Of a DNA stretch of 64,000 nucleotides, positions 1 through 64,000 are shown one piece after another (within the stretch, counting starts at the first letter, position 1; every line of letters begins with the position of its first letter). The stretch covers positions 22,692,001 through 22,756,000 of the forward strand of contig OX597837.1 in NCBI GenBank assembly GCA_951406725.2, written 5' to 3'. The position numbers and the translations under genes are program-made. The notes beneath the pieces are model-generated. The model worked only from the letters and a program-made list of their open reading frames with translations. It was not told the origin of the DNA and ran no database searches. Source of the stretch: Octopus vulgaris (Eukaryota).

Positions 1-549
1 TTTTTATTCACAACACACATACAAACCAGATGTGACACTTCCTGATCTCCAGTAGTAGAGAGCCATTGTGATACTTTTCATATTAGATCCTCTGATGAAT
101 ATTGCCTTATGCTCTTCCCTAACTCATGTGCGAAACTCATTGTAAAATCAGCTGAAATGGAGCTATAATATAGAATAAATATTAATATACTCACTTTATT
201 TGCTTGTTTTTTTTCTCATATATATATATATTGGCTGATGAGTGCTCAGCATTTTAAAACTGTTGTAATACTTACAACATTTAATAAGATGATGTAGTAC
301 AAAACGATCGTACTAAATTACCGGAGTCATTCTTGTGGCTTATTTTGAATATATATATATATATATCGGGTGGCACATAAAAAGCACCCACTACACTCAC
401 GGAGTGGTTGGCGTTAGGAAGGGCATCCAGCTGTAGAAACATTGCCAGATAAGACTGGAGCCTGGTGCAGCCTTCTGGCTTCCCAGATCCCCGGTCGAAC
501 CGTCCAATCCATGCTAGCATGGAGAACGGACGTTAAATGATGATGATGA

Positions 550-609
<60 letters not shown>

Positions 610-861
610 TTACAGACATGCTTTTTTCTCTTTCTTTCTGTCTGAGAATGTGTCTTAACACATGCCCAACATATTTCATTTGGTATATATTTACCCCTAT
701 TTCACTCATCAAAAATACTTCTGACAATTTACATATATCGCTGCTCCAGCATGACCAGAAGCAACACTGGTGTAAATCAACAAGTGGAGACCAAGAGCTG
801 GCAAACTCCCATCTAGATATTTTCCCACCGTCAGTCGTCTTTAGCTGGAACAGGCTTCTTT

Positions 862-1243
862 TTTCTTTCTTTTTACTTGTTTCAGTCATTTGACTGTGGC
901 CATGCTGGAGCACCGCCTTTTAGTTGAGCAAATCGACCCCAGGTCTTATTCTTTGTAAGCCTAGTACTTATTCTATCAGTCTCTTTTGCTGAACCGCTAA
1001 GTAATGGGGACGTAAACATACCAGCATCGGTTGTCGAGTGATGTTGGGGGGACAAACACAGACACACACATATATATACGACAGGCTTCTTTCAGTTTCC
1101 ATCTACCAAATCCACTCACAAGGCTTTGGTTGGCCTGAGGCTATAGTAGAAGACACTTTCCCAAGGTGCCACGCAGTGGGACTGAACCCGGAACCGTGTG
1201 GTTGGTAAGCAGGCTACTTACCACACAGTCACTCCTGCGCCTA
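862..1243 (-). mobile_element. tRNA-derived SINE (family II; other copies near 6632-7045+, 19710-20075+, 56220-56480-, 59320-59480-, 63190-63600-)
   Basis: Head TAGGCGCAGGAGTGACTGTGTGGTAAG...GGTTCAGTCCC has A and B boxes; many diverged copies in the window. Confidence 0.85.
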
Positions 1244-1346
1244 TAAAATAGTCCCATCTCTCTCAGTCAAGCCATTAATATTTACTTACAAAGCTAAGTA
1301 ACAACAACAACAACAGCAGCAGCAACATATATATAAAAGCACCAAC

Positions 1347-1466
1347 CTGTTTTTCTTGTATATGAATCAGAAAATTTGAGACACTGGATTGCTTCTTTGG
1401 AAACATTTTCAAGACTGGACATACTGGAGCTTCTCGACCGAGAGAAGGAGGATCCATCATTTTTAT
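1347..1466 (-). CDS. STXBP5: Tomosyn internal coding exon (120 nt, phase 1 to 1), first constant exon after the hypervariable domain
   Basis: (D)KNDGSSFSRSRSSSMSSLENVSKEAIQCLKFSDSYTRKT, versus tomosyn KDNSFSRSRSSSVTSIDKESREAISALHFCETFTRKT. Acceptor gttacag, donor GTTGGT. Confidence 0.93.
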
Positions 1467-2028
1467 CTGTAACATGTAACACAGTTTAGAGATTAATTTG
1501 GAGTTATTTGATGCAGAAAGATTTCAAATTCAAATAGCTTAAGTGTCAGTCTTGTCACAAGTCTGTATATCAGAGATAAATCCCAACAGGTTCTCTCTTG
1601 CACTGAATACACAGAGAGCTAATTTTTCACTCCTATCTGAGCTATATGTTGTATTATTTATATCCACTAATAGCTTTCATTTGCCATGGTAATCCCTCAT
1701 CCTCATTTTCCATACCAGTAAGGTTTGGATAGTGTGATAGGCTCAGGAAAACAACAGAGCTGTGCTGAACTACAGTGTAAGCTTTGGCATATTTTCTATG
1801 GCTGGATGCCTTTCCTAATGCTCACCACCTTATGCTTTTTATATGGCACCAGCACTAGTGAGGTCACCAAGCAAGCCACAAGACAGAAAAGAATGAGAGA
1901 AGCCCCATAACTGTGCGTGTGAGGGTATAAGTAAGAGGAATTTAGACCAGGTGCTGAAAGTCTAAAGTATGACAGAAGGACAAGATCAGGTGTCTTCCTA
2001 TAGAGTACATAAATTAATATATTAAGTA

Positions 2029-3669
2029 TTGGGTCATCTCATGAATAATGTGGTTTTTTTCAATTGTATGAACTAAAACTCGGAGGGGAACAGGATAAAC
2101 TACTTGCATCAACTTACTATAAAAGCAGGTAATAATTTTACTTTGTACTTATTCCTAGTGCAAGTTTTGAAGAGTGCAGTTCGATTTTAAGTTATTTTTT
2201 CAAAGCTAAAATGGAAATGACAAAGGAGCATATTTGGCATATTCTGCTTTATGAGTTCAATAAAGGCAACACTCCAATGGAAAATGTGAGGAATATTCAT
2301 GCAGTATATTGGGATCGGACAATAAGTGTAAGCCAGTGTCAACAGTTGTTCCAGAAATTCTGAGCTGGAGACTAAGGCCTAGAAGATATGCCTCATCCTG
2401 GAAGATATGTAGAGCTCCACAAGGACATCCTTCAAATCCTGGTGGAACAAAATCCCATCGTAACTGTTGAGGAACTAGCAGAGAGTCTTGGATCTGGTCA
2501 TTCAACCATTCATCGACACCTGTGTGCCATCAGAAAAGTCAGCAAATTGGGTCAATGGGTTCCTCACAAACTTTCCGAGTCTAATTGCATGCAGAGTGAA
2601 TGTGTGCTCTCCTTTGCTGTCACGTCTCATGAATGAACCTTTTCGGATCGAATAGTGACTGGTGATGAATGGGTTCTCTATAAAAATGTCAAGCACTGAA
2701 GACAGTGGGTAAGGAAAGGAGAAACTCCAGCACCCCAGGCTAAAGAAGGTCTTCACCCACGTAAAGTGTTGTTATCTGTTTCATCGGATATGAAAGGTTT
2801 AATCCACTTTGAACTTTTAAACCCAAACCAAATGATAACAATGGAGATCTACTGAGAGTAGCTTGAGTGGCTTAAGTCAGTGCTAGAAGAAAAACAACCA
2901 TCTTTGGTTTCATGATAAAAAGTGTTCTTCCATCAGGATAATGCTCGGCCACTTACAGTGAGGGTGACATTCCAAAGGCTGGAGCAGTTTTAATGGGAAA
3001 CAATGCCCCACCCACCATATTCACTGGACATTGCCCCATCTGATTAAAATTTATTCCACAGGCTTCAGAATCATTTGGACAGAAAAAATATGAATTCTGT
3101 AGATGAGGTTGGAACAGATCTGGAAGAGTATTTTTTGTCAAAGACAAGTGAATTTTGGAAGAGGGACCTTGCAAGTCTACCAGATAGATGGAAGAGCATT
3201 GTAGAAAACGAAGGAGGGTATATTTTAGGTTAAAAACGAAGCTCCGGCATCTGGCAACGGACTTGGTAGACACCCACAAAGTTATCAACCACCTCACCAA
3301 CAACAACACTGAACACCTTTTTGATCTCCATGTGTCTAACACACGTGGACATGCCTACAAAGTCAGAACACAACGCAGCTCCCATGACTTTCGGAAACAT
3401 TTTTTCACGCTCAGAGTTGCTGAAGCATGGAATAAACTGCCTGCGTCAGTTGTTGACTGCCATGACACTGCATCCTTTAAGGCCCTCATGCTTTCCGAAA
3501 CCCGCCGAAACTACACCTGATTATATATACACTTTAGATGAGTTGTAGTGCACCTGAGCACTGTACACAATTAATATTATTATTATTATTATTTAAAAAA
3601 GAACTTTGTTTATCTTAATTTTGAAAAATATAAGTATAAAAATACCTCATTATTTATGTGATGACCCAA
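2029..3669 (+). mobile_element. Decayed full-length mariner (DD34D-type) DNA transposon with a nested LINE fragment
   Basis: TIRs TTGGGTCATC... and ...GATGACCCAA flanked by TA. Broken transposase with WVPHKL, RIVTGDEW, HQDNARP and YSLDIAPSD motifs; many stops and frameshifts. Confidence 0.92.
3237..3592 (+). mobile_element. 5'-truncated CR1-group LINE 3' end inserted in the mariner
   Basis: ORF C-terminus NTRGHAYKV...RKHFFTLRVAEAWNKLPASVV is typical of CR1 ORF2. (TTA)n tail and apparent TTAAAAA target duplication. Confidence 0.85.
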
Positions 3670-4099
3670 TAATTTCATATTTCTTAATGTACATAAATAT
3701 AACTGCCGTATGCACAGATTGAAACCATGCAGACAAAATCAAATGAAAACCACAGTTAATATTCAATCATTGCAAAATATTCTAGGAGGTACTTATAATA
3801 ACAGTTCCAGACACTAGTAAGGTAGTCAAGTAGAAATATAGAAGAACTGCCAACTACTGCATTAACAACTGTTTTAATAGGGACATTTTCAAAAGTTTAA
3901 TGTCCAGAATTATTCTAAGATGGTACCTTTCTAAATGGTGCTAGCTGTTATATTATTAGCAGAAGAAATACATTAAAGATATTAAGTGTCTAAAATGAGT
4001 TGTTAGTCAGAAAATAATTCTCCTGGCTATCAACCTTATCTTTACAGTGTATATTGTGTGTGTTTACAACATTTATGAGTACATTAAATGTGTGTGCTT

Positions 4100-4372
4100 G
4101 TGGGTATATATATGTATGTACATATATATATGTATGTATATACATATATGTATGTATATACATATATGTATGTATATACATATATGTATGTATGTACATA
4201 TATGTATGTATATACATATATGTATGTATATACATATATGTATGTATGTACATATATGTATGTATATACATGTATGTATGTATGTACATATATGTATGTA
4301 TATACATGTATGTATGTATATACATGTATGTATGTACATGTATGTATGTATGTATGTATGTATGTATGTATG

Positions 4373-4420
<48 letters not shown>

Positions 4421-4432
4421 CACACACACACA
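4100..4432. repeat. Compound (TATG)n/(TA)n/18-bp microsatellite
   Basis: Direct inspection; source of the six-frame YIHT/CMYI ORFs. Confidence 0.95.
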
Positions 4433-4797
4433 TCATAAAGACAAGGTTAATAGTTTGGAAAATTACAACATCAAAGTTACTTTTTCTTATGTGATTTTTA
4501 AGACAAAAAAACATTATTAACTATCTGGTTCACTAGTCTACTGTCCGTCCATGTAATTATTTGTCCGGTAAACACATGGATTATATTGTCGTGGAGCAAC
4601 CAGTTTCACTGAATGGTCACGGATGAAGTTTTCTTCTTCCATAACTGCTCATGTAACTCTTAACAGTTGATCGTATTTACATTTATTAAGCACAAAACTT
4701 TAAAAGAAAACCAAGAAATCAATTCAGTATGGAAATCAAATGAACCAACTTATTCAATGCCTTCAACAGATGATAGAATTTAGCAATTTTGTGTGAG

Positions 4798-4857
<60 letters not shown>

Positions 4858-4952
4858 TAAGTTGTGTGTATATATACACACACACATATGCATGTCTATA
4901 TATTCATGTATATATACATACATATACGTATGTCTATTTTCATGTATGTATG

Positions 4953-4997
<45 letters not shown>

Positions 4998-5663
4998 TCA
5001 TGTATATATACATATATATATATCATTATTATTATTAAAAATGAAATATAATACCAAATGTATGGCATAAAAAATAACCAAAATCTATGGCATGGAATTA
5101 TTGAAAAATAAAATTAAAACAAAAACACATACAATAAAAAAAGATAAAAACAAAAATATTTTTTTCCCTCTTGAAATGAAGCATGTAGTTTTAATGTCAA
5201 GACAAAAGCCCACACACTTTCAAAATCCAAAAATTGGTTGAGAAGACAACAGAAGGAATATTACTAACTGAAGAAAATCTCATATCAGCATGTTAGGAGT
5301 TTAAAACAACCCTAACTTCCTCTGTAAGAATATTTTCTCTACCTTCAAGACATAACAGAGCCAGAAAATTATTCCATTCGTTAAAAACCTTCAAACAATA
5401 CAAATATGTGTGTCCTATCATGTAACGGCAAATTGTAGTAAAGATGAAAAGTAATTGATACCCAAACAATAATATCCAGTAGAATAACTTAACAGTAAAT
5501 AAAAAAACAAACAACAAAAGAACTTAAAAAATTACATTCCTTTATTGGAAGAGAAAAGAGAGGATAAGTCACATGCTTAGAATGGTTTAAATTCAGGTTT
5601 TTTAACTTAAATGACTGCTTGAAGATTTTGCAAAACTTCCAGTACAAAAGACAGACACTACCC

Positions 5664-5895
5664 ATTTCTTTACTACCCACAAGGGGCTAAACACAGAGAG
5701 GACAAACAAGGACAGACAAACGGATTAAGTCGATTATATCGATTCCAGTACGTAACTGGTACTTATTTAATCGACCCCGAAAGGATGAAAGGCAAAGTTG
5801 ACATTGGTGGAATTTGAACTCAGAACGTAGCGGCAGACGAAATACCGCTAAGCATTTCGCCCGGCGTGCTAACGATTCTACCAGCTCGCCACCTT
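5664..5895 (-). mobile_element. tRNA-derived SINE (family I; copies near 7983, 8660, 9535, 15590, 26625, 38507, 38803, 43425, 45095)
   Basis: Head AAGGTGGCGAGCTGGTAGAATCGTTAGC...GAGTTCAAATTCC; resembles the octopus OK/OR-type SINEs. Confidence 0.85.
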
Positions 5896-6631
5896 AAACA
5901 GACACTACCACTTTATTGCTCATCACAAATGCTAAACTGTTTTTTACTATAATAAACCACAAAAAAACACATATGGTAAGAGACATTTTCCTCAGATTCC
6001 TTCTAGGAAAATCCCAGATTTCATGTTTAATGGCTTACATGGATTATAAGACCAAATTATATTAGATTAACAACAGAACACTCATTTCGGAGACTACAGG
6101 CATGGTATGAAAAAAAAAACCCAATCAAATTAGAGAATCATAAATGGTAAATTGTGAAGTGAGGAGAGACTGAAGTCATATATGCATGTGTGAATATAGA
6201 CACACAAACACACACACACGTGTTTTATCAATTTCAATCATTCTTATTTGGTTAATTTCATGTCAACATTTTTATAGCAGACTTCAGCAAAACAATTAGG
6301 CAACCAATCTAATTAATTACTATCAGAAAGGAATATAGAATGATAAACTGATATCCCCACCATTCGATAAAACATCTGAAATATGCTATCAATATCATAA
6401 AAAAGAAAAAGGAAACCAAAAAGGCAAATATATACTTGTATTTGAAAACATTGCTTTTTTTTTTGTAACACAAATACATTGTTAGAGTATGTATTACTGC
6501 CATACACCAGTGGATTTTAATCAATATATTAGTGGACTTTAAATCAATACAGCAGTAGATTTTAATCAATATTCTAGTGGTTTACATTTAGAATTGAAAA
6601 AAGCTTCAAGAAATTAAAAAATTTATTTAAT

Positions 6632-7045
6632 GGGTGCAGATGTGGCTGTGTGGTAAGAAGTTTGTTTCCCAACCATGTGGTTCTGGGCTCAGTCCCACTG
6701 TGTGGCACCTAGGGAATGTGTCTTCTACTATAGCCTTGAGCTGACCAAAGCCTTGTGAGTGGATTTGCTAGATAGGAACTGGAAGAAGTTTGTCATATAT
6801 ATATATATATATATGTATCTATGTGTGTGTGTCTTTGTTTGTCCTCCCCCACTGCTCGACAACCAGTGTTGGTGTGTTTAGATCTCTATAACTTAGTGGT
6901 TCAGCAAAAGAGACTGATAGAATAAGTACCAGGATTTAAAAAAAAAAAGTAAGTACTGGGGTTGATTAGCTCAACTAAAATGCTTCAAGGCAGTGCCCCA
7001 GCATGGCTGCAGTCTAATGACTGAAACAAGTAAAAGATAAAAAAT
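6632..7045 (+). mobile_element. tRNA-derived SINE (family II), inverted relative to the copy at 862-1243
   Basis: Same head and body, with an internal (TA)n/(TG)n tract. Confidence 0.85.
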
Positions 7046-8814
7046 AAATGGTGTATTTTGAAGTGAATACAGCTATAAACTACAGCTTGTAATATCACTG
7101 TATAGACCAGACTATTGAATGCTGTTACACACTGCTGGTCACAATGCACTTCCTTGCATTGTGGTAGTTTCTGAATGATGCTGACCCACGGGCTATCAGG
7201 CAGGCCAACATTTCCCTTGAACAGAACACAAATTTGTTGCAGGGTTACTCATTTACAGCTGAGTGGACTTGAGCAATGTGAAATGAGGTGTTTTGCTCAA
7301 AAGACACAGTGCACTGTCAGTTTGGGAAATGAAACTATGAGCTTGTGATTGTGAATGCAAAATCCTTTACCATTAGGGCATGAGCCTTCATGGTTGTAAT
7401 ATATCGGATTAAAACCCTGCCTGGATGGAAAACAGGCCAAAGGCTTACTGTTGGATTTGAACCATGCATCTTTTATACACTGGTTGATTAGTAACAATGG
7501 TGAATGTAACTAAACTGAAACAAAGGCATTGAATAATGTTTGAATTAGAAAATAAAATAAATAGAATTCTATGAAAAGTTGAATGTGATGCTAGGATTTT
7601 AAAGAATGAGTATATTTATTATGAATGTGGGCATCAGGTGTAAGAAGTCAAAAATAATTGGTTAAATATGGTAATGGTTGGCAGATAAAGATTTTTAATC
7701 AAATATTAAAATGTTTTCTAATTTATAAATCTAACATTCTAATTAGGACTAAATGGAAGTAATGGCATTTTGTTTTAAAAGGCTTTAAAAATTTTTGTTT
7801 CTTTATTAACAGCATTGTTAATCACTGCATTCCTAGCATTAATTAAATCTTACTTATAAATACGTGTAATTCTATTTTGTGCATGAAAAACAAAGCTGTA
7901 CATTTTCAATGTTTCAAATGGAAAGAGATCTTTTGAAAATCAGAAATAATTGCAATCCTATGATGATATCATAGCTGATTTAGGTTTCAAATTTTGGCAC
8001 AAGGCCAGCAATTTTTGGCGAGGGGTAAGTTGATTACATTGACTTCAGTGTATAACTAGTACTTATTCCGTTGACCCCAAAAGGATGAAAGGCAAAGTTA
8101 ACCTCAGAATGTAAAGATGAAATGCCAGTAAGCATTTTGCCAGGTGTGCTAACGATTCTGCTAGCTTGCCACCTACCACAGCTGATAGGATTAACATAGG
8201 ATTGAAACTGCTTATTCACAAAGAACAAATTGGACTGAGTGGTATTCATGCCTTTCTCAAGATCATTACTGAACAACTTTTACCTGTAAAGCTCTAATGA
8301 TGATTACAATGATAGGAAGACTCTGGAGGAAATTAGGTATTGTTATGCTTGTGGTACCAAGGGAATCCAGAGGCACAAATTTTGGTGATACAATACATAT
8401 ATCGATGAAATTTCTACATAGGCTGGATGAATTAATGTAGACCACACACACTCACAGATAGCAGGTATAGTTTACTTGACACCACTGTTTGATCTAACAC
8501 TGCCACCTATTTTCACACCACTACCTGGTCTAACACTACATTGCCTGAACAGTAAATGATCATAAGCACCCAGTGATTTTTCAGGAGGCCAAGCACCAAT
8601 CTTGGTCTTTTCTTAACTTCATGACTCAGAATTGCAGCTTTGTCAAGTGCTGAAATGGTACTAATTTCCTCGACTCCAAGAGGATGAAAGGTAAACAGTA
8701 AAGTCAACCTTGGCAGGATTTGAACTCAAGATGTAAAACTGGAACAAATGCTGCTAAGTACTGTGTCTGGCATGCAAGTATGTCTGCCAGCTTGCAACCT
8801 TAATAATAATAGTA

Positions 8815-9390
8815 ATAATAAATGCCCTGATGCAGTACCAGATAATGGCTCTCATGGCTTCTGTTCTTAACTGATTGAAAGTGTTATCATGTATATTGCT
8901 TTGTCTTGGTATAAAAGATGGGCTAGAGTAAATATTTTGCCCAATACCACAGATTTGCTTGTCAGTTGTTTGACCTTAATCAGTTGAGAATGTCCCTTAG
9001 TGGATGACAATATATGCATCTCTGATCACGAGCAGAAGTAGAGGGGGAGCATCATAGTCGTGTGTTGAAAGGAATTCTTGGAGGTTTGGATAATTCCCCT
9101 TTGGAAACATGGGTAGTTCGTTTAACGTCCTTAAAAAATCCTTATTCAGGGAAATTTTGAGCAGGATGGCCTACTCAACCTGAAGAAAATTCTAACTGGG
9201 ACCCACCTGCGAGGTCATGCAATGTTTATCTTGATATGAGATCACCTTGTCATGCACATATGGTTGCACTGCATGTGCCTGGTGTACCCTTATCAGATGG
9301 GTAGTCATGATGGGTATACTGGGCTTCGTATATTTTACCCCAGTGTCACTTTGATGGTATGTACTGCTCTCGCACTCAATAATAATAATA
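8815..9390 (+). mobile_element. Unclassified interspersed repeat inserted in (TAA)n
   Basis: Higher-GC block bounded by TAA runs, with no convincing ORF; probably a retroposon 3' UTR. Confidence 0.4.
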
Positions 9391-9762
9391 ATAAAAATAA
9401 TAGTACTTTCAATACAGTGAAAATAAGAACACCACAACAAACCACAGCACATACCCAATACACACAGAGCTGCACTTGGAAGTGCAGTGAAAGCACGTGA
9501 TAAAAATAAGACCACTGAATAATAATCATAATGATTTCAAATTTTGGCACAAGGCTAGCAATTTCAGGGAAGGGGTAAGTCAATTGCATTGACCCCAGTG
9601 CTTCACTAGTACTTAATTTATTGACCCTGAAAGGATGAAAGGAAAAGTCGACCATGGTGGAATTTGAACTCAGAATGTAAAAACAGGCAAAATACCATGA
9701 AACATTTTGCCTGGTGCACTAACGATTCTGCCAGCTTGATGCCTTAATAATAATAATGATAA

Positions 9763-10310
9763 TCAAGAAAAGACATGACAACCTAGGGAGTGTAATCCAC
9801 TGGGAGTCATGTAGAAAGCTAGGATTTGAATGTACTGATAAATTGTATGAACATGAACCTAGTAAAGTACTAGAAAGTAAGAAATATAAAATGTTGTAGG
9901 ACTTCAACATTCAGACCAACACAGTAGAAGGCCTGATTTAGTAGCAGTAAATAAAGAGAATAGAAAGAACCAGATAATTGACTTTACAGTCCCAAATGAT
10001 GAAAAAACCAATATGAGAGGTATAGAAAAAATAGCAAAGTACCAGGACCTATCCATTGAAATACAGAGACTATGGAAAGTGCGGGTAAAATGTATCTCAA
10101 TAGTTATAGGTGCATTGAGAACTACCCTTAAAGATTTGAACAGATGGATAGAAGAAATAGGCATAAAACCCAATTTAGTACAGCTCCAGAAAACAGTGTT
10201 ATTAGGGACAGTTAGGATACTTAGAAGGGTTCTTGGCATCTAAGGTTACTTGTTGGAGCCCGATGTTAGGATTTTTCTTTTCCAGCAGTCAAATCTATTG
10301 TGTGTATATG
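9763..10310 (+). mobile_element. R4/Dong-clade non-LTR retrotransposon 3' fragment (REL endonuclease)
   Basis: RHD..IHW, RRPD, IIDFTVP, EKIAKYQDLSIEIQRLW, IVIGAL, LQKTVLLGTVRILRRVL. Flanked on both sides by (TAA)n, the known Dong target. Confidence 0.87.
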
Positions 10311-11634
10311 AATAATAATAATAAGAAAAAATTATCAGGGAGATTTTAAATACTTGAAAGACCATTGAAAGCTTGTGGATAACTAAGGTAACATGTAGTA
10401 ACCTGTTACCACATTAATTCTACCAGGAACAAGAATGGACCTGAGTCAAATCAATAATAATAATAATAGTACTGATAATAATAGTATATATAATAATAGT
10501 AGGGGCACTGGGTGAATTAACAACTAGGTTTGAGAAATTTGTTGGAGAAATTGGGATTGACACAAGGGCATTGGTGTAGCTTTCAATGCCAAAATGTGGA
10601 ACATATATACATATACATATATAGTAATTAGTGAAAAATATGAGGTGATAGCAGGTCACTTCTTTTAAGAATGGAACTTGAAACTGACAAGCAAATAGGG
10701 CAGTGCCTGGCCAGCAATTCCATATTTGGACTAAGGTATCAGCAAACATGCTTCATGTGATAATTTCCTGCTAATGATATCGTGTTGTGATTTGATGACC
10801 TACTGTCATTTAGATCAACAACCAAATTGTTTGTTTTACATGCTAAAAGACTATAGAACATTTGAGAACCAGTTCCTTTGACTCCAGTTTTATTACTTCT
10901 TAAGGAAAGCCAGGAACCTGGCTTCTCTTTAGAAATTACCTTGTCTGCTATAAGACACCAAATCCATTTGCAACATGATTAAAAGACAATTTTCTCATTC
11001 ACCTTCATTATCAATTCTTGTCTTATATGCATGCGAAGACATAACAGGAATTTCCAAATTGGTGTATTTTATCAGCTTCGAATATATATTTGGGAGTTTA
11101 CTTAGCAACAACAAATTTTATGATGAAATAACATGCACCTTTCAAACCCTTGTTCTTCACAACAACACATCTTTCAATCAAGATAAAAGTTCAAATCACT
11201 GCCACAAATAATGCAATGTATTCTTAGACTAAAAACCAATTACTTCTATTTGTCAAAATAAAGGCTGTGTTGTGTGTTTGTATATAAACACACACACAAA
11301 GAAAAAAACCAAGTCGTACAATGTACACATCCTAACTGACACCATGAACTAAACCTCTCCATCAGTGTTGAAAGGTTGGTACCTTATCTAATGGTTTAAT
11401 TGATACTCAATCAACTGAAGTAAGAAAAAATAAAAACAAAAAAACAAACAACATAACTCCAAAACAAAGGGTTAACGATTACCACCCAAACTTCACGTCT
11501 GAGTGGTTAGCACTCAGAAGTAATATCCTGCTGCAAAATCTAATTAGTCTATAAGTTCATGCAAATATCCCAAAATTTGCAGACCTTTTCAACCCAAGCA
11601 AGCTGAGAGATAACATACTCATAATGAGAGAGAG

Positions 11635-11689
<55 letters not shown>

Positions 11690-14289
11690 TTGAAAAGTAT
11701 TTATATAGTATACAGACATACAGTCAACATGCATATCATTAAAAAATATTAATGCAATAAAGAAGGTAAAAAAAGGCATCCATACATACAAACATGAGGG
11801 CAGGGAACAAAAGTATATAAGATATGTAGCTAAATTACCTACACTACAGCAAGCAGCAACAATCATACATCATTCCAGGCAGCAAATAGTCTAACTTGCC
11901 ACAAGATCATGCTAAATTTATAAAGAATCTAGCATCTACATAATAATAATATCCAGTATTCAAAGAAGCAGATAACATTGATAGCTAAGTAACTTTGTGT
12001 CACACACAAATCCACAACATTTAAACAATGTACTTAATTACTATTAAATCGATAGAATTGATTTGTACCATAAGGAAAATGGTTCAAATTATTGACAGAA
12101 AATGTTCTATATAAATATTAACAAACCAAAGTATTCTGTACATTATTCCTCTTGTTTTTATTTTTCTATTAAAATCATGCTTTAAACTTTCGCTCTAGTA
12201 AAAAGGTTCATTCCCCACTTTTTAAAATAAATTATTGCTTCGTTACACATTTCAATTTCATCACAAGCTTTAAATATGTAACAATATTTGTTCATATTGT
12301 AACTCTGTCTCAACTAATTCTATTACAGATCTAACCCACAAACAAGTGGACTGGTTACTAAAAAAAAAGACACTGGTCAACTCTTAACCATTTTCTTAGA
12401 TAGCTGGAGATTTATATATATAAAATGAAACAATAATATAAATACATAAATAACTTTCAATTTTTCTACAGTGAAAAAAAAAAAAAAATTCTAAGAGAAA
12501 ATATAACAGAAATTTTTCTACAGTGGAAAAAAAAAATTCTAAAAGAAAATATAACAGATTCTTTCCCAAGTATAAAAAAATTAAAAGAAATTAAAACTGG
12601 TTAATGTGAAAGATGATTGTAAGATGATTATGCCAATCTAGAAATATAATAAAATATTTTCTATGTATCACTGTTCCATATAATTGAACACTATCAAGTT
12701 AGCTCACCAAAATATTAGAATTTAGATTTATAGAAAAAAAACAAACATGTTATTTGAAAAATATATCAAATTTATTTTTGGATTTCAAATATGGTGAGAT
12801 ACATTTTTTACACTTGTTTATTTTTGTTTCACAGTCGATATTTTATGTTTATGGTGCAAACACAGAATTCCCAATGCTAAAACTGTTCTTTATTAATTTA
12901 TTCATACTTTGTAATGAACAGTTCTTAAAATAAATAAATAAATTAAAAACACATCATTTCTTGACAAAAACCCCGCAAAAAACTCAAAAACCAAAGAAGT
13001 AAAAAAAATAAAACCCTTTATTCAACATAAACTTATAAATATTTCTGATTCATTCAGCAAAGAAAATATTAATTTTAGAATAAATTTCAAGTTGATAACT
13101 TTATTCCTATTTAATCTCAAATTTTAATATATTTTAATAATTCTAAAACCAGATCTTATATGCCACTTACACCCTCTACAAAAGAATACCAACCCCGCCC
13201 TACAAACCTCCCCACCACAAACCCTCATTTTATTCAATTCACACATCTAAAATATTTTCAGCTGACATCTTTTCTTTCTTCATCATTGAACATAAAACAT
13301 TTAGACATGTTTTTGAAGCGACACAAAATGACGCCATTCCTACATATCCAAGATGTGGTTATTTATCATCCACCCCATGCCACCCCACTTAACTTGTTCT
13401 GTTTGAGCTTTAACAAATCCAAATGTAACGCATTAAAAAGACACGAGGGGAGGAGAAGAGCTAGAGTAACTATTGACAACTAATCTTACGGGAAGGAATC
13501 TATTGGAAGATGGTACAACACTGCGAGGTTCTATTTTATTACAGTTTCACTGTAATAAATTGGTGGCATTAAAATTTATAAAACTTAGAATAATTTCAGT
13601 TTTCAGAAATTACGCAACAATATAATCATATTACAGTCAAGTTAGACAACATAGTTATACTACATGGTAGTTCAACTATAATCTAGCTACATTATACAAT
13701 ACTATATTCTAGACATGGTATACAGTAGTATTGTTATATAATAATACAGTCTAGTTATACTAGTCCAGTTAGATATACTACAATCTAGAGTTTTCTGCAA
13801 TTTATATCTTGGCAAGTTATACAAAACCTAATTATATTATGCTATAATCTAGATATACTACAGCATCTGTCTGTCTAGCTATCTCTCTATATACACAAGT
13901 TGAGGGAGTGGAGCAGGTAAAATCCAGGTTACATATGTTTCATAGCTAGCAGATCTTCTGATGTAATAATTACTAAACAAGGAGTACTCAGCTCGCTACT
14001 AATTGAGTTGAAGATACCTTAATTAAATGAAGGTTACATTGTCATTAAGGATTTCCAAGTTAACTTGCCAAAGATATAATTCTTATTTGCATTCACAGCA
14101 ACTGAAGTAGCTAACTGAACTATAAAAAATTTTTCCAGCTAATTGAACTTTGATATGGGAAAAGCTTACAACCCTCACCAATAAATTATTATTGTTCCTG
14201 AATGCTGCTTATTAATACTCACCAAGGACTGCTCGAAACTCAAACTTCCTATTCTTAGGTCCTTGGATCTTATAATTACATACCAATAT

Positions 14290-15590
14290 ATATGGAAAAT
14301 GCATACAGATCAAGTCCTCATACCCTCATATATGCAGCCCTTGACTGCTATAATATTTCCCCACATATTAAGGGAATAATCAGCAGTTACTTTGGAGGCA
14401 TCCAGTTATGTTTCAGAAAAGCCTGTTTTACAACTCAGTGGCAAGACCTTGAGAAAACTGGTTGCACAATTTCTCCTATTCTTTTCACCATGGCTATGAA
14501 TCTTCTCATATCAACTGCTGATAGAGAAACCCAAGGACCAACAATGGAATCAGGCAGCTGTCAGCACCCAATAAGGGGCTTCATGGATGATATTACAGTA
14601 ACAACTACAACTCATGTGGATGCAGAAAGGGGTGCTGACTTCACTTGAACACATAGCAACATGGGCAAGAGTGAGGCTTAAGCCCCCAAAAGAGGAGCAT
14701 GATGATCAGGGAGGACAAAGTAACCAACAAAATCAGGCTGCAAGTGCAAGGAGAGGCCTTTCCATCAAAAGAGGAAAATTCAATTAAATGCCTCAGAAAA
14801 ATGTTTGGAAAGTCGTTCTCAGACAGAAGCAATGTTACCAATATTGTGAAGCAAGCAGAGGAGTGGCTGAGGAGGAATGATAGATCAGGGCTTCCAGGAA
14901 AGTATAGGGTATGACTCCACCAACATGAACTGCTTCCAAGACTCATATGGTTATTGATGCTGTATGATGTTCCAACGGTAAGTGTGGAAAGTGTGGAGAA
15001 GAAGGCAAATAAATACCTCCGAAGATGGCTAGGTGTTCCCCCAAGCTTCACTTCAATAGTTCTGTACATAAGATCAGGACAGCTACAACTTCCCTGTCAT
15101 CAGTAGTGGAGGAATTTAAAGTAGCAAAATGTAATGCAATGATGTACAGTCTCGAAGGAAAGTTTGTCAGATATGTAGGTATTACAAGGTCTGGGTGCTA
15201 GTGGGTAACTAGCACTACAGTCGCTCAGGCTGCAGGCATGCTGGAGGACTTTGTGGAGAAAGGGGCATTCTGGCACACATCTTGGCAGGGTGCAGAATAT
15301 CACTTTTCAAAGCAGATATAAATGGTGCCATGATAGGGTGCTTGCAACACTTGCTCATACCCTGGAGTATGAAATGCACAAGAGACATCATCATCAGGGG
15401 AAGGCAATAGCAGCAATTCACCATGGGATATGAAAGTGGACCCAGAGGTAGAGATTGCAGTCTCCCCCACATGTGGCCCTGTGGTCTGAAAGAGCCAAGA
15501 AAATTATCATAATTGAATGCAGTTCCGTGGGAAGTGGGGTGTGATGAGGCCCATGAATGGAAGCATGCCAGATATGAGAGCCTTCAACAG
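14290..15590 (+). mobile_element. Decayed RT plus REL non-LTR retrotransposon (Hero/R2-like)
   Basis: GCTISPILFTMAMNL and PIRGFMDD (RT), LPGKY..LLPRLIWLL, RYKWCHDRVL; frameshifted and internally deleted. Confidence 0.82.
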
Positions 15591-18162
15591 GTACTTATTT
15601 TATCGAGCCCAAAATGATGAAAGGCAAAGTCAACCCTAGAGGAATTTGAACTCAGAATGTAAAGACAGATGAAATGCCACAAAGCATTATGCCTGGTGCC
15701 TAACAATTCTGCCAGCTTACCACTTTACAGACTAGTAATATTGACTAACATTGGCATTAAGTAACATATTCTGGGGAAGTTTATAAGGCATGTTAAATGA
15801 CTTAGTATCTGATTAGTGGTTTGCATTTTTTTCTTCTACATTTGTTCTCTCACATTTTGAATCACAAAGATTCTTTGGTATCCATTCTGTTTTAGTTTAC
15901 CAACTATTGAAAAGGTGATAGAATTTGTAAAATAAGTTAAGAACATGAATTTAATTTGCTAATTTTAATTGTGTTTCTTTTCCCAACTTACATTACGAGG
16001 GGCTGCATTGAATTTGAGTTATTTTTCTTACTTTGCAAAAGATTCAGCTGCTTTTTGTATCAGGTAAAGCAATAACATAGATGTTACTTGATCTTTTGCA
16101 GCTGGTTTGGATTTACCATTCCTCTATCTTAGACCATGTGCTTCTTATGCTCTTTGATTCTAACTTAGATAAGATGAGTTCTAGATTCAGTGTTGTACCA
16201 ATGAGGGATGGAAATTATCTAGCATTTATTCTACGTAAAGGTAGGATGAGTCACTAAAATACAATAAAATAAGTTAACAAACAGGAGTTCACTTACTTGA
16301 GTGTCCTATAGATGGCAGATGAAAAGTTTAGAAAGAAAAAAAATGCAAGTTACCATTGGAAAGTTAAAGATTTTTATTTTTGGCAACTACCAGGATTCAA
16401 CATGGGATCTTAGGCCAACAATACTGTTGGGATATTTCTGTATATTTGTTTTCCTCTCATAAAACAAGCCATAATTTCAGGCTGAGTTCCCAGTGAATAA
16501 GCAACCATGTTATAATCCAGGAAAGAAATGCTATAAAATGACCAACTTTGGCATAATATTTTTAAGTGCCACTGAAGAGAATTAAGTGAAAACTAAGGGA
16601 GAAAAATAAATATTCTTAGAAAAATACTGAGTGTAATTAAAACTGTTGTCTCATCTATTTGTTTCATAGATTTAATGTAATTTTATTTACATGCTTTTAA
16701 GTAAATTTAAATAGGATTTAAAATTTATGATAAAAGATAAAACCAGACTCAGCCATTTATTAGGTTAAAAAAAACTTTTAAATTGATAAAGTTAAAACTT
16801 CAAAATGTAGCTAAATATATTTTAATGAAAATCAAATGATTATGAAGAAGAGAAAAATTTTAAATTAGAAACAGATCATTGAATAAGTTCATTTGGAATT
16901 TTAAGTAGAAAATTTTTATGAATGAAAGTTAAAATAGACAATTCTGTAAATTGAATTATTATGGTAATAAGCAATTAATGAGCTATCTAAAGACTTAGTT
17001 TGTGATAAATGAAACCAAATCAAATGAAGAACATAGTCCAAAGTTGAGTTGATGGGAAGACAAGAAGTGTTGGGATTAGATTGGCTTTGGTGCAATCAAT
17101 GTAGTGTGATTTCTTTAGGTTTACAACAAGAATGGAAAGTTAATGAGGGATGGGAAGAGGTATTGCTGCAGAAGGAAGTTTAAGTGTAATTGGTGTGAAG
17201 TGTTGGGAGAAAGATGGCAGAAGAGCCGCTAAAGCAGTGTGTCAATTCAAATGAAAGATATGTGTAAATTGAAGAGCTGTGGTGGAGGATTATGTAAGAG
17301 GAACATAAAGTTGGTGTTTGGTGATGGTGACAGATGTTAGTGAGAAAGGGAATGTATCAATCAGTACAGACATAGTAATAATAATAATAATAATAATAAT
17401 AGTAATCATAGCAACAACACTATATATACTTAAAGACATTGATTTCATTAAACAAAATGAGACAAAGTTAAAGGTTTTAGAAATCGGAAGAAAAAATTCA
17501 ATTCTACTTCTTTCTTTAGAAAAATGAAAGCATTATAGATTTAACAGACCTACCATATGTCTGGTAGAAGGTTTAGAGTCAATGGGTAGATTAGACAGAA
17601 AACAGTGAGTGAATGGTAATGATGAATGAAAGCAAAAGAAAAGCAACTGAAACTGTAGTCTAAGAACAACATGTGGAGGTTTCAAGATAGAAATTTCAAT
17701 TTTATCTGAAATATTTTTCTGGCAACAATTATAAAAAAAATCAAAAAAGGGGAAAAAAAAAATCATTGAATATAAATCTAAATTATTAAAAAGAAAACTA
17801 AACAATTTTAATAGATTTCAGAAACAAGAGAGCAGGTGGGTTAATTTGTAATGGAGTTGAATGAAATATAATTTCATAATTACGAAATAGTAATTATAGA
17901 TTCTCTGTAGAATATTTAGCTTAATTACAACTTAAATACATGGACAGATGTTTATAGGAGCAAAGGATAAGAGTATGTAGCATTTATGATCTTCTCAAGG
18001 GTATTAGTGATACTGCACTAAAAGAACCCTTTAAGTGCTAATCTTAAGATATCTTGCAACAACTAAAAGTAAATAAATAAGTTTAAGAACTAAAAGAGAC
18101 AACAGAACTAAATTAGCTATATAAAATAAATCACTAAACTTGGTCAAAATATGTCACTTTTA

Positions 18163-19429
18163 ATCCTTTACCATTCAAACTGACCATATCCAGCCTAAAT
18201 ATTCTACTGATTTTTATGTTCAAACTGGTCAAATATGGCCAAAATATTCCTGTCCTATAATGTCATTTTAAAAATAAGCAAGCACACCATGAATAACTCT
18301 TACCTACAAGATAATGCATGAATAATCCAAAACAGTGTGAATGAATAAGCATTACATTTGAGAGAGTAACCTGAATGCTAAAGCTTAATCCGTTAGCATT
18401 TAAACTGGCCACATCTGGCCCAAATATTCTGCTTGTTTTATGTTCAAACTCGCCATATCTGGCTTCTTGCACCTACCCTACAATGTCATTCGAAAAATAA
18501 ATAATCACGTCATCAAAATCTCAAAGCTATGACATGCACTCCATTGGTGACAATGATGATGGTTCCAGTCGAGCCAGTCAACGGAACAGCCCGCTCGTGA
18601 AATTAACATGCAAGTGACTGAGCACTCCCCAAACACATGTGCCCTTAAGGTACTTCTCAGAGAGATTCAACATGACACAAAATCTGACAAGGCCGGCCTT
18701 TTTGAATTATAAGTACTACTCATTTTTACCAATTGAGTGGACAGAAGCAACATGAAATAAAGCATCTTGCTCGAAGATACAACATGTTGCCATGTATTGA
18801 ACTCATGACCCTATGATCGTGAGCTGAATACCCTAACCACTAAACCACAAGCCTTCTATGAGATAATGCATGATTAACTCAAAACAATGCAGATAAATAA
18901 GTATTACATCTGACAGTAATCTGGATAATAAAGGATTAAAGCTCTACTTCACTGCTTAAGTTCTGCCAACCCCACACCTTAGATTGGTACATTGTATCTT
19001 TTTTTTATCAACCAGGCAAAATTGACTTTGGTGAGATTTGAACTCACAGTGCTGAGATTTTGAATAAAAACTGATGCTCTAATGACTCAGCCAACCTGTT
19101 GCATGTTCTAATAAATATTTCAAATGAATAGTAAAATGACAAAAAATTATTATTAAGGTAGTTTTTGTGATAAGTCTAAAAGAAGATTCTTACCTAAAAT
19201 CCTGTTTTAACTCTTTAGCATTCAGATTCTTCTGCCAATTGTAATGTGCATTCATTCACTTTGCTTTAAATTAATCATGCATTATCTTGTAGCTTCGAGA
19301 TTTTGATGATATGATTGTTTTTCTTTTTGGAATGATATTGTAGGGTAGACACGAGAAGCCAGATCTGGCTGGTTTGAACATAAAACAAGAATATTTGGGC
19401 TCCATATGGCTAGCGTAAAAGCTAAAGGG
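18163..19429. mobile_element. Cluster of three TTAA-flanked piggyBac-like MITE copies (about 18163-18385, 18388-18936 with a SINE insert, 19211-19429 inverted)
   Basis: Shared internal sequence, TTAA flanks and CCCTTTAGCATT-like termini; related copies near 60025 and 63790. Confidence 0.65.
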
Positions 19430-22334
19430 TTAATTTGAAAACTGAGAAGTTAAGTATCTTAGAACAAGGGGTAGTCTTAGATGGATTGGTATCAAAAGTT
19501 TTAAAATGATTTCAAGACACTAACTTGAGCTAAAGTAAATTTTATTTGGGACTTATTCTTAAATGGTGCAGGAATTTTATAAGCTGAATTAAGATGATTT
19601 CTTTAAATCAAAGAAGATTAACAGAAAAGCAACAGATAAAGTCGTTTTAATTTAGACTTACAAAAAAACAAAAACTTAATGACTTTTAAAAAAATTATTC
19701 TATTTCATTAAGGCATAGCTGTGTGGTAAGAAGTTTGCTTCCCAACCACATGGTTCCAGGTTCAGTCCCAATGTGAAGAACCTTGGGTAAGTGTCTTCTA
19801 CTATAGCTCTGATCTGATCAAAGCCTTTTGAAAGGATTTGACAGACAGAAACTGAAAGAGGCCTGTCGTGCATATATATATATATATCTGTGAGTAAATG
19901 CCTTTGTGTCTGTTCCCCACCACCACTTTGCAACTGATGTTGGTTTGTTTACGTCCCAGTAACTTAGCAGTTTTGGCATAAGAGGCTGATAGAATAAATA
20001 CCAGGCTTAAAAAGAAAAGAGAAAAGTATGCCCCAGCATGGCCACAGTCCAATGACTGGAACAAGCAAAGATAAAAGAAAGAATATTTAAGATTGTTACT
20101 TTCTCCAGTATTTGAAAACACCTACAGCATATAGGTAATTAGAGGTGATTTGAAAACAATAATCAATTATATAAGACACATTAGAGATAGGATGGAATAA
20201 TACCAAGGAAGGAAAAAAAAAGATTCAGTTACAATTATGTCTAGGATGGTCTTGTCTTTGAAATAAATCTTTTATCATCATCAAAAATATCCTTTATTTT
20301 TAAAAAAATTAATTTTTTTGAGAATGTTATTTCTCTACTAATTCAAAGAAATAATTAAACAGTTTATACTAAGTTAACAAAGCACAATTTAGCAATATTT
20401 ATGCCTGAATCGATATTGTAGAGTATAACATTGGATTTAGCATACAAGTAAACAGAAAAAAGATTGATAAAAATTAGGGACGATCCTCCAGGACAATGCC
20501 TTAGGGACATCTGAGGTAATACCTTTCCTATTTTGTCAGGAAATTGAGAGAATATAAGAATTTTGTAGCTTACTCCATGAACAATAAACTTAATTTCAAA
20601 TATGTAAAAATAATAGAAAAAAAAAAAGAGAAAAAAAGGGGAAGAAATTTTTCAAGAATACAAAAGTCCTTTTTTTTATGTGGAGTGAGGTACTGGTGTG
20701 AACACCATAGTGGAGGAAGTACAGATTCAAGGTCAAGTTTATTTTTTTGTTTGAAGTAAAGAAAAGAAATGCTTTTTTCCCCACTTGCAAATAATAAAAG
20801 CCTACAACCTTTGAAGATTGGTCATATGTGAGAGAGGCTGATAAAATGTGGAAGAAGCTGGCACAGTGTGTAAGAGGTTGGCAAAATATGACAAAGGCTT
20901 GTAACAATGTGATAGAGATCAGTAAAATGTGACAAAAATCAGTCCACTGAAATAGGAGATGGCACTATGTAATTCAACTAATTAATATATAACTAATTGG
21001 CCGAAGTTGGTGCTGAGCTGGCATGAACCATTCCGTACACCATTCTATCTCAGGTGTCTAGATTTAAAGTACAGCTGAATGGAACAAAGGATGAAAAAAG
21101 TGTAATATTTGTATTTTATAACTTGCATTAATTCAGCTGATAGCTCAAGGATTTATAACTTAGATGAGTTCAGCTAAAAGAAGTGAATTTTATAACAGTT
21201 GATAACTTTGTTCTGTAACTTGTAGAATAGTGGCTCAAAGGATGTTCCACATACCTCAAAACCTTGGAATTCCCAAACCAGGGCTCCACAATGCAGTTTA
21301 AAGTCAAACCCAGCTGTACTCTGACCTGGAGTAATAGCACCTGTCAGGGTCCCAGCTAAGGGTTAATTAGAACATTAAGGCTTGCCTGTCTATGCATGTG
21401 AAGGATGGATCTGGTGGGCTTTGCAGAAAAAAACTTTCATGGTCCAGCAACCTGGGCTTGCCACTGGTTTGAAGATGGTCAAGGAGGAGACACCACATAA
21501 ATCTTGAGTCCTTATGAGACTAAATGGCCCTTGTCACTTCAAGCGATGAACATGCATAACTTATACCAATTAGTTCAGCTGATAGCAACAGCTGAATTAA
21601 TTGATGTAAGTTCTCACAGCCAATGTTTATCTGGAACATTTTATAGGCTGACAGAAGTTTAGTGCTCAACAATAATAGAACTGTATAACAAAACTGCTAT
21701 GCAAATATCTTATGATCTTTTGTATAAAATACAGAACTAAGATTTTTCACGCAGGTATGACATTTATGATGAATTGCAAGGTGGAAAATAGAAATGGTGA
21801 AATTGAAGCTCTACCATAATTAGATCATAAAGTGTTTGTTGAGAAGTATGTGTCCTACAAGAAACAAACACAGCCAAATTTATTCTCAACCCAATCAAAA
21901 TTAAATTGATAGCTACCAACCTACAACGTTAGAAACCAGGTGCTCTTGCATGGCCTCAGCCCCTGGCTGAAACCAGTAACAGAATAAAAGTGAAAATAAA
22001 GGAATCTGCAATGTTATTTTAAATTACATAACATATAACACACTAGAATTATAAGAGGAAAATAATCTGAAGTTGGAATGTTCAAGAAGTTCAAGATGGT
22101 ATTGAAGTAACATCAAAAACTTTGCTCTGTAGGAAGATGAGACAACCTCTATTCTACAGAGGAAACAAGAAGACCTGAGCCCCACAATAGCATCATAGTT
22201 GTTACAATGCAAACTAACCAGCTGTGACAAGAAATTACCACAAATTATATCAGAAATGACGAAAAAAAATACTTTCAAAAAAATCCTTTTTGAAGTCCCA
22301 TTTATTATAAATAATAATAATAATAATAATAATG

Positions 22335-22392
<58 letters not shown>

Positions 22393-22727
22393 ATGCATTG
22401 AATGTATGGTTTCAGATATTGTACCAACATACTTACCTAGACAAACATATGTGGGTTTTATTTTTAATATACTCACCAAAATATTTTGTTTATGCCATCT
22501 GATGTCAACGTATTCCAAAAAAGGATATACCCACACGCCATGGTACTATTATTTTATAATTATTATTATTTTTTTACCATTAACACAGCAAAATAACTAA
22601 TTAAAGATAACAATCACCAGGCCATTGATTAAAAAAAAATAATGTTTAAAATCAAATCAATAAATAAAAAGATATGATACATAAAAAAAAAAGAACACCA
22701 CAAGATTATCTCAAGACTGTTCCATAC

Positions 22728-22750
22728 CATCGTTTGGTTTACAGAAAGAG
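22728..22750 (-). CDS. Candidate tomosyn microexon M2 (23 nt, phase 2 to 1)
   Basis: Acceptor actttcag, donor ATG|GTATGG. Reads (N)SFCKPND; 28+23=51 nt keeps frame between exon A or B and exon 1466. Confidence 0.35.
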
Positions 22751-22847
22751 CTGAAAGTTGGTAATATAAAATGAGAAGGCCAAGAGAGACTGAAGAAAAA
22801 TCCCAAGGGGACCCAATAGAGGTTATTTTATTATTTAAACCTCTTAC

Positions 22848-22875
22848 TTTGTTAGAATGTAACTGGTGTGGGATT
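22848..22875 (-). CDS. Candidate tomosyn microexon M1 (28 nt, phase 1 to 2)
   Basis: Branch-like CACTAAT and a pyrimidine tract lead to the first AG (ctgcaag); donor GTAAGA. Reads (E)SHTSYILT. Confidence 0.38.
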
Positions 22876-23959
22876 CTTGCAGAAGGAGAAGTGGAGATGG
22901 GGGACGGGGATTAGTGAAGTCACACAAAGCTAAATAATCATAAACAAACAAGTAGAAATCCATTCCAATGAAGAGATTTAGCAGAGAATATTCTGTTCAT
23001 GAGGACTTTCATTTTAAAAATCGTTTTTTGATTTTTCTTAACTGGTTTAGTCAGGAAGGAGGTAGAGTTTGAATTTCAACAGCTGTAAATCTTTGCTGGA
23101 GGTTGAGAAATTGTGGATAGGGACGGAATCCAGGAGAGAGTGTAAGTTTTAGGCAAAGTCCTTAGTGTAGGGACTAGAAGGAGTGAGATTATAGTGGGTT
23201 AATGAGAACAGGAGAGACAAGTGTGTTTTGTTGGCCCCTTTTACCTTATCACTCACAAGATATTCAATTAGAAAAGGAATAAAAGAAATAGATTTTTTGA
23301 TATAATCAGAGTCTGATTATATATACATACTCACACACATAGGTTTAGTAGAAGAAACAGGAAAAACAAAGCTCAATATATGTGCTGAGTGTGTGTGTGT
23401 GCATGTGTATGTATGTGTGTATATATACATACATACATTATATATATAATGTATTTATATATATATGTATGTATTATTTTTAAACAATTATGTTGTTGAC
23501 AGTGACTTTGAAGTTTTGGCCAGCTGAGCCATCATTTGCTGATGGCTTAGCAAGCTGAAACTTCGACGTCACTACCAACAACATTCTTGTTTAAGAATAA
23601 CAAATTTGTACTCTACAAAAGTATAGAGTAACCCATCAGATTAATGTAAAATTGTTTGCATTATAACTCAACATGAAAAAAAACCATTAAAATATATATA
23701 TATATACATACATGCATGTATATGTATATATATGTGTGTATATATATATACATGCACACAAATATACATGCATATATACACAAGCACACACATATATGGC
23801 CATGCAATATATTAGTGCTTATGGAATATATAAATGGTTAGAATGTTACCATTGATTTTATGCTGACCATTGTACCTAAGCAATATTGACAAGTCTGAAT
23901 ATATGAGCCAGAAGTGCATAACCACTTTTACATCTAAATGAAAGGCTGTCACATATCAA

Positions 23960-25420
23960 CACAGCTTCCTTACACTTGTTTACAGTGTTTAAAAACCTTG
24001 TAAAGAATGTCAGTAAGAGGATCTTGAATCTACCCTCTAATATAGTGGCCTACAGCTATAACAAGGCTCTGGCAGCTAGTATTTTTAAAAGCCATATAAC
24101 ATATGCCCAGCTGTAACACCTACAAGAGAAAAACACTATGGAAAAGTCATGTGGGTCTCCTCTACTCAATACCAAAAAGCTTGAGAAAAGCCTTCTTTAG
24201 ATTAGTGAATATGCATTTTACACAGGATCATAGGTATAGGAAAATGTTCAATAAACATAACTCAAGGGTTTCATTCAGCAGTGCACCTCACATGAAAATA
24301 TAGTTAGTATCCCAATGCTGTGGACAAAGACAGGATGCTCATGTAGAGTGCCTAGTAAATGGTCAATGCAACACAGAAGCAGTGATCTACAAAGCAGAAG
24401 TGGTGTTGACCAACAGTAATGATGTGACATATATTAAGGCAATGGATGACCCCTTTAAGGCTAAGATAAATAATCGCAGATCCTCTTAGAATCCAATGAA
24501 GTGCTATGCTACAATACTAGCCAGCTAAATATAACAGTTAAAAGAGGAAGCAACGCCATACAAAATCAACTGGAAGTTGCTGGAATGTTCAGAGTCATAG
24601 CTGAATGGAAGTAGATGCAGCTTATGCTTGGCAGAGAAAAGAATTATGTGAAAAAATTCATATTATCTAGGCGAAGGCACGTGGCTTAGTGGTTAGGGCA
24701 TTCGGCTCATGATCGTAAGGTTGTGAGTTCGATTCCCGGCGACATGTTGTGTCCTTGAGCAAGACACTTTATTTCACGTTGCTCCAGTCCACTCAGCTGG
24801 CAAAAATGAGTTGTACTTGTATTTCAAAGGGTCAGCCTTGTCACTCTCTGTGTCACGCTGATTATCCCCGAGAACTACGTTAAGGGTACACGTGTCTGTG
24901 GAATGCTCAGCCATTTGCATGTTAATTTCACGAGCAAGCTGTTCCGTTGATCGTATCAACTGGGACCCTCGTCGTCGTAACCGGCGGAGTCTTTTTTTTT
25001 AATTCATAAATAGATATAACCAAGATGAATTTACACTCATTAAGACAGTATCCAAAAATTAGGGAATGATATATACACAAACACAGCTTACAAGCTTCAT
25101 CCATGGCTAACAATATTCCAGGGGAAATAACTCTTTTTCACCCCTTCCCCATGAAAATGATATTGTTTTTTTACAATGTTTTGCTTCACTTCTTTTCAAC
25201 ACTACTGAACCAGTCTAGAGCTTATGCACTCCCAGCATCAACGAGGGTATGCAATTCTGGCCAGTATGTCTGAAGAGTCATCAATATTGCCTAGTTGCAA
25301 CAGGTGACTTGAAACTGATAGTATCTTGCTAACCATTTATATACAATAACCAGTATACCGCTTGACAATATATAAAAACAGAACTGCACTTTTACTTATA
25401 TTGAGTATGCTTTTTCCTGA
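23960..25420 (+). mobile_element. Decayed Penelope-like element 3' part (GIY-YIG region), interrupted by a SINE
   Basis: Fragments such as CLVNGQCNTEAVIYKAEV, YKINWKLL and GSRCSLCLAEK. A hammerhead-like core CTGAAGA..GAAAC lies at 25270-25315. Confidence 0.7.
24669..24991 (+). mobile_element. tRNA-derived SINE (family III; copies near 18537-, 32272+, 41270-, 50156+)
   Basis: GTGGCTTAGTGGTTAGG...GAGTTCGATTCCC head followed by a GTGTCCTTGAGCAAGACACTT central domain. Confidence 0.85.
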
Positions 25421-25441
25421 CTTATGGACAACTAATTGATC

Positions 25442-25483
<42 letters not shown>

Positions 25484-25622
25484 AATTGACCACAGTGGGA
25501 TTTGAACTCAGAACTTAAAGAGTGGGAAGAAATGCTGCGAAGTATTTTGTTCAACACACTAAAGACTCTGCCAACTTGCTGCCTAGATGATAATAATAAT
25601 AATAAAAATAATAATAATAATG

Positions 25623-25663
<41 letters not shown>

Positions 25664-28135
25664 CCTTTCTACTAAAGGAAAATTTAAACAAAAGCAGTTT
25701 TCTTTACTAAATCCCTTCAGACAAAATGATAACACTATGTTGTTTAGATGGTGACACTACTTAATATATATATATGTCTATATTAAGTATTTACCTTTGT
25801 GTGGAGAGTGACCATTAATTTAAATAAGTAATTGGTGGAATAAACAAAGAATTTTGATAATAAAATATCTTTGTATAAAATGGAAATGGTAAAAATCTAC
25901 TAGAAAAACTCTTATAAAATTATATCAAAAAAATAGTATTATAGTTAGAGCATAATATATATATAATATATTATCACTAATATATCTAAATTATTCTTTT
26001 TTAAGAACGGTGAATCTTGAAGCAAATAGAGCTATAAATAGTACCATGTTAATATTGGGATAAAAACTCTTTGGTTAGAAAAAAGTCGAAGGATTCCAGT
26101 GGAATTCAAATCCATATCTCCTAGTAAAAATTGCATATGTCTATGAGCAGCCTTTGATTTTTTCTATTGGTTAGGGTGTTGGACTCATAACCATAAGATA
26201 GTGGTTTCAATTCCTGGACTGGGTGATGTGTTGTGCTTTTGAGCAAAACACTTCATTTCATGTTGCTCTCATCCAGTCAGCAGGCAAGAAGTAACCCTGT
26301 GATAGTCTGGCATCCTGTCCAGGTGAGGAATATATACACCATGGAAACCAACGCTATGACTCTATATAACTTGGAAAGGATTTTTATAATTTTCTTTTCA
26401 TTTATAGCTCTATTTGCTTCAAGATTCACTATTCCTAAAAAGGAATTATTCCGCATTCTTCAAATTTCTAACAACAATATTTAAATTAATTGTAATTACA
26501 ATGAAGTTATTGAATGGGCAACCTATGAGAGACACTACTTTTGGATGTAATTAAAAAACTGTACTTTCAATTTGTATTTCAAAATGTAACCAATAATATT
26601 GTAATGATCTTGGGTTGTATAATAAGCCTTTCTACTGTAGGCACAGGGCCTGAAATTTTGGGGAAAGGGGCTAGTCAATAACATCAACCCCAATGCTCAA
26701 CTGGTATTTATTTTATTGACCCCAAAATAATGAAAGGTAAAGTTGACCTCGGTGGAATTTGAACTCAGAATGTAAAGATGGATGAAATGCTGCTAAGCAG
26801 TTTGTCTGGTATGCTAACCATTCTGCCAGCTTGCCATCTTAAAGAAGATTGTTTAATAACATAGATTTCTCTCTGACTCTTTCCACTGAAGGTTAATATT
26901 TTATGAGAGAAAAAAAATGCATGAAAAGGCATTTGAGTGAGGTGACATGGCCACCATGTTGATAAGATATAGGATTAGAAGAATGAGAATTCTAAGTTTG
27001 TATCATGCTGCAGACATTTCAATTTCTGATTCACCATTCACCTAGCTTTGGGGAGAATAAGTTTCCAGATGTTGGCAGCAAGCTTATATGATATTCACAG
27101 ACTCACACATGCTAACAACTTGCATTAGTTTCCGAATATTTTTTTAATCTTGTTCTCTCTTTTCTTGTTTTTACTATTTTTCTGATGGTATTGGAAGTTG
27201 GTATTTCATAAAAGACTACAATGTCCAACGTCTCCCTTTTTTATCCTTAAGATGACAGAGTGTCATCAGAGATAATTTTACTGCTGTTTCTAGCAGTAGA
27301 GTGACCATCTGGAAGCTAGAATAACTATATATTAAAACAGGGTTTATTGCTGAAAACTTGGCTAATATTCCCTCCAGGAAGAAATTTATCTGTCACCTAC
27401 TTAGTACTTGGTAAAGTATTGACTCCTAGTTGTTCACAAAAGGATCAAATTTTAATTATATTTTAGTAATATTTATTGAAGTAACTATTTTGTAAAAGTA
27501 ATGTTTAGTTCACAAAGTGAAGTTAAAAAACCATTGTGTAAAAGTAATGTATTGAATTGACCCAAAAACTCCAGAAATACAAACAACATGAGATATATGT
27601 GTGTGTTACAAATTAATTAAACACACTAAATCAAAGAATAACACATGCTGTATATGCATGTTCTTAATTAATTAATTTGTTAAACACTAAGACAATGTAT
27701 ATCTACTCTGAGATAATGCATTGTGGGGAATTTTTCTATTTTTTTTTAAAACTAAGACAACTGTAACAGAAATACAAATGATTTTCTTCTTCAAAAACAG
27801 CAAGAAAAGGGAGAAAGTTATTCAACAAAATTCTCTCAAAGTTATTCCACCAATTGAATTAATTTGGAAATGGGGTGTGGTTATTAAAGTTGACTACATT
27901 CTGCTAATTGGTGTGTAAACCTGTAAACAGATGCAAACTATAATTTAGTTCCAATATAAAAAGACTGGGGAGTAAGGGGATAGGTTGTAGTATTGGTAGG
28001 GAGCTATTTATGATGTTGTGATCTAGGATTGTAGCAATTTGCATATTTTAAAAAGGTGCTTGTAAGAAAACATAGTCTGACGTTTAGCAATCAGCTGCAA
28101 CTGAGCAGTAGTAGTAGTAATAATAATAGTAGCAC

Positions 28136-28280
28136 CTCCGCCGTTATTATCCTCCAATGATGCGTTGCTTTGAGCCTTCTGAATTTTGCGGCTAGCCGCC
28201 TGCGACTTTGTCCGCTTCAGTTCTGGGTGTGGATGCTGTTTCTTTTGTTTTGGGCTGGGACTGGGAGAAGCAGCTTCTAT
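28136..28280 (-). CDS. STXBP5: Alternative tomosyn exon B (145 nt), phase 0 to 1
   Basis: GC-rich island after acceptor ttaattttag, reading IEAASPSPSPKQKKQHPHPELKRTKSQAASRKIQKAQSNASLEDNNGG. It bridges exon 48088 (phase 0) to exon 1466 (phase 1) in frame. The donor G|GTGCTA is weak, so the 3' boundary is less certain. Confidence 0.75.
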
Positions 28281-28412
28281 CTAAAATTAAGTGGAAAAAA
28301 AATTCAAGCAAGGCATTAATGAAAGCTATTATTAGCGAAACCCTGCTTCGTTAATTGTTTAACTAAACCCATAAATATTGCTACCACCACCACCACCGCC
28401 ACAACTAATTAC

Positions 28413-28463
28413 CTTTGTAGTCATCAAATAAGCCAAACACAGAAAAAAAATACTGATAAGCAG
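28413..28463 (-). CDS. Candidate tomosyn microexon W (51 nt, phase 0 to 0, hydrophobic)
   Basis: Acceptor ctcctttag, donor AAG|GTAATT. Reads LLISIFFLCLAYLMTTK; a 132-nt intron separates it from exon B. Confidence 0.3.
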
Positions 28464-29628
28464 CTAAAGGAGCGGCTTTCAGCGGACAGTTACATTTTTA
28501 AGCATTACTATTTAGGGTCCAAACCTAAATACCCTGTTGATTAACAATTAATCTAATTTCCCATTTTTTTGTCTTTACTTGATTAAACCAATTTCTTGTG
28601 TTTTCAGAATTTAAGAAAATATCTTACTTAAAAATTTGGACAGGAATTTCAAAACACTAATCAAATATTTTTATCTATCTGTATACTACTACTACTACAA
28701 AAAAAAAGCGAAAAATATTTAGAGGACTGCTTTAATATAGAGATTATTGGGAGCATATATACATATATGCACACATTATATGTAATATTTAAATACTTTA
28801 TATTGTATGCCATTGCCAAAATCCCACCCCTACCAAAAAATGGTGAATTAATTTTTAAGAAAACTTAAATCTCTGATGGCTGACAGCCACAATTCTATAT
28901 TGTATCAAATTGATAATTATCAAGAAAATCAATAGAATAATTATCAATAAAATCATAATCTAATTATACTATATTTTTTTTAATTAAGTAACTGAACTAA
29001 TTATCTATCCATCTTCTTAAAATTTTCCTTTGAAGTAAAATCCACTAACTACACCTCCACCCACGCTGTGGATAAAAAAGAGCGGGACATTATTATTAAA
29101 GTAAAGTTATTTCCCTTGAATTCAACTACCTCCCACCATCTCCATTTTAATCTAAGAGGCATTGGAATCTTCCATTATTTACACTTTTATCTTAAAATTA
29201 CTAGTATATTTCAAAAACTGCTAAAAGAAAAACTAAAATGGAGGCAGAAAGAATGAAGCTATTCTTATGATTCTCCATCAATTTCTGTTTAGTATGATGT
29301 ATTTTCTTGAGTGAAACCACCTCCACACAATGAAACAAACATTGCTAAACATAACATTAAAATTGCATAACAAAATAACTAGTATACATTTTCCGAATGC
29401 AGCCCAAACTACAAATTTGTGAACATAATTATGTAATGGCTTTGTTGCTTATGTAATCCATCATAAACTAGGAATGTCGGCTGACAATTAGGAAGAAGAG
29501 AATGGATTTTATCAGGTTTTGAAAGAAACTGGTTTGTTTCTATGAGTAGTTGTTTTAGCCTGTTTGGTTGTGATGCCAAGGAAAAAAATATAAAGGCTTG
29601 ATAAAGGAGGCAATTGTTTCCCTACTAG

Positions 29629-29674
<46 letters not shown>

Positions 29675-29904
29675 GTAAATATATATATATAAATATATCT
29701 ATATGAAAGTATATATATATTTATATAAATATACATATATACGCTTTGTTTTTGTATTTGGTTTGGAAGATTCTTGATGTGAATTCACATATTGAAACAA
29801 ATCTTGTGTTTTGGGAGTGTCATTACACCAATAGTAATAAACATACACAGCACTACATGTGCTTGTTATTACTGGTGTAATGATTCTCCTAAGACTCAAG
29901 ATCC

Positions 29905-29951
<47 letters not shown>

Positions 29952-30104
29952 TATATTGCATAAGTGGGTGTTTAGGGATAAGAAAAGATAAAGATGTTGA
30001 GCTAGGATTTTTTTTGGGTGGGAGGGATATTTTTTTGTGTGGTGGGTGGATTAAAAAAAAGTTAATATTTATTACCCCCATAAGTAACATAGCTGATCCC
30101 TTAC

Positions 30105-30147
30105 GAAATAGATAAACGGGCAGTTGTCTTCTGCTATGTGTGACTTA
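30105..30147 (-). CDS. Candidate tomosyn microexon Y (43 nt, phase 2 to 0)
   Basis: Branch-like GCTAAT, acceptor ttttgtcctccag, donor GTAAGG. Reads KSHIAEDNCPFIYF; 50+43=93 nt restores frame with X. Confidence 0.4.
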
Positions 30148-30500
30148 CTGGAGGACAAAACCACAGAATTAGCTTATATAAGTACTACTATATGGGTAAT
30201 CAGTTTGGTTAGTGGCAAAGCAGGTACATGCATTGACTACCAACAGCTGCTATGTAAGCAAACAGTCACCTGCCAATGGGATGGGGAGGTCAAAACCTGC
30301 ATGCACGTCTAAGGCCTTTGGTGCTATTAGTACAAGTAAACTAGGATTAGAAGAGTGGTTAAACTTATCGCAATTCTTGCTATGACAAGCAATAGGTGGC
30401 GCTCTCACCCTGAAAAAAGGAGGAAAGTCAAGCGGTGAATAAATTTAGCAAGCATAAAAACTGTAGTCACCTTCAAGTTCAACTATATTTCACAACATAC

Positions 30501-31284
30501 CTACAAACAGTCCCTTGAATATTTCACTTCGGCTCATGTGTCTTTTGTGAGAACATTCATTTTCCTTTGTGAGATCAATTACATCAACTTTGCCAATATC
30601 ACCGAAACGTCGAGGGGGCTTATATTTACGAGTATCATGTCCTACATCAAGCAAGCTGCCTCTCACTTTAATCGATAAGGCTTTCAGACTGGAGCTCATT
30701 TTCCGTAGTATTGATGTTTCTGAATCCTTGCAATTGGCACCGGGACTAGTAATATTGGTGTCGGGAATAGATTGGGTTAAATTTACATCTGAGTAAGCTT
30801 CCCTTGATATACAATTGCGATTTTCATGAAGGTTTCGACTAGATGAACTACTACAAAATAAAGATTCATCATCTTTAGGAGAGTTCCGTTTTCTAATATT
30901 AGACTCTGATGGGGAGCGTTTTATTGGCGTCACAGCCTCACTTGGTTTAGGCAGTTTGTTTGATTTTGTTCGATGTGGTACCGTCTTCACTGGTGGCATT
31001 ACATGAAAGCTGACTGATTCTTCAGTCTGCGATTCACTCTGTTCTGTTTCTACCTCGATTATTGTCCAAGTCTCGTTGTTATCTTTTGTGCTGTCAGTTT
31101 TTTCGCAAATCGACTCACTTGATAAGTAGCTTTTGGTAGTCATCGGAGTTGGTTCAATGGCTACTTGAGGTGTTTGTGTGTGGGGGAGGTGGTGCACCAG
31201 CTGCTGCTCCTCCTCCTCCTCACCACCACAGGGAGTAGAGCCACTACTCGCAGGCCGAGGATGACTTGCCAGGGGGAGGAGGGA
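30501..31284 (-). CDS. STXBP5: Large alternative tomosyn exon A (784 nt, 261 aa, Ser/Thr/Pro/charged, probably disordered), phase 0 to 1
   Basis: Longest ORF in the window (track 30490..31197). It extends in frame up to acceptor ttttccag|TCC at 31284 and reads SLLPLASHPRPASSG...MSRSEIFKGLFV. Donor G|GTATGT, with a tandem alternative TTT|GTAGGT ending the exon at 30505. No transposon motifs. Confidence 0.78.
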
Positions 31285-31925
31285 CTGGAAAATAAGGGAG
31301 TAGTGTACAAACTAAAATGCAAATTAGGAAAAAAGAAAATTAAGATGAAAAAGGATAAAAAAAAAAAAAAAACAGACAACAAATGCATAGATTAGAAAAT
31401 TATCTAAAAATTGAAAAAACAAAGCGTTTTCATGAGAAGCTGTCAATTAGAAATATAGTCGTTCCCAAATAATAATATAACACACCTTAGGTATACTTCA
31501 TTATGATGCTGGTTCATTTACTTTAATTAATTAATTAATTGAATACAAGTGAAGTAGTTAAATGTGTGCGATGGAGACTGAAGATATAAAAGTATGATAC
31601 TGGATAAGCAGTTTGCAAACTTCAATAGGATACAGCTGGATAAATGCAGTCTTAATGAAATCCAAATGGGTCTTCTTGTTTGAGATATGAAGATTTATGG
31701 AACAACACGGGTGCAAGAAACTCTCTTTGAAACCATGTAGTTGTAGGTCTGAATATAACTGCACAGCACCTTGAGCAAGTGTCTTCTACTATAGCCTCAA
31801 GTTGATCAATGCCTTGTGGATGAAATTTGGTAGATGGTAACTATGTGGATGCCTATCATATATGTTTGTGTAAGTACGTGTGTGTATGTATGTATACATA
31901 TATATGCATATACATACAGGCATAC

Positions 31926-31983
<58 letters not shown>

Positions 31984-32621
31984 AGTTGTGAAGCACGAGA
32001 TATATTCATAGATTGAGGAGGAAATAATAACCAGTGCATGGAACAAAAATACTTTTGGTACTTATTTCATCTGAGTCATCCATACTTGCTTTTGTTTCTC
32101 TTCCCACTAAAAGTACTGTGAACCAATGATTGGCACAATGGGAACCTTTAACCAATGAAGCTGTTGTTTGCAAACACAAACTGTGATATATGCAGAAAAA
32201 CAAACAAACAAACAAAACAAACTAAAACTACTGATGGTTCAAAAACACAGAATTATATCAACATTTAACCAAGACACGTGGCTTAGTGGTTAGGGTATTC
32301 AGCTCACGGTTGTAAGGTTGTGAGGTCAATTCCAAGTGGCACATTGTGTCCTTGAGCAAGACACTTTATTTCACCTTGCACCAGTCCATTCAGCTGACAA
32401 AAATGAGTAGTACCTGTACTTCAAAGGGTCAGCCTTGTCACATTCTGTGTCATGCTAAGAACTACATTAAGAGTATGCATGTCTGTGGAATTCTCAGCCA
32501 CTTGCACGTTAATTTCATGAGCAGATTAATCCATTGTTCAGATCAACTGGAACCCTTGTTGTTGTAACTGATAGAGAGCTAGTTAACCAATTAAGTGAAC
32601 AGAGTCAAATAATTTAATTAA

Positions 32622-32831
32622 CCCTTTCGTTACTGTGTTTATTTTGAGATGCTCTGTGTTTCTTTCAATTAATTTTAAATATAACAAATAATTTAGTAAG
32701 ATTACTTGGTTATCATTAAGCTAGTGTTAGGAACATAAATTGTGACTAAGGTGGAAGATTTTAATTGAAAACTTATGAAAACAAGATATTTGTACTCAGA
32801 GCCGGTTTCAGCCGGGTTGGTAATGAAAGGG
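32622..32831. mobile_element. piggyBac-like MITE
   Basis: TTAA|CCCTTTCGTTAC ... GTAATGAAAGGG|TTAA. Confidence 0.8.
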
Positions 32832-34524
32832 TTAAACAAAAAACACCTTGAGATAAGCACTAAACTCTCAAGGTTATAATTACAGTAAATGAAGGCTGTA
32901 AAGGATATGAAAGATTAATATATGCAGTATGCATATTTTAATCTGTTTTGAAGCTCATGTAAAAGATATAGAAATTAGAATTAAATTGTTGATAGAGTAG
33001 ATTAATAAATATATTAATCAGTTTTACTAATCGATAATCTGACAGTTCAATGTTGTTGAATTGAAAGGTTAACAACAATGGTTACACTGGTTGAAACTTT
33101 TCATGTGTTTCATACTTTCTAAATTTGAACTTTTGTGGTATTGATTGCTGATGTAATTGTTTTTCAATATTATTGCTTTCCTATAAAACACTTGAAATTG
33201 ATTGAGATTACACAAAGTCAAAACAATCTGACTTTATCATGAAGGCTGAATCAAGTTTGACAATTATTAATATCACTTTCCTACATTTCCAAACAGCTGT
33301 TGATATTTTCTATACAAACAAGTATTAGATTATGGTTAAAAAAAAAAAACCAAACCAAACAAAAAAAAAACACAAAGAAAACACTGAAAAAAAAAAAGAA
33401 ACAAAAACCCCATCCCAACCTTCTATCATTGTTTTCCAGTCAATATCTTAACTTATCTGTTATTCCTCAAAGTACTTTTTTTGAAACTAATTTTTTTTCA
33501 AGTTCATTTTTCTGATTTTGAGATAATTCTCGAAATATATGCATTTTAGAGAAAAATGTATGAACACAAACAAAATAAAGAGAACAGGGATTTTAAAAGA
33601 GTGATTCAGTGAATATATACATATATATAATTATATATATATGAAGGAATAAGCAAGCATGTGAAACAGAAGTGTTGCATTCTTGCATTCTGAATGTATA
33701 AGAAATCCAATTCTAAACTAATAAAATTATTCCAAAGAGTTTCTTAAAGTGCAAAACATTATGATAAAGAGTACATATGAACAAAAAAGAAAAGTATGTA
33801 TTAACATATAAATAAGTTTTACACCAGCAGTATTATACTGGCAGAGCAGAATTATTCTATTGAGTTTTCTCAAAAGCTTATATCATTAAGATATAATAAA
33901 TTAAAAATTTTAATTTGTTGAGCGTCTATGAATTATGAACCAAATATTTCAAACATGTTATCAGTTAATAATTTTTCTTATTTTCTGTTTATGTATTTAT
34001 AAAGCCAAAAACCAAATTAAGAGTTCTATAATTTGAAATAGATACCATACAGAGTTGGCTAGAATCAAGCCATCTACACACGTACATGGAATTTGGTGAG
34101 AAAGAAAAAAATTAACTGATCATTTCTCTGGTTTAACAACAATTAAGATTTATATATTGCCCCAAACGAAAATTACATAAGCAAGCTTATAAAGAGCAAA
34201 TATGAAATCAGTGGTTTAAAAAATAACAAAGAAATATAAAAAAGTGATTTGATAAAGTGCAATAAATAGCTAAAATAAATAGACAGGTAATTAATGGAAT
34301 AAAAAAAAAAATATTCAAAAGAAATAAATGTTTCATAATTCATGCTGACTGCTATAGAATAAATGAAAAGAAATTTAAATAAATCTCTAACAACATTCAG
34401 ATCAAGAACTGCAAGATTTTAAAACAAATCCAAGCACTATGAACAAAAATGAAATTAAAAAAAGCAAGGGTCGGAGGATGTACAAAGGGTAGGGTAACAT
34501 ATACATACATATACATATATATAT

Positions 34525-34558
<34 letters not shown>

Positions 34559-37500
34559 TATATGCACACACAGAGTTGCGTATGTACACATGTATATTCC
34601 CATTTTTGTGGGAATGGAAAAAAGACAAGGATTCATGGAAGTTAGTTCTTGGGAAGCTGGGAATATAAATAACGTTCAGAGTAGCAATACAAACTACACA
34701 GTCCAAACTGCCATTGAAGAATTGCTTAAATCTTCTATTTTCAGCAATCCTTAGAAACCTGCTATCAGCATGAGGCTGACTACCAATAAAATGCTGAGAA
34801 ATAACATCAGTTCTTAGCTGCCTTGATAAAGGGATGATGTTCTTTCAAATAATTTTTGAATAGTGATTTGGGTACTGTTATTATTAACTTGCTAACATAT
34901 AGCTAAAGGACATATTTATATAAAATAGATTTTGTTTTAGAAATAGGCATTTATATTTGATAGGCTGTTCCAGGTGTTAAAATTAGGAATCCTTTGTGAA
35001 ATATATTGTTTGGCTCCCCAAATTGAATTCTTTGATTTAATATAAAAATTGTAGTTTAGACAAATTTCAGGATACAACATTTACCCATTGCATAATTAGA
35101 GTGGAATCATATTTTAAGAAATACTGTAAAATTAAAACTATTATCATATAACATTTAACATTATACTGAACAAAGCTAAAATTGAGTTAAAGAAACATAA
35201 ATTTAACTGAAAAAATAAACATTAATTTATGAATGGTATATAATATTATGATTCCAATATCTGTTTGGATTATTATTTTTATTTAAAGAATAATATATTT
35301 AAGAAGAAATATAAACTTGAAATATGAAAATATAAAGAGATTTTGTAGAATTTAAACAAAACTTAAAGCAAAGTATATTAAATTGTAAAGAAAGATTTGA
35401 GAAAATATATGTATATTTTAAAACAATGTAAGTTTCCTAAAAGATTTCTCTAGCATTAGATAAGAATTTTTATCAATATATAAATAACATTATTTAGAGA
35501 TAAGATAATGTCAAGAATGTTTCTACAGATAGGTCATCTTGTTTTTATAGTTAGAATTATTCAATTAGAGCAAAGGTTACCAAAATATCAATAATATATT
35601 ATAATCTACATTACACTATGCAATACAGATGTGATGTTATTACCAATTGATGTTATTATTGTGTCGATATTATAAAAAGCTAATACATTTAGATAGAAAA
35701 AAAAAAAGAAAACCAACAAAATGTCGAGTAATTTAATACTTAATTTCATAAGATCAATTAATCAGATTATGCACAGACAGTTTAGAATTTTGGTAAATTT
35801 GTAATTTTGAATTTTTTGCTGGAAAAATATGAAATTTTTGTCAAAATGAAGCATCAGCAAAACTTTATCTTTATTTCTAGGTCAAGAAAATTTAGATTTA
35901 TTTGAACAGATAATCATTACTATTTTAATGGTGTTTTTTTCTTTTATAGCAGAGATTAAACTTGAGGATATCATAAGCTAAGAAATTAATTAAGTAATTT
36001 TGGAGTTTATCAAACTTTTGATTGGCAGTATCAGAGTTAACATCCTCTGGATATTAAAATTTATAAATATTAACACTCTCAGATTATATATATATATAAC
36101 TATTATAACTATATATATATAATAGGAAAAGTAGATGCTTTAAAGGGTATGACTGTTGCAATACCATTCATTGGTCAGGAAAAAAAAAGAACCTTATGCT
36201 GCCAGCAGGTTGAATTGACTTTCCTTTGTGGAATCATATCTTTGGTCTTTGCAAACAATTCTTGGACCAAATGTCAGAATCTACATTTTCTTCAGGTCAC
36301 AATATCTTTTGGTTAATATTCCCAGAACTTGTAATGGGTTTGATTTTAAATATAAACAGCTAAGTTCATGCCCAATACACATTATTACACATAAATGACA
36401 ATAGCTCTGATCAATTTTCTTAGGACTTTTTCCTTTTTTTTTTTAGCTTGAAAACAAGATAGAAATAATTATTTTTCCTTTAAATCTATTACTTTTCATT
36501 AACAAACATAAAAAATAAGTATCTTGGTATTACATAGCCTAACCTTTGATAAAAGGTCAATAGAACACATAACAATGAAGGTTACTAGGAAAATGGAAGA
36601 AAAAAAAATCACAAAGGATCAAGACATAACTGAAAAGTAATTTACAAAATGCCAACTATTCTGACCAAATACTTCACTGGCAACAAAGAAAGAAAAAAAA
36701 AATAAATAAAAAATTACCATAATAAAGTATAAAATTAGCAAAGTAACAATGCTCAGAAAATTTGTAAAAGTAAATATTTAAGAAACATTTGTCGCTGGTT
36801 TCAAAAGAAAGATAAAATTCTAGAAATCATAAAATTCTAATGTGTATTGACATTCTGCATAATTCTGAAAGTTAATATCTTTGAATATCTTCTCAAATTA
36901 ATTGTCTAATTACAAAATGAAAGGATTGAGAAGTTCAATAATTTATTTTTGTAAGGATGTGTTTCCTTTAGGTTTAGAGAAAAAAATGATTAGATCTTCA
37001 AAGTAATTAAAATAAAATTACAAAATAATTAGGCAATTATTTATTGATTCAAACCCAAATTATCATATTCTTTGATATTTATATAATTTTTTAAATAATG
37101 TTTTCCAGCAAACCTCCACTCCACCAAATGTAAAGACATTCCTTTCTCAGAAGCAAATGTCTTGAAAAAATGTTTATAAATTGATAAGGAAATTCTATTA
37201 CTGATGCTTTTTTGAAATATTTGTTTCATAAAAACTTTGATAAGTTTTAATAACATTTATTTCTAAATGTTTACCTGCTTTGAAATTTGAGAAATTTGAT
37301 TAAACTATCTGTAGAAACTCTTAATTACATTATCTCAAGTAGAACTATGTTAAATCTTCCTTAAAGTTAACAATGAAATAATTTTTGGTATTTGCCTGAT
37401 TTTCATTGTTCTATGTAGTATATTATACTCAGTCTCTGCTATATAAAATATGTCATTTTGACAAATACTTTTAGGTCCTTCATCTTGATGTTAGCCACTT

Positions 37501-37605
37501 CACAGGTGCACCAATTTGCAATGTTCAATACCCAGACAATTGTTGACACTTGCCAAGCACCAGGTAACAGTGGATCAGGTTAACGACACCTTGTACAGTT
37601 GTTAC

Positions 37606-37655
37606 CTGGTACATGGCAATGGCTGTGGTATTAAAAGTACATTGCAAATTGGAGT
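37606..37655 (-). CDS. Candidate tomosyn microexon X (50 nt)
   Basis: Long polypyrimidine tract, acceptor catctag, donor CAG|GTAACA. Open in phase 0 (TPICNVLLIPQPLPCT, ending phase 2) and in phase 1 (SNLQCTFNTTAIAMYQ). Forms the 5' arm of a long hairpin. Confidence 0.45.
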
Positions 37656-37729
37656 CTAGATGAGGGGAAAGGGAGACGGAGGGGAGATGGATAAATGGAT
37701 AAGGAGAGAGAGAAAGAGATAGAGGGGTG

Positions 37730-37788
<59 letters not shown>

Positions 37789-37936
37789 GGAGGGATAGAG
37801 AGATAGAGAGAAATTTCCATTACTAACATTGAGATGTAGGACCACTGGAATTTCAAAGTAAGAAATTTAGTTGTAACTGATGTGTTTGTTAGAGAACAAA
37901 AGTTAGTTGATACCACCGGAAGAACAATGAAAACCA

Positions 37937-37971
<35 letters not shown>

Positions 37972-38733
37972 AGAGAGAGACAGAGAGAGAAACTAATGTT
38001 TGAAATGTTACATGTAATAATAATAAGAAATAGTCATTAAAATTAAGTATATTTATGATTAGTGTTATTAAACTTTCCTCAGTTTCTGGATATCAATTAA
38101 CTGTAAACTAATTAAAGTTAAATATTTATCAAAGCGAGATAATTTAAGAGTGAAAATTAAATACAAAATTATTTCTAATTGTTGTTATATTTAAACTGAT
38201 AACATTAACAAATCAAATACATTTTATTGTTTATTAGGATATTATGAGAGTGAAAGTAAACTAAATATATTTATTTAGCAACATATAGAATTAGATATTT
38301 AAAATAATTTTTAGTTAGATTCCTTATTGTTTTGGAGTTAATTTCTTACAAAGTATTTTACTCATGAAATAATGAAACACATAAATCAAAAGAAATGTAC
38401 AAATAGACATTCAAAAATAAGAAGCAGAATTCTTTCCAAAATTAATTAATCTGTAAATGATTTCCAAAGATAAGATAAGATTATAATATTATAAGATAAT
38501 AATAATGGTTTCAAATTTTGGCACAAGGCCAGAAATTTCAGGGGAGGGGCTAAGTCGATTGCATCAATCCCAATGTTCAATTGGTACTTATTTTATCAAC
38601 CCTGGAAGGATGAATGGCAAAGCTGACCTTGGTGGAATTTGAACTCAAAACATAAAGATGGATGAAATACCACTAAGCATTTTGCCCATCACTTTAAAGA
38701 TTCTATCAGCACACAATAATAATAATAATAATG

Positions 38734-38790
<57 letters not shown>

Positions 38791-39042
38791 TAATAATAAT
38801 AATCCTTTCTACGAAAGGCATAAGGCCTGAAATTTTGAGGGTGGTGGTGGGGGACTAGTTGATTACATTGATCTCCAGAACTGATACTCAATTTATCAAT
38901 CCCAAAACGATGAAAGGCAAAGTCAGCCTCGATGAAATTTGAACTCAGAATGTAAAGATGGACAAAATGCTGCTAAGGATTTCACCTGGCATGCTAATAG
39001 TTTTTGCCTGCTCACTGCCTTAAATAATAATGATGATATTAA

Positions 39043-39075
<33 letters not shown>

Positions 39076-42001
39076 AAAGCCTCAATGAAAAAGACAATAA
39101 TTTTCTTGCTCAGAGAAATTTTTCTTCAATTTCTTTTTCATTCCCCATTCCACTATTTATCTGGTTTCAGTTTGCTTTTAGCAATATATCCCTGATGCTA
39201 ATCAATGTACATTGATTACTAAGAAAGCAGTACATATATTATGGAGAAAAAAAAACTCCCAACAAATCAAAATGAATAACCTTAGTCTTCACGAAAGAAA
39301 GTTTCAAGATATTCGCTTCTCATTACACTAATACTTAGCCATTATCTCTAACTTGGTTTCTTTCCATTTCAATGTGTTATCAATGAACAATAGTTATAAA
39401 GTGATGGTGATGTGGGGGAGTCAGAAAATATTGTTCTGTAGTTGATACTAAAGCTTTTAGTTTTGGCTTGAAAACTGAATTAAAATATTTTCCCCTTATA
39501 AATTGAAAATAAATTATACAGCTTTTAACATAAGTAGTTTATGGGTAACCTAAGTAAAGCAGTTTACGGTTAATTGGTGAACACTTATAGACTGTACATA
39601 TTTTGTTATTATTATTATTATTATAATTATCATCATCCTCATTTAACGTCCACTTTTTTATGCTGGCATGGGTCAGATTGAACTTATTGAGGTAGATTTT
39701 CTACAGCTTGATACCTTCCTGTTACCATCCTTTACCTGTTTCTAAGCAGGATAATATTTTCCTATACCTATGCATGTTTTTTCACAGAAGACTGGAAACA
39801 AACAACCTCACTTGTATCATGGTTCTGTTCATTTATAATCATCATGTGATGTCTAGACAAGAGTATAAACAAACATATACATATATGACAGACTTTTTTC
39901 AATTTCTGTCAACCCAATCTACCCACAATGCTTTGGTCAGCCTGGGTTTATAGTGGAAGATACTTGCCCAGAATGCCACACCGTGGGACTGAACCCAAGA
40001 TCACATGACTGGTAAGTAGGCTTCTTCACTAGTTCACTACTTGTGTGTGTGTGTGTTCACTTAAAATCCTACAAAGTCCGATATTGCTTTTGAACACATC
40101 TAGATTAAGTAAATGTCTCAGTTTTCAAATATAGACTGTGTATCTAATCATGATAGATCATCATCACCAGCCACCTCTGCTGATTGATATGAATAATCAA
40201 ATTCTCTAGCTGAAGCTATAAAATTATTCAGTTAAACAAGTAGAAAGACATCGAGAAATATGCAGACTTGACACAAAAACAGAGGTAAATTTACACAATG
40301 AAGGTAAATTTACACTTCAAGTATTGAAAGAGCAATAAACTCTCCATCAAAGACTGAGGTGTTAATGATAATATAATTAGTTTATGCAAGATCTGTGAAC
40401 GAGTGTGAAATTCAAAAACAGTGATAATGATGCTAACATACATACATTGTTAAACTTCATATTCATACAACAGATTTAGACATTACAATGTGAATACCAG
40501 ATCTGTTGTACCTTAAATTACACTGCTACTATGCAGTATAACACTTCTCATAAGCGGTTCTATGGTCGAGTAACCGAGTAAGGGTTCAGATATGGGTATT
40601 TGGTTAAGAAAATTGCATCTCAGCCACAAGGTTTTGATCCCAGTGCAAAGTATTATGGGCAACTACAGTTATTTCTTTACTACCCACAAGGAGCTAAACA
40701 CAGAGAGGACAAACAAGGACAGACAAACGGATTAAGTCGATTACATCGACCCCAGTGCGTAACTGGTACCATAGCCTGAAGCTGCATAGAAGCACATCAC
40801 ACACACACACATATATTTTATGCAAGTTTGTGTGTCTTTTTCACTTTATATTAGCGATAAATCAGTGCTTGTCACACAAATTCCACTGAGTTACAGACAA
40901 TCCTGTGTCACACTCACAGCCAGAAATGTAGTAAAGTAGAGATTGGTCCATAAGAAACTTGGAATGAATTATGCTCTAGTTCACATATATTTCCATACAC
41001 AAAAATGATTGGCCAAGAAGTATGATCCAGGCTTGATTGAGACAAATATCATATATAATAAAATTTCTAATGTTTAATAGCCAGATTGACAATGTCGTCT
41101 CATGGGTGTTAGATAAGGAAACTGGGTATAATGATGACAATGGTGAACATTTCTTCAATTATTGTATTTTATATTATATCTGGATTAGTAGCTAGAATTA
41201 GCGTTAAAAAATAGATATGTAAACCTACATAGAAAATGTACAAACAAGGCTAATTTAACTACTATAAAAACAGGCACTCCATCTGTTATGACATTGAAGG
41301 TTCCAGTTGATCTGATGAATGGAACACCCGGCTTGTGAAATTAGTGTGCAAGTGGCTGAGCACTCCACAAACACACGTACACTTAATATAGATCTCTGGG
41401 AGATTCGTTGTGACAGAGAATGTAACAAGATTTGTCCTTTGAAATACAAGTATGACTCACTTTTGCCAGCTGAGTGAACTGGAACAATATGAAGTAAAGT
41501 CTTGCTCAAGGACACAACATGCTGCTGGGAATCAAACCCATGATGTTATGATCCACTAAACCATGCATCTTTACATGGCTCAGTGGTTAGAGTGTTGGGT
41601 TTACAATAATGAGTTCAATTCCTGGACTGGGCTGTGTGTTGTGTTCTTGAGAAAGCCGTTTTATATCACGTTGCTCCAGTTCAGTCAGCAGAGGAAGGAG
41701 TTATGATGTCACTGATTCCAAGCTGTATTGGCCTTTGCCTTTCCCTTGGACAACATGCAAGGCTGACTGCTGGTCTTTCAAAAACAACCTTGCCTGGACT
41801 TGTGTCTTGGAGCATAACTTTCTAGGCAAAATCTAAATTAATTATGAAGAGTGAAAAATGATGAACAGCCTTAATCAATTTTTAACTTTTATTGGGGTTT
41901 CATCAGATGTGTTCACATTATTTGTCCAATTCCAGGGAAATAAGCAACTAATCTGTTTTACTTATACAAGTAAAGGGTAGGGTAACATACTATTTTTGAA
42001 T

Positions 42002-42305
42002 ATTTTTGAATAGTGATTTGGGTACTGTTATTATTAACTTGCTAACATATAGCTAAAGGACATATTTATATAAAATAGATTTTGTTTTAGAAATAGGCAT
42101 TTATATTTGATAGACTGTTCCAGGTGTTAAAATTAGGAATCCTTTGTGAAATATATTGTTTGGCTCCCCAAATTGAATTCTTTGATTTAATATAAAAATT
42201 GTAGTTTAGACAAATTTCAGGATACAACATTTACCCATTGCATAATTAGAGTGGAATCATATTTTAAGAAATACTGTAAAATTAAAACTATTATCATATA
42301 ACATT
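42002..42305 (+). repeat. 304-bp near-identical copy of 34852-35155
   Basis: Line-by-line identity at an offset of 7150, with one mismatch seen (34964 G versus 42114 A). Confidence 0.93.
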
Positions 42306-45300
42306 CAGAGAGCTGAAAACAATTAATTTGCATACTATAAGTGTTTCACCCTTTATTTAATATCCTGAGTGACGAAAGCTGGTATGGTATGGAATTTTAG
42401 CAGTTTTCTTTTTTTTATTCTACAGTGTATAAGCTTTCCTCAGTTTATATTTACGTAGTGATTTAGGTAAATCACCAAACAGAACAACATTAAAACATTG
42501 TCTTGCAAACATTACAGGGAAAGTGAGATGAATTTTTGTTGGCAGACAACGTTAATATAATCTAGAATTGTTTTAAGTTGTGAAACTGATGGTGCAGACA
42601 ATATTAATATAATCTAGAATTGTTTTAAGTTGTGAAACTGATGGTACAATTGACAATATCAGTAATATATATGTTTATATTACCTCTCTAAGTTGATATT
42701 TTAATTATCTAGCTCATAACTTGTAAGAATATACCTAACTATATTCTGAAATAGACTGAATTGAAATTGACCAGATGATAGTTGAATTGAGTAAAATGAA
42801 ATACTAAGAAATGGTTCTTCAAGAAAATTATATGAGATCAATAAGTTTTCTGATTTATGATGGTTAAATTGAGAGAGAGAGAGAGAGGGTGGGGAGAGAC
42901 ACAGATCAATTTAATTTGTGAAAGAATTCTGCGGATTACTTTGATCATTAAAATATATCTCAACAATGTGATCATATATACAGAATAATCTGATGAAAAA
43001 AGCAAACAGACAATAGATTAATGGTAACATGAATTAAGAAAATAAATATTTCCTCAAACTGCAGCCAGTCTTAGAGATTATTAGATAAATTATTATTATT
43101 AACTGATGAGTAATTTCAACTTAACATTGATCATATAAATTGTGGAAGTGAAATGGTAGAGTCCGAGGAAACTAGCGATGGTGGTCAGTGTCAGAAGTTA
43201 GTAAATAAATATAAAATGTTCACTAAGTGGAATGAATTACTTTGTCATGAGGAAAATGAATTTTCATCAACGGGTTTCTGCCTGAGATGTTATGTTTCTC
43301 AAAAACTTTGTTTAAATAACTTTTGGAAATATATGGGTGAAGGCATAACTATGTGGTTAAGAAATTCACTTTACAAATGTGGTTCTGAGTTTGACCACAT
43401 TTCTAGACACATTAGGCAATAATAATCCTCTCTACTAAAGGCGCAAGACCTGAAATTTTGTGAGGAGGGGACTAATCAATTACATCTATCCCAGTGTTCC
43501 ACTGGTACTTCATTTAAAGAGCCTGAAAAGATGAAAGGCAAAGTCAACCTAAGCAGAATTTGAACTTAAAATGTAAAGACTAAAAAAATGCCACTAAACA
43601 TTTTGCCCAGTGTGTTAAAAATTCTGCCAACTCGTCATCTTAATAGTAATAATAATAATAAATAATAATAATAATAATAATAATGTTTCATCCCCCAAAG
43701 CTGCTCTATTGAGGACAACTAGGATTTTAAGATTGAGACTTGGGTGTTGAGTATCTTCCATGATACTTACCACCTAAGTACCAAGTTTTATAATTCGTGG
43801 AAAGAAACCCCATGAAACCTTTGGCAACAGGATGCAGTCTGCGCTCACAGAATTATCCAGAACAAGTAAGATCAGGAGCTCTAGGAAGTAAAATTTAGTA
43901 GTAGTAGTAGTAGTAATAATAATACTAATGTTTTACTAGTAATAGCAGTATTAGTTTTATTTATATATCAGTTTTGAAAAATGGTAGAAAATATGTCTGT
44001 CGAATGAATGTTTGTGAGTTTCAACTGAATTAAATGTAGAATTGTTTTTGTTTAATCGAATCATACAAGATTTTGTTGGTAAATTTGTAAATTACATTTC
44101 CATAGAATAATGTTTCTTCCAGCAGAACACATGCTGGTAACATCTTTTTCGATGTTGCATCCACCATATTCTGGCAGATAGAGAAACAAAACCAACAAAC
44201 AAAGCAATTTATATGTTGCATGTTCTTTAAAGTTTATACAACAAAGAATAAATGGAAAAAAAAAAAAAATTTTGGAAACATCTTATGTTTTTTTTAACAG
44301 AAATGATTGACATCTCTCATTTCTTCATATTCAAGCAGATAAAAATTTACTGCTTTTACAAAACCTAACTACAGCTAAAAGAAAACTTGGAACTTAACAC
44401 ATGTTATTGCCAGGAAATTCTTGCCCTCTATTTTTGCATCCTTGTTTTTAAAAAAAATCTACACCAGATTCCTCTGTTCATTGGTGTTTATATTTTGAAG
44501 GCAGAATCAGTGAATGCAGCTGGTGAGGTTGATAATATATTGAAACATCCAAATTAAGATCTTGGGGAAATTACATTTTTTTTTATCAGCACTTTAAAAG
44601 TAATGATGGATGTCCAATTAGTTTGTGATCAATAATGAGTTTAAATAAAATTTAAACTAGTTTTTTTTTTTAGATGAAAAAGTTATTTTTCTTCTTATTG
44701 AAATTATCAACTTCTTATTGTTTTTCTTCTAAAATCTTAATTATTTCAGTTTCTCAGCAGTTAAAAAACTGTTATCAGTTCTCCAGTTAGTGAAGTGTAT
44801 GAGTTCAATTTCTTGCTGAGCCTTTTCCCCTTGAATACACCTTATACTATGGTAATACTTACTTATAACTTTCTTTCAATAATTGAAAATAACTTAAAGA
44901 GTTATTATTCTAATCCAAACAGAAGAGAAATGCATAAACTGTATAGTTATGCTTGGCTCAAGAATCACACTGTCACATTCCATTTTAGTTATTTTATCAT
45001 TACTCTGCCAACTTACCACCAGAGTTGGCAGAATAATGATAAAATAACTAAAATGGGATGTGATAGTGTGATTCTTGTTGTGTTCAACTTACCACCAGAG
45101 TTGGCAGAACTGTTGGCAAGTCAGGCAAATTGCTTAGTTACATTTCTCCTGTCTTTACATTCTGAGTTCAAATTCTGCTGAGGGTGACTTTGCCTTTCAT
45201 ACTTTTGGGGGCCAATAAAATAAGTACCAGTTGAGCACTGGGGAGTCAATGTAATTTTAAACCATTATTACTCTGGGGTAATTGTATTTATTGAGGTGAG

Positions 45301-45612
45301 AATAAAACTAAATGTGTTATTAAGTATCTGACAAGAAATAATTGCAACAGATCTTCCTAAATTTCACTATTGCCAATGGAATTTCTCCTCTTTTAGTCAG
45401 GTGCGAAACTGCAAGAATGCTGTTATCAATGTTGGTACAATGAAAAATGTCTGGAAAGAGTGTTGAGATGGCAGAATACAATCAAGCTGATGTATACCGA
45501 ATAATGAAAGGTAAAATACCAGGGTGCCTCATTCCTTACAGGATACAAATGATTATTTTTGGGTGGTAACCATGGTAGAGTAAGCATAATGTTGGTCGAG
45601 AAATGGTTAGAT

Positions 45613-45862
45613 CAGTGGTTCTCAAATGGAGTCCATTTGACCCTTAGGGGTTCATATAAGATTTTGTCATTAAAATCTGTGCTATACATTGATTATACTT
45701 CTTCAGCATACAAAATATTTTAACAATTTTTTGGTACAATTCCTAATAATATTTAATTATGAAAATATAAATGGATTTTTTTAAACATTGAATGACTACA
45801 GAAGTCTAAGTGAAAGAGGAATCAAATAGGCCCATAGGTAAAAAAATGGTTGAGAACCACTA
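45613..45862. mobile_element. hAT-type MITE
   Basis: TIRs CAGTGGTTCTCAA / TTGAGAACCACTA with an exact 8-bp TSD GGTTAGAT. Confidence 0.85.
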
Positions 45863-46539
45863 GGTTAGATAAAGTAACTGAGGCAGTCAGACTATGTGAT
45901 AATAATTAAACTTAGATTCAACCATGCCTGTATCCACTGATGTAGGCATAGCTAAAAGGTTAAGAAGTTCATTTTACAGTCATGACATTCCAAGCCTTGT
46001 GAGTGAAACTAGGTAGTTGGAAACTGTGTGGAAGCATAATGAATGTACAGGGCCTGCAATTGTTTTGTCCAGTCTTGTCACATATTGTATGATGCTAATA
46101 TGGCTTGAGACTTAAGTTAAGAGCATATATATGTCTGTGAAATACCCAGCTATTTGCTTATTTGATTTAACAAGTAGTTAGTTCAGTTGGATGAACAACT
46201 GAATGTTCATTGCTGAAATTGAAAAAGCATCCATCAAATAAGCTTTCAAGCAACATGACACCAACACTGACTTCTGCATATTCACTGCCATCAAAACTGA
46301 CGGATGTGTAAGGGGTCGTTTTTATGAGGACCCTTGGGCGACAGCCTTGGCAACGGATGATAGTGATCTACTTATAATAGCTGATGTCTTTTATAGACAT
46401 GTTAGACAACATTGTGAGAATTACTTTGATGTATGCAAAAGCTATGGTACATGATACAAGGAATGAAATGGAATCAAGTCTGGAGCTCAATGACACAAAC
46501 CATTTACCATACTGATTCCAGCTATTGGATCAACTATTA

Positions 46540-47420
46540 ATTAAGTGAACAGAATAGTATTTGCATTCACCATGAAACAGGACATATAGATGGTTGTGAA
46601 TACTTTTCCTCAGTGAAGAATGTATTGCAAAACCAACCTGTGACATCAAAATAGAAGCGAAATGGTTTCAAAGATACAAAACAATCTAGAGAAGGAAGAT
46701 ACAGAAGATGAAAGATCCCTTGCTTACACATAAGTTCAGAGAACTACCAGGTGAAAGGTAAGAGGAAAGAAGAAAAAGTGATGTATAACATAGAAGGCAA
46801 CTGGGAGTTTCTACAAGATAATCTACTGTCGGACATAGATCAGATGTGTGAATGGAACAAGTACCAGCAAGGTGGAAGATGACATGATGGTGGAATATGG
46901 TACAGTAGATAGATCGATTAAAATCTAAGAGACAGGTCTGGAAAGCAAGGGACAATACCAGGTGTCTAGAATTTAGATGTGTCATATATTTAGTATGGAG
47001 AAAAGATAGATGTTTGCTGGTGGTGTTTTATAATGTGAGTTAGAGTAATTTCAGATGGCAAAGCAATGTGTCAGCGTGAATCAGAAACATGACTGAGAAA
47101 AGTATATATAGATTGCTAGTGGCACACCCAAACCCTCACTGATGCAGAGAAGACACAGGCATAGAAATGCGAGTATGAGAAATTGCCAAATGAGGAGACT
47201 ACATGGGAGAGGGTGCACACTCAAGAGAAGACCCAACTGTTGAAGTTGACACATATATTGAAATGGCCAATAAGGATATGATGTTAGAAAAGGCAGCTAG
47301 AGTATCAGAGATAATTGCTGAGATATGGTAAATAGAGGCAAACAGGATATACCAATGTTTGACTAGCATCATTGGCATCTCATGACTGGCATAGACAATT
47401 GTTGTGGTGCTACTCCAAAC
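46540..47420 (+). mobile_element. Highly decayed RTE-like LINE remnant
   Basis: Purine-rich degenerate ORF2-like pieces (KRQVWKA; DWHRQLLWCYSK, resembling the DW..S.IV..YK motif that precedes RT). Confidence 0.45.
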
Positions 47421-47748
47421 TGTTTTGGCAAGGGGAAATCACTACTGGTTCCTGTCTTCAGTCATGTGCAGTGGTTCACAGTGCTGTCAGACCAAAATTC
47501 TGTTTGTTTCTTTTTTCACCATCATTCAAGTACACCCTCAAGAATGGTTTTGAACAGGTAAGTTATGTTGGAACACATATCCATACCAGGTGAGTTTTTA
47601 GAATTTCAGTGTAGTTACCTGATACGAATTTATTTAAAATTAACAAGTTATCTAATATTATATAAAGTAGATAAGATGTTTTCCTCATGTTTTTGATTGT
47701 TTTGTTTTAAGTAAAAAACATCAATTATTTATAGACTAGCTTTAGGTG

Positions 47749-47918
47749 TTCATGGATTTGCCTCTAATATCCATAGATTTACCTCAAAAATTCATAGGTT
47801 CATCTCAGAGATTTATTGATTTGCCTTGGATATTCAGATATTGCTGCAAAATTTATAGACTTTCCTATGGAAATTAATAAATTTGCCTCAGAAATTTATA
47901 GATTAGCCTTGAATATTT
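47749..47918. repeat. Degenerate 21-bp minisatellite, about 8 units
   Basis: Consensus near TTYATAGATTTGCCTCARAWA. Confidence 0.7.
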
Positions 47919-48087
47919 TAGGTTAAAGTTATTGAAACTGATGAAAGGAATAATTAATGCTAATTTTTGATAGAGAAGATAATTAATTAATTAGTTAAAA
48001 TGTTTTTGGCTTGCAGTGAGGTTTGAAGTAGATATAAGAAAGTAATATAAAAAAAAAATGGAAAAAAAAAATGAATTAAATATTTAC

Positions 48088-48209
48088 TTGGTCACTGGTT
48101 GGAGATTTGCATTCATCAGTAAATATTTGTCCAGTATTATTAGCATCAAGAGGTTGTGGTCTTTTTCCACGGGGAGAACGAGGTGCTCGCTGGTATGGAT
48201 CCATAGATC
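48088..48209 (-). CDS. STXBP5: Tomosyn internal coding exon (122 nt, phase 1 to 0), last constant exon before the hypervariable domain
   Basis: Hand translation (too short for the ORF track): (G)SMDPYQRAPRSPRGKRPQPLDANNTGQIFTDECKSPTSDQ, versus tomosyn GSNDPYRREPRSPRK...EDRCKSPTS. Acceptor ttccag, donor GTAAAT. Confidence 0.92.
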
Positions 48210-49354
48210 CTGGAAACAATTGTAAAGAATAAATAAATACAGCCCAGACAATGAATTTTGTGTTTTAAAATATACATTTCTATTTTGGAGACCCAGGGAT
48301 AAATCTAGAAGGAGATGGTTGGATAATATCCACAGTCTCAGTTGGTGATGCTTAGAATTGCAGCTGGAAAGTGTTTATTGATGACTGCTTCTGATAGGAC
48401 CCTTTGGAGGAGGTGCCTAAGGACTCTACCCCGATGATCATCTCAGGAATAGTGGGTGGAGAAGATACAGGGATGGATGGCTAGAACAATGGATCTTGAA
48501 GCACATAAAATTATAAATAATAGCATGTAAGTATTGAGTTGAACCCCACCCCAAATTGAAGGCTGTCCTTGGGGCCTGAAACTATACCTTGTGTAGGTAC
48601 AATGGGTTCATTTGATTCAATTAAAGAAAAAAAACCCAAAACTGACTTCTAAAAATTCACAATATTTTTCTTATAAATTGAGGAGAGAAAGAGGTAGCAC
48701 CAATGACATCTGCATGTCAATATCTGCAGGAAACACGGAAGGGAGGAAACGAAGAATTTGGTCTGGAAGTTTACCCAAATGAACTCTTCAATTAAAGGTG
48801 TCCAATGACTGGCTGGTGGTGTCCAAGTAATTGTTTCTGAGGCACAAGGCTAGAAATTTTGGGGAAAGGGAACAGTTAATATTATACCAACCCCAGTACA
48901 TGACTATTACTTTATTTCATTGACCCTGTAAAGATGACCATGGCAGGATTTGAAACCAGAATACAACACAGAAAGTGCTGTAACTAAGTACTACATAGTA
49001 TTCTCTTTGAGACTAATAATTAAGCTAATCCATTGCTCTATGTTAGGATCAGATAATAAAAATTTATAAAAGAAAGAGGATCTAAGAATGACAGGAATAT
49101 ATGTGATGACAACAAGTGAATAGATGTAAAAATAAATGCAAAACGGACCCAGAAAGATAGTGAAATAAATATAAACATGATGAAGTAGATTTAAAGTTGA
49201 AATAATACAATGACAGATTATAATGTATTCAAAATAGATATATGATCTGGCCAAAAATAAATCAACATTGAGAATTCAAATCTTTTATTCTATGACAGCC
49301 GATTAAGCCAGAAGTTATCTTTAGTTTCTGTAAGTATTACGAGGACAATGTATA

Positions 49355-49955
49355 TTAGTAACAGAGGCAGTATTAATATTGCAAAGTAATATTTATCTCC
49401 ACTTAAACATGAATGTATTGTTGGAACAAATTATACTGTGGTAGATGTCATGAGAGAAACTCTCATATTGGCTTTTGGTGTAAAATGCACCCTTGTTGAT
49501 ATCACTAGTAGAGAAAAAAATCTCCACCGTCTCCAACACTGAGCCCATCAGCTCACATAATTTTGACATTCCTTAGTCTTGTCAATGATGAACACTCAAC
49601 TGCTAGAGATAGCAGCAACTCATCTCCCAACTAGTGATATATAGCAAAACAGTGCCAGAACAGGCACTGATGTTGCGATTAACCAGTGAGCTTGTTAAAA
49701 AATATATATTAGCAATAGAGGCAATATTAATACTGAAAGGTAATATTTATCCCCACTTAAACCTGAATGTTCTGTTAGAACAAACTATACTGTGGTGGAT
49801 ACCATGAGAGAAACTCTCGTACTGGCTTTTGGAGTGATGGAAACAAGAGTGCATTTTGCACCAAAAGCCAGTATGAGAGTTTCTCTCATGGTGTCTACTG
49901 CAGTATACTTTGTTCTAACAGAACATCTAGGTTTACGTGGGGATAAATATTACCT
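49355..49955. repeat. Triplicated 120-150 bp unit: two direct copies and one inverted copy
   Basis: 49355-49507 resembles 49707-49832; 49833-49955 is their reverse complement. Confidence 0.9.
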
Positions 49956-50602
49956 ATGAGGACAATGAACAGTGCTCTAAATCTCACAGTAATCGCCTGC
50001 ATAGACTGCAAGAAGCAGATAGAGTAAAATGTCTTGCTGAAAGGCACAAACTAGAGGCTGTCAGTGAAATAGGAAATCAACAGAATAAGTGCCTAACATT
50101 TATAACATGAATTTATATGACAGCAGCGAATTGATTTATTTAGCAATCAGCACAGTGAAGGCGCATGGCTTAGTGGTTAGCGTATTCAGCTCATGGTTCT
50201 AAGGTCATCAGTTCAATTCACAGTGATTCATTGAGTCCATGGGCACCTTGATGATTTGCATTGGGTATCTTCAATATGTTATCTCAGATTAAATCCTTTT
50301 GTGCTGAAATACAAACTGGCACTCTGCATTGGTTATGATGATGAGGGTTCCAGTTGATCCAATCGATGCATCAGCCTGCTCATGGAATTAACGTGCATGT
50401 GCATGTACTCCACAGGCACGTGCACCTGTCATGTAGATCTAATTGAGTCAATGCAATTTCAAATTACTTGATTAATTCTAATCAAAATTTAATGTGGTTT
50501 TGTTCATTTAATAAGGACTTTATTTGAAAGTAGGCAGTATTTGGAAGAACTGTAGGATGGGTGTCTTAGGTAATGCAATAATATACAAGTAAGAATATTC
50601 AC

Positions 50603-50691
50603 CATACAAATCAGGTGTCCCAATATTAAGCAAACAAATTTTCTGGATTATGTCCACTACAGCTAGACCAGATTCATTGCCAAAAGCCATT
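50603..50691 (-). CDS. STXBP5: Tomosyn internal coding exon (89 nt, phase 2 to 1)
   Basis: Translates MAFGNESGLAVVDIIQKICLLNIGTPDLY(G), matching tomosyn VFGNCNGIAMVDYLQKAVLLNLGTIELYG. Acceptor tttcag, donor GTGAAT; phases join both neighbouring exons. Confidence 0.93.
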
Positions 50692-51800
50692 CTGAAATAA
50701 ATAAATAAATAAAAAAGTATGTTTGTATATATGTATATGTTTAAAAATGTAAGAATAAAAATGGTAAGTTTCATTCAAAGAAAGGCTGAATAACTAAACA
50801 AGAATATCTAATCCTACAATAACAATCAACATTCAAATACCAATTCTTTAAACATTATAGAAAGAAGCATTCCAAGACCAATTGTAATTGTTCAATTCTG
50901 ATTAACTTGTTAACCCCGGACTGCTCCACTAAAGTAACTAATCAAATGCTCAAAAGTGATCCACAGATCAAGATAGTCAGCTATGGGTAGTCAAATTTTG
51001 TTGTTTGACCAGTGTTCATGATATGGTTATCGCATTCTAGCTTTGGTTAATCTGTCTTGGAAGTGAGGACTGAATTGATATTAATTCTGATAAGTTATAA
51101 CATAAAGAGGAAGTAATTCCGAACAGCATTTATTAGAAAGAATTTTTGTTTCTGAAGAATATAACCTTTGTCCACGAAGGATATATCTTTACTAGTTTAT
51201 TTGATGAAACACTGAAAAATAAATGTCAAAATTAACTCTTGAGTAATACACAACTCACTGCTTATCCTTTTGTTTTTCAGCTCTTGTTTTAGTAGTATCT
51301 CCTATACTTATATTTCTCTTCCAAATTGAGATCAGTCATTGCACAGAGAAATTTTAATTCACAACATTGTTGTAGTTATTACAAAACTTAGTCAATTATC
51401 TTTCTAAAAGCGTTTCTGCACCATTTCTGCAGCTTAACTGCCACCATGTGATGATTAGGCCATCACCATAAAGTGACAAAATTAAACATATTTATCAATC
51501 AAATGAAATTAATTAAAAAAAAAAGTTATTGGAAGTTAATCTTGAAATCAGATAAAATTTATGTCCAGACTTGTTTATACTAAAAATAAATCAAAAACAA
51601 CTACATGAAAATTAAAATAATATTCTAAAATCTGTTTTAAAATACTTTCTAACTTCAAAGAGAATTGTTTCTTAGTTTTTAAAGAGGTTGTATTTCAAAG
51701 TCAAATGGAAAGCAAAAAAGAAATAAGTTCTATTTGGAAGCTGACTGAAGTTCACATTTATACTATTCTACATAGTCAAAGACGGGAAAAATGAACTCAC

Positions 51801-51946
51801 AGGCCATAGGAAGAATTAACACATATACTAGTCACATTCCCTGGATGCTCATTGTCAATCCATGCCAAAAGACACACTATGTCAGGCTGGAAACCTGGGT
51901 TCCATCGCCGCTGGGAGGGTTTTACCTTTAATGCTGTGCTGTATTC
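51801..51946 (-). CDS. STXBP5: Tomosyn / syntaxin-binding protein 5 internal coding exon (146 nt, phase 0 to 2)
   Basis: Translates EYSTALKVKPSQRRWNPGFQPDIVCLLAWIDNEHPGNVTSICVNSSYG(L). This matches the recalled vertebrate tomosyn segment LKVK..PGYQTELVIQLVWV..ITSLAVNSSYGL. Acceptor tcttccag, donor GTGAGT. Confidence 0.93.
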
Positions 51947-52729
51947 CTGGAAGATTGACGAAGTCATTAATACAATTGTTTCAAAAACCAACATCACGTT
52001 TAACAAAAACTTTCAATGTAAACAGATATTTCTAGAAACACTGAAAATAATCATTTAAAAAAAAAACTAAATTTTACTTGATGCAAAATCATGTTAAAAG
52101 AACAGAACCAAAACCACAAACACAGAAACTGCTGCCAAATTTTTTGTGACTGTAATGAGATTGGATATAAAAATAGACGAATTTAAAAAGCTTTTGTAAT
52201 GCACTTCACTTTTCATGGGATGTAGCAACGTCGGGAGAAATTAGTTAATTTAGAAATTATAGGATATTTGTATTAACAAGAACTAGAACTTATTGCTATT
52301 TTCTTAGTGTTTTCCTCATAAATTTAGAGTTTTGAAGTTGAAAATTATTATAAAAAAAATAAATACAATGCATTGCTATTTTGTTGGCAGAGGAATTACT
52401 GTAGTCTTTAGGTTCCAGAATCATGGAAGGATAGAGGTAAGAGTAAGAATGTAGTTGTTTGTAAAACCATGCACCGTTGAAATTCTTCAGACTTCCTTCA
52501 CATAACATTATGACGTCTGAGCAAAGGTAAGAAAGTCCATATTTTATTTTGCTTATTTATTAGTTTAGGATGGAAGAACAGTACTATAGCTTTTCTCCAT
52601 CTCTCCAAGTCTAGAGAATAGTGGATGGGGTTAATAAGAGAAACATGAGGGTAGGATATGGTTTCTCATGGGGAAAGGTATTCACACAGGGTTGCATAGA
52701 AGGCTTAGTATGGGTTAATAACATTAAGA

Positions 52730-53088
52730 GAACCATCCGAACGTGGCCGTTGCCAGCGCCGCCCCGACTGGCCTCCGTGCCGGTGGCACATAAAATGCAC
52801 CATCCGATTGTGGCCGTTGCCAGCCTCGTCTGGCCCCGTGCCGGTGGCACGTAAAAAGCACCATCTGATTGTGGCCTTTTGCCAGCCTTGTCTGGCACCT
52901 GTGCAGGTGGCACGTAAAAAGCACCCACTACACTCACAGAGTGGTTGGTGTTAGGAAGGGCATCCAGCTGTAGAAACACTGCCAGATCAGACAGAGCCTG
53001 GCACAGCCTTCGGGCCTCCCAGACCCCAATTGAACCGTCCAACCCATGCTAGCATGGAAAACGGACGTTAAACGATGATGATGATGAT
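52730..53088 (+). mobile_element. Retroposon 3' end with internal ~55-bp tandem repeats and a (GAT)n tail; shorter copy at 366-551
   Basis: Three units of GTGGCCGTTGCCAGC...GGTGGCACGTAAAAAGCACC, then the same tail as 366-551. Confidence 0.75.
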
Positions 53089-55708
53089 TGTACTCAAGCA
53101 CTAATCTGATGTGGAGTCAGATGCAGTGGTGAATCAAGGACTAAAATATTCTAGCCAACTCAATGTAGTGGACAGTAGCTGACAACACAAAAGCAATGAA
53201 CAGTCAGAGGATGATAGACAGAAAGTCAGTAGCACAGCAAGCAGCTAACCACACTTTAACTGCTGTTACAACTACCCCAAAAGCAATAACATCTAAAATG
53301 CTCTCTACAGTATTTACTTTTTGTTTATGAGAAGAACAAAATACTGTTTAACAAAAATCAAAACAGATTTCATCATCCTCTTCAACCCTAACAAATTGCA
53401 TTTCAATAGAGAAATGAGATTGTATAGGGAAGTGTAAAGAAATAGAATTTCATTTATTACTGAATTACATCTTAGCTATTTAAATTTTGATCCTACTTTT
53501 CAAAAGTTGATTAAGTAAGATTCTGTATACTTCTGACAAAATTTGAAGTTAAATTCGTATGAAACTGTGATTATCTGAAATCACAATATATACTAAAATA
53601 CTCAAATTATAATAGCAATTAACTTCAACAAATAAAATTAATTAAAGAAATAGACCTTTAACTTTAAAAGGTTACATTTTCTTTCCTTTCCTTTTTTGTT
53701 AACAGATTTATATTTATTTCTCCAGATTAGCATGAAAATTTTGAAATTTGTTTGGACAGGGAGTGGCATTTGTCAGCTAAGCAGACTGAGGCCTACATCT
53801 CAATAAATGCTTATATATTGCTATATTATGATTATATATTGCTAGTACTGACGGTTGGATAGTTGTGATAAAGTTGTCATGGATGAGACATAAAAGTAGT
53901 TTGCCATCATCATCATTTAACGTCCATTTTTCCATGCTGGCATGGGTTAGATGATTTGACAAGAGATGGTAAGCTGAAGAGCTGCACCAGTTAATTATCT
54001 AATTAGAGAAGATTAGCCATTTTCTTGACTCAGATTTCCAAGTGACAAATAGATAACAGTGTCACTTCAAGGAATGCATCGAATGCTAAAAGCAGCATTA
54101 TATTATTTGTAAGCATTACTATGAAAACACAGTTTCATCTTGGATAACATCAATATATTAACAATTATTATTTTTTAACAAAAAAATTAAAAATATCAAG
54201 TGTTAATGTAAGGTGGGCAGATGGCTGAATGGGCATTGTTAGTAAAAATACAATACTTTCCATTGCTGGTATTAATATATTTCTTTAGATTATAACATAT
54301 TATTGTTATCAACAAAATTGCTTTTAAGTATAGTAAGTTTTATTTTTTTTTTCAGACAGTTGTCTTATGAAGACTTCCAAAATTTTATATATTACTTTTT
54401 ATTTTTTTAAGAAAATGCTTTCATGTTACAAAAACTTTTTTGTTGCTAAAAATATGGTACAGAATCCAGAAAAAAAAAAGAAAAAAGAAAAAAAGAGGTT
54501 TAAACAAAATATCCAACAATAAGAAAGTAATTCTGTTTCAACTGGATTGTTAGATATTTCTTTATAGGCTAGTAGCAACACCAACTCAGAAATACAAATA
54601 GCAATCACTATGAAAGTGTTGCAAAATGATAACGTAACTTCTTGATAAATATATTAGTAATGTAAAATTTTAAAAAAATAAAGCCAAGACAAAATCAAAA
54701 GAAAATATTCCATGCACTCAGATATTGCATATTTTTTGGTAGTAAACAGATTTAATACTTATGGAGTGAAGATAAAAGTTTAAGAAAAAAAAAAAAGAAG
54801 TTAAATTTAAAATTATCATTTCACATAACCATTACAAGACATTCAGGTGAAGAATAAAGTTTTAAAAGGAATCAATATATTATTAAGCAACAGGAATGTA
54901 AGAAAAAACAAGTCATTTTCAAGAAAACATGAAAAAAAAAATCAATATCAGTTTGTGTTGGGTGGTTGAAGTAGAATTATAAGATATTCTTTAAAATCTC
55001 ACTAAATCTGATGCAAGTTGATGTTGTGTGAAAGGAATAAATAAAATGAAAAAAAAAATAATTAAAACAAATTATTTTCACTTCAAGTTAGTTTAAAATG
55101 TTGGAAATATATAATTGTATTTTTTAATAAAAACTACAATAAGAAATAACCAGTCAGAAATGCTTCCATGTTAGAAGAGGCAGTAAAATGTCACCCCCAC
55201 CTCCCCTAAAAAACCAAAAAAAAATCAAGATGAACGAAAGAGCTGGGAAAATTAAAACAAAAAAAAAAGAACAGATAAAGATCCAGTCACCATCTGCCCA
55301 CAAAATTGACCATGATTTTGATGCAGATGGATAATTTAGGGATATAATGAATATTTGAATCTCCAGCTTAAATACATAGCAGATGTCTCCTCTAAAACAG
55401 TGGTTCTTAACCTGAGTAGTAATGTTCCCTTGTTTGAAATGAGAGCTCACAAAGGGGCAGTTAATGTAATGGGGAGGTGGTGGTACCAAGAGGAGGGGTT
55501 GAGTATTTAGAGCAGAGATTCTCAACCATTTATATTCCTATAGACCCCTTTGATTCCTATTTTATTCTACTGGACCCTAATTAACATTCAATATTTAAAA
55601 AAAAAATCCTATTATATTTGTAAAATTAAATATCATAAGGAATTGTAAATTTTCATCTTTCTACTTGTTTCTCTGAAGAATTTTTAGTCAAATGAATTGA
55701 CCTCATTG

Positions 55709-56220
55709 CCGTAAATCCTCGAGTATAATCCGCATTTTCCCCCAAAAATTTAAAGGTCGAAATTCCTAGTGCGTACTATATACAAAGTTAAAAATGAAAA
55801 TTATTTTCTAAGCAATGTCCAAGTCTCTATTTGCTGTCTGGCTATGTTTATTCAGACGCATTTTGTGATGTTGGGCGAGAAAATACCTTAAGCTAAGCCT
55901 GAAAGCAATGAAGTCATAAAAGGATCATCCATAATTTGCAGTAAGCAACATTTATTAAACGTTATTACTGTTATTTCTTTATTTTCTGCAAATAAAATGC
56001 ACAAAAAAGCTACACATTTGCATTATGTTATATATACAATAATAATAAAGGACGTTACCGTATAAATTTTTACAAACCAAGGACGTTATAAAGAGCTCCT
56101 TGACTCAAGTTAGAGAAGGGATGCGTATTATACACAAGGTTTAGGTTTTTCAGAGGTACAGCCCCCTAAAAATCCCCTGTGTATTATACTCAAGGGCGGA
56201 CTATACTTGAAGATTTATGG
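55709..56220. mobile_element. pogo/Tc2-like non-autonomous DNA element, nested in a SINE inside a hAT MITE (about 55513-56560)
   Basis: TIRs CCGTAAATCCTCGAGTATAATCCGC / GCGGACTATACTTGAAGATTTATGG followed by TA; SINE halves on both sides. Confidence 0.72.
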
Positions 56221-56739
56221 TACTTATTCTATCAGTTTCTCACTAAGTTATGGGAATGTAACAAAACTAGTTGTTAAGTGGTAGTGGGAGATAGAGACAG
56301 AAACACACACACATATATATTATATATATGATGGGCTTGTTTCAGTTTCCATCTATCAAATCCACTCCCAAGGCTCTGGTCAGCCCAAGGCTACAGTAGA
56401 AGACACTTGCCTAAGGGACAGAATATGGAACCATGTGGTTGAGAAGCAAGCTTCTTACCACACAGCCATGCCTGCACCTATAAACAATATTGTTAAAATA
56501 TTTTGTGTATTGTAGAAGTAAACAATAACATCTTATATGAACTTCAGTTGAAAACCAGTGATTGAGAGGGATCATTGTTTTTGCTCTCACAAGTAAAATA
56601 TTTACAATTTAAAAAAAATCTTAAAACCCATTTTTCAAAGAAAAGATCTTTGTTAGTAAAAGAAGGAGATGGACATTTGTGTGATCAGCCAAGGTTCAGA
56701 CTGTCTTTAGTAATTAACTGCCATAAAGATTTAACATGT

Positions 56740-57040
56740 GGAGGTGCAATGGTCCAGTGGTTAGGGCAGCGGTCTCGCGGTCGGAGGATTGTGGTTTTGA
56801 TTCTCAGACCGGGTGTTGTGTGTGTTTATTGAGTGAAAACACCTAAAAGCTCCACAAGGCTCTGGTAGGAGGTGGTAGCGACCCCTGTTGTACTCTTTCA
56901 CTCCAACTTTCGCTCACTTTTTCTTCCTGTTTATTGAGTAACGCTGCGATGGACTGGCATCCCGTCCAGCTGGGGAGAACACATACGCCATAGAAATCAG
57001 GAAACTGGGCCCATGAGCCTGGCTAGGCTTGAAAAGGCTG
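56740..57040 (+). mobile_element. tRNA-derived SINE (further family)
   Basis: TGGTCCAGTGGTTAGGGC head, degenerate B box and GATGGACTGGCATCCCGTCCAG 3' domain. Confidence 0.65.
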
Positions 57041-57251
57041 TGGCCATACTGGAGTACCACCAGTGCAATCCCCTTTCCAATGGCCATTCTTATGCAACTG
57101 ACCTTCGGTGAAGGAGGAAGTTCAACACTGCTGCTCTCTTTTGAGTTTCTTGCTGAGATATAAGTTCATCTGGGACCTTGGATAGTGGAAGGTCAAGTTG
57201 TTTCTTGACAACATCTACCCTACTCCATGAAGATCCCTCAAATATTTTTGC

Positions 57252-57287
<36 letters not shown>

Positions 57288-57292
57288 AACTA

Positions 57293-57325
<33 letters not shown>

Positions 57326-57429
57326 GGAACTATGTGCATATATATATATATAAATATATATACATACACACACATATATATACATTTGATCTACACTCTG
57401 ATTTTCAAGTGCTTGGGTTATATGCTTAG

Positions 57430-57625
57430 CTAGAATCTGATGCTATTAAAAGCTTTCTTGCAATCCATGAATACAAGGAACAGTTGAATATTGTATTCCT
57501 TTAACCTGTCTTGAAGCCAGTTTACTACAGGGAAATGATTAATTGTAGAGAAACCTACTTGGAAGTTGGTCTGTTTCAGAGATGGTGGGTTGAAGTCCAC
57601 AGTCCTCAGCATTCTTTTTAAGATG
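57430..57625 (-). mobile_element. RTE-type reverse transcriptase fragment
   Basis: QTNFQVGFSTINHF..LQDRLKEYNIQLFLVFMDCKKAFNSI matches the RT QxGFR..ST.DH..D.KKAFDS motifs. Confidence 0.7.
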
Positions 57626-58272
57626 ACAAGTGGGAAAACTATGTACTTACAACATGTGTGTGTTTGTGTGTATACATATATACATATTAGCTATATCTAT
57701 TGTGCTGCTACTACTACTACTATTACTACAACTACTATCACAGCTGGATTAAACACCATTGGAAACTATTATAAAATAGTTACTAAATTGCTAGATCATT
57801 TTCTACTATGATGGTTCTAATTGCAAATTTCTGGGATGGAATAACATTGAGATTTACATTAGAATGATTTTATAACCATTCCTAATGGTTGAAACTACAG
57901 GGAAAGACATCTACTCCAAGTGATACCGGGATACTTAAATAAGGAAGGGATGTAAAAGATATTATTCGGAGGAGGATTCTGATATGGTGGGGGTTTTATT
58001 TTTCATAAGGTGCACTTCGGTCTTACCATACCATATGATGAGTCTAAATCTAGAGAAGTATGATTGTTTTCATGAGGTTCATTGGATGGTTTTAAAGCAA
58101 TGGCTGGCAACCTGTCGGTTGGACATAACCAGCAGCACTGACGTGGACCAATGGTCTGCCAGCCTCGCATCAGACAGGCCCTTTTTGTAACCTGTCCGTG
58201 TAGAATGATAACATGTAAATTAGAGAGATAAAGATTTAGATCTGCTGCAGCTGGATTTACAGTCAATATTTT

Positions 58273-58710
58273 CATACATATATACATATACATACACACA
58301 AACACACATATATATATATGTATACATATATATATAAACACACATATATACATATATATATATAAACACACACACATATACATATATAAACACACACACA
58401 TATACATATATAAACACACATATACATATATAAACTCACATATACATATATAAACTCACATATACATATATAAACTCACATATACATATATAAACTCACA
58501 TATACATATATAAACTTACATATACATATATAAACTTACATATACATATATAAACTTACATATACATATATAAACTTACATATACATATATATATATATA
58601 TAAATACACATACACACACATATATATATACACATAGATATATATACACACACACATGTATACATACATATACATACAACACACACATATACATATATAT
58701 AAACGCACAT

Positions 58711-58763
<53 letters not shown>

Positions 58764-58790
58764 GATATATATACACACACACATACACAA
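58273..58790. repeat. Compound TA/CA minisatellite with a 20-bp unit (TATACATATATAAACTCACA)
   Basis: Direct inspection. Confidence 0.95.
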
Positions 58791-60182
58791 ACGATGAGTA
58801 AACACTAGAAATAATCAAATAATTAATTTTGCTGAGATTCTCTGAGAGTGAGAGAGAATTTACTGGACTAAATTAAGATGAAAACTATCACATTATTGCA
58901 AAAAAATTTCTATAACATTTCTTCTTGTTTAGTTGTAAATTACAGATAACAGAAAATGTAATTGTATAAAACTGAAAACAGAAATCTATTTTAGCATAAT
59001 AATGTAATTCAGACTTGGGGAAAAAAAATACATTAAAAAAGAAATCAACAATAAAGTGAATTATGTGTGTGCGCGTGCACACGTGCATGGTATATTGGTT
59101 GTGAGGTTAAGCTGATACTTTACAATACAAATATATATTATTTCATGATAACCAAATACAAAATAGATACCAGCATGATATATGCCATTACTGATTGACA
59201 TTATTATTATTATTATCATTATTATTATTATTATTGTCATCATCATCATTATCAGGTCAGTGAACTGGCAGAATCATTAGCATGCCAAGTGAAATGCTTA
59301 GCAGTAACTCATCTGTTGCTACATTTCAGTTTCCATCTACCAAATCCACTCACAAGGCTTTGGTCAGCCCAAGGCTATAGTAGAAGACACTTGTCCAAGG
59401 TGCCACGCAGTGGGACTGAACCCAGAACCATGTGGTTGGTAAGAAAGCTACTTACCACACAGCCACTCCTACGCCTATGGTTGGTGTTAAGAAGAGCATC
59501 AAGCTTTAGAAACGATGCCAAAACAGACAACTGGAGCTTGGGCAGCTCCTATCAAACTGTCCATGGAAAGCAGACATTAAATGATGATGATGATGTAGTC
59601 TGAAAGTAAACTCTAGCTCTTTTGTTTCATCAAATACCTTCTGTGTAAAATTAAGAAGTGATTAAGAATTAGTATTAGACTTTATGCCAGGTGGTATTTT
59701 GTTTTAGTTAAATCCCTTAATGTTCTGATTTTAAACCGCTTTAACTTGTCATCTTTTGGGGTCTGCAAAATGATTATCAGGTGGGGGACCAAATTCATAA
59801 CAGGCTGATGAAAACCTACAACCTGTCACTTCATAGTGAAGTGGTTGGCTTCTTAACTGACCCTCCTATTGATGTGGCCACCTCACAGAATTAAAAAGCA
59901 AAACCTATCAAAGGTGGATGAGCATTTTGAGGCAAAATTGCACCCATATCTTGGGGAAGAAGAGAAACACTACCAGGCTTACTGGATCCAGTGAAACCGG
60001 AATTGAGGTTACACCAATTTTAGCATTTAGATTACCCTGTCAAATGTAATACTTATCTATTCACATTGTTTTGAATTAAATTATGCATTATTTGTGCATG
60101 CATTTTCCTTAGCCTAAATCAGAAATAATGATTTTTTCATTATATCTATAAAAAGAAAATAAACAATTATTATTATTATTCC

Positions 60183-60653
60183 AAGGTGGCAAGCTGGCAG
60201 AATAGATAGCACACTGGGCAAAATGCTCAGCGGAATTTCATCTGTTCTTAAATTCTGAGTTCAAATTCCACCAAGGTCAACTTTGCCTTTCATCCATTCT
60301 GGATTGATAAAATAAGTACCATTTGAGTACTGGGGTTGATGTAATCGACTATCTACCTCCCCCAAATTTCAGGCCTTGAGCCTATTGTAGACAGGATTAC
60401 CATTATTATTATTATTATTATTAATTATTATTATTATAAAGGTGGCAAGCTGGCAGAATTGTTAGCACATTGGATGAAATGTTTAGCGATTTTTCGCAGG
60501 TTGTTACATTCTGAGTTCAAATTCTGCCGAGGTTGACTTTGCCTTTCATCCTTTCAAGGTTTATAAGTTAAGTACCAGTGAAACACTGGGGTTCATGTAA
60601 TCGACTAGTCCCCTCCTCTGCAAATTTCAGGCCTTGTGCCTTTAGTAGAAAGG

Positions 60654-60697
<44 letters not shown>

Positions 60698-61190
60698 GGT
60701 GGCATGCTGGCAGGAATTGTTAGCATGCCAAGTAAATGCTTAATGGCATTTCATCAGCCTTCATGTTTCGGTTTCATATTTAGTTGAGGTTGACTTTGCC
60801 TTTTATCATTTTTGGGAGTCAATAAAATAAGTACCAGTTGAGTACTGGGGTTGATATAATCAACTTACCCTTCCCAGAAATTGCAAGCCTTGAGCCAAAA
60901 TTTGAAATTATAATCATTGTTGTTGTTGTTGTTATTATTATTATTATTATTATAACTAAGGTGGTGAGCTGGCAGAATTATTAGCATACCAAGCAAAAAT
61001 GCTTAGTGATATTTTGTCTGCTTTATGTTCTGAGTTCAAATACTGCTGAGGTCAACTTTGTCTTTCATCCTTTTGTGGTCGATAGATTAAGTACCAGTGA
61101 AACACTGGTGGGGTTGGGAGTCGATGTAATCAACTAATCCTGTCTCACCAAATTTCAGGACTTGTGCCTTCAGTATGAAGAATTATTATT
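60183..61190 (+). mobile_element. Four head-to-tail family I SINEs separated by (TTA)n
   Basis: Heads at about 60183, 60439, 60696 and 60958. Confidence 0.85.
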
Positions 61191-63089
61191 AACAGATATG
61201 CTACTAAACACTGAACCCTTCTATTCACTTGTGCCACATCCTTGGTAGATAATCTACAAGCCTCTCTGTTTATAGGTGGAGGTCATATATGGCACTATAC
61301 AGAGATTTCTTTCTGTTAGGATATTAAAGAAGACATTCCAAGTGAGAAATGTCAATTATCTCAACAAACTTCATAACATTAATACACAAAAAAATGTGGA
61401 ATAAATAAATTGGTAAACAGTGGAAGGTGATTGAGTTTAAGAGTCTGCAATTTATAAATTAGTTCCAATTTGTAATTAGACCTAATTGTTTACATGACCA
61501 TACACACACATATATCCAAGTCAGTCTAGCTAAGAATATCTTCTGTTTTATAAGATAAAAGTTTGTTATTGTGTTTCGAAATAAACAGAGTATAACACAA
61601 CAGATAGTTTATCAATTAAATGGAAAATAAGAGGTAGCATTTTTTTTTTATCGTGTTATTTAGAAAACAATAATTTAATACATTACAAATTTAGGTAATT
61701 CATTGAAAAAGAAAATTTTGTTTATTATCCTCATTATACCCTTAAAAAAAAACACTGAGTTTACAAGTTAAGAAGAAAAAAAACTTTCATTAAATGTCTG
61801 GAAGTCATAGAGTTCAAATTGTTATTCTCAACCCTTTGGTGCCAACCCACTCGAGACTACCTCTGGTTCTATGATGCAAAGCTGAAAACATTCCACGATG
61901 ATTTCTTTTTTTCTTTTAAGAAGCTTTTATTAGTACTAGCTTAATATAGAAATCAATGAAAAAGAACGTTATTTTACTAAATGCCTTGATTGTTTTCAAA
62001 ACTGATAGAAACATAAAAGCAGCGTATTTCATTGGAAATACAGCCATGAAAGGGTTGAGGTTTGTTTAACGAAGAAAGAGAAAAACAATGAAACCAAAGC
62101 CATAGCCAAGCCGACTTACTGTAGGATGATAAAAGTAAAAGGCGACTGGAATTAAGTACAGCTGGAATGTAATAAGTTGGAGATAATTTGATGGGAAATG
62201 TTTTTCTTTAATAGGAAAATTAGATTTTGCTTGTCAGAAGTAAATATAATTATAAACACAAATATATCTTTTGAATGTATGAGAGAATAAAACTGCTAAT
62301 ATAGAATGAAGAATGTTAACACTCGTGTTTGTGCGTGCAAGTACGCATGCACTTGTGAGAGTATGAGTTTGACTGTTAGTTGCAGATGTATGTGTGTGTA
62401 TATATGTGGGTGTTTACTTGTGTATGCAAAGACGTGTGTGTGTGTGTTTGTACAAGTATATGAATGTATGTGTGAGTGTGAAAGAGAGAGAGCTATTTAT
62501 TAGGACTTTGGAAAATAGGTTCCTAAGTCTTTTAATCTCTTTACTCATTCTCTTCCATCAGTGGAATATAAGGTTAATTTGTCTAATTTTCCAAATAATA
62601 TAATCTGTAACACATATACTCTTGTAAGTTACAGTTTAGCATCAACAGAACATTGGTAAACAAACCATTTCTCAAGCAATTCCACTCTTTATTCTTGGTT
62701 TGATTACCATTTGGGGAATCAACAGAACTGTTGAAGAGTTGGAAAGAAATGCTTTGCAGTATTCATTCTAGCTCTTTACACTCTACTTTCAAATCTTCCT
62801 GAGGTCATGTTTGCCTTTCATCATTCTAGGGGTCAAAAAAATAAAATATCAGCCAAGAGCTAAGGTTAATATAATTAACTGTTCTCCCACCCCTGCCGTG
62901 CCAAACTTCTGGCTCTGCACCTATGTTAAAAACAATTATTAAATTCAAATCTGGCTTTAACTGGTCAGACCTGTCTGCCATACAAACAAAGCTAATTATG
63001 AGCTAATGAGGGAGTTGCTATGTGGTTAGTCAACTTACTAGAAATAGATATTATATTGTCATCTTTAAAATGAAAAAGATGCATTAGAT

Positions 63090-63738
63090 CAGTGTTTCTC
63101 TACCATTTTTTGCCTATGGACCCCTTTGATTCCCGTTTTACTCAGGCAGACCCTCATAGCCACACCATTACATTTTTATAATTAAATACTCTTTTACTTG
63201 TTTCAGTCATTTGACTGAAGCCATGCTGGAGCACCGCCTTTAGTCGAGCAAATCGACCCCAGGATTTATTCTTTGGAAGCCTAGTACTTATTCTATTGGT
63301 CTCTTTTGCCAAACCGCTAAGTTATGGGGATGTAAACACACCAGCATCAGTTGTCAAGCGATGTTGGGGGGACAAACACAGACACACACACACACATATA
63401 TATACATATATATAACGGGCTTCTTTCAGTTTCCGTCTACCAAATCTACTCACAAGGCTTTGGTCAGCCTGAGGCTATAGTAGAAGACACTTTCTCAAGG
63501 TGCCACACAGTGGGACTGAACCCGGAACCATGTGGTTGGTAAGCAAGCTACTTACCACACAGCCACTCCTGCACCTCCACACAGCCACTCCTGTGCTTTT
63601 TAGGAATTGTATAAAAAAACATCATTTAAATATTTTGTGTATTGGAGAAGTATAAGCAATTTCTTGCACATAAATTTTTACAACAAAATCTGATATGGAC
63701 ATTCCAAGGGTCATATAGATACTGGTTGAGAACCACTG
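63090..63738. mobile_element. hAT-type MITE with a nested tRNA-derived SINE (about 63190-63600, minus)
   Basis: Ends CAGTGTTTCTC... and ...GAGAACCACTG; same family as the element at 45613. Confidence 0.75.
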
Positions 63739-64000
63739 AATTATATAATGTAGCCCAGAGTAGATGGTATGGTCAAGGCTGGAATACCTTTAACGCTTTA
63801 GCACTCAGATTTCTGTCTAATGTAATGCTTATTTATCACATTGTTTGAATTAATGTGCTATCTTGTAGCTTTGAGATTTTGATGACATGAGTGTTTATTT
63901 TTAGAATAATATCGTAGGATAAGTGTGAAAGGCTGGATCTGACCAATTTGAAGATAATACAGGTAGATTATCTCTCTTTCTTTCACACACACACAGAGAT

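What the first reader, a model, noticed from the sequence alone, without database searches (positions are those of the whole stretch)
37511..37655. 142-nt exon-intron hairpin that swallows candidate microexon X and its donor
Seen on minus: CCAATTTGCAATGT/ACATTGCAAATTGG (14 bp perfect), TTAATACC/GGTATTGA, TTGCCA/TGGCAA and GTACCAGGTAACA/TGTTACCTGGTGC. Both wobbles are G-U only on the transcribed strand. The 5' arm starts 3 nt after a strong acceptor and includes the CAG|GTAACA donor. No TSD or second copy is visible. Known: exon/ECS duplexes like this direct ADAR recoding and compete with U1 binding. Alternative: a lineage-specific intronic pre-miRNA.
Basis: partly seen in the sequence, partly recalled or inferred. 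Interest (0 to 1): 0.72.

Follow-up and report, generated by a model that had tools for sequence, protein, structure and literature searches.

The report
Intronic hairpin over silent tomosyn pseudo-exon
An intron of the octopus tomosyn gene, which restrains neurotransmitter release, holds a one-off fold-back that is predicted to bury an exon-like stretch and is likely an ordinary, lightly edited RNA hairpin, because that stretch was never seen spliced into a transcript.

Summary
The hairpin is real: 47 predicted pairs, z -7.5, single copy in a 2.8-Gb genome. It lies in the intron of tomosyn/STXBP5 before the two alternative hypervariable-loop exons. 'Microexon X' (37655-37606) has good splice-site motifs but is 50 nt. 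After exon B it frameshifts to a stop; it is in frame only if it replaces B. X appears in 0 of 67 proteins retrieved (51 span the exon A end). No junction was seen in the RNA contigs covering it, and the main spliced contig of one run skips it. One low-depth RNA contig reads A>G at 37607 (donor -2, the GluA2 R/G position), where a DNA run reads A; 3 other covering runs do not show it. A second species keeps the fold but shows no compensatory pair, two broken pairs and no more conservation than the flank. MITE origin is not supported, and the shape fits a pre-miRNA poorly. Best reading: a lineage-restricted intronic fold-back, likely lightly ADAR-edited, over a silent pseudo-exon (0.55). An editing-gated poison or alternative exon remains open (0.25).

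The parts
37509..37654 (-). Fold-back hairpin, 47 predicted main-stem pairs; bulges of 4 nt and 1 nt on the 5' side and 11 nt on the 3' side
37596..37654 (-). 5' arm (candidate exon X plus first 10 intron bases)
37509..37572 (-). 3' arm (ECS-like intronic complement)
   Evidence: differences in a second species at 37545, 37554, 37568
37573..37595 (-). Apical loop with a 4-bp mini-helix
   Evidence: second species differs at 37578 and 37579
37606..37655 (-). Candidate exon X, 50 nt, AG|...CAG|GTAACA; not seen spliced; PTC after exon B, in frame if it replaces exon B
   Evidence: no inclusion
37607..37607 (-). A at donor -2; read as G in one RNA-guess contig (candidate A-to-I site)
   Evidence: X9 depth 3.26 of 7.36; A in DNA run X3 and in X2, X4, X20
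37533..37533 (-). Genomic G/A polymorphism in the stem (C-G to C.A)
   Evidence: DNA run X3 has A; X9 has A; X4 mixed; X2 has G
37656..37800 (-). (CT)n/(TA)n simple repeats and pyrimidine tract that supply the strong acceptor score
   Evidence: read from the sequence; acceptor score 14.2
50603..50691 (-). Tomosyn/STXBP5 exon A (89 nt, ends in phase 1)
48088..48209 (-). Tomosyn exon B (122 nt, phase 1 to 0), last exon before the hairpin
   Evidence: 100% identical over 40 aa to Octopus STXBP5 proteins
30501..31284 (-). Long hypervariable-loop exon (784 nt, phase 0 to 1; alternative acceptor at 31311)
28136..28280 (-). Short hypervariable-loop exon (145 nt, phase 0 to 1), alternative to the long one
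1347..1466 (-). Next common tomosyn exon (start 1466 shown; end 1347 is a predicted donor)

Best explanation
This is a single-copy fold-back in the tomosyn/STXBP5 intron, likely made by a local inverted duplication, that is predicted to pair over a silent exon-like stretch and is likely edited only lightly by ADAR. Shown: the sequence, its single-copy status, the host gene and exon phases, and unspliced RNA-type contigs across it. Predicted: a 47-bp duplex that buries the CAG|GTAACA donor-like site (unpaired probability 0.00 from -3 to +5). Inferred: ADAR edits some stem adenosines, including A37607, in the nascent RNA; the structure and that edit both disfavour U1 binding; X is skipped and the intron leaves with the hairpin, so the protein is not recoded. 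Keeping a would-be poison exon silent may be a side benefit, but no selection for it was detected.
For: Single copy, while the same search finds 1691 and 2772 candidates for two palindromic repeat families in this gene. A second single-copy, near-perfect fold-back, 44955-45085, lies in the same intron and also overlaps an AG...GTAAGT candidate, so such structures arise locally. No X peptide in 0 of 67 proteins; 49 of 51 that span the exon A end go straight into exon B and 2 bivalve proteins have another insert. In run X2 the depth at 37607 (9.48) equals the unspliced contig alone, so the 1704-nt contig of depth 32.1, which runs 354 nt beyond the long exon's acceptor, does not contain X. No joint and no loose end at X borders in X9, X19, X20. 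Exon-like AG..GT pairs of this quality occur by chance: 9 sense versus 6 antisense in 64 kb at acceptor >=13 and donor >=3.4. Second species: 6 differences in 143 nt versus 7 substitutions plus 2 indels in 192 nt of flank (p=0.78), two C-G to C.A breaks, no compensatory pair, fold weakened to -51.9. A stem pair is polymorphic in the host species (37533). Most O. vulgaris editing lies in introns and 3'UTRs and very rarely alters splice sites (PMC9699675, passages).
Against: X has the joint-best crude acceptor score (14.2 versus 11.9-13.8 for five real acceptors) and a better donor (3.5) than exons A and B (2.2, 2.5); at the strictest cut only 4 sense and 1 antisense candidates exist. The arm starts within 3 nt of the AG. 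The one A>G seen falls exactly on donor -2. X has the same phase as exon B and gives an open frame in its place. X has only 1 difference in 50 nt in the second species, and paired positions differ less than the rest (2 of 93 versus 4 of 50, p=0.18). Contigs drop rare variants and an NMD-targeted exon would be depleted, so missing junctions are weak evidence. The editing step rests on one contig of depth 3.26, which may be an error or an allele.
Confidence: 0.55

Rival explanations
1. X is a real, rarely included exon gated by the hairpin and by ADAR at donor -2, as at the GluA2 R/G site. After exon B it would be a poison exon that lowers tomosyn by NMD. In place of exon B it would give an in-frame loop variant whose last codon is recoded Gln to Arg.
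For: Splice-site scores match real exons of the gene. A>G at 37607 in RNA-type run X9, A in DNA run X3. The edit lowers the crude donor score from 3.5 to 1.2. Phase 1 to 0 equals exon B and gives an open frame; PTC after B. It sits just before an alternative exon pair, like GluA2 exon 13 (PMC1920255, passages). No donor or acceptor change is listed for the second species (2 unlisted differences lie near that contig's ends).
Against: No junction, loose end or protein with X. No covariation; two stem pairs broken in the second species and one polymorphic. The donor is predicted fully paired, and the edit makes a G-U pair that changes the energy by only 0.7 kcal/mol, so it would not open the stem. 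Replacing B would delete a segment kept from Octopus to bivalves and abalone.
Confidence: 0.25
2. The upper stem (37621-37548) is an Octopus-specific intronic pre-miRNA whose 5p arm is the mature strand.
For: About 20 bp of upper stem and a 30-nt apical region. The 5p 22-mer is unchanged in the second species while loop and 3p arm vary. Coleoids gained many novel miRNAs (PMC9699675, abstract).
Against: An 11-nt asymmetric bulge sits where the basal Drosha stem should start, and the full stem is 47 bp rather than about 35 (the 35-bp norm is recalled). Position 2 of the 3p arm differs in the second species. No Rfam family at gathering score; best 18.8 bits versus cut-off 65. Arm motifs were not found in the supplements that could be read, which hold no miRNA sequence list that I could see.
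Confidence: 0.08
3. It is a decayed MITE or fold-back transposon whose family is too old or too small to detect.
For: Terminal 14-bp inverted repeat; palindromic repeat families are common in this gene's introns.
Against: 1 candidate in the DNA search; 1 locus for the inner stem pattern; 1 match for a 22-mer at up to 2 mismatches. The 14-mer has 26 genome matches, of which only the two here face each other closely. No target-site duplication is visible. The search did find families at about 80% identity.
Confidence: 0.07
4. The hairpin is a neutral duplication that is not edited at all; 37607 G is a rare allele or an error.
For: Seen in 1 of 4 RNA-type runs that cover the base, in one contig under depth 5; the same contig carries the proven SNP allele at 37533. 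No DNA of the same individual was available.
Against: The change is A>G on the transcribed strand inside a 12-bp helix with a 3' G. X9 is RNA-like: listed pieces cover at least 30% of this 9.5-kb stretch against 1.5% expected if its contigs were spread over the genome.
Confidence: 0.05

Closest known systems
GluA2/GRIA2 R/G site hairpin (exon 13-intron 13)
   Same: Local exon-intron duplex covering the donor; candidate edited A two nucleotides before the 5' splice site; alternative exon pair downstream. In GluA2, inosine there lowers splicing efficiency (PMC1920255, passages).
   Different: GluA2 exon 13 is a spliced coding exon with proven editing and, as recalled, a deeply conserved stem. 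X is not seen spliced, is out of frame after its upstream exon, and its stem shows no covariation.
Intronic ADAR-substrate hairpins of coleoid pre-mRNAs
   Same: Intronic dsRNA in a neuronal gene; most O. vulgaris editing is in introns and 3'UTRs (PMC9699675, passages); squid has 16,738 robust intronic sites (PMC9068888, passages).
   Different: Those sites tend to overlap repeats; this duplex is single copy and overlaps splice-site-like motifs.
Donor-sequestering stems (MAPT exon 10, SMN2 exon 7) and structure-silenced poison exons (SF3B3)
   Same: A stem hides a splice signal and would lower U1 or U2 access (review PMC11802352, passages).
   Different: Those act on exons with measured inclusion; here inclusion is unobserved and the stem is much longer.
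Drosophila tomosyn mutually exclusive exons 13A/13B
   Same: Same gene; a conserved and a poorly conserved alternative exon encode a loop projecting from the WD40 scaffold (PMC8612732, passages); the window's short and long exons look like the molluscan counterpart (orthology not tested).
   Different: No hairpin or third exon is described in the passages read; X cannot fill that slot, which needs 3n+1 nt.

Membership tests
Exon/ECS ADAR recoding site (GluA2 R/G type) | Duplex between the edited stretch and a downstream intronic complement | tested here: met
   Predicted fold, z -7.49; pair 37607/37562 probability 1.0 in context; prediction only
Exon/ECS ADAR recoding site (GluA2 R/G type) | The edited base lies in a spliced coding exon | tested here: not met
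   0 of 67 proteins; no junction in covering contigs; X2 main spliced contig skips X. Rare inclusion not excluded.
Exon/ECS ADAR recoding site (GluA2 R/G type) | A in DNA, G in RNA of the same individual | tested here: inconclusive
   G in one contig of X9 (3.26 of 7.36), A in DNA run X3 of another sample, A in X2, X4, X20
Exon/ECS ADAR recoding site (GluA2 R/G type) | Conserved stem with compensatory changes | tested here: not met
   One other species only: 0 compensatory pairs, 2 breaks, conservation equal to flank; low power
Poison exon (AS-NMD) | Inclusion creates a premature stop upstream of later junctions | tested here: met
   After exon B, stop at the first codon inside the short exon or about 40 codons into the long exon
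Poison exon (AS-NMD) | Measurable inclusion, rising on NMD inhibition | not testable with these tools
   Only contigs were available; none shows a junction
Canonical pre-miRNA (MirGeneDB-type criteria, recalled) | At least 16 paired bases between two 20-26-nt arms, loop 8-40 nt | tested here: met
   Upper stem about 20 bp, apical region 30 nt
Canonical pre-miRNA (MirGeneDB-type criteria, recalled) | About 11-bp basal stem continuous with the duplex, total about 35 bp | tested here: not met
   11-nt bulge at the duplex base; total 47 bp
Canonical pre-miRNA (MirGeneDB-type criteria, recalled) | Reads from both arms with 2-nt overhangs | not testable with these tools
   No raw small-RNA run was listed; the paper's data archive could not be read
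MITE | Many dispersed copies | tested here: not met
   positive controls
MITE | Terminal inverted repeats with a target-site duplication | tested here: not met
   14-bp inverted ends present, no duplication visible in the flanks (read by eye)

The most novel reading that the evidence does not exclude
An Octopus-lineage RNA switch in tomosyn: a hairpin and an ADAR site at donor -2 gate a 50-nt exon that either destroys the mRNA (after exon B) or replaces exon B in frame with a Gln/Arg-recoded loop, letting editing set the amount and form of the main brake on synaptic vesicle release.
Probability: 0.17. Interest if true: 0.72.

Novelty: new member of a known kind. Interest (0 to 1): 0.3.

Why it matters
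If the best reading holds, it is one of many intronic ADAR substrates in octopus and matters little, beyond showing how a local inverted duplication can cover a cryptic poison exon. If X is included and gated by editing, it would link cephalopod RNA editing to the level of tomosyn, a regulator of release probability (PMC8612732), through splicing rather than recoding. PMC9699675 reports that editing very rarely alters splice sites in octopus. The site gives an exact, cheap test: one base (37607) and two junctions.

Tried and rejected
Rfam: 0 matches at gathering score; only sub-threshold miRNA-shaped hits. Pfam: 0 families on 4 single exons. ESM Atlas on the long exon: no hit at 0.9. Protein searches with the 42-aa frame through X: 3 candidates, none at E<=10; HMMER over 1.84 billion representatives gave 3 hits, all repeat proteins with multiple weak stretches and unrelated. 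Metagenome scan for the inner stem: 25 loci, none with similarity beyond short chance-level stretches. No long-range partner for the arms elsewhere in the window. No RNA holder was listed on record; kinds are guesses. X24 and X19 do not cover X, which is no evidence either way. An 81-nt X20 contig folds back on itself at a short palindrome and was read as a library snap-back artefact; it served only to read two letters of that species. Literature: 'tomosyn' + 'RNA editing' gave 9 papers (8 listed), none on cephalopods by title or abstract; the one opened had tomosyn only in its reference list. 'cephalopod' + 'RNA editing' + 'poison exon' gave 4, none on this gene by listing. Supplements: PMC9699675 data archive unreadable and its PDF not searched; one small file of PMC9068888 and one of PMC11701709 had no hit; unseen files may list this locus. 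Earlier scan findings: none near, none by sequence, none by words; 8 of 599 same-genome notes shown were on other loci. Rejected: X as a third option for the hypervariable slot (wrong phase); 37533 as an edit (genomic allele).

Full report
Observation. The 161-nt stretch folds at -65.8 kcal/mol, z -7.49, with 0 of 200 shuffles as stable; the plus strand gives -58.9, z -4.87. The main stem has 47 pairs, two of them G-U, and five sampled pairs keep probability 0.999 or more in a 450-nt context. The AG before 37655 and the CAG|GTAACA at 37606/37605 are there. The donor-like site is predicted fully paired from -3 to +5.

Copy number. The window is G000:C24:22692001-22756000 of a 2.8-Gb genome. A DNA search returns only this locus (1 candidate), as do the inner-stem pattern and a 22-mer at up to two mismatches. 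The terminal 14-mer has 26 matches, of which only the two here face each other. As positive controls, two other fold-backs in the same gene return 1691 and 2772 candidates at about 80% identity. A third fold-back, 44955-45085, is also single copy, nearly perfect (z -17.7) and in the same intron. It too overlaps an AG...GTAAGT exon candidate. Single-copy fold-backs therefore arise in this intron, most simply by local inverted duplication (inference).

Host gene. Exon 48209-48088 is 100% identical over 40 aa to Octopus syntaxin-binding protein 5 (tomosyn). The long exon matches the O. vulgaris protein P0031 at the residues I compared by eye where other Octopus proteins differ, so the genome is probably O. 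vulgaris. The order is exon A (50691-50603, ends in phase 1), exon B (48209-48088, phase 1 to 0), the hairpin, a long exon (31284-30501) or a short exon (28280-28136), both phase 0 to 1, then the common exon at 1466. In Drosophila, mutually exclusive exons 13A/13B encode a loop of the WD40 scaffold (PMC8612732, passages); the long and short exons look like the counterpart, which I did not test.

Is X an exon? X is 50 nt. After exon B it shifts the frame and stops at the first codon inside the short exon or about 40 codons into the long one. In place of exon B it keeps the frame, reading SNLQCTFNTTAIAMYQ. Its crude splice scores equal or beat those of real exons of the gene (acceptor 14.2, donor 3.5), but the pyrimidine tract adjoins a (CT)n repeat. 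Candidates with acceptor >=13 and donor >=3.4 number 9 on the sense and 6 on the antisense strand of the window; at acceptor >=14 they number 4 and 1. No X peptide occurs in 0 of 67 retrieved proteins; of 51 spanning the end of exon A, 49 go directly into exon B. These proteins were found with exon B or exon A as query, and cluster listings were partial. Direct searches with the X frame found nothing related. Six RNA-guess runs were laid; four cover X (X2, X4, X9, X20). In X2 one contig runs unspliced from 37274 to 37692, and the depth at 37607 (9.48) equals that contig alone, so the 1704-nt contig of depth 32.1 that continues 354 nt past the long exon's acceptor does not hold X (its joint and loose-end tables were cut). 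One search shows no joint and no loose end at X's borders. Contigs drop rare forms and an NMD target would be depleted, so rare inclusion is not excluded.

Editing. X9 has a 135-nt unspliced contig (depth 3.26 of 7.36) reading G at 37607 on the transcribed strand. DNA run X3 reads A, as do X2, X4 and X20. X9 is RNA-like: its listed pieces cover 30% of the 9.5-kb stretch against 1.5% expected from its size. The base is at donor -2 inside a 12-bp helix. This is the position of the GluA2 R/G site, where inosine reduces splicing (PMC1920255, passages). The edit would lower the crude donor score from 3.5 to 1.2 and change the fold by 0.7 kcal/mol. Against: one contig under depth 5, no matched DNA, and the same contig carries the A allele at 37533, which X3 shows to be a genomic polymorphism that breaks a stem pair. 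A second X9 contig has one unlisted difference near its end.

Conservation. Run X20 (another organism label) covers 37512-37688 and differs at 37545, 37554, 37568, 37578, 37579 and 37638; the first two were read from a fold-back contig's loose end. 37554 and 37568 turn C-G into C.A, and none is compensatory. The fold drops to -51.9 but still covers the donor core. The hairpin (6 of 143) is no more conserved than the flank (7 of 192 plus 2 indels; p=0.78). Paired positions differ less than the rest (2 of 93 versus 4 of 50; p=0.18), which is a trend only. RNA contigs cannot separate edits from genomic differences, for example A>G at 37638. Squid and cuttlefish DNA could not be examined.

Mechanism. 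Shown: a single-copy inverted repeat in a transcribed tomosyn intron. Predicted: a long duplex over a donor-like site. Inferred: light ADAR editing of the nascent RNA, skipping of X and no change to the protein (0.55). This fits reports that most O. vulgaris editing is intronic or in 3'UTRs and very rarely alters splice sites (PMC9699675, abstract and passages). Rivals: an editing-gated poison or B-replacing exon (0.25), an intronic pre-miRNA (0.08; 11-nt bulge at the duplex base, no Rfam family, no small-RNA reads available), a decayed MITE (0.07), and an unedited neutral duplication (0.05).

Relation to known systems. It would work like the GluA2 R/G hairpin or the donor-hiding stems of MAPT and SMN2 (PMC11802352, passages). 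It does not pass as an exon/ECS recoding site, because a spliced coding exon and a covarying stem were tested and not found. It is best filed as a new member of the intronic ADAR-substrate hairpins of coleoids. Searches listed no paper on this locus; supplements I could not read may list it.

Verdict. Real structure, ordinary most likely. Interest 0.30. The most novel reading not excluded, an ADAR-gated splice switch for tomosyn, has probability about 0.17 and would deserve about 0.72.

Noticed in passing
window 44955-45085: Single-copy, near-perfect fold-back (z -17.7) with an internal direct duplication, in the same intron; overlaps an AG...GTAAGT exon candidate (45109-45017).
   Followed up: partly
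window 49755-49960 and 23440-23605: Two palindromic MITE-like repeat families (2772 and 1691 first-look candidates, about 80% identity) in tomosyn introns; likely ADAR substrates.
   Followed up: partly
window 34852-35155 and 42002-42305: A 304-nt direct duplication at 99.7% identity within the same intron, 7 kb apart; recent duplication or assembly artefact.
   Followed up: partly
window 30409-30270 (minus): Strong AG..GT exon candidate of 140 nt just after the long exon; covered unspliced in run X2 and absent from the proteins viewed.
   Followed up: no
window 58191-58027 (minus): 165-nt in-frame exon present in the O. sinensis model P0028 but absent from the O. bimaculoides and O. vulgaris models viewed.
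   Followed up: no
proteins P0007-P0009, P0028: A GHSN micro-insert occurs before the common exon, either after the long exon or directly after exon B, the latter lacking both hypervariable exons; a motif search did not locate the micro-exon in the window.
   Followed up: partly
window 31284 and 31311 (minus): Tandem in-frame acceptors of the long exon; both forms appear in Octopus protein models.
   Followed up: yes
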